The translations under genes and the position numbers were made by a program. Under the pieces are notes generated by a model, which saw only the letters and a list, made by a program, of their open reading frames with translations, made no database searches and had not been told where the DNA came from. A DNA stretch of 55,491 nt from Catajapyx aquilonaris (Eukaryota), in NCBI GenBank assembly GCA_000934665.2, contig JYFJ02002099.1, positions 124,001 through 179,491 of the forward strand. The letters are read 5' to 3'. Of the stretch, positions 1 through 55,491 are shown in pieces (within the stretch, counting starts at the first letter, position 1; each line of letters opens with the position of its first letter).

Positions 1-1929
1 AAATTATGCATATGGTTGATACAAAAATATTGAGATGTTGTCGCAATATTTTTGACCCATATTACCACTATATAATTTTCGTGTCATGTTCACACAACAA
101 GCCGTGAATTATCCACTACAGCAGTAATTTCCGCCATTTATGACCCGACCCTATCCCCATTCATTTTTAGCAAAGGTAGGCCTTCTCCCGTAAGTAGGCC
201 AGCAACCATGATCAATACGAGCATTGATTCCGCCACCTGTTGGAAGCCAGGCTAATAATACGGAAATGTCCACAATAATGTCCACCGCACCCTAAAACGC
301 AACACAAGAAGTTACGTCACATAATAATATTCAGGTCCGTTGACATTTGCGACGTTGCCACGATGTATGTGTCCTGGGAATAATATAGGTTACGGTAGCT
401 GGGCGGGGCATTTTCTGCTGGACTTGTGCAGGTATGTTTGATCCTACATGTTATACTAGGGGTGGAGGTATTGTTGAAATGGACCGATCAATACAGGGCG
501 TCTGGCCTATTGGCCTATTTGTCGATGGAGCTTTCCCTAGGGGGGTTGGCGTCGCTCGAGTCTGGTCAGGGCGGGTATGTCTCCCGAATGTAAATATTGC
601 GCCATGGCTGAGCAAGGGAGAGAAAATAAACAGGACAATACAATGCAGGTCCCACGTGCTTTAGTCACAAATATGCCTGAATTTTTGTTGAATTAAAAAA
701 ATAGCAAGTGAACTAACATAATGACTACAAATCTAGCAAGTGTCCCATATATAGGGTTAAAGATGAAAAGTGGTCAGTGTCTGATATTAATTTTATATGC
801 ACAAAATATTTTAGACAGAAGTCGTTCAACTTTTAGTATTCTTGACTATATGTTTGTCTTTTTTTATGATGAGGAAGTCAGGTCCATTTATGGACAAAAA
901 TGTACACAGTACATGTTCAATCTGGAAGTCAATAGCTATCGGTAAAGCTAGCCACTTTCCCCGCTATTGTTATATCGACGGCTATCTTTAGCGTACCTGC
1001 AGATATGGCTAGCTATAAATAGAGTATAGTGTATATGTATGTAAATCTCGGCGCAACTGCAGCACTATCAAATAATTTAGTGCTGCAGTATCTGACTTGA
1101 AATGCGTCATAAATAGTACCCCTGAGATAGGCCGTTTTATATCTGCACAATAAAAGCATATCAAGTTATACCAAAAGTCTATTGCGCTGGTTCAACCAAT
1201 CATTTCGTGTAGGCTATCTACAGCAATAGGAAAAATACAGTCAAGAAAATAATTTATTGCTCTCGCATGTTAAGTGGTTTTAAATTTTTATAGTTGCATA
1301 AATGCTCTGGAATTGTTTTAAAATGTTACTTTAAATTTAAATGTTATTAAGTAATAGTTTCTATGCATTTTATCAGGAAATGGCCTTGATAGCCATGAGG
1401 TACTGTATACATATGGTGCGAAGGGCTACATAACGCCCAATTTGTACCAAATTATGCATTTCGGTTCCCCACTGATTTGACCTAAATGGGCCTGACATGT
1501 TGCACACCGATTGATCCCCAAACATTAACCGGACCAGACCAACTAACAACACCCTGTCAATATAGTCATATCCCATCATATCTCAATCAGATTGCGAAAC
1601 TGGAAAATTAGACAAAATCTCTTGGAGTACATATTATTATCTTTAAAATATTTTTAGCGACTGATCATTCTTGGCTTTCGTATAACCCGCCACAGACCAA
1701 AGACGGTACTACCGCCACCAACGCGATAAACTATTGATATTTCCCATCACCACTTCATCAGAAGCTTTTCAGAAGAGCCCCTGAAGACTGCTGAAGATGA
1801 TCAACTCTGCTGTTGTTTTTGGTCAGTTTAATCAACTATACACTTTTCCAGACTCAGGGCAGCAGCCTCAGTACACTACAAATATTTGCAACTAATTGTT
1901 ACGACAACCTCATTACTGCTGCGGTAGCA

Positions 1930-3828
1930 ATGGAAGTGACATGTCAAACATTTCCAGAGCGAACGACCACTGAAGGAGGAGGAATGGCTCCACCGCCCCC
2001 GCAGCAGTTCTGCCTGCGATGGAACAACCACCAGGCCAACCTCCTGGCCGCGTTCGAGCAGCTTCTGTCCAGCGAGTCCCTGGCTGACGTGACCCTTGGG
2101 GTTCAACCGGCTGGGTTGTTCCTGCGTGCTCACAAGCTGGTGCTGTCTGCATGCAGCCCCTACTTCCAGGAGCTGTTTGCCCATACACCAGACAGGCATC
2201 CCGTTGTGGTCCTCAAGGACGTGGCCCATGCGGACATGCGCGCTCTACTGGACTTCATGTACCGAGGGGAAGTCTCCGTGGCGGAGGACCACCTCTCTGC
2301 GTTTCTCAAGGTGGCTGAATCCCTGCAGATACGAGGGTTGGCTGACGTTGGAGGAGGAGGCGGAGGAGGAGGCGGGCAGCGACAGATGGTCACTGCCACT
2401 CCTGCCACTCCGCCACTGATACCGCAAGTTCACCCCGCATCGCCAACGCACGAGCCTTCCGTAAGTTGAGCTACGAGTCCAACCATAAATTAATCATGAA
2501 ATATTGTACCCGCATGGGCCATAAGAGGGGTGATCGATGCAGTAAGAAGTCATAAAAGCATCACCTGATTCAGTCTGTGATCCTAACCAATTGCTTAGAC
2601 TTTTGTTCCCTTAATTGAAGCTGTAATTTTGTACCTGATATCACTACAAACCCACACTTAGGATCTGCCCGCACTGGAATCGCCAAAAGAGCCACTGGCT
2701 GTTCCCAGTGCTGCCAAACGAAAGCGGGGACGTCCACGACGTATGGATGGATTTGCTGAATGTGCACCCTTGCCGCCACAGTCACATGACGTACCATCCA
2801 ACTGTCTTCCTGAGGACTTGCCAGAAATTGTCGAGTCCCCAGAAGGATTGGCCACCAGGGAGACTTCTACCAAAAGGAGGCGGCGACCTCCGTCATCAGC
2901 GTCAGAGACTGAGCCGGTGATAGAATTGAACGACCCACTCAAGCTTGAGGATGACCCTGCTGCCAGAACGTCGGGTAGTACCATATTATGATTATTATGA
3001 TGGAGAATAATTACAAAATATTGAGAGATAAATCCACTGACACTTTGTGAGCTCATTTGTGAAGCATCCAATTATGCAATTTATACAAAACTGCAGCATG
3101 TCTCTTAACCCTTTGATGGAGGTTCATAGGCAATCAATCTCATACTTTCAGATGACATGTCTTCCGCTGCAAGGAGTGTCGGAATCACCCAGGAAATGGA
3201 CACCAACAGTACGGGTAGGTGTGATAATGAGGGATGGTGGGATTGTTCTGACGGGAATGGGAATGGTGAGGGTTGGGAATTGTATGCGCCTGGCAGCAAC
3301 GATGTGGATTCAACTCTGGGAGGCTGCGGACCCCCCGCAGCCAATACCACACCACGTGAGTATTGGAACATACTAATAAATATAGCTGTCTCAAGCAGCC
3401 AAAGTTTATCAGGACAAAAGAATACAGCCAATAAGCTTAGCATAGATACTGTTGATGTCAGTGATAAACATAATAAAATATTAAGCCAACGGCAGCCTTT
3501 TTGTTACTGGCTCTCGCGATCAAATCTCGAAATCTGTCAAATTTAGCATGAGGCAACTATATTGGACACCAGTTCGAGTCATTTACAATGTCTCAAAGGC
3601 CAATTCTTTTTTATGCTAGGGACAGCCCAGACAGCTTTCCAATGCCAGATTTGCCAACAGACATTCACATTCCGGACTAACCTATCTCGACACATCAAAT
3701 ACGCTCATGCTGCCAGCCTGCCATGCAACTACTGCCCTCGCCGTTTTAGACGCCCGGAAGCTCTAAATCACCACCTCCATGTGGTGCACCAAGTCAACAC
3801 CGATGTGTACTACAATAAAAACTCTTGA
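1930..3828 (+). CDS. Tramtrack-type BTB/POZ + AT-hook + C2H2 zinc-finger transcription factor (lola/ttk/broad/bab-like family), isoform A
   Basis: QQFCLRWNNHQ...AHKLVLSACSPYF...LLDFMYRGEV...FLKVAESLQIRGL BTB signature. Exons 1930-2460, 2662-2974 (AT-hook KRKRGRPRR), 3152-3355 (alternative donor 3214), 3620-3828 (CQIC..HIKYAH / CNYC..HLHVVH finger pair). All junctions GT-AG and phase-compatible. Confidence 0.85.
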
Positions 3829-4056
3829 AACGATCATAAAACAGTCTTAGCATTTGCAACTGTACGTCACAAGTCCACTGGCAACACTGGCCTCTGGGAA
3901 AGAAGTAAAATGAGCAGGGTGTGCACTGAGCAGCGAGTAATTTATAGGTAGGCCCACGTGCATGGGCTGTACGTGTGTATGTGTGTGTGTCAGTCATTTA
4001 CTTGCCCGACTGTCGTAATGCTTTTCCATAACAATTATTTATCTTACTCTTCACAG

Positions 4057-4331
4057 CTCAACCTGAGACAGATTGGACCATTCACGGAAAGGATGTATCA
4101 GAATATGTGCTGACGGCACCAAATGGAACGTACATATGCGCTGTGTGTTCCAGTGTGTTTCGGAACAAGTACAGCTGCCAGAGGCATGCATTCTTGTACC
4201 ACGGAGGTAAAGAGCGCAAGGCATACCCATGTCCAGAATGTGGAAAGCTGTTCTCCCGTCCAGACAAGATCAGACGCCACATGCGAGCAATGCACCCTGA
4301 AAAGATAACTACTGTGTTCCACCCATTCTGA
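4057..4331 (+). CDS. Alternative terminal exon B of the BTB gene: second C2H2 finger pair
   Basis: Acceptor tcttactcttcacag, phase 1 like exon A; CAVC..HAFLYH and CPECGKLFSRPDKIRRHMRAMH. Confidence 0.8.
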
Positions 4332-5088
4332 CATCTTCACAGGCCTGACAAATTCAGCAAAACACTGCCAATATTACTGACCTCATGGGATGGGCAATAT
4401 GTGGGAGGGAAATGTCATAAGCAATATCTGTGGTAATGACTAGTTGATAATAAAACGAGGGATCCACCGCGCTTTTTTTGTTTCTTTACTTTTCCTTGGT
4501 TGCCCTAAACATTCATTTCTGCTTTTTAAAATCATTTTTGAATCATTAATAAGCTTTTTTTTTGCCTTTGTAAGGGTCATAGCTTTATTCAGTGGGTATC
4601 TCTGCCCAAGTTCACAATATGAAAATGAAGGAAGGAAACGTTGATGGATTATTCACACTTAGCGATATAAGCAAAGTCATTTACATTTTTCCACGTTTCT
4701 CTCCACGGACTGTCAACTTGGGCAGAAAAACACTGTATATGTTACTGCCATTATTTTCTGGATCCTGAATTTAATGCACATATTTAGATGTTGGTTTTGA
4801 AATATTGTTCTATTTTCGTTAGCTGTGAGCAAAAAGGCATGCTCTAATTTTCTGTCATCCAGTTATTGACTTTTACGCATGTCACATATTTTTCTAAAAC
4901 ATGCAGTTCAACATTTGAACACCAGCAGCTGTAACTAAGTACAAACTGTCTTCATGCCAAACTATTACAGCATTGCTCAAATGTGCAGTGATGTTGGAAA
5001 TTGCCAAAATAGCCACCCTGCACTTCTTAAGGACATAGCAGAGCTTCCCTTGCTGCCTTCCTCTCGTGACCTAATTTTCCTCTGGCAG

Positions 5089-5631
5089 ATGAGGAGCCTC
5101 GCCACGCACCTTCCCCTCGCCCACACACGTCATCTGGAACCTCCGAGTGCTGGTCCGATTCACCTCTTCACCTAACATTGAAAGTGGAGCCAGACGAAGC
5201 TCCCCAGTCAGTGTCCAGCCAACGTACGTTGTCCGAACTACATGTTGTCTGCTATAATTCTTGTAAGCTGTTTCTTTATCGCATACATAATTCCTGCGTT
5301 TAACAAAACTCTGCTTCTCATCTTGTCAGCAGTAAGCCAAAGCCCGATGCACATGGAGCCATCATCCCAGCCCATCTTCTGCTCCGAAGGTATTCAGGTC
5401 TTCCCGGTAGCTGGCCCAAAACGAAGGGAGTCCGTCTCTCAGCGGGTGTCCAGGCTGTACCATCCTAACAAACGTCAAGCTGCATACGAGGAGAGGGCTA
5501 CAGAGATGCAGAGGCAGCGGGATGAAGAATTCGTGACTCGCATCATTGCCAGGGTGAGGGAGGAGTGCGAAGCAGAGGGTGAGACATCGCAGGTCAAACG
5601 CTACCGGAGGCGGAGCAGGACCTTTTACTGA
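5089..5631 (+). CDS. Alternative terminal exons C of the BTB gene (no zinc fingers; basic/coiled C-terminus)
   Basis: Exons 5089-5223 (phase 1-1, DEEPRH...LKVEPDE) and 5330-5631 with good acceptors and donor; AATAAA at 5661. Confidence 0.6.
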
Positions 5632-6948
5632 AATGTACAATTGGGAGGGGGGGAGGAACAAATAAAACATTAATCAAAATATATCCTACTGAGTATTTCA
5701 TGGATCCGTACTTATTGCTGGTGGCACTTTACAAAGACCATCCTTATTAATATAAATCAGAGTTTTTTAAAAAATATCGTTCATGTATGTATGTATGCCA
5801 TGCCTATTTAACCCACTTGCCGAGTCCTGAGAGCTCTGAACCTTGGCATGCCCCATGTCTGACATTTTGCTGATTCCAGGAAAAGTCTGAAAACCGCACT
5901 TTGTTAAATCTAAATGCCCAAAATTCAGGGCTTTTCCTTTTTTCAAATTCTTGTCTCATCTACGTCCACTGTTACCATGACACTACATAGCGATGTGTTG
6001 ACAGCAATATGAATGTTGCATAGTAATGAATGTATGGTAAGTAAAGTGTTCTGAGGTATAGAAGGACAAGAGAATAAAGGACCCAGTTTTCCTTCACTGC
6101 TCATATATTCCAGTAGAACCAGCTCATACACATACTTGTGGCTAAGAATACAACACTGACCACCCTGTCAGCCCCTCCAGCAGCAAACCCATGCTTCGCG
6201 AGGGTCTAAACGTCTGCCACGACAATCGCAGAAGGTAATGGTGTCGGTCGTGCAGGACTTCCTGCAGTACTAAATTGGTAGGTCGTCATTATCACAACCA
6301 GCAGTCTACCTTCGAAAATATCGAAAAATTAGTTAGCAACGGAATTGGATAGTCCAGGCTGAACACCATCGTTCCACTGAAGTGCGATTTTAATTATCTG
6401 CCTATTTATCATTTAAAATAAATACGAAATTTGTATGGACGTAACAAAATCACCCGTAGTGTCTGAACCTGGGCACCCTTAGTAACTTCCAAGAACCAGT
6501 TGATTGAAGGATAAATTGGATAGTTATTGTATATGGAAATAAACCAATGTAATGAAGATGTAAGTTCAGGAAGTAATGTACAAAGACAGTCTGTTATAAA
6601 AAGGTGGATCATGACTACACCTATGTAATGCATCACTTACACAAACGTTCAGTTAGCAACATATGCTACTATATGAATAATAGACTGCTGCTAAAGACTG
6701 ATAGTAGTTAAATAATTATGGCTTAGAAGCATTTGGAAGCATTCAACTTTCGCATCCCAAACTCCATTTGTCATAATGTGCCGTCAATTTCTCTGGACGA
6801 ACACAGTAGATATAACAGCCACGGTTATAATAATGAACTTTCGGTTATAACAGACTCGAAAGGCTGGTCCCGCTATACATCTAAAAGGCACTGTGTATTT
6901 TCACTCCTGCTGTACGTATAACATACCCATTTTAATCACACCTCACAG

Positions 6949-7048
6949 CTACTGCTAGTCACTGCTAACTTAGCAGCACCAGTGTTGTTGGCAATGGTAC
7001 TGCTAAGTTGGCAGTAACTATAGCAGTAGTGGGACGAAAATTCCACCC
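6949..7048. mobile_element. Palindromic MITE (left end truncated), same family as 49615-49727
   Basis: ctactgctagtcactgctaacttagcagcac...gtactgctaagttggcagtaactatagcagtagtgggacgaaaattccaccc inverted repeat; matches the 49.6-kb copy. Confidence 0.7.
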
Positions 7049-7329
7049 ATTGCTTTGGTTAGGCACTAGTATTGTGTAGTACACATCTCAGGTACTGTCT
7101 GCTGTGCTGCATGAAGACCAAACCAACAAGTGTCAAAAGGGGCACGACGCGTCATTTGACTTGTTCCACCATCGTTCCAATTCCATGCTCCGAAGTTGAA
7201 CCCACCCGATCCACCAAGAACACCTCCGAACATGCCTCCGAACCAAAGCTTTGCTCCAAACCCTCCAAAAAATTCAATCAAATCCATGACAAATTCGATC
7301 CAACAATTTGGCGCCCAAACCGAACGTTC

Positions 7330-7800
7330 CTTACCTGACGCGGCCATCTTGGATGTCGCATTTGGCGCGAATTTGACATCGCTGAGCCAACAGGAGAACA
7401 TGGCCGCACGGGAGGTAAACCACCGCATTTTTGCTTCCATTATCCTCGCCCAGCTGATCCCACATGTTCCGCCATGGAACGTACAAGGGTTACACTTCAG
7501 GCTGGTAAAATTCGACCTGAAATTACATATCGGATTGTAATTAAATAGTACTGTGGTTAAAACATAATGTGGTTTAATTATGGTGGGAGTATGTTAATGA
7601 CGGTGTTGGCACCATTGGGTGTTAATTAAAAACAGGTGTTTAAGTACTGGTTTGAATTTAAAATTAGCGTTAATTACTGTAATTAGTAATTCCCGGGTAC
7701 GGCCGTTTACACCAGCCATCCGTTCGTTGATTGGCCCTCCCTGCTCCGATCCTCCTTCCTGATTGGTCCAGCGATGCGACTAGTTGGTGTAAACTATTTC
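7330..7800. promoter_or_regulatory. Orphan CpG-rich promoter-like region
   Basis: Two ATTGG (CCAAT) boxes at 7730 and 7762 (32-bp spacing), E2F-like TTTGGCGCGAA at 7361, YY1-like GCGGCCATCTTG at 7340. Confidence 0.5.
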
Positions 7801-7809
7801 CGTTAATTC

Positions 7810-8078
7810 CCACCTCCTGCCGAGTTCTGCCCCCCTTGCACCTCTCTCTCTGTGCAGATGACTCGCCTCCGTCATAATTCATCCCGCGTAAGCTGGTCCA
7901 GGCAGATGACAGCTCCGCTCCCCTTTTCCTCGCAGCATCCCGGAGAGAGTTGAAGGAGAGAGGACTTCCCCACACCTTCCCGTGGGTGGGAACCCCCTTT
8001 CGGGCCATTGCGGCGCGACTGCACTTGGCGCACAACAGAGGCAACTCTGCCAGGGGGACAGAACGCGACTGGAGGTGA
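7810..8078 (-). ncRNA. Candidate structured RNA of unknown class (~270 nt; long closing stem, multibranch interior)
   Basis: Minus strand 5' UCACCUCC-A-GUCG-C-GUUCUGUCCCCCU-G-GCA pairs with 3' UGC-A-AGGGGGGCAGAAC-U-CGGC-A-GGAGGUGG with three G-U wobbles; several internal hairpins. Confidence 0.35.
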
Positions 8079-8469
8079 CACACTTGTTGGCATCACACTG
8101 TCACTGTAATAATAAAAAAAGGAAGGCTGAAATTAAGACAGAGAAAAGTGTGGAAAATATCACTGTAATTCGCCTTTGTTCCTTCTCCAAAAAAATATTA
8201 CACACACTCTTATAATCCGGCGACAGTTTGTTCCCAACAATGGAAAACACTTAAGCGTTTGACTGTGAGTGTCGTACAGACGTACAGGTCAACCAAAAAC
8301 AAATAAAGTAAATTGACACGCATTATTCATCTTATAACAGGGTACACAAATTATACACTCACAGCTGCAAGAAAAAAAAAACATCTTGTATTTTACAAGT
8401 CAAAAAAATAGTTCTTCAACACAATTTTCTTGTAACGAAAAGAAAATAATGTTCTCTGCTATGTACATG

Positions 8470-11400
8470 TCACTGTGGCCGATTACGGAGATTGTACTCT
8501 GAGCCACTGCCTCTCCGCCTGTCTACTTTGATGGTTGGGCCCTTGTTGAGCTCCCGCTGGAGCTGGAGGGCCAGCTTGAAGTCCTCCTGCTCCTGTCGGA
8601 TCCTCTTCTCCAGGAGGCGCTGCCCTTCCATGATGCTCTCGTCCAGTACTGGACGGGGGAGGTCCAGTACGCGCCTCAGGGGAACCAAGGCAGGAGTCGC
8701 GGACGACGTGGAAGGTTCGGTGCGCGTCCGTTTGGGTGGGGGCCGGGAGGTGGATGGCTCCTCGTCCCCACCTCCCGCATGTTTTGGAGTGGCCGACACA
8801 AATGGAGATGATCCATTCTCTGGGAAATATATCGAACATAATTAATCTGGAAGTTAACTCATCATCATCTTTCTCCTAATAATAATAATCACGACAAATG
8901 TTGATTTTCCAGAATACTGATATAAGCAGTTATTCATTTATTTATTTATTTATTTAATTTACTCTGTGATGGGCCACATTGGCCCTTTCAGGCTTTACTT
9001 GACTAGAACCTTTTACGAATCACCCTGGTCCAAGGGCAGGTGTGACTGGGAGGGGATGTGCATAACGCAAGTGCAATGTCTCAAATTGTACATTTTGTGA
9101 ACTCCCCCAGGTGGATTAGTCTGTCGGAGATTCCACCCGAGACGAAGCCAGAGACAACCCACCACTGCATGAGATGAAGGGGGGAGACCCCGGGCTGGGA
9201 TCGAACCTGGAACCCTCCCATTCGTGGGTGCATACGTTACCGCAGCACCACTCTGCCTCCTTCGATACAGGCAGTTATGCATTCACCAAAGCCTATCGAA
9301 ACGATAGCTAATCAACTCCAAGGGCTTGATTTTTAAATCGGACTGCAAACAGTCTGATGCACTTGAGATAAGCAGACACATGTTGTTAGAAGAACTAGTA
9401 CTGATTCAACAGGATTCATCAGCAGTCATCAACAGATTACTGTAATAGCAGGTACCCTCAAACCACCACGTCCACGTGATTTACTTCAAATGGACAGTCA
9501 GAGATGCAATTAATTTTATCCTCCAAAAATCAAATGTACAGCAAAACCAATCAAATTACCTGCAGCCAGAGAAATGGAGGCAACTGGCGCCAGAAGTGGG
9601 ACAGATGGGCTGCGAAATAAACACATAATTAGAACCAGAATGAGATGTGACAATTAACCTAGGTTTTAAGCCACCACGTTAGGGGCACCACATTCAAGCT
9701 CAAATCAGTCTACTATTTGATACGCACACATTTGAATAGCATGGAACAGAATCTGTTCTTTTTGCTAGAATGGCATGCCTCGTAGAATGTATGAGAGGTG
9801 CTAAAGTTGAATACCTCTCAGGTGAAGCGAATGACAAGGGTCGTGCTCGGATAAGTGTGGGCTCCTCCACCTTCCCATTTGGCAGCTTTCGGGGAGGAGT
9901 GAGAGGGGCTGACTGGATAGGGCGAAAGTGAGTTAATTCCCCTCGCAGACTGTCTGGACTGGTGGATGAACGCCGGTTTGGGCGACGAGCAGGAGCACTA
10001 GAGGTCGATGCAACAGGACTTGCAGGAGGAGTTGCATCTGCTGAAAAGGTTCACAAAAATTGGAGGTAAATTATAGCATATCGCTTTGCAAGTACGATTT
10101 ATTCAACTTGGGTAGAACATTGGGCACCATTCAAGCTATTTACATTTCATTCCTCTCTAGAAATGTTATTTTTCAATCCTTGATTAATAATATCCTCCTT
10201 TACTTAAGGTATTTTAATTGGCCATGGTTTACATACCTCTGTGGAAGCCATTGTGCCCATTGCATGGCGGAGTCTCGTAGTTGCCATTCACTTCCACTTT
10301 CAACTGTTCCTGCAACAATTCCAACTTCTCTTTCTGAAAAAATCACTGAGTCAAATCTGTGCATGCAACGTTAAATTCTGCGTCAAAAATACGTTCGCAA
10401 TGAAGGCAAACGTGACAGGCAGTATCACTTGTTTATCTGGTATTTGCAAATCATTTACAAATCATACCTAGAGGAGAAATGTTTGCTGTTAAGTGGCAAA
10501 GACGAATAGCAAGAGTGAACTATTCGCAGACTTACTACTAGCCTCATCCCTGGTTGATCCAGTTTCATACTGGCATGCCACTCTATTCAGTGATGCATTA
10601 TTAACATTCCCAGCCAACCAAACATTGGTGAATTTCGGAGATTCCTGAGCCTAATAAATACAGTGCATAAAAGAAGGTTGCAACTGTGACTGTCCAATCA
10701 TGCAACATCCTGCACGACATGAAAGCAAATAACCTTTTATTGTAGTACGATGTCTGGCAATTGCATGCATTCATTGACGCATCATAACTGAAGCTGTTTC
10801 ATTGCAGCATCAAAATAACCAAGTGACATGTTGTTTGAGCCACAACACACCATGTACTGTACGTACAGGGTGTTCCTCAGCCCATGTTGGCAATGTGAAG
10901 AGTGGGGGCAGGGGACGGATTAGTCACTCCTGGCAATGTAAACAAAGTAAGCAGAATGTAGGAAGCAATGAAATACCTGGAAATACCCTAGGCTTATGCT
11001 GGATGTGACTCTGGGCAAACAAGATGCCAAACATGCATAACTCTCGATAAATCTAGTCTTGCGTGTCCTCTCAGGGTTACAAGTTACAAATTAATCTATG
11101 TTACATTCACAGGCAAATGCCATCAAATTACCTGTTCCATACTCTATAGTGAACTGTAAAGAGGCTCCTGGTTAGAGAGTAATTTTACTGCCTGCCTGGA
11201 GGTAAATCACCTCATTATTGATGTCATTTGAACAAGAGCGGTAATTACTGGTGGCGTGTGTTTGTTCACAACAGATGTCAAAACATTACAAAGCCTTTAC
11301 ATTCTTTGCATACTTCTCCGTATGTGCAGTTGCAATGTGTGAACTTGAGTCAAGGTCATGATCACTCACAATAGTGAGACATGACTTGGTCACATCAGGC

Positions 11401-12943
11401 GTTAGATTCATGCCTGTGTCATTATGACTGCATCTCAAGTGTCAGTCCCTCTAGTCAGTAGTCATGATTGTGTAGAATGTAATTCCATTCCCCCATTATG
11501 ACATGTTTTGATAAGCACACTGGAGAACACAATGACTCAAAATCCCATCTGCACCTTGAGCATGTGTGTGCGGTTAATTGGTGTTGTGTCTCTCAAAAGG
11601 ACAGATGTTTTTTTCTATCCTGACCATCAGGAACGCAGTTAACACAAATGTCACTTTGTCAGGAAAAATGGAAAATTAGTAGCATGAATGCACATGTAGT
11701 ACGAGAATAAGGCTATACCTGATGTACCAAAGAATGAGTGTCAAACTGTAGCACAGTGCATTGACCACTTATGTAATCAGACATATTCAAGAAAGTTCAA
11801 ATGTGTCACCATGGGTAATCGTAATCAAGGATATTTTAAAAATAGAGCCTGTAATTGAATCCCTCATGATAAGCTGTGCAACAAGACTCGTCACCATTAC
11901 ATCCGGCAAACATCCCCAAACAGGTCGCAACGTGCAGCGTCAGGTTTCAAGTGGCATTATCCGTCATTTACAAGGAGGAAACCTGAGCCATACCCAAACC
12001 TAGTCTGCAATGTCGCTAGGAACAGCATTACCAATTGAGAAAGTTGATCATCTTATTTCATGGCTGCTTTTTTCCTCCATCTTACTGGAGAGGGAAGCTG
12101 GCATTCCAACAGCTGGAGGCGACTGGAGGAGAGTGGTGTCATACTGACATCAGCTATTCCTCTCCAGAAAAATGGAGAACAAAACAGACACACACGTGAC
12201 AGCTTCAATAGGATTAATCCAGATGCTGGGCAATCTTGGTCGGCAGTGCTACGCCTAGCAACCAGTGCATACCAAGTACCGGTTAAGTCGCCTCATGTTG
12301 AGTCAGCGTGATATATGACACCCTGCTGCGGACAGGAAAAATTCTATGGCTACAACGTGCAGTTTGACGACTTGAACCGTTTGTCCTGTGCCTTCCCGTG
12401 CATCAACCTTCCCGCCTGTCGAAGCGTTTCGGCACCAACCTTGAGCGAACTGATGTAGTGCAGCGAGGCAACGTCCTGCGCCTCCTGGTCAATCCTGAGC
12501 TCAATCTGCATCTTCTCCATCTGGTCCTGGAACTCCTTCCCAATCTCCCCTGGCCCACTCATCTGGTGTGAGACCGGTGGCCTGCTGCCTCCGTCCCCAT
12601 CCGCTGGCGGCTCAACCCCATCGACCCTTGCCTGCACCAGGTTAGGGAAGCCTTCCCTGATGCGACCCCACAGGTCCTGGTCGACCAGGGTCCTCTCCCT
12701 GGTGGCCTTCCTGCACCATATGGAGATCCTCTTCCTGCAGAGCGGGCACTGCAGGCTGGCCATGCGGACGTGCTGCTGGAAGCAGGCCATGCACAGCCGG
12801 TGCGAGCAGGGCATCCCGACAGGCTCCACCATGATGCCCAGGCAGATCGGGCACGTCGCGTCTGCCAGGGTCAGCTGCTGGGGCACCTGAGCCGCACCCG
12901 GGGCGGACCCTCCCCGGGCCGGAAGACCTTTTGAACCCGCCAT
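8470..12943 (-). CDS. RNF168: RNF168/RNF169-like RING E3 ubiquitin ligase (~408 aa)
   Basis: C3HC4 RING CPICLGIMVEPVGMPCSHRLCMACF...CPLCRKRISIWCR; GPGEIGKEF / ASLHYISSL (LRM1/UMI-like); C-terminal QEQEDFKLALQLQREL...RRRGSGSEYNLR (MIU2-LRM2-like). Exons 12440-12943, 10237-10333, 9815-10040, 9560-9609, 8470-8819 total 1227 nt in frame. Confidence 0.85.
8939..9270 (-). mobile_element. tRNA-derived SINE, copy 1, with LINE-like stem-loop and (TAAA)n tail
   Basis: A-box-like TGGTGCTGCGG and B box GGTTCGATCCC on minus strand; TSD GCAGTTAT(T/G)CATT at 8926-8938 and 9271-9283; body homologous to 38461-38783. Confidence 0.85.
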
Positions 12944-12959
12944 TTTGCCGCTTCGAATG

Positions 12960-13110
12960 GAACGAACGGCCGAACGTCTGCCCTCGGCCGCTGACGTCAC
13001 GCGGACTGGAAAAAGATAAAGAAGAAAAAAAAAAGGGGGGGGGGGNGAAGGGGAAAGTGTTGGCAACGCTGCGCTGACGTCACTTCTGGCCCAGATTTAG
13101 GCGGGAAAGA
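12960..13110 (-). promoter_or_regulatory. RNF168-like gene promoter
   Basis: CpG-rich; two perfect CRE palindromes TGACGTCA (12992, 13075); E2F-like GGCGGGAAA (13100); only ~310 bp from the SMC4 stop codon. Confidence 0.55.
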
Positions 13111-13256
13111 AAAATGAGCTGCTCATACGCTGCACTACTGCCACGGTGGATCAGACGCGATCGAGACGCGGCCGATACGAGCCTGAAACGCATTTAAACA
13201 CGACTGCAGGTTTGAATGCAAACACCATAATTTAATGGCAACTTTAATACAACATG

Positions 13257-16200
13257 TTAAATGGCAATGTTCTCGGCTTCGACGTCCCTTTCACTGCTGC
13301 TGTCGGCTTGTCCAGGGACTAAGGCGGGCTCCACGGGAGCTGTGGAAGGCTTGGGATTACCCACGGTAGCCTGAGTGGTCATCATGGTGTTTTGGGTGAC
13401 TCCAAGGGCGGCGGTGAGAGAGCCTGAGGCTGATCCTTCTGCCCGAGATGCCTGCTGCATGGCGGCTGCCCTAGCTACTGCCAGATGCACACATTTCGCT
13501 TCTACTTCCTTTGGGTTGATGGTCACGGATTTGCTGCAGTTGTATGTCTTGTAGATCCCCACCAATCGGTCCGCCTCTTCGAACATGTTGGAACGCAGTG
13601 ATATGATGATGAACTGAGCATTCTTGGTTTGCTCCTTCACGTAGTTGGCTACAATGTACACATTCTTGAAGTCCAAGGCAGCGTCTATCTCGTCCATTAC
13701 GTAGAGAGGACTGGGCTTGTAGTAATGGAGTGCAAACACAAGTGCCAACGAGGCTAGGGTCTTCTCTCCGCCAGACAGGTGGCCAATGTGTTTCCATGAC
13801 TTCTTTGGTGGGCGTACACTGAAGACAATCCCTTCGGAGAAGGGATCCATGGAATCAACCAGCTCCAGCTCAGCGTCGCCTCCTAATAACAGGAATTAAC
13901 AAGCAACTTATTAATGCGCAAGACAATGAAATATAATTCAAATTCCTGTGAATTCCTAGCAAATATGCAACAGGGAGTCATTTATCCAGAACTGAGGAAA
14001 TTGGACCTGGTCCACTACAAAGCTACTACCATGCCAACAAGAATATAACATGTCATATGTATGTACTGTCAGGTTACGTTGTTTGTGGTTATGTTTAGCA
14101 CTGCATCAAGCAACCTAATAGTGGACTTGGTTGACTTCCTTGGTACTGTGTAAGTGACCCCATAAAGTAACTCCTTGGAATCCATACCTAACGTGATCAT
14201 CTGGTACACCTCTTTTAGCTTTACAGTAACAATGCCAAAGGCAGACATGAACTCGCTGAGCCTCTGTTTGCGCAGATCATCATATTGCTTCCTCTGGTTG
14301 TCCCTTCGCCTTGTGACCTCCTCGAGTGCGGACACACGCTTCAGGTAATCATCTTCCTTCTTTCTATACTCAGCAATCACGCCCAGGTTTGGATGCATGC
14401 TCTTCAGCTCCTCGTCAATGTTTGTAAGCTGGTTGTTGATATGATTTTCATCCACTTCATCTAGCCTTTCAGGGTCCAACTATCAGGAAGCAATGGACAG
14501 TAAGCACTTCTACATTGAACTTGTATTAATGGTTATAATGCAACATAAAAATACTGTATGCAGTTGCACAACTTGATGTGGTTGGTACCCCACCCGAAAT
14601 GTCGCTGACCAATTGAATTGGAGGGAAGACTGAGAGATATAATCATTCGTGCTGACCCCTCAGGTCACTGCCAGTAAGGTTTCATTGTGACGGCCATAGC
14701 AAACAAACAAGAAGCACGTCCAAGCTTTTCTTGCGAGTTGACCCCTCTCACAGAAGACAAAAAAAAAATTAGCTCACCTCTTCCAATGGTGTCTCCTGTC
14801 CTGTTTCCAAATTGTGCACCTTCAGCTGTTTCAACTTCTTGGTACAGGAAACGATCCCAGTTTTAATCTCATTCACTTTCTTTGTCAGTCCCGACTTCTT
14901 TGCCTCCAGGTCAATGGATTCTTTCTTTGCTTCATTCTCCATGCCAGCTACCTCCTTCTTATCCTGATTCAGCTCTGCAAGACGAGCTTGGTACTCCTCT
15001 ATTTCACTGCGATAAACCTCCATTTTGGCTAACAACTCTTGCCCTTCAGAATCCAATTCCTTTCTCTTCTCACTCATGTGCTGGAGTTGGAGGGCTGCCT
15101 CGGACACATCCACCTCCAGGCTGTTGATCTTCTCCTGGCTTTTAGCCGCATTCCTCTTGGAAGTCTTGATCGCTACTGTTAGGCTGGTGATGTCCTTGGT
15201 CACCTTCTCCACCTTACTTGTGACAGTCTTAAGCGTATTCTCCACTGGCTTCATGTGGTTCTTAGTGATATCTTGGATCTTGTTGGTCAAACGGGTGACT
15301 TCTTCCTGGATCTTTTCAGTCTTCCCTGATGCCTTCTCATATGCTGGAAGCACCAAAGGTCTTGTGTAAAAAAAACCATTGCGCTAAAATCCTCTTATTT
15401 CAGACCCCTGAGATTCATCGCAGTGGGGTTTTACTGCATTTATGTCCATATTAAAAATTCAAACTCAACACTCACCAGATTTTGTCTTCTTAACTTCAGC
15501 CTCCATCTGGGCGACCTTCCTTTCGTCAGGCTTGGTTTCCTTAACCTTCTTCTCCTGCTGCTTCACTTGCTCCCGCAGACTTTTTTCTTGGTCTCCAGTT
15601 GCCTGTGCCTCCACTCTGAACATTTGTACTTGGTGTCTTAGAGTCTGTGACTCCCTCTCCATCCGAGGCAACTCCTCTTCCAGCATGGCCTGGTGATCCC
15701 TCAAAGCCCTTACCTTCCCCATAAGCTCATCTACTTGCTTCTGCATGCGGTGAATCTCACCTGGAGATGCTGCACCCTGGCTTGACACCACAGAATGGCC
15801 CATCAGTCCCCTGAGTGGCCGGCCTCCACCACCACTCATAGTTCCGGATGTCTCAATTAACTCCCCCTTGAGAGTGACCACCCTGTAACGTACTTGACCA
15901 TATGCTATGCGCATGGCCTGGGTCAGGTCATCGGCAACCAATGTGTCACGTAGACGAAAGTAAAAGGCAGTTCGGATAGTCTCATTTTCCACACGCACCA
16001 GGTCAAACAAGCGAGGTACATTCTCAGGGCTGAAAGTATAATAAAAATCCAACACTTATTAAATGCCACATTCAAGGGAGACACAAATTGTATGTGGTGC
16101 CACATTGACAAAGTATAATTCAACTCACGCCCTGAATGGTGCTTTGTACAGTGACCGCCAGTGCTCCTGTTTTTCCAGAGGGACGAATGATGCTTTTCCC

Positions 16201-19200
16201 AGATTGTTCTTCTTCAGAAACTCAATGCACTTCTGAGCAGTATTCACTGTGTCTACAACAATGTCGTTCAGGGAAGGACAAGCAGTAGAGACTGCCACAT
16301 CATACTTCTGCTCTATAGCACCCAAGTCACCCTAAGGAATGAATACACTGGCATTAAATGCAAATATTTATACAGTACATGTTAGCTATCAGGTCAAATT
16401 CTCCAATGTTTATAAATGTAGTAGCCTGAGGGTCACAGATCTGCTCTACCTGACCATAACCAAGTCAGGTTTATGACCTTATAACAATGTTTTGTCCCCT
16501 CTATTGGCCCACATCCTAGTCATGAATTCCAGACAAAGGCAGTCCATTTTTAAAATGAGCACAGAGGCTGCATACATCCAAAGTGTATTATGTAAAAGGC
16601 CTCCCGGAAAGCTTCATTCACTCACCATTCGTCCGTAGATTCCAGGAAGATTCCCTTCCTGCTTCTGCTCCAGCAATGCAGAGAGCATCCTGCCCCTGCT
16701 CTGCATACTCTGCTGTGAAGACCTCACCTCCCCAATGGCCGCTTGCTTTCTCTGGAGTTCTGCCTCAGCTGCTGCAACATCCTCTGCTACCTTTTTCAAA
16801 TCAGCCCCACCCTTCTTCATATTGACTTCCAGCTCTGGAATCCTGGCTTCCATCTCCACCACTTTAGCATTGAGGCTGGCAAATTTGTTTCCTGCCTCAG
16901 TCAAGCTGCACTTCAGCTCCTCCAGCTTGTCCTTTACAGACTTCTCCTGGCTCAGATACAACTCCAACACTGACTGGGCCAGGTCAAACTAGGGAAATAA
17001 CACAATACAGAACGTCAACATTATGACACATTTGTCTTGGAGCAGAGATATCAGCAGTTTGATGTGTCCATCTTCCTGCTTATAGCTGTACCTGTTCACA
17101 TGGATTAAATTCTGCACATGTCAAACTGAAATGTTAATGCATACAAAAATACAAAATATAATGTACAAGCTAATGTACATACCGCAGATTTAGTGTCATT
17201 GATCTCCTTTTGAAATCCCAGCAGCTTGTTTTGCTGCACCTCCTTCTGGTCTTGCAGTTCCTGGGTCTGTCCTACCAGACCTTGCAGAGCAACCTGCTGA
17301 TCCTTTTGCGCCTTCTGCTGGTCAATTATTAGAGTTTCCTTCCTACCAGTCAAGATTTCAATGTCATCTGCATTGCGTTTAGGAACCTGCAGCAGCTCGT
17401 CCAGCTATCCATGCAAAAGTACCAACTGGAATTAATATCCTTTCACCTACAAGTATTACAGTAGAACCCCAATTATCCGACTCCCCAGTTTATCCAGCCC
17501 TCCAGCTCCAGAAATAAAGATATTTTTCTCATCAAACACTGTCATGTAGGCTACTACGCATTGGTCTCTTGTTTCCTTAGTTAAGTGGTAAATACAGTAC
17601 AGTATAATGTGCAATATGTGCATGCAAATGATAAATACTTCAGTTTTTTTAGAAAACAGTAATATTGTACATTATTTCATGCTTCTTTATATTTTTTTGT
17701 CGTGTTTCATTAAAGTTTTCCTTGCTCCTCGGATTATCCAACCTTTTTTTGTGTTCCGACCATGCTTTACATGTTACAAGTATGCAAATTCCCTTCTTTG
17801 TTCCAAGCCCTGAAACTGTTCTATTAGCCTCTTTCCAATTTAGCTAAATTTTATACGAAGAATTCCAAACAGCCTGATAGTAAGAGGTTTGCAGAGGCCT
17901 CATTGGCCATTAGGGCGGCTCGAAAAACACTTTTTTTCGAAAGTTGTAGTTCGCTAGTGAAAAAAAGTTGTGTTGGGCGATCCTTTTAACAGGTAAAAAA
18001 TCTGAGTCATGTGGGTTAATATTCTACGTCTCCGCCAGGGGCGTAAGTGACGCAACTTCCGGTTTTTCGTTTTTTGGTGTGCGAGTACACTTACCCGGCC
18101 TAAACATGAAAAGTTGCGGCCCATTGGGGGTGAAATGTCGTTATTTTTGCGATATCTTGCACCGTTGACGAGATATTGACCAAAACCCCAGGTTCAAAAA
18201 TTACACCTATCTGCAAAAAAACACTCTCTTTAGCTCTTTTGCAAACTTTTATGTGCTTTTTATGGATTTTGGGGTGCTGAATCCGAATCCGGCAACAGAT
18301 TTGCTCTATCACGTACAGTTTTTGAGATATATCGTTTTAAAACTTTGGACGGTTTACTAGGGGTCTTTCCGAATCAAGTGGGCCTAGATGTTGCTAGACC
18401 GCCTTGGATCTTGGTGAAAATAATCACAGATGTACTCATCTATTCCTTAACGCTTCCTATAAAAATTCAGCCATATTGCTCAATACCATGATGAGGGGAA
18501 AAATCGCAAACATCTGGAAATGGCTGAGAATGAGGCCTTTTTTGGAGATTTTTTTTTCGGTTAGTGCAAGTGGTCAAACCCCAATGAACATATATATCAA
18601 AAGAAAGGGAAACACCAGGTCAATGCGCCTATGGAATTAGTATTCCTCTAAAATGTAAAAATAAATTTTTATAGCATTTCATTTGTCACCCAAAGGGCCG
18701 CAACTTTTCATGTTTAGGCCGGGTAAGTGTACTCGCACACCAAAAAACGAAAAACCGGAAGTTGCGTCACTTACGCCCCTGGCGGAGACGTAGGATATTA
18801 ACCCACATGACTCAGATTTTTTACCTGTTAAAAGGATCGCCCAACACAACTTTTTTTCACTAGCGAACTACAACTTTCGAAAAAAAGTGTTTTTCGAGCC
18901 GCCCTATTGGCCATAATGGGTCATCCGCAAAGTGCATCACACATACCTTTTTCTTCTCTGCCTCCAAACTGTGTTGATTTTTTTTGCGCTGCTCATTACG
19001 ATGTTTCATATCCTCTGTAATCTTAAAACATTCCTTGTCCAGTTTGTTGAATGTAGCAAGCAGTTCCTCCTTCTTCTCAGTGCGGCTTCCACACTCCCTA
19101 CAAATTAAAACCATTTAGAAAATTCATTTTTTGGACATCAACCACGCCCACAAGCAATTACTTACTTTGCTTCGGCCACAATGGCCTTCTCCTTAATCTC

Positions 19201-20742
19201 TCTCTTGGCAGTCATGTTTTTCAACTTCTCTTGCACCTCTGCCAGTTTTTGCCCCACTTCTTCTGCATCTTTCTCAATTTTCACAAGTGTGGGAGTACTT
19301 TTGTTACTATTAAAGACCATCAAGTAATTAGTACTCCTAAATAACAACTGTCACTTGCAACAAACGTATTATTAAATCGCACTTCATAATTTATTATCTG
19401 CACATCATTTACACCTTATGGATAGGTGCTCATCACTGACAATTACATTCGGCGTACAAGTAGGTTAATAATTTACTTCAGTTTAGCTACATACTGGCTT
19501 TGCAAAACTTATTGAGTGAAATCTCATGTTTGAAATGTAGTCCCAATAAATCCAAATAAATTAAGAGTAACCATACATAAACTTTTGTAATTCCATCCCA
19601 CGAAATCTGGCCAGCTTGTTCTCCAGTTCAAGGTAGGCAAACGCCTTAGCTCTCTCTGCCTGGAGGACATCCTTCTCTTGGCTCAGGATCTTTAGCTTCT
19701 GCATCTGTTCATTACGAATGTTACTTAGTGTTTCCACTATTCGTGACATGCGTACAATGGGTTCTTGCAAACGATTTGACCCAACTATGTCCTCGAGGTA
19801 CTCCAACATGCCTGTCTCATGCTCATTGACAGATTTTGGTTTCATAAGAGCAATTTGCTCAACCTCTCCCTAGACAAGAAAGCATAATTAAGTCATTATC
19901 TTCAAATATGTGTGTGATACAAGCTACAAGTACGCACCTGCAAAATGAGGAATCGATTGTGATCCAGGTCAATTCCATGCTGCCTAAGCAAAGCAGCCAC
20001 ATCCTTGAACATGTTTCGCTTACCGTTGATCTCATAATAAGATGAGTTGTCACTGCAAGCAGTCCTTGAAATTCTAAGTTCTGACCCTGGAATCAGCTCA
20101 AACTTGTCACCAGGCTGTAAATAAAATAACCGTCAACCATGTGTGACACTAATTATTCAATGCAAAATAAGGTACAAACCAAGTCACGAATCTGCTGAAA
20201 GAATACAGACACGCTGCAACTGTTCAGGTTGTTGAAATTTTCTGAACTGTGGATCAGGACAGACACCTTCTTACAGCGGATCTTTTGAGCACGGTAACCA
20301 AACACAAACAGCATGGCATCTATCACGTTGCTCTTCCCACTTCCATTTGGGCCCACAATTGCAGTGAAACTCTATGAGCATACAAATTAAGGATAAGCAC
20401 AGTATACTAATAATGGTTACAATGCAAAGAATTACATACCTTACAAAATGGGCCAAGTATCTTGACCCCAGCATAACTCTTGAAATTGTGTAGCTGAATT
20501 TGGGTTATGACAAGCCGGGGAGTGTCTGAATCAAATGTGAGCGCCGGTTTTGGAGGGGGGGCAACATACATTTGGCCAATTCGGATTCCACCTTCCTCAT
20601 CCCGTTCCACTACCACATCAAGGTCAGCAATGATAGACTCAGACAGAGCAGCAGGAGGGGCATCACCACCACCCCCAACATCACCTCCAAACTCCTGTTG
20701 CAGCCTCTCCTCTTGCTGCTGGGCTTTGCGCTTACGGCCCAT
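13257..20742 (-). CDS. SMC4: Structural maintenance of chromosomes protein 4 (condensin ATPase), ~1357 aa
   Basis: NFKSY, Walker A GPNGSGKSNVID, hinge GELIETSGTMSGGG, signature LSGGEKTL, VMDEIDAALD. Thirteen coding exons (20440-20742, 20180-20371, 19938-20114, 19577-19869, 19166-19296, 18947-19097, 17183-17404, 16626-16988, 16129-16331, 15476-16029, 14778-15343, 14187-14479, 13257-13882) sum to 4074 nt. Probable 5'UTR exon ending at 22594. Confidence 0.97.
17911..18906. mobile_element. Non-autonomous hAT-type DNA transposon with 212-bp TIRs in an SMC4 intron
   Basis: TAGGG...CCCTA termini; TIRs 17911-18122 and 18695-18906 with one mismatch seen; 8-bp TSD TTGGCCAT at 17903-17910 and 18907-18914. 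Confidence 0.93.
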
Positions 20743-21043
20743 CTTTCAGCTATCCTCTGTGCAGTCACAGTTACCTAAACCTGTAATGTTAAAAAAACTA
20801 ATTTAATAAATGGCAACAAAAAATTCTAAAAATAATCAGTGGGACAAAAAACCTTCCTTGCCCATATTTGTAAAATCCAAATAAAATTCTGATTATTTAA
20901 TGATGCAGTGTTATTTTGATGTCCTTTATTATATAAAAGATGGCCTTTCTGCTCTTAACTAAGCACTTCAATTAGAAGCATTCAGAAGTTTAGGCTCCTC
21001 CTGAGAGCAATACAAAAATGATCCCCTACATCCCCTACATATT

Positions 21044-21681
21044 TTTTATTTATTTATTTATTTAGTGTACCCTGCGAGGCCTCTGGCCTATGTGAGGGGA
21101 GACAACAGCAATTTAAATAAACAGCACTAATACATCAATTTTACAGTATGGCCTTCTTGCACATAGCTTGGAAGAATCTAAATAGTTCAAACATTTCCGT
21201 GCTGGTTAGATGGGTGAACATTAGGTGTGTATAATGTCTCGGGTACATATTGGGGTAAGGGAGAAACTTCTTCTTGATAGATTGAAAGACCGTACATTCA
21301 AACAGTAAATGGTACACTTCAAAGGGTTCATCTGCATTACAATAGGAGCATGGTATATCTGGGGTGAAGCAAATGAGGCTTGAGCCAATTCTTAATTTGG
21401 GTGACCCATGCCTCAAATTTATGGCCATCCGCTGTATTTGGAGCGGCAACTGTGGGTACTGCACTTCGAGACCGACAGACAGGTGTATGTCCCTGTAGTT
21501 CTCATATCGTTTGGACCCTAAGAGCCTGTCGACATCATTCTCGCGACAAGAAACGGAATAATCCCGGATTTTCTGGTGCCAGTCCAAGGATCCAACAGCA
21601 TTAACGTCCAGATCTAGTTTGTTCAAGAGTCTTTTCTGTCCCTGCGTCCATTTCGCTTCCGGATTTGACTGGACAAAATAC
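21044..21681 (-). mobile_element. 5'-truncated non-LTR retrotransposon (ORF2 C-terminus, possibly RTE-X-like)
   Basis: ORF 21141-21683 with CSYC-x8-H-x4-C knuckle; 3'UTR stem-loop AGGCC-AGA-GGCCT and (TAAA)n tail; perfect 16-bp TSD ACATCCCCTACATATT at 21028-21043 and 21682-21697. Confidence 0.9.
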
Positions 21682-22068
21682 ACATCCCCTACATATTACA
21701 ATAGCAGGCCAAGGAAATTACACAGGGGCTTAGAAGCCAAGTGCCGGACTCTACTCTCTACAACCCTGGTCAGTTCGAAAGAAAGGCTCAAAAAGCCCCT
21801 TTCCATTCTTGTGCCTATCACACCACCAGAAAACCATCCTAATCATCTAATCATTAGGTTCTACCAATCCATTAATGATGTCAGCAACAAAAAATTATGA
21901 TGCACATAAATCGCAAGCAATGAAATTCTGACATACAGGTAACAGCTTACATTTCAGTGCAATTTGATGGGTCTCTGCACTGGCACTGTCGCAGAAGGCT
22001 TTAGCCCAAACTACTACAGCCTCTACTACTTGGGATAACATTTACCTATCTAGAACTGAGCCCAACTC

Positions 22069-22238
22069 CAGTAAAACCTGTCCATAACGAACCCTTAGCA
22101 TAGCGGAAACTTGTCAATTGCGAACTGGAAACGGGCATAGGACATGCAATGTATTTTTTGATGGATACAGCGAAAACCTGTCCATTACGGCAAATTCTTT
22201 AGATCCCATGAAAATTCGGCTATGCACAGGTTTCACTG
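22069..22238. mobile_element. Tigger/pogo-like MITE
   Basis: CAGTAAAACCTGT ... ACAGGTTTCACTG followed by TA; internal third copy of the terminal motif. Confidence 0.65.
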
Positions 22239-23201
22239 TATTTTTGTGGAACCTTTCAGGCAGGCTTGTGGACTACCAGCTACCTACACACTAGGACACG
22301 AACTAATCAAGTGTCACTATAGCTCTACCTACTGTCAGGCAACCAGCTTCGTGATGAACCTAGGCCTACCAAGCCCTGTGTAGCTCAGTAGCTGACACCC
22401 GAGTAAGCTGGTGCAGGTCAATACTAGTGTACCTCAACCACTTTTTGATCAATCCAACTGCACAACGTTCGATTCCTGAGCGTCGACCAAGCCGATGGAA
22501 CAAACTGCCCCTAGGCCCCTAGCCCGCACCTCGCCACACAGTAACACAAGTGCTTAGCCGTCCACAAGGCAAAGCAGCAACCCTACATCTCACCTGACAG
22601 TCCTGCCGAACGCCAACTTTGCGGGTCGGACTCGGTCGGACTGCTTCACTTCAAACGAACAAACGAAGGAATGGCCACCAGAACGGATGGCGCCAAAAGA
22701 TGGACCCGATCAGGAAAAGTGGCCAAAATGTGAATCGAAATGTCGCGGTAAATGGCCGCCAGGGGCGCGCTTACACGCCACATGTGCGAGTAAATACAAT
22801 ACATTTTCACACATTTACCACGTTAGAACAGTACATATGGCTACCAAGAGTTATTACTCGTGTTATTGCCCTTTCCGAGGACAACCCCATGGTATAAAAA
22901 ACTATATTAATGCCATCACATTTTGTCTCATTTAAAATTTTTGCCAATCCATTTTCATCATGTATTGGAGCACTTTGTTGCAATTTTGAGAGTCAATAAT
23001 AATTTGGTGTATCTCTTTACTGTTGCGTCACTGGTTACCTGTGTTGCTCATCAGCTGTTGAGGTTCCTGCTGGAAAAAGGGGCAGAGGCATAATAATTTT
23101 TTTTTGCCGGTGAAGCAGTTGTATTATTACAATGATACAAGAGGTCACACAAGGCATATTATAAGAAGGCAAACCTTCTGGCAAAAGGTGCTATAATGAA
23201 G

Positions 23202-24401
23202 TCAGGAGGCAGAAGTTGATGCTTGTGAAGTTGTCTCCTGCTTCTTGTCATCGGTGTCGTTGGCTGCCTGTTCCGGTTCAACCAAATATGAATCCCATGT
23301 TTTCAGCCGCTTCTCCTTCTCCTCTGCTGTCTCTTCAATTCTGTATTTGGTCCTTCCATCCCATGTCTCTGCTTCAAGCTTAAGCCCTCCAAACCACCTC
23401 CCATGCAGAGCCTCTATGCAGGTATCTGCCTCCTCTGGTTCAGCATAGTACAACTGCACCACTCCCTCAGGATGTCGGTCATGCAATACCACCTTTTTGA
23501 GCTTCCCAAACTTTGTGCACTCTTCCCTGATGTCCTGTTTCAGTTCTAGAATCAGGGCGGCATCCTTCTCAATCTCACTCGGCCGAAATACATGCTTCAG
23601 AACTACTATACTCTCATGGCGACTTCGCTGGCCCCGCAAGCGGTCCGGCCTCCAGTCCAGCAGGCGCTCCTGAGATTTTTGGAACTTCTCCTTATCTCGG
23701 CGTTTCTTCTTACGTGGTCTCAAAGAAGGGTTGTACTCTCCTTTTGGTTTGAACTGGGCACGTTCTACATGTATAGTATGACCTCGAATGTCGCTTCCAT
23801 CCAAAATTTGTAGGGCAAGGGAGACTGACTCAACTCGGATATAAGTGCACCTCCCATCTCCCTTTGGCGTTCCCTGGTCATCAGTGTATATCTTCGCCTT
23901 AAGCTCGCCTGAGTCTGGGTCCTTAGCCACCAGCCCACACTTCTGTATCAGTTCCACAAACTCATCATGGGTCACATCCGGGGGAAGGCCGCTCACATAC
24001 ACATTCCGGTTCTGGGTCTCATCTACTTCAAACCATCCCGCTGGCTGAGGCTGTGGTATTCCTCCAGCTGCTTTCTTCTTCTTTTTGGCTGGACCTGGAT
24101 CCTCTGAAGGTGGGGCCACAGGCGAAGGATTGACGCTTCCATCTGCATGAAATCCATAGCTCAACTGGTAGCGTGCAAGGAATTCCTCGTCCACTTTGGG
24201 AAACCATGCCTTTTTTTCTGGATCCCACTGGAACATCGTCCCCTCTTGGTCCGTGTACATATATGCACCCGTCTCCGCATCGTAGGTGTATTGCTGCTCA
24301 GACGACGTCGGTTCGTCCCCTGGGCGTCCCTCATCAGGAATGTTGTCCAGGGGAGGTCCATGCGATTCTGAGGCAGCTTCTGACGACGAACACTCGGCCA
24401 T
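23202..24401 (-). CDS. HTATSF1: HIV Tat-specific factor 1 homolog (Tat-SF1/Cus2/Barricade; U2 snRNP-associated, RRM + UHM)
   Basis: FLARYQLSYGF, NRNVYVSGLP, GLVAKDP...KIYTDDQGTPKGDGRCTYIRVESVSLALQILDG, EECTKFG, LHGRWFGG; single uninterrupted 399-aa ORF. Confidence 0.95.
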   Translation of the reverse strand: MAECSSSEAASESHGPPLDNIPDEGRPGDEPTSSEQQYTYDAETGAYMYTDQEGTMFQWDPEKKAWFPKVDEEFLARYQLSYGFHADGSVNPSPVAPPSEDPGPAKKKKKAAGGIPQPQPAGWFEVDETQNRNVYVSGLPPDVTHDEFVELIQKCGLVAKDPDSGELKAKIYTDDQGTPKGDGRCTYIRVESVSLALQILDGSDIRGHTIHVERAQFKPKGEYNPSLRPRKKKRRDKEKFQKSQERLLDWRPDRLRGQRSRHESIVVLKHVFRPSEIEKDAALILELKQDIREECTKFGKLKKVVLHDRHPEGVVQLYYAEPEEADTCIEALHGRWFGGLKLEAETWDGRTKYRIEETAEEKEKRLKTWDSYLVEPEQAANDTDDKKQETTSQASTSAS

Positions 24402-24717
24402 TGTATGGGTCGATTATTCAACAGAACGTGGAACTAACGGCCACCACCATTTCTGAAGTTGGTCTGAAGTGCAACCGAAAATATTTGGCGATACTATGCC
24501 CTTATGAACACTAGCGCCGCCCTAGTGAGGAGAGAGTTCCTGTCAACAGATTGAAGAAGGAACTTCATCGGTGTTTGTTTTGTTCCCATTTTCTGTGGTT
24601 ATTGGAACAGGTACCGTAACTCTAGTTTAGAAAACTGTGGAACTGGTATTGCAGGACCAACATTTGCCATATTACATTTGTACAGAAATTAATAATTTAC
24701 TTGAAATTCATTCAGGT

Positions 24718-27609
24718 ATGGAGCATGCAGCCATGGATGTCCCGCCAGGATCAACTGACAATGGAGATGGGTCACCAGCAAAGAAGAAAAATTACAAGAA
24801 TGTGAAAAGGGTGGCCAAGGCGAAGCAGACGCAAGTGAAACCTGGTTGCTCAGAAAGTACCTGCAAAAAGAAGTGCGGCGCAAAAATTACGGAGGAATGG
24901 AGGCATGAGATTAACCGGCAGTTTTGGGCTATGAGTCTGTGCGAGAGGCAGGTTTTCATTTATGACTCCGTCAGCAACGTGCCTGTCAAGAGGAGGCGCA
25001 CCACATTTGGACCCAGTCGACGTCACAACTCGTTTGTGTACAACTTACGTGATGAGCATTGCGTCACTGTTCAAGTGTGCAAAACCTTTTTTCTAACGAC
25101 ACTAGGTTTTTCACCAGAGAATGGCGGTATAGTGAAAAGAGTCATGAAGAATTATGAGGATCCCTTGTTCGTTCCTAAGGAGGATCAGAGAGGAAAAGGT
25201 CCTAAAACGAATAAGTTAGACAGGGCTCCCATAGTGCAGCATATAGCCCATTACGTGCAGGAACATGCATCTTCTGGGCGCTACTTGCCTAGTGATGTTA
25301 CCGTTCTTGACATGGTCAGAGACTACAACATGCAACACAAGGATCGCCATGTCTCTTATGAGACTTACCGAAAGGTAGTTAAGGCCATGAACATTTCTTC
25401 TGCTAAATTGGGGCAAAATGAAAGCAAGATACATGCTACCGCTGAACATCTTGATGCTGAAATTCTTGATTCTACTAATTATTCTGAACATCCTGATTCT
25501 GAACATCCTAATTATTCTGAACATCCTGATTCTGAACATCCTAATTATTCTGAACATCCTGATTCTGAACATCCAAATTATTCTGAACATCCAAATTATT
25601 CTGAACATCCTGATTCTGAACATCTTGATGCTGGACCCGAGGAAGAGATCATGGAACCAGAATGTATATTAGAATGTGCAGAGGCTGAGCAAACCATTGA
25701 GACCATGTCAGAACCAGCCGTGCTTTTTACCAAAAAGTTGCTGACCAGGTATGGCTGCCATGTAGTTTAGGAAGGTTGTCTGTAAATCACATGATGCTGT
25801 TGGAAATGGAAGGTCTTGGCTGGGAGGGGGGGTGGGCGCCAGAGAATACCTGATCACATTGGGGAAGAGTACGTCTGCTAATGTGTCACATGATGTTTCT
25901 TGTGTGCAATACAGGGAGTTCCAAGTTCCAATTTTTAGTTATTGCTAATAGAGCCTGAAGAACGGTCTGTTAAGCAAAGAATAATGTGACATCACAACAG
26001 CCATGTTTTCTGATCATGCGCAGTAGTGTGCATGCAGAGCGATTTGGGGACATGATAGCCAGGTGAAGGCAGGCTGAATGTGATGTCATATGGTTCTTCT
26101 GTAATGGACTAGTTATTTTTTGTGGGTTGTTATGGTCCGATCCAGGTGCCCACTTACTCCCAGGTGGTCGAATATAGCTCAAGCGAAAATTCAAGTAACT
26201 AAAATGACCCACATACTTGGAATATACTGCCCAGCATAGAGTTAAACCTGTAATTTACATAGGGAATCACTCAATTCTGAAGCTTTACTGTAATAGACAA
26301 GTTTTATAACCCCAGAAAGCAGCTATTCCAAAGTAACTGATTTAAAATATACAGTTTAGAGCTTTAAAAAATTGCTTCAATTCAAACACCCTGTAAAACT
26401 GGCAGGGTCGTGAAGTTATCAGGCAATGAAGATGCAGGGGGTGTGACAGTTTCAAAGTCATTAATAGTTTAATTTTTAAAAATATCTGATACAGCCAGTG
26501 GACAGTTTTTCTAGGCAGTGTATCTGAGCAGTGATTGATATAAACTTACTGGGGGTTGCTTTAATGTTTGTAGTGGGTTTTGGCAAATGTGGGTACTTGA
26601 AATTCTGAGTGAACCTAAGTAACTGGTATTTCATGGTATAACAGGACTAACACATTGAATCTTGCTGTAATACATTTATACAGAAACTAATATAATTTAC
26701 TTGAAAATCAGGCATGTGACACCATCTACGTGGAGTTATCAGCCTGCAGCTATTGATGTCCCAGGACCAAGTTCTTCCTCAACTGACAAGATCGGAGGTG
26801 GGTCTCCAAAGAAGAAAAGTCGCAAGAATCTGTCCCTTCAGGAGAGGGTGACCAAGGAGAAGCGTACGCAAGTGAAACCTGGTTGCTCTGAAAGTACGTG
26901 CAAAAAGAGGTGCGGCACAAAAATAACAGAAGAATGTAGGCGGGTGATTAACCAGCAATTTTGGGCAATGAATCAGTGTCAGAGGCAGGTTTTCATCCAT
27001 GACTCCATCGACAATGTGCCCATCAAGAGGTCCACTACTTCTGGACCTAGTCGACGTCATCAATCGTTTGTGTACAATTTACGTGATGAGCAGTGTGTCA
27101 CTGTTCAAGTGTGCAAAACTTTTTTTCTAACGACACTAGGTTTTTCACCAGAGAATGGCAGTATAGTGAAAAGAGTCATGAAGAATTATGAGGATCCCTT
27201 GTTCATTCCTAAGGAGGACCAGAGAGGAAAAGCTCCTAAGCCCCAGCTTGACAGGACTCCCATAGTGCAGCATATAGTATCCTACCACCCTTCAATAATC
27301 CATTACGGGGGGGAGAATGCATCTTCTGGACCCTATTTGCCTAGTGATGTTACTGTTGCTGACATGGTCAAGGACTACAACATGCAACACAAGGATTGCC
27401 CTGTCTCATACGAGACGTACCGAAAGGTAGTTAAGGCTCTAAAAACAAGTGGTCCCACTACTCATCCTTCCCTCCTGGTCTTCCCTTCCTCCGACCTGTC
27501 CCCTGTTGTTTCCTTGCCTCTAACTTCCTGCAATCCCAGCCTGGAAGGGGGACATTCTGTCCCACCCTTCCTTGACAGTGGAGCTTCTCCTTCCCATTCC
27601 CCTGTTTAA
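24718..27609 (+). CDS. Transposase-derived protein with two tandem Sola-like N-terminal domains and no catalytic domain (~642 aa)
   Basis: Exons 24718-25748 and 26712-27609 join in phase 2 (AG|G). Each carries C..C.K.C...I..QFW, VCKTFFLTTLG, DQRGK, YLPSDVT, VSYETYRKVVK. Candidate 5'UTR donor at 24611; AATAAA at 27845. Confidence 0.7.
25476..25626 (+). repeat. Coding minisatellite encoding (NYSEHP-DSEHP)n
   Basis: Alternating 18- and 15-bp units aattattctgaacatcct / gattctgaacatcct; frame-preserving. Confidence 0.9.
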
Positions 27610-28360
27610 CATATGTACTTGTGGTTAGTTGGACCTAGAATATACATATGGTTTAGGTCCAGGAGGGTTATGCTGTATTGTTATGTGGACTTGTCGAAAC
27701 ATTTTTTGTCCACAATAGACAAATACCAAACATGTACCATATTGCACAGTGGCCTTATTATGTTACGTGCTACATATACAGAGAATCTGTAATGAATATT
27801 TCCTACCTGCACGATGTATTTTCTGCATGAAAAAAACAGGTTGCAATAAAACAAGCTGCAAACTTTGAAAAACCATTTAAAAACTGCTACTACTGGTTTG
27901 ATTCACAATTTCATGCCCAGGTACACTAGCTTTTTGAAGTGTCAATAGTCAGGAGATAACTTCTGTTTAGTGCCACTTGAACTGATTATTACATATGATG
28001 AGAAGTGAATACAGCTGTGTGTGACATCCTGACCACACCTAGATCATGACTGGTCCTCTCTGTAACTGCACCATTACGAAAATATCGAGCTAGAAACGTT
28101 GCTCACTAATCTTGCATTTTTAAAAGGATGGTCAACACATTTTCTTCAACAAGGACTCGTATGAAAAAATGACAGCTTCACTGGCAGTTAGGAAGATTGA
28201 TGGAAAAGGCCCTTTAAACCGATCTATTTTGAAATGGTCAGACAGTACATGCCTTCCAGCATATCCTTCAATATCATTGGTGGTGTACACATAGTGTGCC
28301 AACATACTACAGGCACATGCATCAATGGCAACTAACTTGTTCACAATGTCTCCTAAAAAA

Positions 28361-29992
28361 TTATTGGTCACAAGCAAACTCTTCCATCAAGGCAGCTCGA
28401 ATTTGAGTCCCGTTTGGCATATCATCTCCGTGGTCCACTTGGTCCCGCACCATTGAAGTACGTCCCAGGTGAATAGATGGTTTTGAAGTGTTTTCATTTT
28501 CCCAGCTGGTCCAATATTTTAAGTCTCGTTCCTCACAAATGTTGTTCAAACATACTGCCGCGGTAATTAGTTTTGGAACTTTTCCAAGTTTCAGCTCAGC
28601 ACACCTCAAGATCTGCTTCCAACGACCTTTTGTGCGTTCAAATAGGTTCTCAACTACACTTCTAGCCTGATTTAACCTACAATTAAAGTTTACTTGAGCT
28701 ACTGTCAAGGTCCCATTATCCACAAATGGCTTCATAAGCCATACTTCCAATGGAAATGACAAGTCCCCTAACAAGAGCAATGGAACCTCCACACCTTGAA
28801 TAACTTTCACTGTTGTTGGCAGTGCATTTCTCTCTGAAAGATGTTTGTACAAGCCTGTGCCTTTGAATGCAGCTGAGTTACTGCATCGACCAGGTATGCC
28901 TGCCTTTACGTAGCATGCTTTGGACTTCACATCGCTAACCACTAAAACCATGACAGACTGCCAACCTTGAGAATTGCAATATTCAGTGGTCTGGTTATCT
29001 GGTGATTGGATTTCAAAATGACAGGCACCAATTGCTCCTACAGCCATTGGAAATTGCCACTTCTGGTTAAAGGCTTCTGCCACATGATCTGCTTCCTGCC
29101 CACGAGGCCAGCTGATGTGTCGTGGAACCAGGACATTGTGAACAGCATCAATGAATCTCCTAAGTATGGTGTAAACTGTTGCCTTTCCCACACTGAATAG
29201 GGTAGCAGTTGCCTTGTACTCTGATGAAGATGCCATTGCTTTGAGAGCAATCGCCACTTGCTTGTCAACAGCCACAGCTTTCCTGAAATTTGTGTCCTTC
29301 AGATGGAGGTGTGGTTGAAGAGCATCACATATGTATTCAAATGTCTCTCGATCAACACGAAAGTGTGCCATGAAATCATCCTCTTCCAAACGTGGAACCT
29401 CTGTTTCCCACCATCCAGTATTTGACGCTTTCATCCAACCTTTTCTTAAAGGGACTCTGAAAAAAAAATATGCATGTTAATAAAACACGCTAATAAGCCA
29501 GTAAGAGCAAGAAATGCAAAAGCTACCACAATGAGAAAAAAAGGAGGTAGAAAATCTATAGGGCGTGCCGGATGTTTCACAAATTAAATTAGCAAGTTAA
29601 GAGATGTGCATAAAGTGAGTATTTCAGGAGTAAAAAGCAAGGTGTGGAAATTCACAAAGGTCACAACGATGCTGCAAGCAGAAGCTGAGCGGCAGCAGGA
29701 TGGTTGGAGTCCAGACCGATGCACTTTGGGCAGGTAAAAATATGTGATGAAAAGCATCCACCTCTAAGGCATTCACAACCGTTAATTGAATGTGCTTCCT
29801 TGGAGTTGCTGCAAATCCACCCTTGCACCACTTACGCCCCAAAAGGAAAAACACTTTCATTCGTGAAAAATCATTTGATCACCTTTCCATGGCCACTTCT
29901 TTCATGTACATTTGCAAAGCAGTCTTCATCTCTTCCCTTCTCCTCTTCTTCCTCTGTTGTAAATGGAGCAGGCCAGTCAACATCCTTTCCAT
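28361..29992 (-). CDS. PIF/Harbinger transposase-derived nuclease-like protein (HARBI1/ALP1-like, ~401 aa), first catalytic Asp lost
   Basis: Exons 29883-29992 and 28361-29456 (phase 2). FMAHFRVDRETF, VGAIGACH (canonical GAIDGTH), LLGDLSFPL, FNCRLNQARSVVENLFERTKGRW, AVCLNNICE. Confidence 0.88.
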
Positions 29993-30365
29993 CTGTTGTT
30001 TACTTGTGTGTAAGAGTTCTAGAACTGTATGTAAGTTTCAGAATTTAGCTCACATTCATAGTCTATTACCAGTATTTGGTCGAAATATCACTTTCTCACT
30101 ATTGCATAGGTAATGTTAGTGAAATTACAAGCCCTTTTTGCCTAAGTAATTAGAACTTAACATTGGCACGACCACTCATGTCCATCAGAAAAATTAAACT
30201 GTCCCATCTCTTTCTTACTTGCAATGAAACAATTTCAATAATAAATACTGCAGCTTCATTTTTTAGTGTATTTGAGAAATGTGATCAATTCATCAAAATC
30301 TAACCCTATAAATGAACAGAAAGTACCGAAGGGAGCCAAGAAACTGTGAGTCCCGTAACTGAGTA

Positions 30366-31883
30366 CTAAACATGATCTGACTTACTTTTTGGTACAGCAG
30401 GTACAGCAGGTGCTGCAATAAAGTTTGACAATGACTGTGCCACAATTTTCATTTGCTCGTTGCTCTCCTCTTGTAGGACACAAAATCGTTTCATGAGTTC
30501 ATGATCTGCCTGTTGCTCTTCTCTGTGTCCTTCTAAAATGGTTATCACTTTCTCTTGGAATGTTGTTATACTAGAACTGTCTCTTCGGTGCTTTTGCTGC
30601 AAACTCTCTGAAAAATTTCAAGATAATCAGCAGATGGCATTCTATCCTGCTAATAGACAAATCCAGCCTAGGAAAGTCAAAGCAAGGCAAACTTAACCTT
30701 TCATTAGAGGTAACAAGTAGTTTTTACCACTTATTACATACCATCAAGACTTCCTTGTTAGATAATTTCCATAATAAATTCAGGTTTCTATCTGTTACTA
30801 GAGCTTAGGACACTAATGGGCTAGATTTATCACTTGAAACTCTTGTATTTTTGCATGAATGGCATGTAAGCACCATCTCTCATTACTTGACATTTATTTA
30901 ATCTTCATTATAAACAACTAACCACTACCTTTAAACAAGGGTGCCGACTGCTCACTACTTCCAGCGCATCTCGCACCTGACTCTTGAGAACAGGTTGTTC
31001 CTTCATCACTCTCAGAAGTAGGTCCAGTCTCAATATTGTCTGTGTCATCTGGGGAAATCAGTGTCTCACATGTGCCACTGGTATCAGGATTGCAGATGGG
31101 TGCAGCAGCCAAGATATCATGGATCTAAAAGTAGTGATGTCAGTCATTTACGAATAATACAAATCATGCTGAATATATTGGTCATTCATGTTGTTGATGT
31201 CTGGCCCAACACAATATGCTCAAAACAATATTGGTAAGGTCTTGAATTTTCTTGTATGTTCTATATCGTGCAATATGTTGGAACAACATTTATAAATAAT
31301 TTTTACTTTCTAATTAGTATATTTTTGCAGGTGACGGTTCACTATAACTATACCACATCTCATACCAAATGCCAGTATGGCCACCACATGTGCTTTTCAT
31401 AAAATCAGGTCACCCTCTTTTTTAGCACTATTTGTGGCATAATGCGATAACAATCACAGTGTCAATAACATTAAACAATGACTATTAATCCCTTACCACT
31501 GCATAATATCTCCAGGTGGGAGTTGACGTTTCGCTCACTGTCAGCTGATTACGTTGATAGGTGGCTTTGAGATTCTGGATCTTCTTTTGGTACTGCACAC
31601 GAGATCGAGTGTAACCCAACTCCATCATGGCATTTGAAATGTTTGAAAAAATATCCTTCTTCAGAGTCATGGAGTCGAATTTGTTAATATTCTCCCTCCA
31701 TAGTGATATGAGGTCTTCTACCTCTTTTCTTGGCCAGCGTCTCCTTTCATTGAGGTGCTCTTCAGCAGTGAGGTTGACAAGTTCATTCAAATCATCGCCA
31801 TCTGTTTCCGGAGACGATAAAATCATCGCCAAGTCCATGTCTGCATCATCCAAGTCTGACATTGTTCCAGTAATGTCTGTCAT
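30366..31883 (-). CDS. Myb/SANT-like (trihelix, MSANTD type) DNA-binding protein, probable Harbinger second protein (~276 aa)
   Basis: WPRKEVEDLISLW...IFSNISNAMMELGYTRSRVQYQKKIQNLKATYQR...WRYYAV|IHDIL. Exons 31497-31883, 30923-31124, 30366-30607 total 831 nt in frame; coiled-coil-like C-terminus. Confidence 0.82.
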
Positions 31884-33747
31884 GTTGATCCTGCTGCACA
31901 CCTAGCAGATCCTTCACTTCTCTAACAATAAGTATGGAGCCTGCACCTACTTCCAAGCTACTACTCCGCTCTTTTACTGGAGAACTTTGGTGGTATTTTA
32001 TGCTTCCTATCTGCACACCCTCAATACTCTTCGGCTCTCCATGCACCAAATCATCATCAAATGTAGTGCAGGTAAAATCAGCTCAACAGTACGAAAGGAG
32101 GACGCTCAGCCACCACATTCTTCCGCAACTGTCACCAGCAACGACCTGTTACGGAAATATAAATGAAAAGGGTCAACACCTGGTAAACTATTTGTAATAA
32201 GGAATTCCCATGTGTGTATAGGTGCCAAATGTTCAATACAAATTAGCAAGGGCTAATAACTGAAATTAGTCAATATTTGCCCAGTGAATGAAGCGAATTA
32301 GTCCGTCTGTTATCTAACAATATTGCTTGTAATAAAATGAATTCTCAAGGAGAGCTACAGGAAAAACAGTTGACGTTACATTACTTGCATATTTTCGCAT
32401 AAAACTTTCATAACATTACATAAACCAGATGCTAAATCAAGTTGACAGCACTGCCATGTAATCCCTTGTAATTGCTAACCGTGTGCTAACAGTCGCTCCC
32501 AAAATTGACCCGTCATTACACAAGCACACTTCCTGCACACTGCAACCTTACCATACCCGGTAAATTACCATTATCCTTAAATTAAACCGAATTAATGCGA
32601 TCACATGTTGTCATCGATTGGCTTTTGGCAACTTGTTTGGCAAGAAAAAAATAGTTATCGCTGTATGGCATCACACCATGAACCGTGTTAAAGCCTTGGT
32701 TAAAGCAGATAAGATAACGGCCATTATTCATGACTCATGAGTGTCCTAAATTACAACCAAAAATATGATTGCTTCTCATATGACCGCTGATTAACACGCG
32801 ATAATTAAAGAAACGATAATGACAAGTAGCTATTTATAACCGCTTTGTCTCATAAGCAGCTTGTGGAAAACAAAAGCGTGTAGCACCGCGCATTTTTTTT
32901 TTCTTCCCCCGCTCTAAATGGACGGCTGTGATTGGTTGATCTGATGGCAACCCTGAGGCTGTGTGGCATGGAGGCCAACAGCAGGAGATAAATATTTCCC
33001 CACGAGACTACTGCAGGCAGAGAGAGGCTGGAGAAGTGGGAAAGAGTTCCGGGCACAGATGCGACGCAGGAGGAAGCAACGGTGCACCTGAGGAGAGGAC
33101 TAGCATCAGCCAGGGTAAATTGCATTGAACAGTACGCTGCCGTGGGAAGGACAGTGCAGCTGCATGCTGACACACAATATTATTGTGGGGTTTGGACTGA
33201 TTTGATGTGTGCCGCACTGGAAAGAAACATACATGCAGTGCGTTTTCTGGCAAAGCATGTTGTGGCTCAGCCGCATATTTTGGATGTGGAATCATACGGC
33301 TGCATTTTTTTTTTCCTAAAGTGAGACGAGGTGTCGAGAGGCTTTGACTGCAAGAGAGGGGGAGAGTACGCACTAACAACATTTTTCACGTCGCATGCTT
33401 AGTACACACTTTGCTAATTAATTACACACACAAAATGTTGGAGGGTGCTGCAAGTGTGCCACATTTTCCGGATCGACATCAGCCACTCACCTCTAATACA
33501 GTCATTGAACTGCAAATGCCACATGTAAACTCCAGAGCCAGTTATTGACCACAGGTTTACACCTGCTGCTAATAGAAAATGCAGGCAGCTGGCCTAACTA
33601 AAGAGAACTACTTATTTATTTTATTATCCCATGCTCAAGCTGTTGGCTTGTTTGGCGGGACTAAAGAGAACTATTGCATCTGTTTGTATGAATAGTGTTT
33701 TAACAATGCATAACATGTTTTTCTCCGCCTGCCTAGGTAACGAGTGG

Positions 33748-36700
33748 ATGGCAGCCTGCATTTTCGCCATGAGGGAAGTTCGGGTCATGTACTTGCTTCT
33801 ATGCTTCTTCACCCTGCTGGCTGGTAAGTGGCATCAGGTTCATACATTGCAAGTTACGTGTTGGTAAATTTGTAAGGCAAGCTGTCCTTCATTGAGCAAC
33901 ACTTTCGTTGCCACGTATTAAGATGAGTAAAGTGTCTTGCAATTATTGCATAATGTGTTGGGTCATAGTGGCCTTGGAGAAATGCTATATTTTTACCTTG
34001 TGCTGTTTTTTTCCTTATCCAGTTCTGCTCACATACCAAAGCTTGGTCCGGTCTGAGTTTCATGAAATAGCATCTCACCCTTCTCCTTCTTCGTTGGATG
34101 AAGACGGGAGAGAGATTATAATGCAAGTTGCCAAGCTAGAGCAAGAAGTGAAGGATAGAGGTGAAGAAAAAGTTACTGCAACTAAAAAGATTACCATGGT
34201 GGAAGCGGAGCAGCGCATCCATGAGTTAGAGGAAAGACTGCAGGAACTAGAAGCACGGGTTCCAAAGAGATTTCCAGATGTCAAGTTTTTGAACTACAGG
34301 CAGAGGAAACGAGTTCTGGTAGAGACGCTTAATGCTTGCGATTGCTTGAGCATCTAAATTAATCTGTCTGTTCAGGTTACAGGAGGAGCTGGTTTTGTAG
34401 GCTCTCACCTAGTGGACCGACTGATGCTGGAGGGACATGAGCTGATTGTGGCAGACAACTTCTTCACTGGCCGCAAGCGTAACTTGGAGCACTGGGTGGG
34501 CCATGAGAATTTTGAGCTTCTTCACCATGACATAGTCAATCCACTCTACATAGAGGTGGACGAAATATACCACCTTGCCTCACCTGCAAGTCCACCACAC
34601 TACATGTTCAACCCTGTCAAGACCATTAAGACCAATACACTTGGAACCATCAACATGCTGGGTTAGGACCTTATGGTTTTAAAAATAATAAGTTGTAACC
34701 AAACAAAGCGAAGCCAAATTGCAAAGAATTAAGTGTGCAACATTTTCTGTCAATCTGTCTGGCCCAAAGCACCTTACTTAAATGTGCTGAGTCATTTTTC
34801 CGGCAGAGCTGCAGAAGCGCTAGAAATGTATCCCACATTTGTTAACCTGAAAGATTCAAACTCATATCCGCAATATCTTACCATTTTGCTGTACCTGGGC
34901 AGTGAATTTCTGTGGGGTCTGGTAAAGATTGCTGCCACTACATTTATTTCTTACTTAGCAAGACGTAAATTTTAATAATGAACCTCAGGGGCCACGCAAA
35001 CCCAAAAACTGTGATGAAATTAATTACAAAAAAACCATGGTGTCATTTAAAATCGTTTATCATGGCTTGCAGATGTGCAATTTTTTTGTGCATTTTTGAA
35101 TCAAGGAATTTTTAAAGCCTTTTTACATTAATTGAATTGAATTTTTTTATAGCACATTGGACTGAGTTCTAAATAAACAATACTATCACATTTTCGTTTA
35201 TTAATAAATAACACAGTTAAATGTGGTACAGGAAACTATCAATTTCTGAAAAAATCCACTAGCCATAAATATTTTTAAATTCCGTGGTAGATTTTTTGTA
35301 ATTAACTTCAATACAGTTTTTGGGTTTGTGTGGCCCCTGAGGTTCATTATCAACATTTACATCCCTCTTGGGGCATGGCCGAATAATTATGGGTTTGGGC
35401 AAGTAGTATCACATGATGCAGTTGCAATATCAGTGCATCTCATGTTAGGGATTATTATCTGAATGCTCATTTGTGCCTGCATCTGTTGATCAAGCCAAAG
35501 CATGCCTACATGTACTTACAATAAGTGGCCCGGCCTAACTTCGATCCTACGACATCGTTTTGTTTACCAATTCCTAGTCAATGGAAATCTGTCAAACGCA
35601 CCTTTGGAACCACCTACTTTTCAAGTTTCCATAGATATGACCTACACAACAATAAGAGTAAAACTCTTAATTGTTGTATGAGGGCATTTCTTCGGAAACT
35701 TGAAAAGTAGGAAGTTCCAGAGTTGTGTTCGGCACATTTCGTTGACTAAGCACTGGCAGGCACTGGTAAACAAAACGATGACATAGGATCGAAGTTAGGC
35801 TGGGGTGCCAATACATGAATGATAAAAAGTTTTTTTTTGGTAAAGGGCTACGTTCATTTCCCCCAATTAAATGTGTTTTATACCTCTCTTTGCACAGGAT
35901 TGGCGAAACGTGTGGGGGCAAGAGTACTTATTGCAAGCACTTCAGAGGTGTATGGTGATCCTGAAGTGCATCCACAACCAGAGACCTACTGGGGGCATGT
36001 CAATCCAATTGGTCAGTATTCTGAAGGTACTGCAATCATGACGCGGTTTCTAACAAGTGTGTTTCATAAGTTCAGGACCCAGAGCTTGCTACGACGAGGG
36101 AAAGCGTGTCGCAGAAACTTTGAGCTATGCATATGCAAAGCAAGAACATGTGGAGGTCAGAGTTGCACGCATTTTCAACACGTATGGTCCAAGGATGCAC
36201 ATGAACGATGGCCGAGTCGTCTCCAATTTTATCCTACAAGCTTTACAAAAGCAGCCAATTACTGTAAGTTACTTTTGAACTGCTAATGACTATCTGCAGT
36301 TAGAATTAAAATAACAGAGAATTCATTTGCCGTTTGACAGATTTATGGACATGGACAGCAGACTAGATCTTTCCAGTATGTGTCGGATTTGGTGGAAGGA
36401 CTCATTCTGCTCATGGGATCAAACTGCTCCCTGCCGGTCAATTTGGGAAATCCTGAGGAGCACACTATTGAAGGTACCAATTTTGAAACACAGGGAAAAT
36501 AACATGCATGAAAAACTTCAATTTTGATTTCAGAGTTTGCAACCCTTATACGTGACCTTGTGGGTGGAGAGAGTCGCATTGAACACAAACCAGCAGTGGA
36601 AGATGACCCGCAAAAGAGGCGCCCAGACATAACCCGGGCTAAGGAGTGCTTTGGATGGGAGCCGCAGGTCAAGCTCCAAACAGGACTCGTGAAGACTGTC

Positions 36701-36796
36701 GACTACTTCACGAAGGAACTGCAGAGGTCGCATCACTCGGAAAGGAACATTTTTCCACCAACAGAATCAAATCATTTGGATTCTGAACTTTGGTAA
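33748..36796 (+). CDS. UXS1: UDP-glucuronate decarboxylase 1 (UDP-xylose synthase)
   Basis: N-terminal TM anchor; [51 protein letters not shown]. Exons approx. 33748-33823, 34023-34318, 34376-34661, 35898-36011, 36076-36263, 36341-36473, 36534-36796. Confidence 0.96.
34961..35362. mobile_element. Degenerate foldback/MITE in UXS1 intron
   Basis: ataatgaacctcaggggccacgcaaacccaaaaactgt ... acagtttttgggtttgtgtggcccctgaggttcattat; arms of roughly 100 bp. Confidence 0.7.
35526..35809. mobile_element. Second foldback/MITE in the same UXS1 intron
   Basis: gcctaacttcgatccta...cctacttttcaagtttcc versus ggaaacttgaaaagtagg...taggatcgaagttaggc inverted arms. Confidence 0.75.
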
Positions 36797-37772
36797 CATT
36801 GACTATAAATGTTATAGAGACATTTTAATTGCCAGCAAAGGTGTCATCGGTGTGTGTGCATGCGTGAGTGCGAGGTCATGAATTTTTATTTCCTATTTAT
36901 TTAGAAATGTACTATACGGTACGAGCATGGTGAGAGATATGTTAACTATTTTTTATGACATTGTTAATATCAAAATGTTGTTTCTGTTGTTGTTTATGAG
37001 GATTTTATGGCAAAAACTACGTCACCAACATTACGCATATACCGTGCGGGTGACTACACGTGATCTTAACAAATGACGTGGAACATTATATTAAATAATT
37101 GATGTCAATATGTTGTAAATTTTGCTAATAAAGACAACTTGGATAGAAAATTGGCTTCATGACTGTAGCGGCATCAGTATGCGACATGTACAGAATTTTT
37201 TGTAGTACAGTTATTTTTTAAATATTGTCGCCATTGTGTCATTACTTTTGTTGTACATTTGACATTATTTTATCGTTGGAAAAAAAATCCCGTAAAACCG
37301 GATCTGTCAACCGTCTTTGTCCATTAATCCCGCCATGACCTCCCATTGGTCAGCAGTCCACCAATAGGAATTAAGACTGGCCGATAGCTACTGCCATTCC
37401 AAAATAGCAAGTAGCAGTCATTTCAATCACACATGCTCATTACGACGACTGGCAACATCTATCAAATCATGCTGCCACCTAATTACGAGAGACATATGTT
37501 CAGACAAATTATGCACAAAAATTAATCAGTGCGACACACCCTGTGGGCACGACCAGGCCCTAACCATCCGATAGTTCTATTAGCTACTTTTCCCTACCAG
37601 GTTAAAAGTTGTGCAGCAAGCAGCTGCTGTGCTTCAATTCGCCCTGGCAGCAATGGCGGCGGCGATGGCGCACAAGACTTGGTTGAATCCCACGCAAGTC
37701 TAGTTGCGCTGGCCAAAATATATCGCACTCTCCCGTGTCTTCCTGTCCGCCCTGCTGACCGACCGAGTGGCC

Positions 37773-40700
37773 ATGGCGGCTGCCGATGGACCGTCCGGTT
37801 GGGCCTCCTCTAGAGGCGCAGAAGGAGCAGGGAGCGGCACAGGGGCGGGCTCGTCCTCTCAGCTGTTGAGGAGACTCTGCGTGCTCCTCACAGGGAAGAC
37901 TGATGGTAAACCACTCGTTTTGAGATGCACTTAGCTGTACTTTGATTTCACATAATGTTGCATAGGCTGTACAGTTGCAGGAGTAAGGTAGCAGACCTGA
38001 AGCTCAAAATAGCCTCCAAAGTGCGGAAGAGAGAGGAGCACCTCTCTTGGAGGCTAAGCTTCAGGCAAAGTGGAAGTGTATCCAACTTGCTGGATTGTTT
38101 TAATTCCCATTGCAGACCAAGTGATACCGCACTTCAAGCTGGCACTGGCGCTTCTCGCCAGCACGGATACTGGCATGATAGAAAGGGATGAATTCTACGT
38201 GGCAGAGGGCATCAAGAAGTTACTCACCAGGACTGGGAAGACACATCAGGTCACCACCTTCAACACGCTGCATCGGAAACTCATACGGAATGTAAGGGCT
38301 GCTTGTAATCAGTGTTGCAAAATTTGGAATGGCATTCATATTGACGGTAAGTTATGTAGATGAACCGCATTGAAAAGCTGTGAATTGTTATTAAAGGGCT
38401 TAAATCACAAGTAACCTTGAAGCACAATTGTATCAGGGAAGTCCAAGATTAGCCTCGATTAGTGGGGAGACGGAGTGGCTCTGCTGTAACGTATGCGCCC
38501 ACGGATGTAAGGGTCCCGGGTTCGATCCCAAGCCAGCCATTTCCCCCTTCATCTCGTGCAGAGTTGGATCATCTCTAGCTTCGTCTCGGGTGTAATCCGG
38601 GGGAGTTCACAAAATGTACCGTTACAGACATTGCACTTGCACCTTGCACATCCTCTCCCAGTCACCCTGCCCTTGGACCCGGGCACTTCGCTAAAAGGTT
38701 CCAAAAATGTACCTAAGGAAATAAAGGTCCATGCAATACCTCCTCTGAGGGAGGTTCGCACTACCCAAATTATAATTATAATTAAGATGAGCCTTGATTT
38801 AGGCGCTCTTTTTTTCCGTACCCACAGAGTGCCATTCAGCGTCGTGAATCCATCCTGGCCCTTTTGTTGAGTCTGGCGGAGAGTACAGCAAGGTCACACA
38901 CCAATGTTACAAGGATGCCCTCAGCGGTGGGAATGCTTGAGCCTATATCAATGCCAGCATTGCTTTGGACGCAGGAGAAGAAAAGTAAGCAATCTTCATG
39001 CAATGATGTGGTTGGAACCACACTGTATAACATTGCATTCCTATGAACAGAGAGGCAGCCACAATCGCAGCCTGCACTAGCAACCCTCCCTCCACAGGGC
39101 ATGAAGGAAAAGAAGTTTAATGAGGCGCATCCCATGCTGAAGATGCCAGGCAAAGGTCAGTTGAGTGATTATTCAAATATGGCACAGCCTCGATATAATG
39201 ATGTACTGTTATTGTTGTTTTTCTTTTTGTTGTCAAAGGAGTGTCAAAGACTGTTGCAGAATCCCGTCTGCTGAGAGACATACTCTTTGTGTTCCAAGGA
39301 ATTGATGGCCAGTACATCAAGTATGATGATGTTAAGGAGAGATACCAATTGTGCCAAGATGTAAGCATTTTATTTTTTTTAATAATAAGGAATACAGGCA
39401 AAAAAAAAATTACGTAGATTATTACCCTTTGATTGCCAGCTCATTTAGATTAGAAGTGTAATGTTCAGGTTTTGTCATAAATGTCGTTAATTATTTAAAA
39501 CACAAATAGGACTTTGCTGCCCATAGCATTAGCCTCAGTTATCGTAACATGTTTTCAGGCTTCTTTTAATTTGAGAGTATTGTACTGTATGTGCATGAAT
39601 ATTTTTTAGGTCCCCATCCCCTACCCACATCAAGTGGCGCTCCTGCGGATGTCAGAGTTGGGCTGGTTGTTCCGAAAAGTTGATGCATTCTGCACGGAGA
39701 TGGCCACTGACCCATGCCTAGGAGTGGTGGGTCAGGCACTGGTGTCCGCCTTGAGAGAAGAGATGTTGGAATGGAGTCGGCTGGTGGCCGTTCTAGATGC
39801 ACAGCTCCAGGCTGATGGAGAAGCTGAGACACCATTGGGTGAGGAAAGGCCTGCACTTACCCTGAGACGCTTGCAAGTCTGGACGTTGGAACCTGCATTC
39901 CGGTAGTTATTTTCTATGATTCATTATATTCTCCTCGTGACATTTGCCGTCCGCATGACATATTGTGGAAATTTACAGGCTACGAATGCTGGCAGTGATG
40001 GTGGATTCCATCCAAGGTGCAAGAGGCGGTGCACTAGTGTCCACTCTTTACAACTTCCTCCAGCATGGTGACCCCCTGTGGACTCAGCTAGTGGGTCGCG
40101 TCCTGTGCCACACGTGCAAGCCTCTGCTCCACATGGTGCGACAGTGGATTGTACAGGGAAAGCTGGATGATACGCACCACGAGTTCTTTATTGCATCGGA
40201 GGCAGGAGTGTCACGTGACCGCCTCTGGCACGACAAGTACAGCCTGAGGAAGGCCATGTTGCCAAGATTCATTTCAGCAGAGTTGGCACAAAACATTCTG
40301 GCCACTGGGAAGGGAATCAACTTCCTGAAAGAGGTGGCAGAAGAAGATGTCCTGGAGCTGGAAGGCAAGGAAGCATGGAGCAAGACCCTGGAAAGTGCGC
40401 CCGTTGAATCAGTTTTTCTAGAGCAAGATGCTGAATTGCAAAATACCATACAATTGGCATACAGAGTCACATCCAGGTACGGTTTTTGAAAGCGCTAAGA
40501 AAGTGTGTGCAACTTATTTATTATCTAACAGTGAACTGTAAAATATCGTTCTCGATTTGAAGAACCCACGGTCTTACTTTAAAAAATTGTGTGCCTCCAG
40601 GTCTGTGCTAGATGTGATGTTGAACCGGTTCCATGTGATGGACCACTTGCATGCCCTGAGGAAGTACCTTCTGCTGGGCCAGGGTGACTTCATCCGTTAC

Positions 40701-42207
40701 CTGATGGAGCTCCTGGATCCTGAACTGAACAAGTGTGTGACTAGCCTGTACCCCCACACACTAACAGGGATTCTGGAAACAGCAGTCCGCTCCACAAATG
40801 CACAGTACGAGGATGAGGATATCCTGAACCGCCTAGATACTCGACTGATGGAGACAGTGGGAGCAGACACTGGTTGGGATGCCTTCACTTTGGACTACCA
40901 CGTGAATGGACCCATCGGAACAGTGTTCACACATGATGTGATGATGACGTACAGCCAACTGTTTTCTGCTTTTTGGAGATGCAAGCGGATGGAGTGGATA
41001 ACCACAGGGCTGTGGAAGCGTCAGATCATCATGGCCAAGAAGGTGCGGGGCAAGATAAAGGAGCTGAGCAATTCACTCCATCTACTCAACCTTGTCACTC
41101 TGGAGGCAGTCCACATGGTTCACCAGACTCAGTACTACATGGCATTTGAGGTCATGGCCTGCTCCTGGGAGGCTCTGGTCAAGAAAATCAATGAAGCCCA
41201 ATCATTGGATGAATTCGTGGCTGCACATCACAACTTCTTGTCAGGAGTGAAGAGAGCCGCACTCATGGATCGCAAGTCAGAGGTCAGCCCCCTTTGTGTG
41301 TCGAGACCTCAAAACCTATTTTAATGCCTATTAGTATCAATCTCATGAGTATGAATTATTATTTGATTAGAGATTTTCCCCTTGCTTGGATTCATACAGC
41401 CAGTCATTAGACCTTGTCTATTATTTTGGGTTGAGTCAGCTATAACAAGACCTGGAATCAATAAAGTGGTTACATGATTTTATCTTTGCCGTCCACAGAA
41501 GCCGCTGAACCTCTTGCGAAGCCTGTTTGACCTGATCCAGGGCTTCTCCACCTGGCTGGCTGATGTGGAGGAGGTGGCAGAGGTGGAACTGAAGCGCAGG
41601 AAAGCATACGAAGACCAGGCGGAAGAGAGGCGGAAAGCAGGCATGTTCAGCCTTACCGCAGAGGAGGAAGCCAAGGAAGCGAAAATTAGGGAGAAGTTCA
41701 GAGTAGATTACGTCAACAAGGTGACAGCCAAGCTCAGGGTCAACGGACATATCTTCCAGGTCGGTGTTTTTCTGCTTTTCACATTATAATAAATGAATCG
41801 GTCATTTGGAAAAGGGGTCATCTCCAGCGCATCTCCAGAGGATATGACCCCTTTTCAAAATGACCGATTCAAATAGATTATAACTTACACTCCCAGGTAC
41901 AAGCATACCTATGCAAATCCCAATAAGGAAAGCACTAACAACTTCTCATTTCCAGAACACCTTATGTGAATTCTTGAAGAGCCTGACGAGCCAGCCAGAT
42001 ATAAGCCTCCAGTGCCTGTGCTTCCGCTTGGACTTCAATGAGTACTATAAGAGCAGAGATGCTGATCTCAGGAGCAACATGACCTACCAGCATCGGAGGC
42101 AATCCGGATACACTGGGGGCATTGATACATCCCCTTTTGCCACCTCCGTCCGGCCCACTTCTCCAAGCTTATTATCTCACAGACTGCCAAATGGTCATCC
42201 GCAATGA
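37773..42207 (+). CDS. TUBGCP3: Gamma-tubulin complex component 3
   Basis: LLRDILFVFQGIDG, SELGWL, LTLRRLQVW, LWHDKYSLRKAMLPRFI, LRKYLLLGQGDFIRYLM, GWDAFTLDYHV, FRLDFNEYY; about 10 exons. Confidence 0.95.
38461..38783 (+). mobile_element. tRNA-derived SINE, copy 2, with a different 3' tail
   Basis: B box GGTTCGATCCC; body matches 8939-9270; TSD AAGAT(T/G)AGCCT(C/T)GATT at 38445-38460 and 38784-38799; ATT-rich tail. Confidence 0.85.
41794..41871. repeat. Intronic hairpin (28-bp stem with one mismatch, ~22-nt loop)
   Basis: tgaatcggtcatttggaaaaggggtcat / atgaccccttttcaaaatgaccgattca. Confidence 0.8.
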
Positions 42208-42449
42208 ACTGTTTCCAATTATTATATTTTCCTCGACACCCCCATCACATCTGCTTCCAAACATTGATAAACTCTAATTTGAGGCATGGACATTCCCTGT
42301 GCCTAACGCAACTGGGTTTTTACTTCGCTGCAAATACTGTTTACAAAGAGCCAACAATTTTATGTACAGGCACCGGTGACGTGGCTGATGACTTGTGTGT
42401 CCGAAAACAAAACCAGAGGTAAGCGGCTACGGAATTTCTGCTGCCCCTT

Positions 42450-45400
42450 TTAGATAGGGATCTCAAATTTGACATCCACCTTGGCTGCCCTGGCCAGACC
42501 AACAATGTTGGACAGCTTGACTGCCAGACGAGCAGCTTCATCCAGGTTGTCGCAGGGCAGGATCTTCAGCCCAGAACTTGCAACCAGAACCTTTGCATCA
42601 TCTACGTTAGTGCCCTGCAATAGAAAATGTGGATACAGCCAACATTATTTTTTTATATCTCGGTCCATAAGAAATTAGTTTTCATTCTTACCCAGTGAAA
42701 AAACAAAAAACAAAAGTGAAATATCTGTTCACCTTGTTTCTTCAACTCACTCAAGGGACCTGAAACCCCTTTCATTTTCCTTGCATTTTGGAATGCCCCA
42801 TCTTATGTTAATTCACTTTGGATATGCCACCTCCATTAATCACACGTAATTGTTGCTGACAATAAAAAAATTGCTCTAGACTACCCAACCATTTTTCCTT
42901 GCCAAATTCTACGCAAACTTAATAACTGGACAGGCACATATTACATCAAATGTATTCATAATGTAAAAGAACAAAGCCAGAGGGCCAGTTTATAAAGTTT
43001 AGGACAAAATCTTTGATGACATCGGATTACAAATTGTGAATGCCTATATCCCAGCCTATATCTAATTGGATATTTTTTTCTAATATTATTTCATACAACC
43101 AACTCTTGAGTCTCCACAATAAAACTTTCTTGTTACCTGGAGCCTGCAGACAATGGGTATGGCGAGATTGAGCTCCTTTGCAGCTGCAATGATACCCTCA
43201 GCGATGACATCACACCTCATGATACCACCGAAGATGTTGACCATGATGGCATGCACCTTGGGGTCAGCAGTAATGATCTTGAAAGCCTCCTTAACCTGCT
43301 CGGCAGTGGCCCCTCCTCCTACATCCAGGAAGTTAGCAGGATCCCCACCATGCAGCTTGATGATGTCCATGGTGGCCATGGCCAGCCCAGCACCATTCAC
43401 CAAGCAGCCAATATCACCATCCAGGGCAATGTAGTTCAGATTGTGCTTGGCTGCCTCCACTTCCTTCTCGTCCTCCTGTGACCAGTCCCGGCGATCAAAC
43501 ACAGCCTTCTGGCGGAAGTCAGCATTGTCATCGAAGCGCATCTTGGCATCCAGGCAGAAGACTACAGAAGTTGTGATGCATTGGTTAATACGCCACAGTT
43601 TCAAGTTTTGGCATGGAAAGATAGGGCTAGCAATCAAGGTCACTCACACTCTCCACCATTGTCCTCTGCAAATGGGTTGACTTCAATGAGAGTGGCGTCA
43701 GTCTTCAAGAAGAGATCGTACAGGCGAACAAACACTTCTCCCACCTCATCACGGCGTTTCTTGAGGCCCAGCTTGTCAGCCAGTGCCAGTGCCTGCTCCT
43801 TGCCTAGACCTGAAGTGAGGGGGAATAAAAATCAATAGCTTTTTGATATCCCGTAACTTGGAAAGGGACGAATTTAATATTGGGGTCTGCCACCCAAGGT
43901 GTGTTGAATTTTCACTGCAATTCAAAAACGTGTGCCCCAGTGCAAATGAGTCACCTCTTCACGCACTTGCCATTGCCAGGTAAAACATACTGTTGTTACG
44001 TATAAGCAACAAATCTAATTGCAGAAAATATAAAGTTGGTATTGAATGCGTCTAAAGAGATCCTTCGAGTGACACACACACGTCAGGTCAAAGGGCATCC
44101 ACTGCTATTGGTGTGGGTCACTTCAAAAAGGGATTGTGCAGAGAGAGAAAAATCAACCTCATGACCTTGCACCAAGTAATCATTCCCCACTGTTCTAGTG
44201 TCACTCATGCCACTCAAACATTGAGGTCGTCCCTAGCTTCCTCATTACACACCCCTCCACACAATTGATCTATTGCAAACAGGCCGCCGAACCCACCTTT
44301 GGTTATATCCACTGGCTCCGTTATGATGGCTTCTGGAGACTCTTCTGCTACATCCTCAATGTTAACCCCTCCCTGAGAAGAGGCGATGATGACTGGTCCA
44401 CCAAATGCCCGCTCCATCATAATGGCAAAGTAGTATTCCTTCCTTGGGTACTTCCTCTCGCAGACCATGACTGAGTTACATATCCTGCCCATTTCCCCAG
44501 TCTGCTTGGTGATGAGCAGGTCCCCAATCATCTTCCCTGCATAATCCTCTGCCTCTTTTGGGGAGAAGACCAGCTGCACCCCGCCTTTCAGGCCACCCTT
44601 GAAGTGGCCCCTGCCACGCCCTCCAGTGAGCACCTGCGCCTTCACAACCAGATCTTTAGTCTTCAGGTCAGCGGCAATCTTGGAGGCCTCCTGACGAGAT
44701 GTGGCCACACCAAACTTGGGGACTGGAATTCCACCCTCTTTAAGCAGGCTGAATGACACATGCTCATGGACATTCAAGTGACGACGTTGCTCTAAGGAGG
44801 GGAGTGACGGGAACAGAACCTAAAAAATTGTCACAATATTTTAGATAAGGGTTGAAAAAGTCATAAGTATTCTACAAGAATGTAAAATAACATCAGTACA
44901 ACGTTACGATTATCCAACAATATTTTACGTGCTAAATGCTATACAAATGCTTTATCTCTTGCTCATGGAATTGCTTAATATATTATGGAGCTGACTATTC
45001 ACAAGAGTTTCATTTCTAGACATCAACAGTACTGAAGGTCAAAAAACTCGAGAGATATGATTTTTCATTGACATTGGCACATGTCACATGAGGTCAGGGG
45101 CACATGAATTTTTATAAATAACATGGACTCAAGACAATATACATATTCCCTCAACTTCATTTAATTACAATACTTGAGCTCCTTAACATGTGCAACACAC
45201 AACTAGTCTAACTTCTACAACACAATTTGTAACTTTGTTTGCAGAATTGTACTTCTCTAGAATGAAATTGAAGAAATTGCATGCTATTCATTCACAAGCA
45301 AGGCATGATAACATTGTTATTTGATGAAAACCAAAAGTCCAAGTTGACAGCTCAACTACTTGATAAACTTGGCACCTAGTGAGAAGAGTTGTAACCCTCA

Positions 45401-46791
45401 AAGCCTTCCACATTGTCTGTTTATAGATTTGTTATTACCTCAGATTTTCCTTTTGTAAGGATGTAGCTGTTGTACATAAATTGAAGACCTCAGGAGAAGA
45501 ACGATCAAGGTCCACTTTTTGTCAAAATTGAGTTACATATCTCAGAAGATACTTTCACTAGTGTAGAATATGATGGTTTGGTCGTGGTTGTGGAGTTATG
45601 GTCATACGTCACTATGGTCCATGGAAGGCCCTAAAAGTGGGATTAACAATGGAGCCTTCGAAATTTAAAATTTGATTAAGTTATCTCAGTTTCACCTGAA
45701 GTGGACCTTGATCGTTTTTCTCCCGAGGTCTTCAATTATTATAATGCACATAAGTTACATTAATGCTAACAATCAGCTTAGCATACACATGCTAGTATTA
45801 GCCTACAAAAATTAATTCAGCCTTATAATTATGATGTACAAATGTTATGTAAGGAAAATCACAACATTTCCTGTAAAATCCTTGGTGCCCAATAGTGCAT
45901 GACATGCCAAGAAATATTTTTTTAAATATTCATGGTACATATACCTAGTAAAACCTCGATCTATCGTTCCCAGATGTATAATTCAATTCCTAAGGTCTCG
46001 GAACAAATCCTATTAAATATAGCCTCCTGCTCGTATGTTCTCAGGCGTCCTGACAAAAACTGTGAATCGAGGTTTCACTGTCGCTTGAGGTGTGCTATGT
46101 AATGTCAGCATCCATTTCTCTATTAAATGGGCACAGTATCTAAATTAAACATGCTCCACAGAACTCACCCTCTAATGCAGCGTTTCTCAACCTTTCTAAC
46201 CTTGCAGAACCCTTAAAACAATATTAATGTCCCAGGGAGCCCCTACATAAAAATCATTGTATTATCGATGATGACTCTAGTCATCACTGTTTCTCCTGGA
46301 ACCTCGGTTGAGAAACGCTGCTCTAATGGAGACTAAAACATTGAATTTGAATCAGTGTCATCGAAAGTGCTTTGGAGCAGGTGTTATGATATGTTTACAT
46401 CAACAGAACCCATCCAAACCTCATTTCAACCCATGTCGCAAGCACCAGATAAGCGGACACATGCAAATGCCCCGCCGGTCATCAAACTGTGCATAAATAC
46501 TCCTCCCTGCTGATAATGCAGTGATTAGAAACCTATTAGTCGGCTGTCCCCCTGACCTCCCTTCAGATTAGCCCGCAAAAATTAGCACCCCACAGGAACA
46601 CGCATAATTAATGCAACAGGATGTTCCACCACATCCAAACTTTCCCCCCCATCAAATTTCGGGTGTGTCCAACCCCTACAAGTGTCCCTCGTCCACCGCC
46701 CCTCCCTTGACCTTTGACCCACCTTAGGTGCGTTCCTGAGGGCCAACTTCTCCGCGATGAGTGCTCCCCTGGACAGAATTGCGGCCGCCAT
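42450..46791 (-). CDS. SUCLA2: Succinate-CoA ligase [ADP-forming] subunit beta, mitochondrial
   Basis: [69 protein letters not shown]. Exons 46723-46791, 44297-44819, 43648-43809, 43137-43561, 42450-42614. Confidence 0.95.
45479..45737. mobile_element. MITE with ~40-bp TIRs
   Basis: aattgaagacctcaggagaagaacgatcaaggtccactt / aagtggaccttgatcgtttttctcccgaggtcttcaatt. Confidence 0.75.
45946..46080. mobile_element. Tigger/pogo-like MITE remnant
   Basis: tagtaaaacctcgat ... atcgaggtttcactg. Confidence 0.6.
46178..46320. mobile_element. hAT-Charlie-like MITE
   Basis: Perfect 15-bp TIR CAGCGTTTCTCAACC; 8-bp TSD CTCTAATG on both sides. Confidence 0.9.
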
Positions 46792-47009
46792 CTTTCCCTC
46801 TCAGAACACTCCCGTCGACTGACCGAGGCCCCTACCGGTCCAAAAGGACTATCTTTAGAACTTCCCGAGCCAGCAGGACGCAGGACAAAATTGCATAACC
46901 AGCACTCTTTTTTTTATGATTATTTATTTCCCCTTTTCCAGACGGTCATCGACTGACCCCGGATTTCGTGTCCATTCAAAAAGATTTCGAAGGGTAATGA
47001 TTTTAAATC

Positions 47010-47050
47010 GTTCCAAAATGGCGCCTGGTGACGTCACGTGGCGCCAACAA
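47010..47050. promoter_or_regulatory. Motif cluster upstream of SUCLA2
   Basis: CAAAATGGCG (YY1-like) followed by overlapping CRE/E-box GTGACGTCACGTG, about 230 bp upstream of the ATG. Confidence 0.45.
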
Positions 47051-47576
47051 TCGAAAGCTGGATGAATAATTGTTCGATTCTTCAGGACCTTTCACCTCTC
47101 TATTAAATTTTATTACGATTATTTCATCATTAGCAGCTAGGATTGTATTGCTTCAACCAGAGCAGCAATAATTGTGCATATTAATAATTTATTTTCTGAT
47201 AATTAATAGGCCTATCCCGCCTAGATGAATTATATTATATTCTGCATAATTTACGTACTCACTGGTGTATTTGGCAATTTGTAGGGCTTGCATCGGAAGT
47301 ACAGTACATACAATATTATTGCTACAGCACTTCAGTCTTTGCGGGTCGCAGGGGGAAACAATATGTGAGAGCATAATCATGGCGGCAGTCTCATTTCGAA
47401 TGGAATTGAAATTGATGGGCCATATGTTTGCTCTCTCTCCCTGATCTCATAACCTGATCATATTTCAGCCTGAAATATGAAATCAATGTAGTAAGGAAAT
47501 CATTGAATATAACACATTTTCATTCTTCGCATTGAAATTGTGAACATGAGGGCGTAGAAATGTGTCCAATTTTCAA

Positions 47577-47762
47577 GGTGCGTTTACATGTGAGCGATTT
47601 GACAAGCGAAGTTGTCACTGAGCAAAGTAACCAATATTGGTTGAGGTGAAAGTAACAATTGATTTTTGCCTCCAACAATAATACTGGTAACTCGGGTTAC
47701 TCAGGGTTGTTACCACTCGGCGATGACATCGTGCTATCGAATCGCTCATATGTAAACGCTGC
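47577..47762. mobile_element. PIF/Harbinger-like MITE
   Basis: ggtgcgtttacatgtgagcgatt ... aatcgctcatatgtaaacgc inverted termini with further internal symmetry. Confidence 0.65.
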
Positions 47763-49207
47763 TTCCAGCGATTCCTGCCCCATGGTAAGCAAATTAACTT
47801 TTCAGAGACGCCATTTTTCTCTCACTTCAACTCACCATAAAGGTCGTTTTTAGGCCGAAAATGGGGGAAAGACCAACTAGGTGCCTTGTGTGACATCATC
47901 TACTTTTTTTGGTGCAATTTCTGTGTTGACTGAACCATTTTTGCAGCTGTACGTACAGCCACAGACATGATTGTAGGCAATGTCGAATCCTCCTATGCTG
48001 CATGCATAAACAAGTTTGTTGGTGGTCGTTGCCAGAGGCGCTGATTGTTGTGGGAAGAATACGAGGCTCGAAGCAAGTGTTGAGCTTGGCAAACGAGACA
48101 GGGATTGTTGGAGAGGGGGCAACAAATGCCTTCTATTGTTTTACAACCATTCCATAGGCTCACTTTGACAGCTATAGCTGCAGAGCCATCTGACTACCAC
48201 ATTTTTGCTACTGCGACCCTTATTATAAAATTATTATGCTGCCTCCGACCCCCGTAACTTTCGAGAGGCATGGTGAGGCTTATCAGTAGTTAGGTAGGAT
48301 GCCACATCGCTTGAGTTTGTGGCGCTTTTGTTCCGGTTTTTTAGTACTCTACCCCAGACCACGCCTTCTTGTAAGCTAGTGGGGGCATCCACGTTCTCTC
48401 GATGCTTTATCAATTCATATTAATAAATTTCACCGCAGTGAGGGGTGTCGTGCCATGCCCTGTGGTGAGAAGCCACCAGGGGGGACTCTGGAGATCTATG
48501 TGATAATGGGAATAGTTTCCCGACCTCCTCGGCCATGAGTTGCTACCAAGAACCATCCAAGATGCACTTTTTCATCTTAAAAAATACTGGAAAAAAGTAT
48601 AAGGTGTATGTTATTTGAAGATTCAGGTACAGAGCAAGAATACTTTTTCTAACATTTCACTATTTAAAACTTGGGGTACAATTCACATTTGAGTATATGC
48701 AGTCAATCTTGACGAAAGACCTGGGGATTGGCAAAGAAGAGAAATGGACCAAATGCTATAAACAATGAATTTTAATCCAGGTACTCGTAATACCAGACAG
48801 CAAACATTTCTAGTTCCTGATGGCAGTGATTTGTCAACTTTTAGGAGTTGATTATTCTATTATTGAGAATCCATGACATTAGAAAGGCAGAAAAAAATTT
48901 ATACCAACAATGGCAACTTTTTAATATACATGTTGTACATAAGACTCATTCTCTGTAACAAACATGGTTACCAATACCTTATGAGTAAGATTATGAAAGA
49001 AGACAATGTCAGCCATACAAAGACATGTGTGTATGGCAAAAGGAACAAAAGAAATGAGCTAAAGAAAATTGTGCATGTCTCATGCAAATCTCTTGGTAAC
49101 GACCCTGCTACTTATTAAAAAGCCTCAGAACAATCTTAAAATTGCAGTTGCCGCTACCGACTTTTCCAACATAATGCTATGAGCACTTGTTAACAGTGGC
49201 TCTCCCT

Positions 49208-51584
49208 TCACATGAACGTGCCCATGTTGTTACCGCTGAAGCGGTCGTGCAGCGTTGTTCCAGTCGTTCCAGGCACAGCCCTGTAGTTAAGGGGTGCTGG
49301 AAACCCTCCCAAAAGCTGCTGCGTCCTTCGGGTACGATTACCCTGAATTGCTGCGATTTCTCGCTGGAGTTGAGGGTCCAGATATCCCTCCTCTCCCGCA
49401 TGAGAAAAAGTCCGTTGCACATGCCAACCTCCTCGCAGCCTTCCACGACCGCGGCCTCTTCCCCGACGAGAAATCAGATCATTGCTTATCGACACAGTCA
49501 AGCTGGAGCTGGGCTGCTCCAGAGCCCACCTGTGGAGATAATATCTTACAGTTAATGGATGCCAGTAATTACAGTAGTGCAAGCTAACCTGCTCCTACAC
49601 TGGATCAAGACAAAGGGTGGAATCTTCGTCCCACTGCTAGTTACTGCTAACTTAGCAGTACGAGTGTTGGCACTGGTACTCCCAAGTTAGCAGTACAGTA
49701 ACTACCAGAGAGATGAAAATTCCACCCATAGTGTTCACAACTTGTTAAAAATTTACGAGGACCCTGCTGCTGTCAACATCTTGGTAGTAATGAAACCCAT
49801 ATGGAGCAATGTCCACTGCAAAATGACTGACGTACCTGCCTGTGCCACCTCGTGCAGCTCCTCTTCCTCGGCCTCTCCCCCTGAGAGCTCCCCTGGCCCC
49901 ACCTCCTGCCCTCCCTAATATCATTACCCCACCCAATTGCCGCCCCCCACCCTGCACCATGTCTGAGCGCATTTGTGTGTAAGCGCCCCTAGCGCTCCCC
50001 CTTCTCCCGCCTCTCCCCCTGACCCCACCCCGGTAGCCCTGGGCCTGTTGTGCAGCAGCATATGAGGCCGTCCATATGCCTCTCTTCTGTGCCAGAATCT
50101 GGTCCCTTGCCTGGAATCGACCCTGCTGAAGTACCTGCTTGGCCCTCTGCACACGCTGACGGGCAACCTGTTGCTGTGAGGTCTGGCCCCCTCGAGTAAA
50201 ACGAGGTGTCGGCCGCTGTGGACATGAGTTTCACATTAATACTTCATCTTATATCAAGTTTTCACACTGCTGTTCTAACTTGAATGAGACATACCCAGAC
50301 AGCCTGCTCCTCAGCAGTCCTAGTCAAGGGTGACTTGTTGGTGAGGATTCCTCTTATGTTGCCACGCATCCCTCGCCCACGTGCTCCTCGTCCTCTTACA
50401 CTTCCTCCATACTGGTGCACCCGGTTCACCTGCCCAAATACCCATTATGAAATAAGCAAGCATGCCTCAACATCTGAGAGGTCAGCCTGATGTGCAAGTG
50501 AAGACCTCACTCATGGTCACTTGGTTCCAAAAACACCCACAGCAGTGTCACTGAGAATTAATATCATCATGCATCAAGTACTATCTGGAACTTGTATCAT
50601 TATATTGAGATAGTCAAGCAGCACATTGACAACTTGCATTATGAGTTATTCAAGTACACTGGATCTGCTGATTATGTCGTACCGGTAATGAAACGCAAAC
50701 ACTAACAAATGTTTTAGTAAAGCCAAAAAAAACTCTTGGAAGAGCCTTACATCAAAACTCCATCAAAATAAGCCACAGAAAGAGGCCATGAACTAGGCCT
50801 GGCTGCACAATTCAAGTGCAACTGATCAATTGCAGGTTTACTATATACAGGTGGACTTCACACCAAACCCAAACCAGTCCAAACACACTACAGTGTAGGT
50901 GCTTTTGGTTTTTGTGGTGCATTGTGGCAGGCCTGTGTATGCTGGTTGTTCCAAGTTCATAAGTCATTTTTCATTATCACTAATATTAACCAAAGTAGTA
51001 ATTTTTGTGTAGCTAGTTGTGCCCTGATCCAGTTGGCCCATTACTCCCAGGCAGTCGAATGTATCACTTTCAATGGAATTGGGCACCTGGATCGAGGCAC
51101 AACTAGCTACATCAAAAATAACAGCTTTGAGCAAAATTTCCTACAAAAGGACTCGGAACACCCTGTAAACTGGCAGGTCTCATTTTACTCCCCTGCAACC
51201 TACTTGCGTAATACAAGTAGTTTTTCACATGTTATACGTATGTAATTTCCCCACCCCCAACTTCCACACACTTACCCTAACCCGAGTGTCAACGACAGGG
51301 TAACTGACTTACATTGAACCGGACCTGCTTCCTAGGTGACCCCTGACCCTGGAAGGCGCCTCCTCTTCCCATCCCCTGCGCCCCTCGTCCTCCTCTTCCT
51401 CCCCTTCCTCCTCGCCCCTGGCCTCGCCCTCGGCCCCTTCCTCGCCCCCGCCCCCGCTCCCGGATGATCTCGTCTGAAAGCCCCAAAAAGACAGCGTCAG
51501 GCCGTCAGCTCTTTCTTTTTCTTCCCAAACCATATCAAACGGCTACATACCCAAACTCATATTCACGTAGTCCGACCCGTCCAT
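49208..51584 (-). CDS. FYTTD1: UAP56-interacting factor (UIF/FYTTD1)-like RGG-rich mRNA export adaptor (~327 aa)
   Basis: Exons 51551-51584, 51313-51473, 50295-50429, 49836-50167, 49208-49529 total 984 nt in frame. N-terminal UBM VNMSLDEII, RGG tracts, LTVSISN, C-terminal TGTTLHDRF. Confidence 0.7.
49615..49727. mobile_element. Palindromic MITE with ACTGCTA subterminal repeats
   Basis: gggtggaatcttcgtccc ... agatgaaaattccaccc; sister copy at 6949-7048. Confidence 0.75.
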
Positions 51585-52093
51585 GGTTCTAAGGGTGGGC
51601 CGACGGGCCGGGAATCCAACTGAAGGAAAAGAAAGAACGGACAACGACGGAGGGACGACGAGTCGGCGACCGCACGACAGAAACAACAAACGAAAGGCGT
51701 CGGGACCAGACAGACGATTCGCCAGTCTCCCACCAGGGGGACACGCTACTTCCGGCGTCAAAAACAACAGCGCTCAATCGGCTTACAATTAGGTTTAAAA
51801 TGTTCCATTCAATCTGCAAGATTTAATTATTTTAATCTTCACCTATTTAATCCCTTTCATTTTCTTAAAATAATAAGATTGCGTCGCAGCTTCACGCATG
51901 CTGTAAAGCAGCTACGTTATTGAATGATAACCAGTTATTTAAGTTACTTGTGATTTTTTTTAAAAAATGCCGTCATTATGATTGTGTCAATGAAAATGGC
52001 ATGAAAATTTTCATAAATGCAATGCTGTACTATTTGCGCCTATTTTAATGTTTGTAATGACAAGTTTGCAGAACATGTGACGATCGGGGGAAA

Positions 52094-55000
52094 ATGGCGG
52101 CCACTTACTCGTCTGCATTTCTTGGCTCCTTTAAAAAGTATGTTCATTTTCCCACATTTTATTACATAATCTAAGATTTTGCATGAAATTCAGTATGATT
52201 AAGGCAGCTAGGATTTCCATGAAAATTGTCGAAATCGCGGGGCTGACAAATAAAGTGATTAATGACCGTGAAATGAAAACAGGGCAATAAAATTAATTGT
52301 CATCATAACAGTATTTTTCTCATGAAAACCTCATTACTTGCGTAGGCATGAAGCAGTAAATTGCTGATTTTTCTCCATACATTTTGCACGTAGTGTCACA
52401 CAAGTCATTTTCCGCATTGCTAGAAGTGTTCTGATATTTTCAGGTACCTATACCGGCATGGCCTCTTTTTATTGCCGTGCACTCGCCATTGCCATCAATC
52501 TGCCAGGCCAATTGAGAAGATCCTTGTTGCAAACCGTGGAGAAATTGCCTGCCGAGTGTTCCGGAGCGCCCGACGTCTGGGCCTTCAGACTGTGGCAGTG
52601 TTTAGTGAAGCGGACAGGGATTCACTCCATGTGTCCATGGTAAAGGGATCTGAATTGAAGCTATCAGTATTATAAATTGTTATTCTGAAACTTGCAAGCT
52701 CCCTTTTCACTGTTGCATAAGCAGAATAAAACATTGATGTAATCTCCACTTCCTAAATTTTCCTTCTATTTCGGACCAAAAGTATCCGTGATTCTTGGGA
52801 AGTAGAGATTGCATCAATTTGTATACCAGTGCAAACCGGTGAGAAAATCATTCCACATCTTGTGGATTTCTATTTCAGGCCGATGAGGCGTACTGCGTAG
52901 GCCCAGCTGCAGCCACTGAAAGCTACTTGCGACAAGACCGCATTATTGCTGCTGCCAAAAGGTCAGGTGCACATGCAATTCACCCTGGATATGGTTTCCT
53001 CTCTGAAAACACAGAATTTGCTGAACTGTGTGGTAGAGAAGGAGTTACTTTTATTGGGCCACCCCCGTCTGCCATCAGGGACATGGGCATCAAAAGGTAA
53101 AGTAATTGGCACATTAATTCCACCTTACATTATTGAGTTTAATGAAATTAATGTTCTGTCTGTCAGCACATCAAAGTCAATCATGTCTGCAGCTGGGGTG
53201 CCAATCATTGAAGGCTACCATGGTGATGATCAATCAGTGGCCAAGCTAAAAAGTGAGGCAGAAAAAATAGGTTTTCCAGTCATGATTAAGGCTGTGAGAG
53301 GAGGAGGCGGAAAGGTAAATTATACAGAGTAATGTGCAGCCCCGTTGATTAATTACTCCCTCTCATTTAGGGCATGCGCATTGCCATGACTCCAGCAGAG
53401 TTTGAGCCCCAGCTGGAATCAGCCAAGCGTGAGGCTTCCAAGTCCTTTGGAAATGAGGATATGCTTGTGGAGAAGTTTGTAGAGAGGCCCAGGCATGTGG
53501 AGGTGCAAGTTTTTGGTGACACCCATGGCAACTATGTGTACCTGTTTGAGAGGGACTGTAGTGTTCAAAGAAGGCATCAGAAGATCATTGAGGAGGCACC
53601 TGGAGTATGCACACTTTTGGGGACTATGTTCACTTTAAAAAATAGTTGATTCATTAATATGAGTTGTCCAGGGTGTGTATTCTATGTCCATGAGGCTCAT
53701 TCACTGTACTGTATTGCAGCCAGGAATTACATCAGAGGTTCGCAAGGAATTAGGGGAAGCAGCAGTGAGGGCAGCACAAGCAGTTGGTTACGTGGGTGCC
53801 GGAACAGTTGAGTTTGTCATGGACACAAACCAGCGCTTCTTCTTCATGGAGATGAACACACGCCTGCAGGTGGAGCATCCTGTCACAGAGATGATTACAG
53901 GAACAGACCTGGTCGAGTGGCAGATCAAAGTTGCTAGTGGCCTGCCTCTTCCTACTCTACAACACGAGATCAATCTGAAGGGTCATTCATTTGAAGCACG
54001 AGTGTATGCTGAAGACCCTTCTGATGGGTTTCTGCCTGGGGCTGGCCCCTTGCTGCACCTCAGTATACCATCACCAGAGAGTGGGAGTGTTCGAGTGGAG
54101 ACTGGGGTGAGAGAAGGTGATCAGGTAAGCTTGTGATGATGATCAGCTGTTTATGCTTTATTCTGTGCCATTGTTCCCATTTTAAATATTACTGCCAAAT
54201 GCATCTCATTAAGTTTATGTATTTTAATTGAGATTTTTTAACCCTACATGATTCTTCCTCAGGTTAGTGTTCACTATGATCCCATGATTGCCAAGCTAGT
54301 GGTATGGGCAGAGAACAGAGAATTGGCCCTTATGAAGCTTAGGTCAGCACTGACCCGCTTTGAGGTGACTGGGGTCAGAACCAATGTGGATTTCCTCACA
54401 CGGTTGGCCACACACCCATCATTTGTGCAAGGGGATGTGCACACAGGATTTATTGACCAGCATGGAGCAGACCTTTTGGTCAACAGGAGGCCCTGCCCTG
54501 GTGTGCTTAGTCAGGTATGACAAGTTTCATGCCACATAAATCGCTCAAGACTAATTTGGCCTGCTTGCTTGACCACCATTGAAATGGCAATGAATAGGCT
54601 GTGTCTGCACTTGTGCTTCTGGAGGAATTGCAGTCTTTGCGGAGGATGTCCAGGACGGCTGATCCGTTCAGTCCCTTTGGAACGGAGGTTTCTACCAGGC
54701 TCAACCACCACTTGATGCGAAATATAACCCTCAAGCATGGGAATGACTGTAAGCGCAAACCTTTACAACTAAACGTGTAGAGTCAGTTCCCAATTTCTGA
54801 ATACCAGAGTTTAAAAAGTTTTTCCCAAAACCACTTATGGTTGCTAATTTTTGTAGTATTCAAGATTGGAGTGGCACATACAGATGTGGCTGGCCGCTTT
54901 TCCATGACTATTGGCGACAAGACATTTGAAGTGTCCGCTGAGTTGCAGGGTGGGAGTGGAGACACCCCAGAGATAGTGTGTGAGATTGATGGGATTCAGA

Positions 55001-55289
55001 GGTGCAGCAGGGTTGTCATGGACGGAAATGAGCTGATGCTGTTCACACCTGTAAGTATCTTCTAACATATTCCATCTACTGGAGTAATTAAAACTGTAAT
55101 TTAATGCAGGTTGGTAGCTTCCGGTTTGAGATCCCAGCCCCAGACTTTGTGTCGCAGCAAATGGGAAGTGGCAGGGTTGGAGATGCAGTGGCTCCAATGC
55201 CAGGGATTGTGGATAAGGTGTTTGTGAAGGACGGAGATCGAGTCAAGCAAGGGGATCCCCTTCTTGTCATGATTGCAATGAAGATGGAG
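52094..55289 (+). CDS. MCCC1: Methylcrotonoyl-CoA carboxylase alpha subunit (3' end beyond the window)
   Basis: [64 protein letters not shown], biotinyl domain APMPG...IAMKME; about 10 exons inside the window. Confidence 0.93.
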
Positions 55290-55491
55290 GCAAGTACCAA
55301 TGGCCTCACTCTGAAAGCCAACACATGTTATGGTGTCATACATAGGGGCTATGAACCCATAGATCAATATTGTTGTTTGAAGTTGGTTTGAAGTTGGTTG
55401 TCTCTAGGTTAAGGTTAGGTATTGGATGGAGGATGTTTAAGAAAAAACCTGAGGTGGTTGAGAGGATTAAGGTTGAGCAACTTCCTGCATT

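Follow-up and report, generated by a model that had tools for sequence, protein, structure and literature searches.

A spliced gene of Catajapyx aquilonaris that may derive from a DUF7869-type transposase and carries its N-terminal domain in two copies

In this study we analysed a 55,491-nucleotide stretch of the Catajapyx aquilonaris genome (contig JYFJ02002099.1, positions 124,001 to 179,491 of the forward strand; hereafter the window, numbered from its first letter). On balance, we favour reading the locus around 24718 to 27609 as an expressed, transposase-derived gene which retains only an N-terminal domain, present in two copies, and which uses two alternative donors spliced into a common acceptor at 26712. 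The gene is expressed and spliced; it is also immobile, the catalytic part having been lost. In the scheme that we propose, a DUF7869-type transposase would have lost its zinc motif and catalytic domain and kept a basic domain of about 190 aa with four invariant cysteines, and the gene would be transcribed divergently from HTATSF1, with a spliced 5ʹ UTR. A local DNA duplication would then have placed a second domain exon about 2 kb downstream, along with its acceptor and a portion of the intron before it; purifying selection would have kept both reading frames open, less strictly in copy 2. Use of the donor at 25374, which is documented by RNA, would yield a 233-aa one-domain protein with copy 2 in the 3ʹ UTR, and use of the predicted donor at 25748 would yield a 642-aa protein composed of a domain, an acidic repeat linker and a second domain.

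Organisation of the locus and its transcripts

The divergent neighbour is an HTATSF1 orthologue, a single long ORF on the reverse strand (23202..24401, ATG at 24401-24399), which is matched by human HTATSF1 chains at E 4.6e-103, includes two RRM_1 stretches according to Pfam and is covered by an RNA contig at 24300-24391. The start codons of the two genes lie 317 bp apart, in agreement with the head-to-head arrangement at about 320 bp that had been proposed from the sequence. The RNA evidence consists of contigs of one public run (X1, of unrecorded type) with a depth of 2-8, and the run contains 41% of the sampled words from the locus. The contigs leave uncovered 24424-24547, 24920-25283, 25664-26035 (which includes the donor at 25748), 26532-26655 and 26859-26995, and for these parts the run argues in neither direction.

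All features of the gene itself lie on the forward strand. The 5ʹ UTR exon (24560..24610) was taken to start at the first contig-covered base; the contig covers 24560-24607 and joins 24713, and shifting this joint by +3 places it at 24610^24716, with GT..AG borders, which is the junction expected in the original prediction. Intron 1 thus occupies 24611..24715, and its 3ʹ part (24632-24715) lies inside the duplicated unit. Judging from the sequence, a start codon in good context is created at this splice junction. Exon 2 in its short form (24716..25374, ATG at 24718) encodes domain copy 1 and terminates at the donor seen in RNA, AAG^GTAGTT, in phase 0. The predicted extension of this exon (25375..25748), which is intron in the observed form, would end at the donor CAG^GTATGG in phase 2, the ORF being open to 25770; it consists of the decayed tail of the transposase, which extends to about 25450, followed by an in-frame tandem repeat of 15/18/33 nt (25442-25633) and then by an acidic stretch. 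Intron 2 runs over 25749..26711, or from 25375 in the observed form, and an interspersed repeat is located in it at about 26136-26178, where the contigs show loose ends. The last exon (26712..27850) has an RNA-seen acceptor and is covered by contigs at 26710-26858 and, contiguously, at 26996-27836. It holds the ORF of copy 2 (26713-27606, stop at 27607-27609), and the gene has its own AATAAA at 27845-27850, as had been noted from the sequence.

The joint 25374^26712, also of the GT..AG type, was found in one contig, which aligns without a mismatch over 89 bases on one side and 149 on the other. This is the sole contig reaching the acceptor at 26712, and it comes from the phase 0 donor at 25374, not from 25748. 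In the joined transcript 14 out-of-frame codons are followed by a TGA at 26754-26756, giving the one-domain protein of 233 aa. The original prediction of a single 642-aa protein made by splicing 25748^26712 therefore stands in part: the arithmetic is right (the ORF is of 642 aa) and the acceptor is used, but the observed donor is 25374, from which copy 2 is read out of frame. We also noticed that the sole contig over 24831, at a depth of 2.6, misses one base there; the gap could reflect a sequencing error or an allelic difference, and if real it would leave an ORF of only 39 aa.

The domain, its family and the loss of mobile parts

Each copy corresponds to the basic N-terminal domain, about 190 aa long, of a large animal family whose full-length members carry DUF7869 downstream. 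An exhaustive phmmer search returned 1873 relatives at E<=0.001, with E-values down to 1.8e-68, the nearest of them only about 45-47% identical to the window gene, and a family profile built from 38 relatives gave 235.4 bits for copy 1 and 234.4 bits for copy 2. PF25273 (DUF7869) was detected at E<=0.001 in 18 of the 36 long relatives scanned (above the curated cut-off in 14 of these 18), which bears out the earlier description of the motifs as a transposase N-terminal set associated with DUF7869. The domain has no Pfam family in common among its members, as any family matched at most two of the 40 scanned, and neither copy had a Pfam match.

Four invariant cysteines (three clustered and one in VCK) are kept in both copies, and so are the motifs FFLTTLG, RGK, YLPSD and SYExYRK. 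The near-invariant stretch HIESFxPxxSHYRREHAPN is degraded: both copies are devoid of RR and of the P of AP, copy 1 is short of seven residues of the stretch, including an invariant P, and in copy 2, which retains this 7-aa segment, the H of EH is replaced by N. The uncharacterised putative transposases with PF25273, which occur in many animals (e.g. P0032, P0063 and P0025), are 35-47% identical in the N-terminal domain and have the cysteines in the arrangement C-x3/4-C-x3-C...VCK as well as the four motifs named above. In them, unlike in the window gene, the domain is followed by a CxxC...H motif and then by a catalytic region of about 300 aa, in which acidic residues are conserved (D430, D510 and E545/E561 in A4).

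In the window these parts are gone, as had been claimed for both the CxxC motif and the catalytic domain. A tblastn search of the 55 kb with 13 full-length relatives returned solely the two N-domains at E<0.1, and no CxxC...CxxC..H motif follows either copy: copy 1 keeps NIS.AKLG without cysteines and copy 2 diverges. We found no terminal inverted repeats around the copies, the only inverted pairs being three short ones (17-20 nt, 85-88% complementary), none of which brackets a copy.

The motif set had been assigned to the Sola type, an assignment that we treat as an assumption. The Sola superfamily (Sola1-3) comprises animal transposons with a DDD transposase and a 4-bp target-site duplication, and the full-length relatives of the window gene do have conserved acidic residues. 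In the literature searched, Sola is named only in lists of superfamilies. The term DUF7869 was absent from the literature searched, and no host gene from this transposase family was described there, subscription papers being thinly covered.

Duplication and coding signal

The two ORFs proved to be paralogous, as proposed, with 173 of 237 residues identical (73%; BLASTP, E 8e-119), a DNA identity of 85% and collinear repeat blocks (D2-D8) spaced 1980-2052 bp apart. According to the repeat blocks and the DNA alignment, the duplicated unit extends over 24632..25385 (copy 1) and 26612..27437 (copy 2). It takes in about 85 bp of the upstream intron and the acceptor, both covered by non-coding blocks (D8, 24632-24653 and 26612-26633; D6, 24692-24717 and 26692-26717), and it ends about 11 nt past the YRK codon in both copies, at 25385 and 27437 (block D4). 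The predicted inclusion of intron and acceptor, the predicted ends at or just after the YRK motif and the predicted continuation of copy 1 were thus all recovered. Since copy 1 remains family-like (NIS.AKLG) beyond the point at which copy 2 diverges, the end of the repeat is a duplication breakpoint and not the terminus of an element. In the family tree the copies are sisters with 100% support, with many derived residues in common, and they group with single-domain sequences of the transposon type.

The dN/dS ratio between the copies was 0.33 (95% CI 0.21-0.51; dS 0.385, 218 codons), well below 1, and part of this signal may stem from a time when the element was still mobile. All five coding indels between the copies are multiples of three (9, 9, 3, 3 and 21 nt), and the non-coding indels are of 10, 8, 2 and 2 nt. 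The codon-usage score was 0.24 and 0.21 for the copies in frame versus about -0.5 out of frame, and on these sequence features both copies look protein-coding. Neither the 54-aa tail of copy 2 nor its initial 29 codons showed a coding signal by codon usage. Copy 2 has also evolved faster, with 14 unique changes versus 5 (Tajima test, chi-square 4.26) and a branch length of 0.24 versus 0.06 for copy 1; the upper bound of its own dN/dS comes to about 1 when no changes are assigned to copy 1, and a neutrally evolving copy would stay free of stops with P 0.03-0.15, which makes its open frame only mildly unlikely by chance. The exhaustive search yielded nothing more than 47% identical that could serve as an orthologue, and word-index searches with copy 1 (10 and 7 matches) gave none above 42%. 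With no closer sequence for a comparison across species, we take the domestication proposed from the sequence as putative. The nearest relative, P0012, was considered as an orthologue and dropped, as its N-terminal extension is common to the transposon-type sequence P0189 (51% identity).

One-domain and two-domain products

In copy 2 no ATG occurs in frame until residue 86. Independent translation was ruled out on this ground, and translation of this copy would require a fusion. Only two donors in 25300-25800 match the consensus at 7/9 or better, namely 25374 and 25748, each at 7/9, and the latter is in phase (phase 2) with the ORF of copy 2. The 37 codons that precede it (25636-25746) are coding-like in that frame only, to a degree equalled by 0.5-1.5% of 21,560 control windows. 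Indirect evidence thus favours a 642-aa form, given a coding-like exon extension which ends, in the right phase, at the only other good donor. Two further routes were discarded: an acceptor at 26743 would bring copy 2 into frame with the donor at 25374, but is absent from the X1 contigs, and internal out-of-frame ATGs at about 25265-25358 that read into copy 2 are placed behind many upstream ATGs.

It could be argued that the 233-aa protein is the only product and that copy 2 is a duplicated exon slowly decaying in the 3ʹ UTR, its open frame being a leftover. The sole observed junction leaves copy 2 out of frame, and the roughly threefold faster evolution of this copy, its tail and first codons devoid of coding signal, a chance of remaining free of stops that is not tiny and a dN/dS bound near 1 all agree with such a decay. 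We nevertheless consider it unlikely, although worth keeping in mind: copy 2 equals copy 1 on the family profile, keeps the four cysteines and the 7-aa segment and has coding-like codon usage, every one of the five coding indels is in frame, and the extension to 25748 itself has coding character and a donor of the matching phase. Most of the latter points, together with the missing early ATG of copy 2 and the existence of two-domain relatives with low-complexity linkers, could be taken further to mean that the gene makes chiefly or exclusively the 642-aa protein and that the 25374 junction is a minor or aberrant splice. This we regard as improbable, as the RNA contains the 25374^26712 joint instead, without a mismatch in its 89 and 149 bases, and this donor fits the consensus equally well.

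A different possibility is that the locus has no host function and consists of defective transposon relics, either two insertions or one that was duplicated, transcribed incidentally through the activity of the HTATSF1 promoter, with a low dN/dS inherited from mobile life. It would fit with the missing orthologues and a nearest relative at 47% identity, with the near-invariant family residues lost in both copies, with the possible frameshift allele at 24831 and with the shared ends, which are expected for copies of a deleted element. However, no inverted repeats flank the copies, the homology of copy 1 to the family runs beyond the repeat end as at a duplication breakpoint, and the copies are sisters which share many derived residues; all coding indels that arose after the split are in frame, and splicing creates a start codon in good context. 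We therefore give this explanation little credence, and retain the expressed two-copy gene with alternative donors as the preferred reading.

Predicted fold and DNA binding

The domains are basic (pI 9.6-9.9) and the linker is acidic (pI 4.4). The proposed structure prediction gave confident models of the domains (pLDDT 89 and 91). Foldseek returned no match in the PDB at E<=0.001, either for the whole domain or for its N-terminal sub-domain, and a profile search of PDB sequences returned none. In a wide structural search, residues 1-138 reached a best Z of 3.2, and the C-terminal sub-domain (residues 139-211) was weakly similar to winged-helix DNA binders (Z 4.3-5.4), both values being below the level that the tool treats as meaningful. 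Similarities of this strength cannot establish that the domain binds DNA. The analogy with transposases, whose N-terminal domains bind the element ends, makes DNA binding probable for this protein, with relics of its transposon family as possible targets. With a confidently predicted fold that has no clear relative among solved structures, the domain would be worth solving.

Comparison with related and known systems

Host genes made from the DNA-binding parts of transposases, such as THAP, ZBED, the pogo-derived CENP-B and HARBI1/NAIF1, are a known source of new regulators. The window gene resembles them in that mobility was lost and the nucleic-acid-binding end of a transposase was kept, whereas its domain belongs to a different family, outside Pfam and with no clear solved-structure relative.

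Within the family, arrays of 2-6 domain copies without a catalytic region occur in gastropods, a bivalve and Culex, and the order of their domains is conserved between species, with position-wise orthology. They include Aplysia californica LOC101856214 (5-6 copies), proteins of Physella, Elysia, Plakobranchus and Mercenaria (4 copies), the adjacent Culex quinquefasciatus genes B0WBN8 and B0WBN9 (2 copies each) and the transcript-derived P0006, P0008 and P0009 (2 copies). Like the proposed long form, these arrays have several domain copies, low-complexity linkers and no DUF7869. They are, however, not orthologues of the window gene, whose copies are each other's closest relatives, and the window duplication is the younger (dS 0.385), with an in-frame joining that is predicted. 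The multi-domain relatives in molluscs and a mosquito suggest that the same solution arose several times.

It is conceivable, though we would not count on it, that the choice of 5ʹ splice site switches between the 233-aa one-domain and the 642-aa two-domain form, and that the locus is a young case of a broader and hitherto undescribed trend, in which animal hosts have repeatedly retained this domain in arrays of two to six copies that lack the catalytic part. If so, multivalent DNA recognition would be the selected property. Should the long form exist, the gene would be a new multivalent binder in the making, assembled by exon duplication, a repeat-expanded acidic linker and splice choice; if only the short form is made, the locus would be an ordinary lineage-specific expressed transposase relic. 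A tandem pair of the same domain, as in the window, is also found in Engraulis LOC134450441, P0004 and P0007, which, unlike the window gene, retain the catalytic region and have different duplication boundaries.

Organization of the duplicated locus

In our best reading, the gene adjoining HTATSF1 is a lineage-specific, expressed transposase derivative that lacks the catalytic part and carries a duplicated domain exon; it probably has two splice forms. The original prediction described two paralogous ORFs duplicated together with their upstream acceptor region, and this was largely right. In the ORF listing, copy 1 spans 24631-25770 (+) and copy 2 spans 26671-27609 (+); their proteins are identical at 173 of 237 residues (BLASTP, E 8e-119) and their DNA is 85% identical. 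The repeat consists of collinear blocks spaced 1980-2052 bp between the copies, which begin in non-coding DNA (24632/26612), include the acceptor region (24692-24717/26692-26717) and end at 25385/27437, eleven bases past the codon for K of YRK. Beyond this 3' edge the family consensus (NIS.AKLG) is kept by copy 1 and not by copy 2, and the edge is thus a duplication breakpoint rather than a mobile-element terminus. Inverted repeats bracketing a copy were not found, and the 1.2 kb between the repeat units has no counterpart downstream of copy 2. The HTATSF1 orthologue (23202-24401, -; E 4.6e-103 against the human protein) has its ATG 317 bp from that of the gene (24718), and an AATAAA is located at 27845 (+), downstream of the copy 2 ORF.

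We also noticed that the HTATSF1 orthologue is one uninterrupted 399-codon ORF with no intron inside it. At 25442-25633 lies an in-frame tandem repeat with roughly 5-12 copies of 15-, 18- and 33-nt units; its translation is an NYSEHPDSEHP repeat that is acidic and rich in His. In intron 2, three contigs (90-95% likeness) end at 26136-26178 with unrelated flanks, indicating an interspersed repeat; shortly before it, at 25977-26098, two inverted 20-nt segments flank a spacer of 82 nt.

Transcripts and splice forms

The RNA evidence came from contigs of one public run, its type not on record, which we compared over 24300-28000. Two GT..AG joints were present. One was the predicted 5'UTR intron, 24610^24716. 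The other, 25374^26712, has its donor directly after the YRK codons and is matched over 89 bases on one side and 149 on the other, with no mismatch; of the proposed junction 25748^26712, the acceptor was therefore seen, joined to donor 25374 and not to 25748. The observed join brings a phase 0 donor to a frame needing phase 2. Translation would then run through 14 other codons to a stop at 26754-26756, which predicts a 233-aa one-domain protein and leaves copy 2 in the 3'UTR. For the one transcript form seen, a single in-frame 642-aa protein is thus contradicted. Another contig was unbroken over 26996-27836; the AAG|GTAGTT of the copy 1 donor also occurs in copy 2 (27434/27435), where this contig passes through unspliced. 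At 24831 one base was missing in the single covering contig (depth 2.6); either an error or an allele could account for this, and a real deletion would shorten the ORF to 39 aa.

The arithmetic of the 642-aa form, with donor 25748 and acceptor 26712, is correct. Only 25374 and 25748 match the donor consensus at 7 of 9 positions within 25300-25800, and the phase of 25748 is the one required by copy 2. The copy 1 ORF stays open through the tandem repeat and closes 22 nt past donor 25748, and the 37 codons before this donor have a coding score in that frame only; 1.5% of 21,560 control windows scored as high, and 0.5% also had the frame contrast. No in-frame ATG precedes residue 86 of copy 2, so fusion is required if it is translated at all. 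We consider the odds to lean slightly towards an in-frame product with both domains being made; the stronger claim, that the 642-aa form is the gene's product, is much less probable.

The main rival explanation has the short form as the sole product, with copy 2 in decay. Between the copies, dS was 0.385 and dN 0.126, and the resulting dN/dS of 0.33 (bootstrap 95% interval 0.21-0.51; Nei-Gojobori, 218 aligned codons) was well below 1; a value near 1 would have spoken against the original prediction. Indels in the coding part (n=5) were of 9, 9, 3, 3 and 21 nt, and those in the shared non-coding part of 10, 8, 2 and 2 nt. Both copies scored equally against a profile from 38 relatives and had coding-like codon usage in the annotated frame (0.24 and 0.21 bits per codon; about -0.5 in other frames) under a model trained on 2250 codons from other genes in the window. 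Against full constraint stand several observations, most of them on copy 2. Copy 2 evolved faster, with 14 unique changes versus 5 in copy 1 (chi-square 4.26, outgroup P0012, a relative from another organism) and tree branch lengths of 0.24 versus 0.06; under neutrality its stop-free frame would be only slightly improbable (P 0.03-0.15); near-invariant residues were lost in both copies; and the last 54 and first 29 codons of the copy 2 frame were without coding signal.

Domain family and the lost catalytic part

Neither copy had a Pfam match at E<=1. Exhaustive phmmer with copy 1 residues 35-225 retrieved 1873 proteins at E<=0.001, of which 23 also reached E<=1e-30; identity to the best relative was only 45%. 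We scanned 36 of the 150 listed relatives against Pfam, choosing multi-match proteins and long single-match proteins. PF25273 (DUF7869) was found in 18, about 200-250 residues C-terminal of the N-domain and above the curated cut-off in 14; the other 18 were all multi-domain. In the alignment of full-length relatives (n=24), the N-domain is followed by a CxxC...CxxC..H motif and then a region in which acidic residues are conserved (D430, D510 and E545/E561, numbered as in P0032, the first row). The architecture and the family assignment given in the original prediction thus hold at the DUF7869 level. The literature search returned no paper mentioning 'DUF7869', and Sola, the superfamily suggested in the original prediction, figured in the literature passages only as one entry in superfamily lists. 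The N-domain does not correspond to a Pfam family, as no family was common to more than 2 of 40 members scanned; Arthropoda was the commonest taxon in the Atlas clusters nearest to it. With 13 full-length relatives as queries, tblastn over the whole window detected the two N-domains and nothing else.

Four family-invariant cysteines are kept in both copies, and near-invariant residues of the SHYRREHAPN stretch are lost in both, with seven residues missing there in copy 1. The family features lost in the window copies were lost independently in P0012 (316 aa), which is without the RR and P of SHYRREHAPN, the H of RGKH and the CxxC cysteines; its transposon-type relative P0189 retains them.

AlphaFold models of the domain, built on a 40-row alignment, were confident (pLDDT 89.0 for 211 residues, 91.3 for the first 138). 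Foldseek against PDB gave no match at E<=0.001. In a wide structural search, residues 139-211 reached Z 4.3-5.4 to winged-helix/helix-turn-helix DNA binders and residues 1-138 at most 3.2, both below the tool's meaningful level. Both domains have a basic pI (9.9 and 9.6), and the segment between them has an acidic one (4.4). The basic pI, the cysteines and the usual role of transposase N-termini suggest that the domain may bind DNA.

Multi-domain relatives and neighbouring elements

More than one domain copy was present in 27 of 170 proteins (168 relatives and the window copies P0001 and P0002). Some, such as P0004 of Engraulis and P0007, have two domains followed by the catalytic part and are apparently mobile. 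Among those without it, proteins of Aplysia, Physella, Elysia, Plakobranchus and Mercenaria carry 4-6 domains, and two adjacent Culex genes and several transcript-derived proteins have two. Among the two-domain proteins and gastropod arrays, first domains were closest to first domains across proteins, and later positions likewise, indicating that these architectures are old and conserved. In the tree the window copies were sisters (support 100) placed among single-domain, transposon-type sequences; the window arrangement, if functional, would be of independent and recent origin.

The gene is followed after 0.5 kb by an intact 371-aa DDE_Tnp_4 ORF (Harbinger/PIF-type nuclease, E 3.5e-22; 28364-29476, -), with a Myb_DNA-bind_4 ORF (E 7e-15; 31488-31901, -) 2 kb beyond on that ORF's strand; the two make up a Harbinger element or, alternatively, a domesticated pair of the HARBI1/NAIF1 kind. 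A BTB/POZ-domain exon is located at 1801-2469 (+; E 1.9e-24), its sequence presumably recalling the arthropod tramtrack-type BTB.

Follow-up and report, generated by a model that had tools for sequence, protein, structure and literature searches.

The question raised by this locus is whether two adjoining Harbinger-type genes, lying between ordinary host genes, are still a transposon copy or have come to serve the host. We analyzed them within a window of 55,491 nucleotides from Catajapyx aquilonaris, the window being the whole stretch of DNA under study. A Myb/SANT-like gene (31883-30366, 3 exons, 274 aa) is followed 373 nt downstream by a PIF/Harbinger DDE_Tnp_4 nuclease gene (29992-28361, 2 exons, 401 aa). 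Both genes, and all features given below for them, are on the minus strand. The interval runs from 28361, the first base of the nuclease stop codon, to 31883, the A of the Myb ATG. GT-AG splicing yields open frames in both genes with all six splice sites intact, so the initial annotation was right to describe two adjoining, same-strand genes with intact spliced ORFs. It had also placed the pair between HTATSF1 and UXS1, and protein similarity identified both of these housekeeping genes in the flanks (E 4.7e-103 to human HIV Tat-specific factor 1, and E 1.9e-54 for UXS1). The same HTATSF1-UXS1 interval contains two other TE-like ORFs and high-copy repeats. MITE-like repeats are abundant in the genome, among them an element with 99-nt inverted arms 3 kb from the pair at ~170x unique depth. 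The reading that we prefer, with a probability of roughly 0.55, is that the two are immobilized, single-copy genes derived from one PIF/Harbinger insertion and most likely under selection, i.e. co-domesticated.

The nuclease gene begins with exon 1 at 29883..29992 (ATG 29992-29990), which encodes a basic, NLS-like patch, RKKRRR, at residues 14-19. After a GT..AG intron at 29457..29882, exon 2 with the stop codon occupies 28361..29456 (coding part 29456-28364); Pfam, the AF2 model, and the triad columns assign to it an HTH region and an RNase H-like DDE_Tnp_4 core. The 3' UTR covers at least 28145..28360, where an RNA-type contig (X5 no. 19) spans 28145-28772. Pfam matched DDE_Tnp_4 with E 3.5e-22 (79.2 bits versus a cut-off of 24.8), and 10,789 relatives were found at E<=1e-3; the word-index protein search gave 1 match. 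The AF2 model (pLDDT 90.5, pTM 0.90) matched the folds of piggyBac (Z 9.4, 244 aligned, rmsd 5.2), Tn5 (Z 9.1), and Tn4430 TnpA (Z 8.2), and more weakly integrase cores (Z 5-6) and sigma region-4-like HTH folds (Z 4-5). Foldseek gave no match to the PDB at E<=0.001, and the PDB sequence search returned 0 matches. The locus has the marks of PIF/Harbinger descent: a DDE_Tnp_4 domain, an N-terminal HTH plus RNase H-like fold, and a Myb/SANT/MADF-like second gene.

The catalytic triad of the nuclease reads G-D-E. Glycine stands at the position of the first Asp in GAIGACH, followed by the Asp of LLLGD (28765-28763) and the Glu of VVENLF (28651-28649). The Gly codon, GGT at 29027..29029, is residue 143 of exon 2 and 180 of the protein, and the residue sits on strand 138-148 of the model. 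The codon has the same letters in DNA contigs of runs X1 and X4 and in the RNA-type X5 contig no. 20, with 0 others. Reading of the sequence and the alignments agrees with the motifs first reported, namely GAIGACH, the retained LGD and final Glu, and YCNSQG. The description of the triad as degenerate holds insofar as the first Asp is lost; it was overstated, as one of three residues has changed, by a single transition from GAT to GGT. This break could be recent. The column of the first Asp holds D in 20 of 24 aligned relatives and in 117 of the 150 best representatives. A full DDE is present in 98 of those 150 and absent from the other 52; broken triads are thus frequent in the family and are no proof by themselves. 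Further core motifs are altered as well (YCNSQG, PGRCSNS, and ENLFERTK). Judged from its residues, the nuclease-derived protein should not cut.

The Myb/SANT-like gene starts with exon 1 at 31497..31883 (ATG 31883-31881), an ORF with the donor GTAAGG after 31497. Residues 1-45 form an acidic N-terminal tail (13 D/E, 0 K/R), and residues 46-129 form a Myb/SANT-like trihelix domain. Pfam matched Myb_DNA-bind_4 (E 6.2e-15) and MADF (8.9e-5), atlas neighbors were Myb_DNA-bind_4 clusters at 0.88, and a single-sequence model (pLDDT 63.9) placed helices at 52-66, 72-91, and 95-117. Intron 1 is a GT..AG intron predicted by sequence reading at 31125..31496, and the frame is open across it. Exon 2, at 30929..31124, encodes an acidic, Ser/Thr-rich linker with 13 D/E and 17 S/T among its 66 residues. 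Intron 2 (GT..AG, 30608..30928) separates it from exon 3, at 30366..30607 including the stop codon (30368-30366), an open frame into which an RNA contig extends as far as 30507. The coding part of exon 3 (30607-30369) comprises the C-terminal region of 79 residues. No Pfam family was found on exon 2 or exon 3. In the word-index protein search exon 1 had no match at E<=1e-3 (100 longer candidates, 3 of like length). Harbinger Myb partners evolve fast, and this blank therefore says little. A fusion of the two proteins by read-through was considered and rejected: a consensus-like donor (AAAA/GTAAGT) precedes the Myb stop by 18 nt, but splicing from there to the AGs upstream of the nuclease ATG would not keep the frame. 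Between the two genes lies a spacer of GC 0.34 at 29993..30365, which includes the nuclease 5' UTR (at least 29993-30024), X5 contig no. 20 extending to 30024.

Expression of both genes is seen as spliced RNA-type contigs in run X5 only, a run from a different sample and study, with its kind read from the spliced joins. X5 behaves as RNA because five GT..AG introns of UXS1 are skipped in it and left unskipped in the DNA runs. Contigs of X5 join 29456 to 29883 and 30607 to 30929, which are exactly two of the three predicted introns, with one joint in each gene. The joint in the nuclease gene skips 426 nt, reads CT..AC on the plus strand, and is absent in DNA runs X1 and X4. The joint in the Myb gene, in X5 only, skips 321 nt, is likewise CT..AC on the plus strand, and lies in contig no. 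21, which spans 31125-30929 before continuing at 30607. The X5 contigs leave Myb exon 1 and 31212-33631 uncovered, a hole in the contigs that is not evidence in itself, and the join of Myb exon 1 to exon 2 is accordingly a predicted one. The presence of introns is no argument for or against domestication.

Two surveys of the surroundings gave no convincing transposon ends. Of 28 inverted pairs found within 26000-34500, not one convincingly bracketed the genes. A scan for 13-mer arms with <=2 mismatches returned 21 arm pairs compared with 5-20 in 20 shuffles; one of these had equal 3-bp flanks (ATA), compared with 0-1 in the shuffles, and none had a TWA-type flank. The initial report of missing TIRs and TSD thus stands against the shuffled background. 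The pair lies on one DNA read contig of 7,751 nt (27175-34925) with a word depth of 34.4, compared with 36.0 and 35.9 for the flanking HTATSF1 and UXS1 contigs. Summed at >=90% likeness, depth over the pair was 34.4-35.8, against 345 and ~6,000 for repeats of the same stretch; these values come from runs that are possibly the assembly's own source, are depths rather than copy numbers, and let copies of <90% likeness escape. The read contigs contained no second copy at >=90% likeness, and 533 windows of the genome contained 0 protein-level look-alikes of the pair, so the family appears not to have been recently active here. Within that scope of read contigs and >=90% likeness, the locus has no near-identical second copy. 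It also fits what had been proposed at the outset, a nuclease/Myb pair of one insertion kept in cis, being expressed and spliced and having no ends.

These data bear directly on the possibility that the Harbinger element is autonomous and can still move, its short ends having been missed and its transposase working despite the Gly. PIF TIRs are short, at ~15 bp (PMC9710019), and both genes are whole and expressed. However, candidate ends with a TSD were no more frequent than in shuffles, the pair occupies one contig at unique depth, D occupies the first-Asp position in every one of the 98 representatives of the intact class, and the core motifs YCNSQG, PGRCSNS, and ENLFERTK are altered. For a Ping/Pong transposase, the DDE mutant D295A is described as giving ~150-fold lower excision (PMC2836001). 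The traits of an active element, an intact D-D-E, TIRs with a TWA TSD, and several copies, are absent from the locus, copies being judged in the read contigs and windows, and mobility is very improbable.

Among 1.84 billion representatives, the closest relative of the nuclease is P0001, a protein with an intact DDE that is 55% identical; at that distance no source family is in sight. The nearest proteins derive from 1.4-kb transcript contigs, and the nearest named matches are a mite protein (42% identity) and a springtail protein (37%). The best trees pair the window protein with P0001 (support 94, 92/90, and 87). A loss of the Asp shared with P0002, whose triad is likewise G-D-E, was considered as well. 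The best trees favor P0001, yet the grouping with P0002 was not rejected (AU p 0.159), so that one or two losses of the Asp are both possible.

The pattern of change since the split from P0001 bears on selection versus decay. The window protein has kept 28 of 42 conserved columns (0.667) and its sister P0001 37 of 42, while 96 triad-intact representatives have a median of 0.905 and a 5th percentile of 0.81. With P0003 as outgroup, 34 window-specific and 25 sister-specific changes were counted overall (p 0.30), by parsimony and with variable columns under-sampled. At the 42 conserved columns the same outgroup gave 9 changes for the window and 0 for the sister (Fisher p 0.007), and four outgroups gave 8 versus 0 (p 0.015). 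The contrast was weaker with the triad-broken P0002 as outgroup (6 versus 2, Fisher p 0.45). Rates at the remaining columns were alike (window 0.093-0.099, sister 0.093-0.094). Besides the Gly, eight lineage-specific changes fall on conserved positions, five of them <=20 residues from a triad position. In simulations of neutral drift, with substitutions alone counted and indels and splice sites left aside, 6.5% of runs at 10% amino-acid divergence left the nuclease frame open and 15.5% the Myb frame; at 16% divergence the figures fell to 1.75% and 6.75%, respectively. The 9 versus 0 changes at conserved columns, together with the open frames, fit a loss of catalysis under continued selection. 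The rate pattern favors changed function over plain decay, and we infer from the relative rates and the open-frame simulations, which favor constraint, that the pair has probably been under selection.

A possible but doubtful alternative is that the pair is a relic that has yet to decay: a lone Harbinger copy, now missing its ends and one residue of the triad, whose own promoters still drive transcription and which, with no host selection acting on it, will decay. Codon composition gives it some weight. GC3 of the pair is 0.41-0.42, like the 0.40-0.47 of the neighboring TE-like ORFs and unlike the 0.52-0.63 of host exon stretches (n=10, neighboring genes), which argues against a very old residence or else reflects low expression. 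Low GC3 and a triad one base away from DDE leave room for such a relic. It would also sit naturally in an interval shared with two TE-like ORFs and high-copy repeats; protein searches gave no known orthologue, the closest of 1.84 billion representatives being the one at 55%, and plain TE copies are also transcribed and spliced. Against it, neither the read contigs (at >=90%) nor the windows (at protein level) contain a further copy, and at non-conserved columns the window protein has not outpaced its triad-intact sister. If neutral, moreover, the 9 changes in 42 columns (21%) would leave the nuclease frame open in ~1-2% of simulations and both frames in far fewer. It is unlikely, in turn, that one gene alone, Myb or nuclease, serves the host and its neighbor is a passenger. 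Transposase-only domestications do exist in insects (PMC9710019), and the word-index protein search detected no relative of the Myb protein, but neither frame is broken, none of the six splice sites is damaged, and RNA joins occur in both genes.

Under the preferred reading, co-domestication of both genes, the Myb protein would read DNA through its trihelix domain, and its C-terminal region, encoded by exon 3, would hold the nuclease-derived protein, as in Ping, NAIF1, HDP2, and ALP2. The C-terminal parts of ALP2, HDP2, NAIF1, and the Ping Myb protein are described as binding the nuclease (PMC7282668), and by that analogy the exon 3 region is the candidate binding part here. The nuclease-derived protein, no longer cutting, would work as a scaffold or adaptor, and through its RKKRRR patch it may carry the complex into the nucleus, as the Myb protein has no such patch. 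A role in chromatin or transcription is suggested by analogy only.

The locus is most likely a tamed transposon pair, and such pairs have precedents in insects, vertebrates, and plants. The claim of an independent arthropod co-domestication as something new does not hold, as four adjacent insect PIF/MADF pairs are already described in PMC9710019: DPLG7/DPM7 in Drosophila, APLG1/APM1 and APLG2/APM2 in Anopheles, and LPLG2/LPM2 in Lepidoptera. As here, these arose from one insertion and adjoin one another, with a spacing of 97-179 bp compared with 373 nt in the window. Of the features used in that study, several are found at this locus (intact frames, no TIR or TSD, an adjacent Myb/MADF gene, expression, and, in the read contigs, a single copy). 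Introns are likewise common to both, as is the lack of a remaining source element in the genome, here in the read contigs and windows. An NLS-like patch in only one partner was reported for 33 of 42 species and is seen here as well. In contrast to the window pair, the insect cases are backed by orthologues, by conserved synteny, and by dN/dS values of 0.07-0.52 (PMC9710019). The window protein groups with transcript-contig, mite, and springtail proteins, in a tree that left out the named insect PLGs.

Vertebrate HARBI1 and NAIF1 are likewise nuclease-derived and Myb-like-derived host genes whose products bind (PMC9710019, PMC4671723). In Arabidopsis the nuclease-derived ALP1 also has a broken triad, reading DGA (PMC4671723). 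In ALP1/ALP2 and HDP1/HDP2 the C-terminal part of the Myb-derived partner binds the nuclease-derived one (PMC7282668, PMC5339849). These plant pairs, an accessory of PRC2 and part of a histone acetyltransferase complex, respectively, are encoded by unlinked genes and have known biochemistry. Compared with them, the window nuclease has lost one triad residue, not two, and the Myb domain retains some of its aromatic residues. The HARBI1 and NAIF1 genes do not lie next to each other, unlike the window pair, and HARBI1 has kept its DDE triad. The springtail match at 37% identity bears the label "putative nuclease HARBI1", an annotation name and not orthology. The active elements Ping/Pong and Harbinger3_DR share with the window the two-gene layout, the DDE_Tnp_4 core, and the trihelix Myb partner, whereas the window pair has no TIRs or TSD, a single copy in the read contigs, and no first Asp.

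A broader idea, which we regard as a long shot, is that the pair is one of several dead-nuclease Harbinger modules kept in the genome as a transposon-derived control layer. With the Myb protein as reader, such modules would still bind the ends of Harbinger elements or MITEs, or sites related to these, but would prevent cutting or bring in silencing or anti-silencing factors, in recurrent, parallel taming of a single type of element in one lineage. The pair alone alters no concept; several pairs per genome would permit comparison of independent domestications within one genome. The DDE-intact relative at 55% identity offers a clean contrast for surfaces that are retained when catalysis is lost. 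If orthologues under purifying selection confirm it, the pair would be one more case of Harbinger taming as a two-gene unit, and such a case would probably fall outside the insect orders studied so far.

The pair, a Myb/SANT-like gene and a PIF/Harbinger nuclease gene, spans 28361-31883, with both genes on the minus strand. The upstream Myb gene starts with an ATG at 31883-31881, and its exons (31883-31497, 31124-30929, and 30607-30369) join into an open frame of 274 aa, with a stop codon read from the sequence at 30368-30366. The nuclease gene begins 373 nt downstream of this stop with an ATG at 29992-29990; its exons (29992-29883 and 29456-28364) give an open frame of 401 aa that ends in a stop, likewise read from the sequence, at 28363-28361. 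Splicing was followed in contigs of X5, a run whose sample and study differ from those of the probable source runs and whose library kind is not on record. X5 was read as RNA because five GT..AG introns of UXS1 are missing from its contigs but are not skipped in the DNA runs X1 and X4. At the nuclease intron (29456|29883) and at Myb intron 2 (30607|30929), the joins in X5 contigs match the predicted sites exactly, and two of the three predicted introns are therefore confirmed; the Myb exon 1-exon 2 join, outside X5 cover, is predicted. The nuclease transcript extends at least to 30024 in its 5' UTR and at least to 28145 in its 3' UTR. The initial annotation had described intact spliced frames on one strand and called for RNA junctions; the frames were recovered, and the junctions were found at these two introns.

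Myb exon 1 matched the Pfam families Myb_DNA-bind_4 (E 6.2e-15) and MADF (8.9e-5), with an acidic tail preceding the Myb/SANT-like domain. The linker encoded by exon 2 is acidic and rich in Ser and Thr; exon 3 matched no Pfam family. A modest single-sequence model (pLDDT 63.9) placed the trihelix domain in helices 52-66, 72-91, and 95-117. The nuclease product matched DDE_Tnp_4 (E 3.5e-22), and exon 2, modeled by AlphaFold2 with 24 relatives, gave a confident fold (pLDDT 90.5, pTM 0.90). This model resembles the DDE transposases piggyBac (Z 9.4), Tn5 (Z 9.1), and Tn4430 TnpA (Z 8.2), followed by ISCth4 (Z 7.5) and retroviral integrase cores (Z 5-6). Foldseek returned no match at E<=0.001, and a search of solved structures by nuclease sequence found none related.

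The nuclease motifs cited previously, with Gly in place of the first catalytic Asp, were present as described. Of 24 aligned relatives, 20 have D in this column, three have G, and one has S. In the best 150 representatives from a library of 1.84 billion proteins, it holds D in 117, G in 16, and other residues in 17; the second Asp is found in 131 and the Glu in 120. The full D-D-E triad occurs in 98 of these 150, and the window protein reads G-D-E. The Gly codon, GGT (29029-29027), is a single transition away from GAT and is no assembly error, because the X1 and X4 DNA contigs and the RNA-type X5 contig carry identical letters. In the nuclease model, strand 138-148 carries the Gly, the kept Asp comes right after strand 227-229, and the Glu is part of helix 252-278, as expected of an RNase H-like fold. 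The window protein was taken as non-cutting, and is probably unable to cut, because the first Asp is lost and, in a Ping/Pong transposase, the DDE mutant D295A lowered excision about 150-fold (PMC2836001).

The closest representative, P0001, is 55% identical to the window protein and keeps DDE, and P0002, at 50% identity, has G-D-E like the window protein; each comes from a contig of about 1.4 kb without genomic context. Next were proteins of the mite Oppia nitens (42%) and the springtail Orchesella cincta (37%; annotated as 'putative nuclease HARBI1'). Trees joined the window protein with P0001, leaving P0002 outside, with support of 94 and 96 (quick IQ-TREE, 46 rows), 92/90 and 90/92 (careful tree, 17 rows), and 87 and 99 (FastTree, 151 rows). 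The terminal branch was 0.72-0.79 for the window protein versus 0.29-0.33 for P0001. Grouping with P0002 was not rejected in the 17-row tree (AU p 0.159), and the Asp may therefore have been lost once or twice.

The flanking genes named in the initial annotation, HTATSF1 (E 4.7e-103) and UXS1 (E 1.9e-54), were identified as such. The HTATSF1 homologue (23205-24413, minus strand) is a single uninterrupted 403-codon frame under an RNA-type contig without joins (23106-24391), an intron-poor gene among intron-rich neighbours. A 184-aa minus-strand open frame without Pfam match (21141-21695) sits between HTATSF1 and SMC4-like exons. The interval from HTATSF1 to the nuclease gene holds two tandem paralogous plus-strand frames, 24631-25770 (379 aa) and 26671-27609 (312 aa), which share 69% identity across 262 aa, have a GC3 of 0.40-0.47, and match no Pfam family; an RNA-type contig covers 26996-27836. 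In the atlas these frames neighbour 'hypothetical protein' clusters of arthropods (0.94-0.95), and the nearest cluster with a family carries DUF7869 (0.81). Possibly they are pieces of a further gene family of TE origin. The first frame contains a 15/18-nt tandem repeat (25500-25649) encoding a repeated SEHP(D/N)Y-like peptide. A MITE-like element in a UXS1 intron (34600-35567) has 99-nt inverted arms (34962-35060 and 35265-35363, 82% complementary) and is among the genome's most abundant repeats, since its word depth is about 6,000 versus 35 for unique DNA; next to it, at 35529-35804, are two more inverted repeats, nested, of 47 nt (89%) and 60 nt (80%). The depth of a second repeat, 25888-26371, is roughly tenfold that of unique DNA. 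A DNA contig connects 26176 with 35553 via 31 other letters, so pieces of the 25888-26371 and UXS1-intron repeats adjoin elsewhere in the genome.

The reported absence of terminal inverted repeats and target site duplications was borne out. Of 28 inverted-repeat pairs located within 26000-34500, none sensibly brackets the two genes. A scan of both flanks for 13-nt arms (<=2 mismatches) gave 21 arm pairs versus 5-20 in 20 shuffles, one with equal 3-bp flanks (0-1 in shuffles) and none with a TWA-type flank. A single 7,751-nt contig of the DNA runs (27175-34925, word depth 34.4) carries the entire pair, and the adjoining contigs are at 36.0 and 35.9. Summed over all contigs of at least 90% likeness, depth was 34.4-35.8 throughout the pair, compared with 345 (25888-26371) and about 6,000 (34600-35567) at repeats within the same 14.5 kb; word depth is not copy number, the DNA runs are possibly the assembly's own source, and only copies at least 90% alike are detectable. 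No look-alike was present among the 533 surveyed windows of the genome.

Selection was approached by three indirect tests, on conserved columns, relative rates, and open-frame simulation. At 42 columns conserved to at least 80% among triad-intact representatives, the window protein retains 28 (0.667), P0001 37, and P0002 34; the median is 0.905 for triad-intact representatives (n=96; 5th percentile 0.81) and 0.77 for triad-broken ones (n=46; 5th percentile 0.667). With P0003 as outgroup, 34 window-specific versus 25 sister-specific changes were counted overall (p 0.30) and, in the conserved columns alone, 9 versus 0 (Fisher p 0.007). Four outgroups gave 30 versus 21 and 8 versus 0 (p 0.015), and the triad-broken P0002 gave 40 versus 29 and 6 versus 2 (p 0.45). 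The nine changes are L74M, G88S, D143G, G144A, K163Q, D193N, A233S, G273E, and R280K (exon-2 numbering), five of them no more than 20 residues away from a triad position. At non-conserved columns the window rate (0.093-0.12) is similar to that of the sister P0001 (0.093-0.095). In 400 runs of substitution-only drift, with indels and splice sites left out, the nuclease frame stayed open in 25, 6.5, 1.75, and 0% at aa divergences of 5, 10, 16, and 30%, and the Myb frame in 40, 15.5, 6.75, and 0%.

Taken together, the three tests say that the catalytic core has been released from constraint, with the remainder of the nuclease and both frames kept, a pattern that fits a repurposed transposase and not a pseudogene. 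The main rival, an undecayed Harbinger relic, is possible but doubtful. Counted against selection were the poor sampling of variable columns by parsimony, possible rate differences among species, the weaker contrast with one outgroup, and the GC3 of the pair (0.41-0.42), which is TE-like (0.40-0.47 in neighbouring TE-like ORFs) rather than host-like (0.52-0.63 in ten host exon stretches of the window). An immobilised, expressed, single-copy, catalytically disabled pair under continuing selection is the best reading, with a probability of roughly 0.55. The proposed domesticated module is partly supported, by the lack of mobile ends, by expression, and by Gly at the first Asp; domestication is probable, not proven.

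Classical co-domesticated cases are HARBI1/NAIF1, ALP1/ALP2, and HDP1/HDP2. Adjacent PIF transposase/MADF pairs have been described in Drosophila, Anopheles, and Lepidoptera, by the criteria applied here plus synteny and dN/dS; a predicted NLS is usually found there in one partner only (33/42 species) (PMC9710019). The window pair is alike, its sole NLS-like patch by composition being RKKRRR in the nuclease N-terminus. Among the literature matches listed, no account of such pairs in non-insect arthropods was found, though one may exist. In Harbinger systems DNA is bound by the Myb protein, whose C-terminal part also contacts the nuclease, as in Ping Myb, NAIF1, HDP2, and ALP2 (PMC7282668). ALP1, with two triad residues lost (DGA), is a PRC2 accessory that does not cut (PMC4671723). 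By analogy with these systems, the Myb protein of the pair would use its 79-residue exon-3 region to hold the dead nuclease and its trihelix domain to select DNA sites. Co-domesticated Harbinger pairs are an already known kind, of which the pair would at best be one more case.
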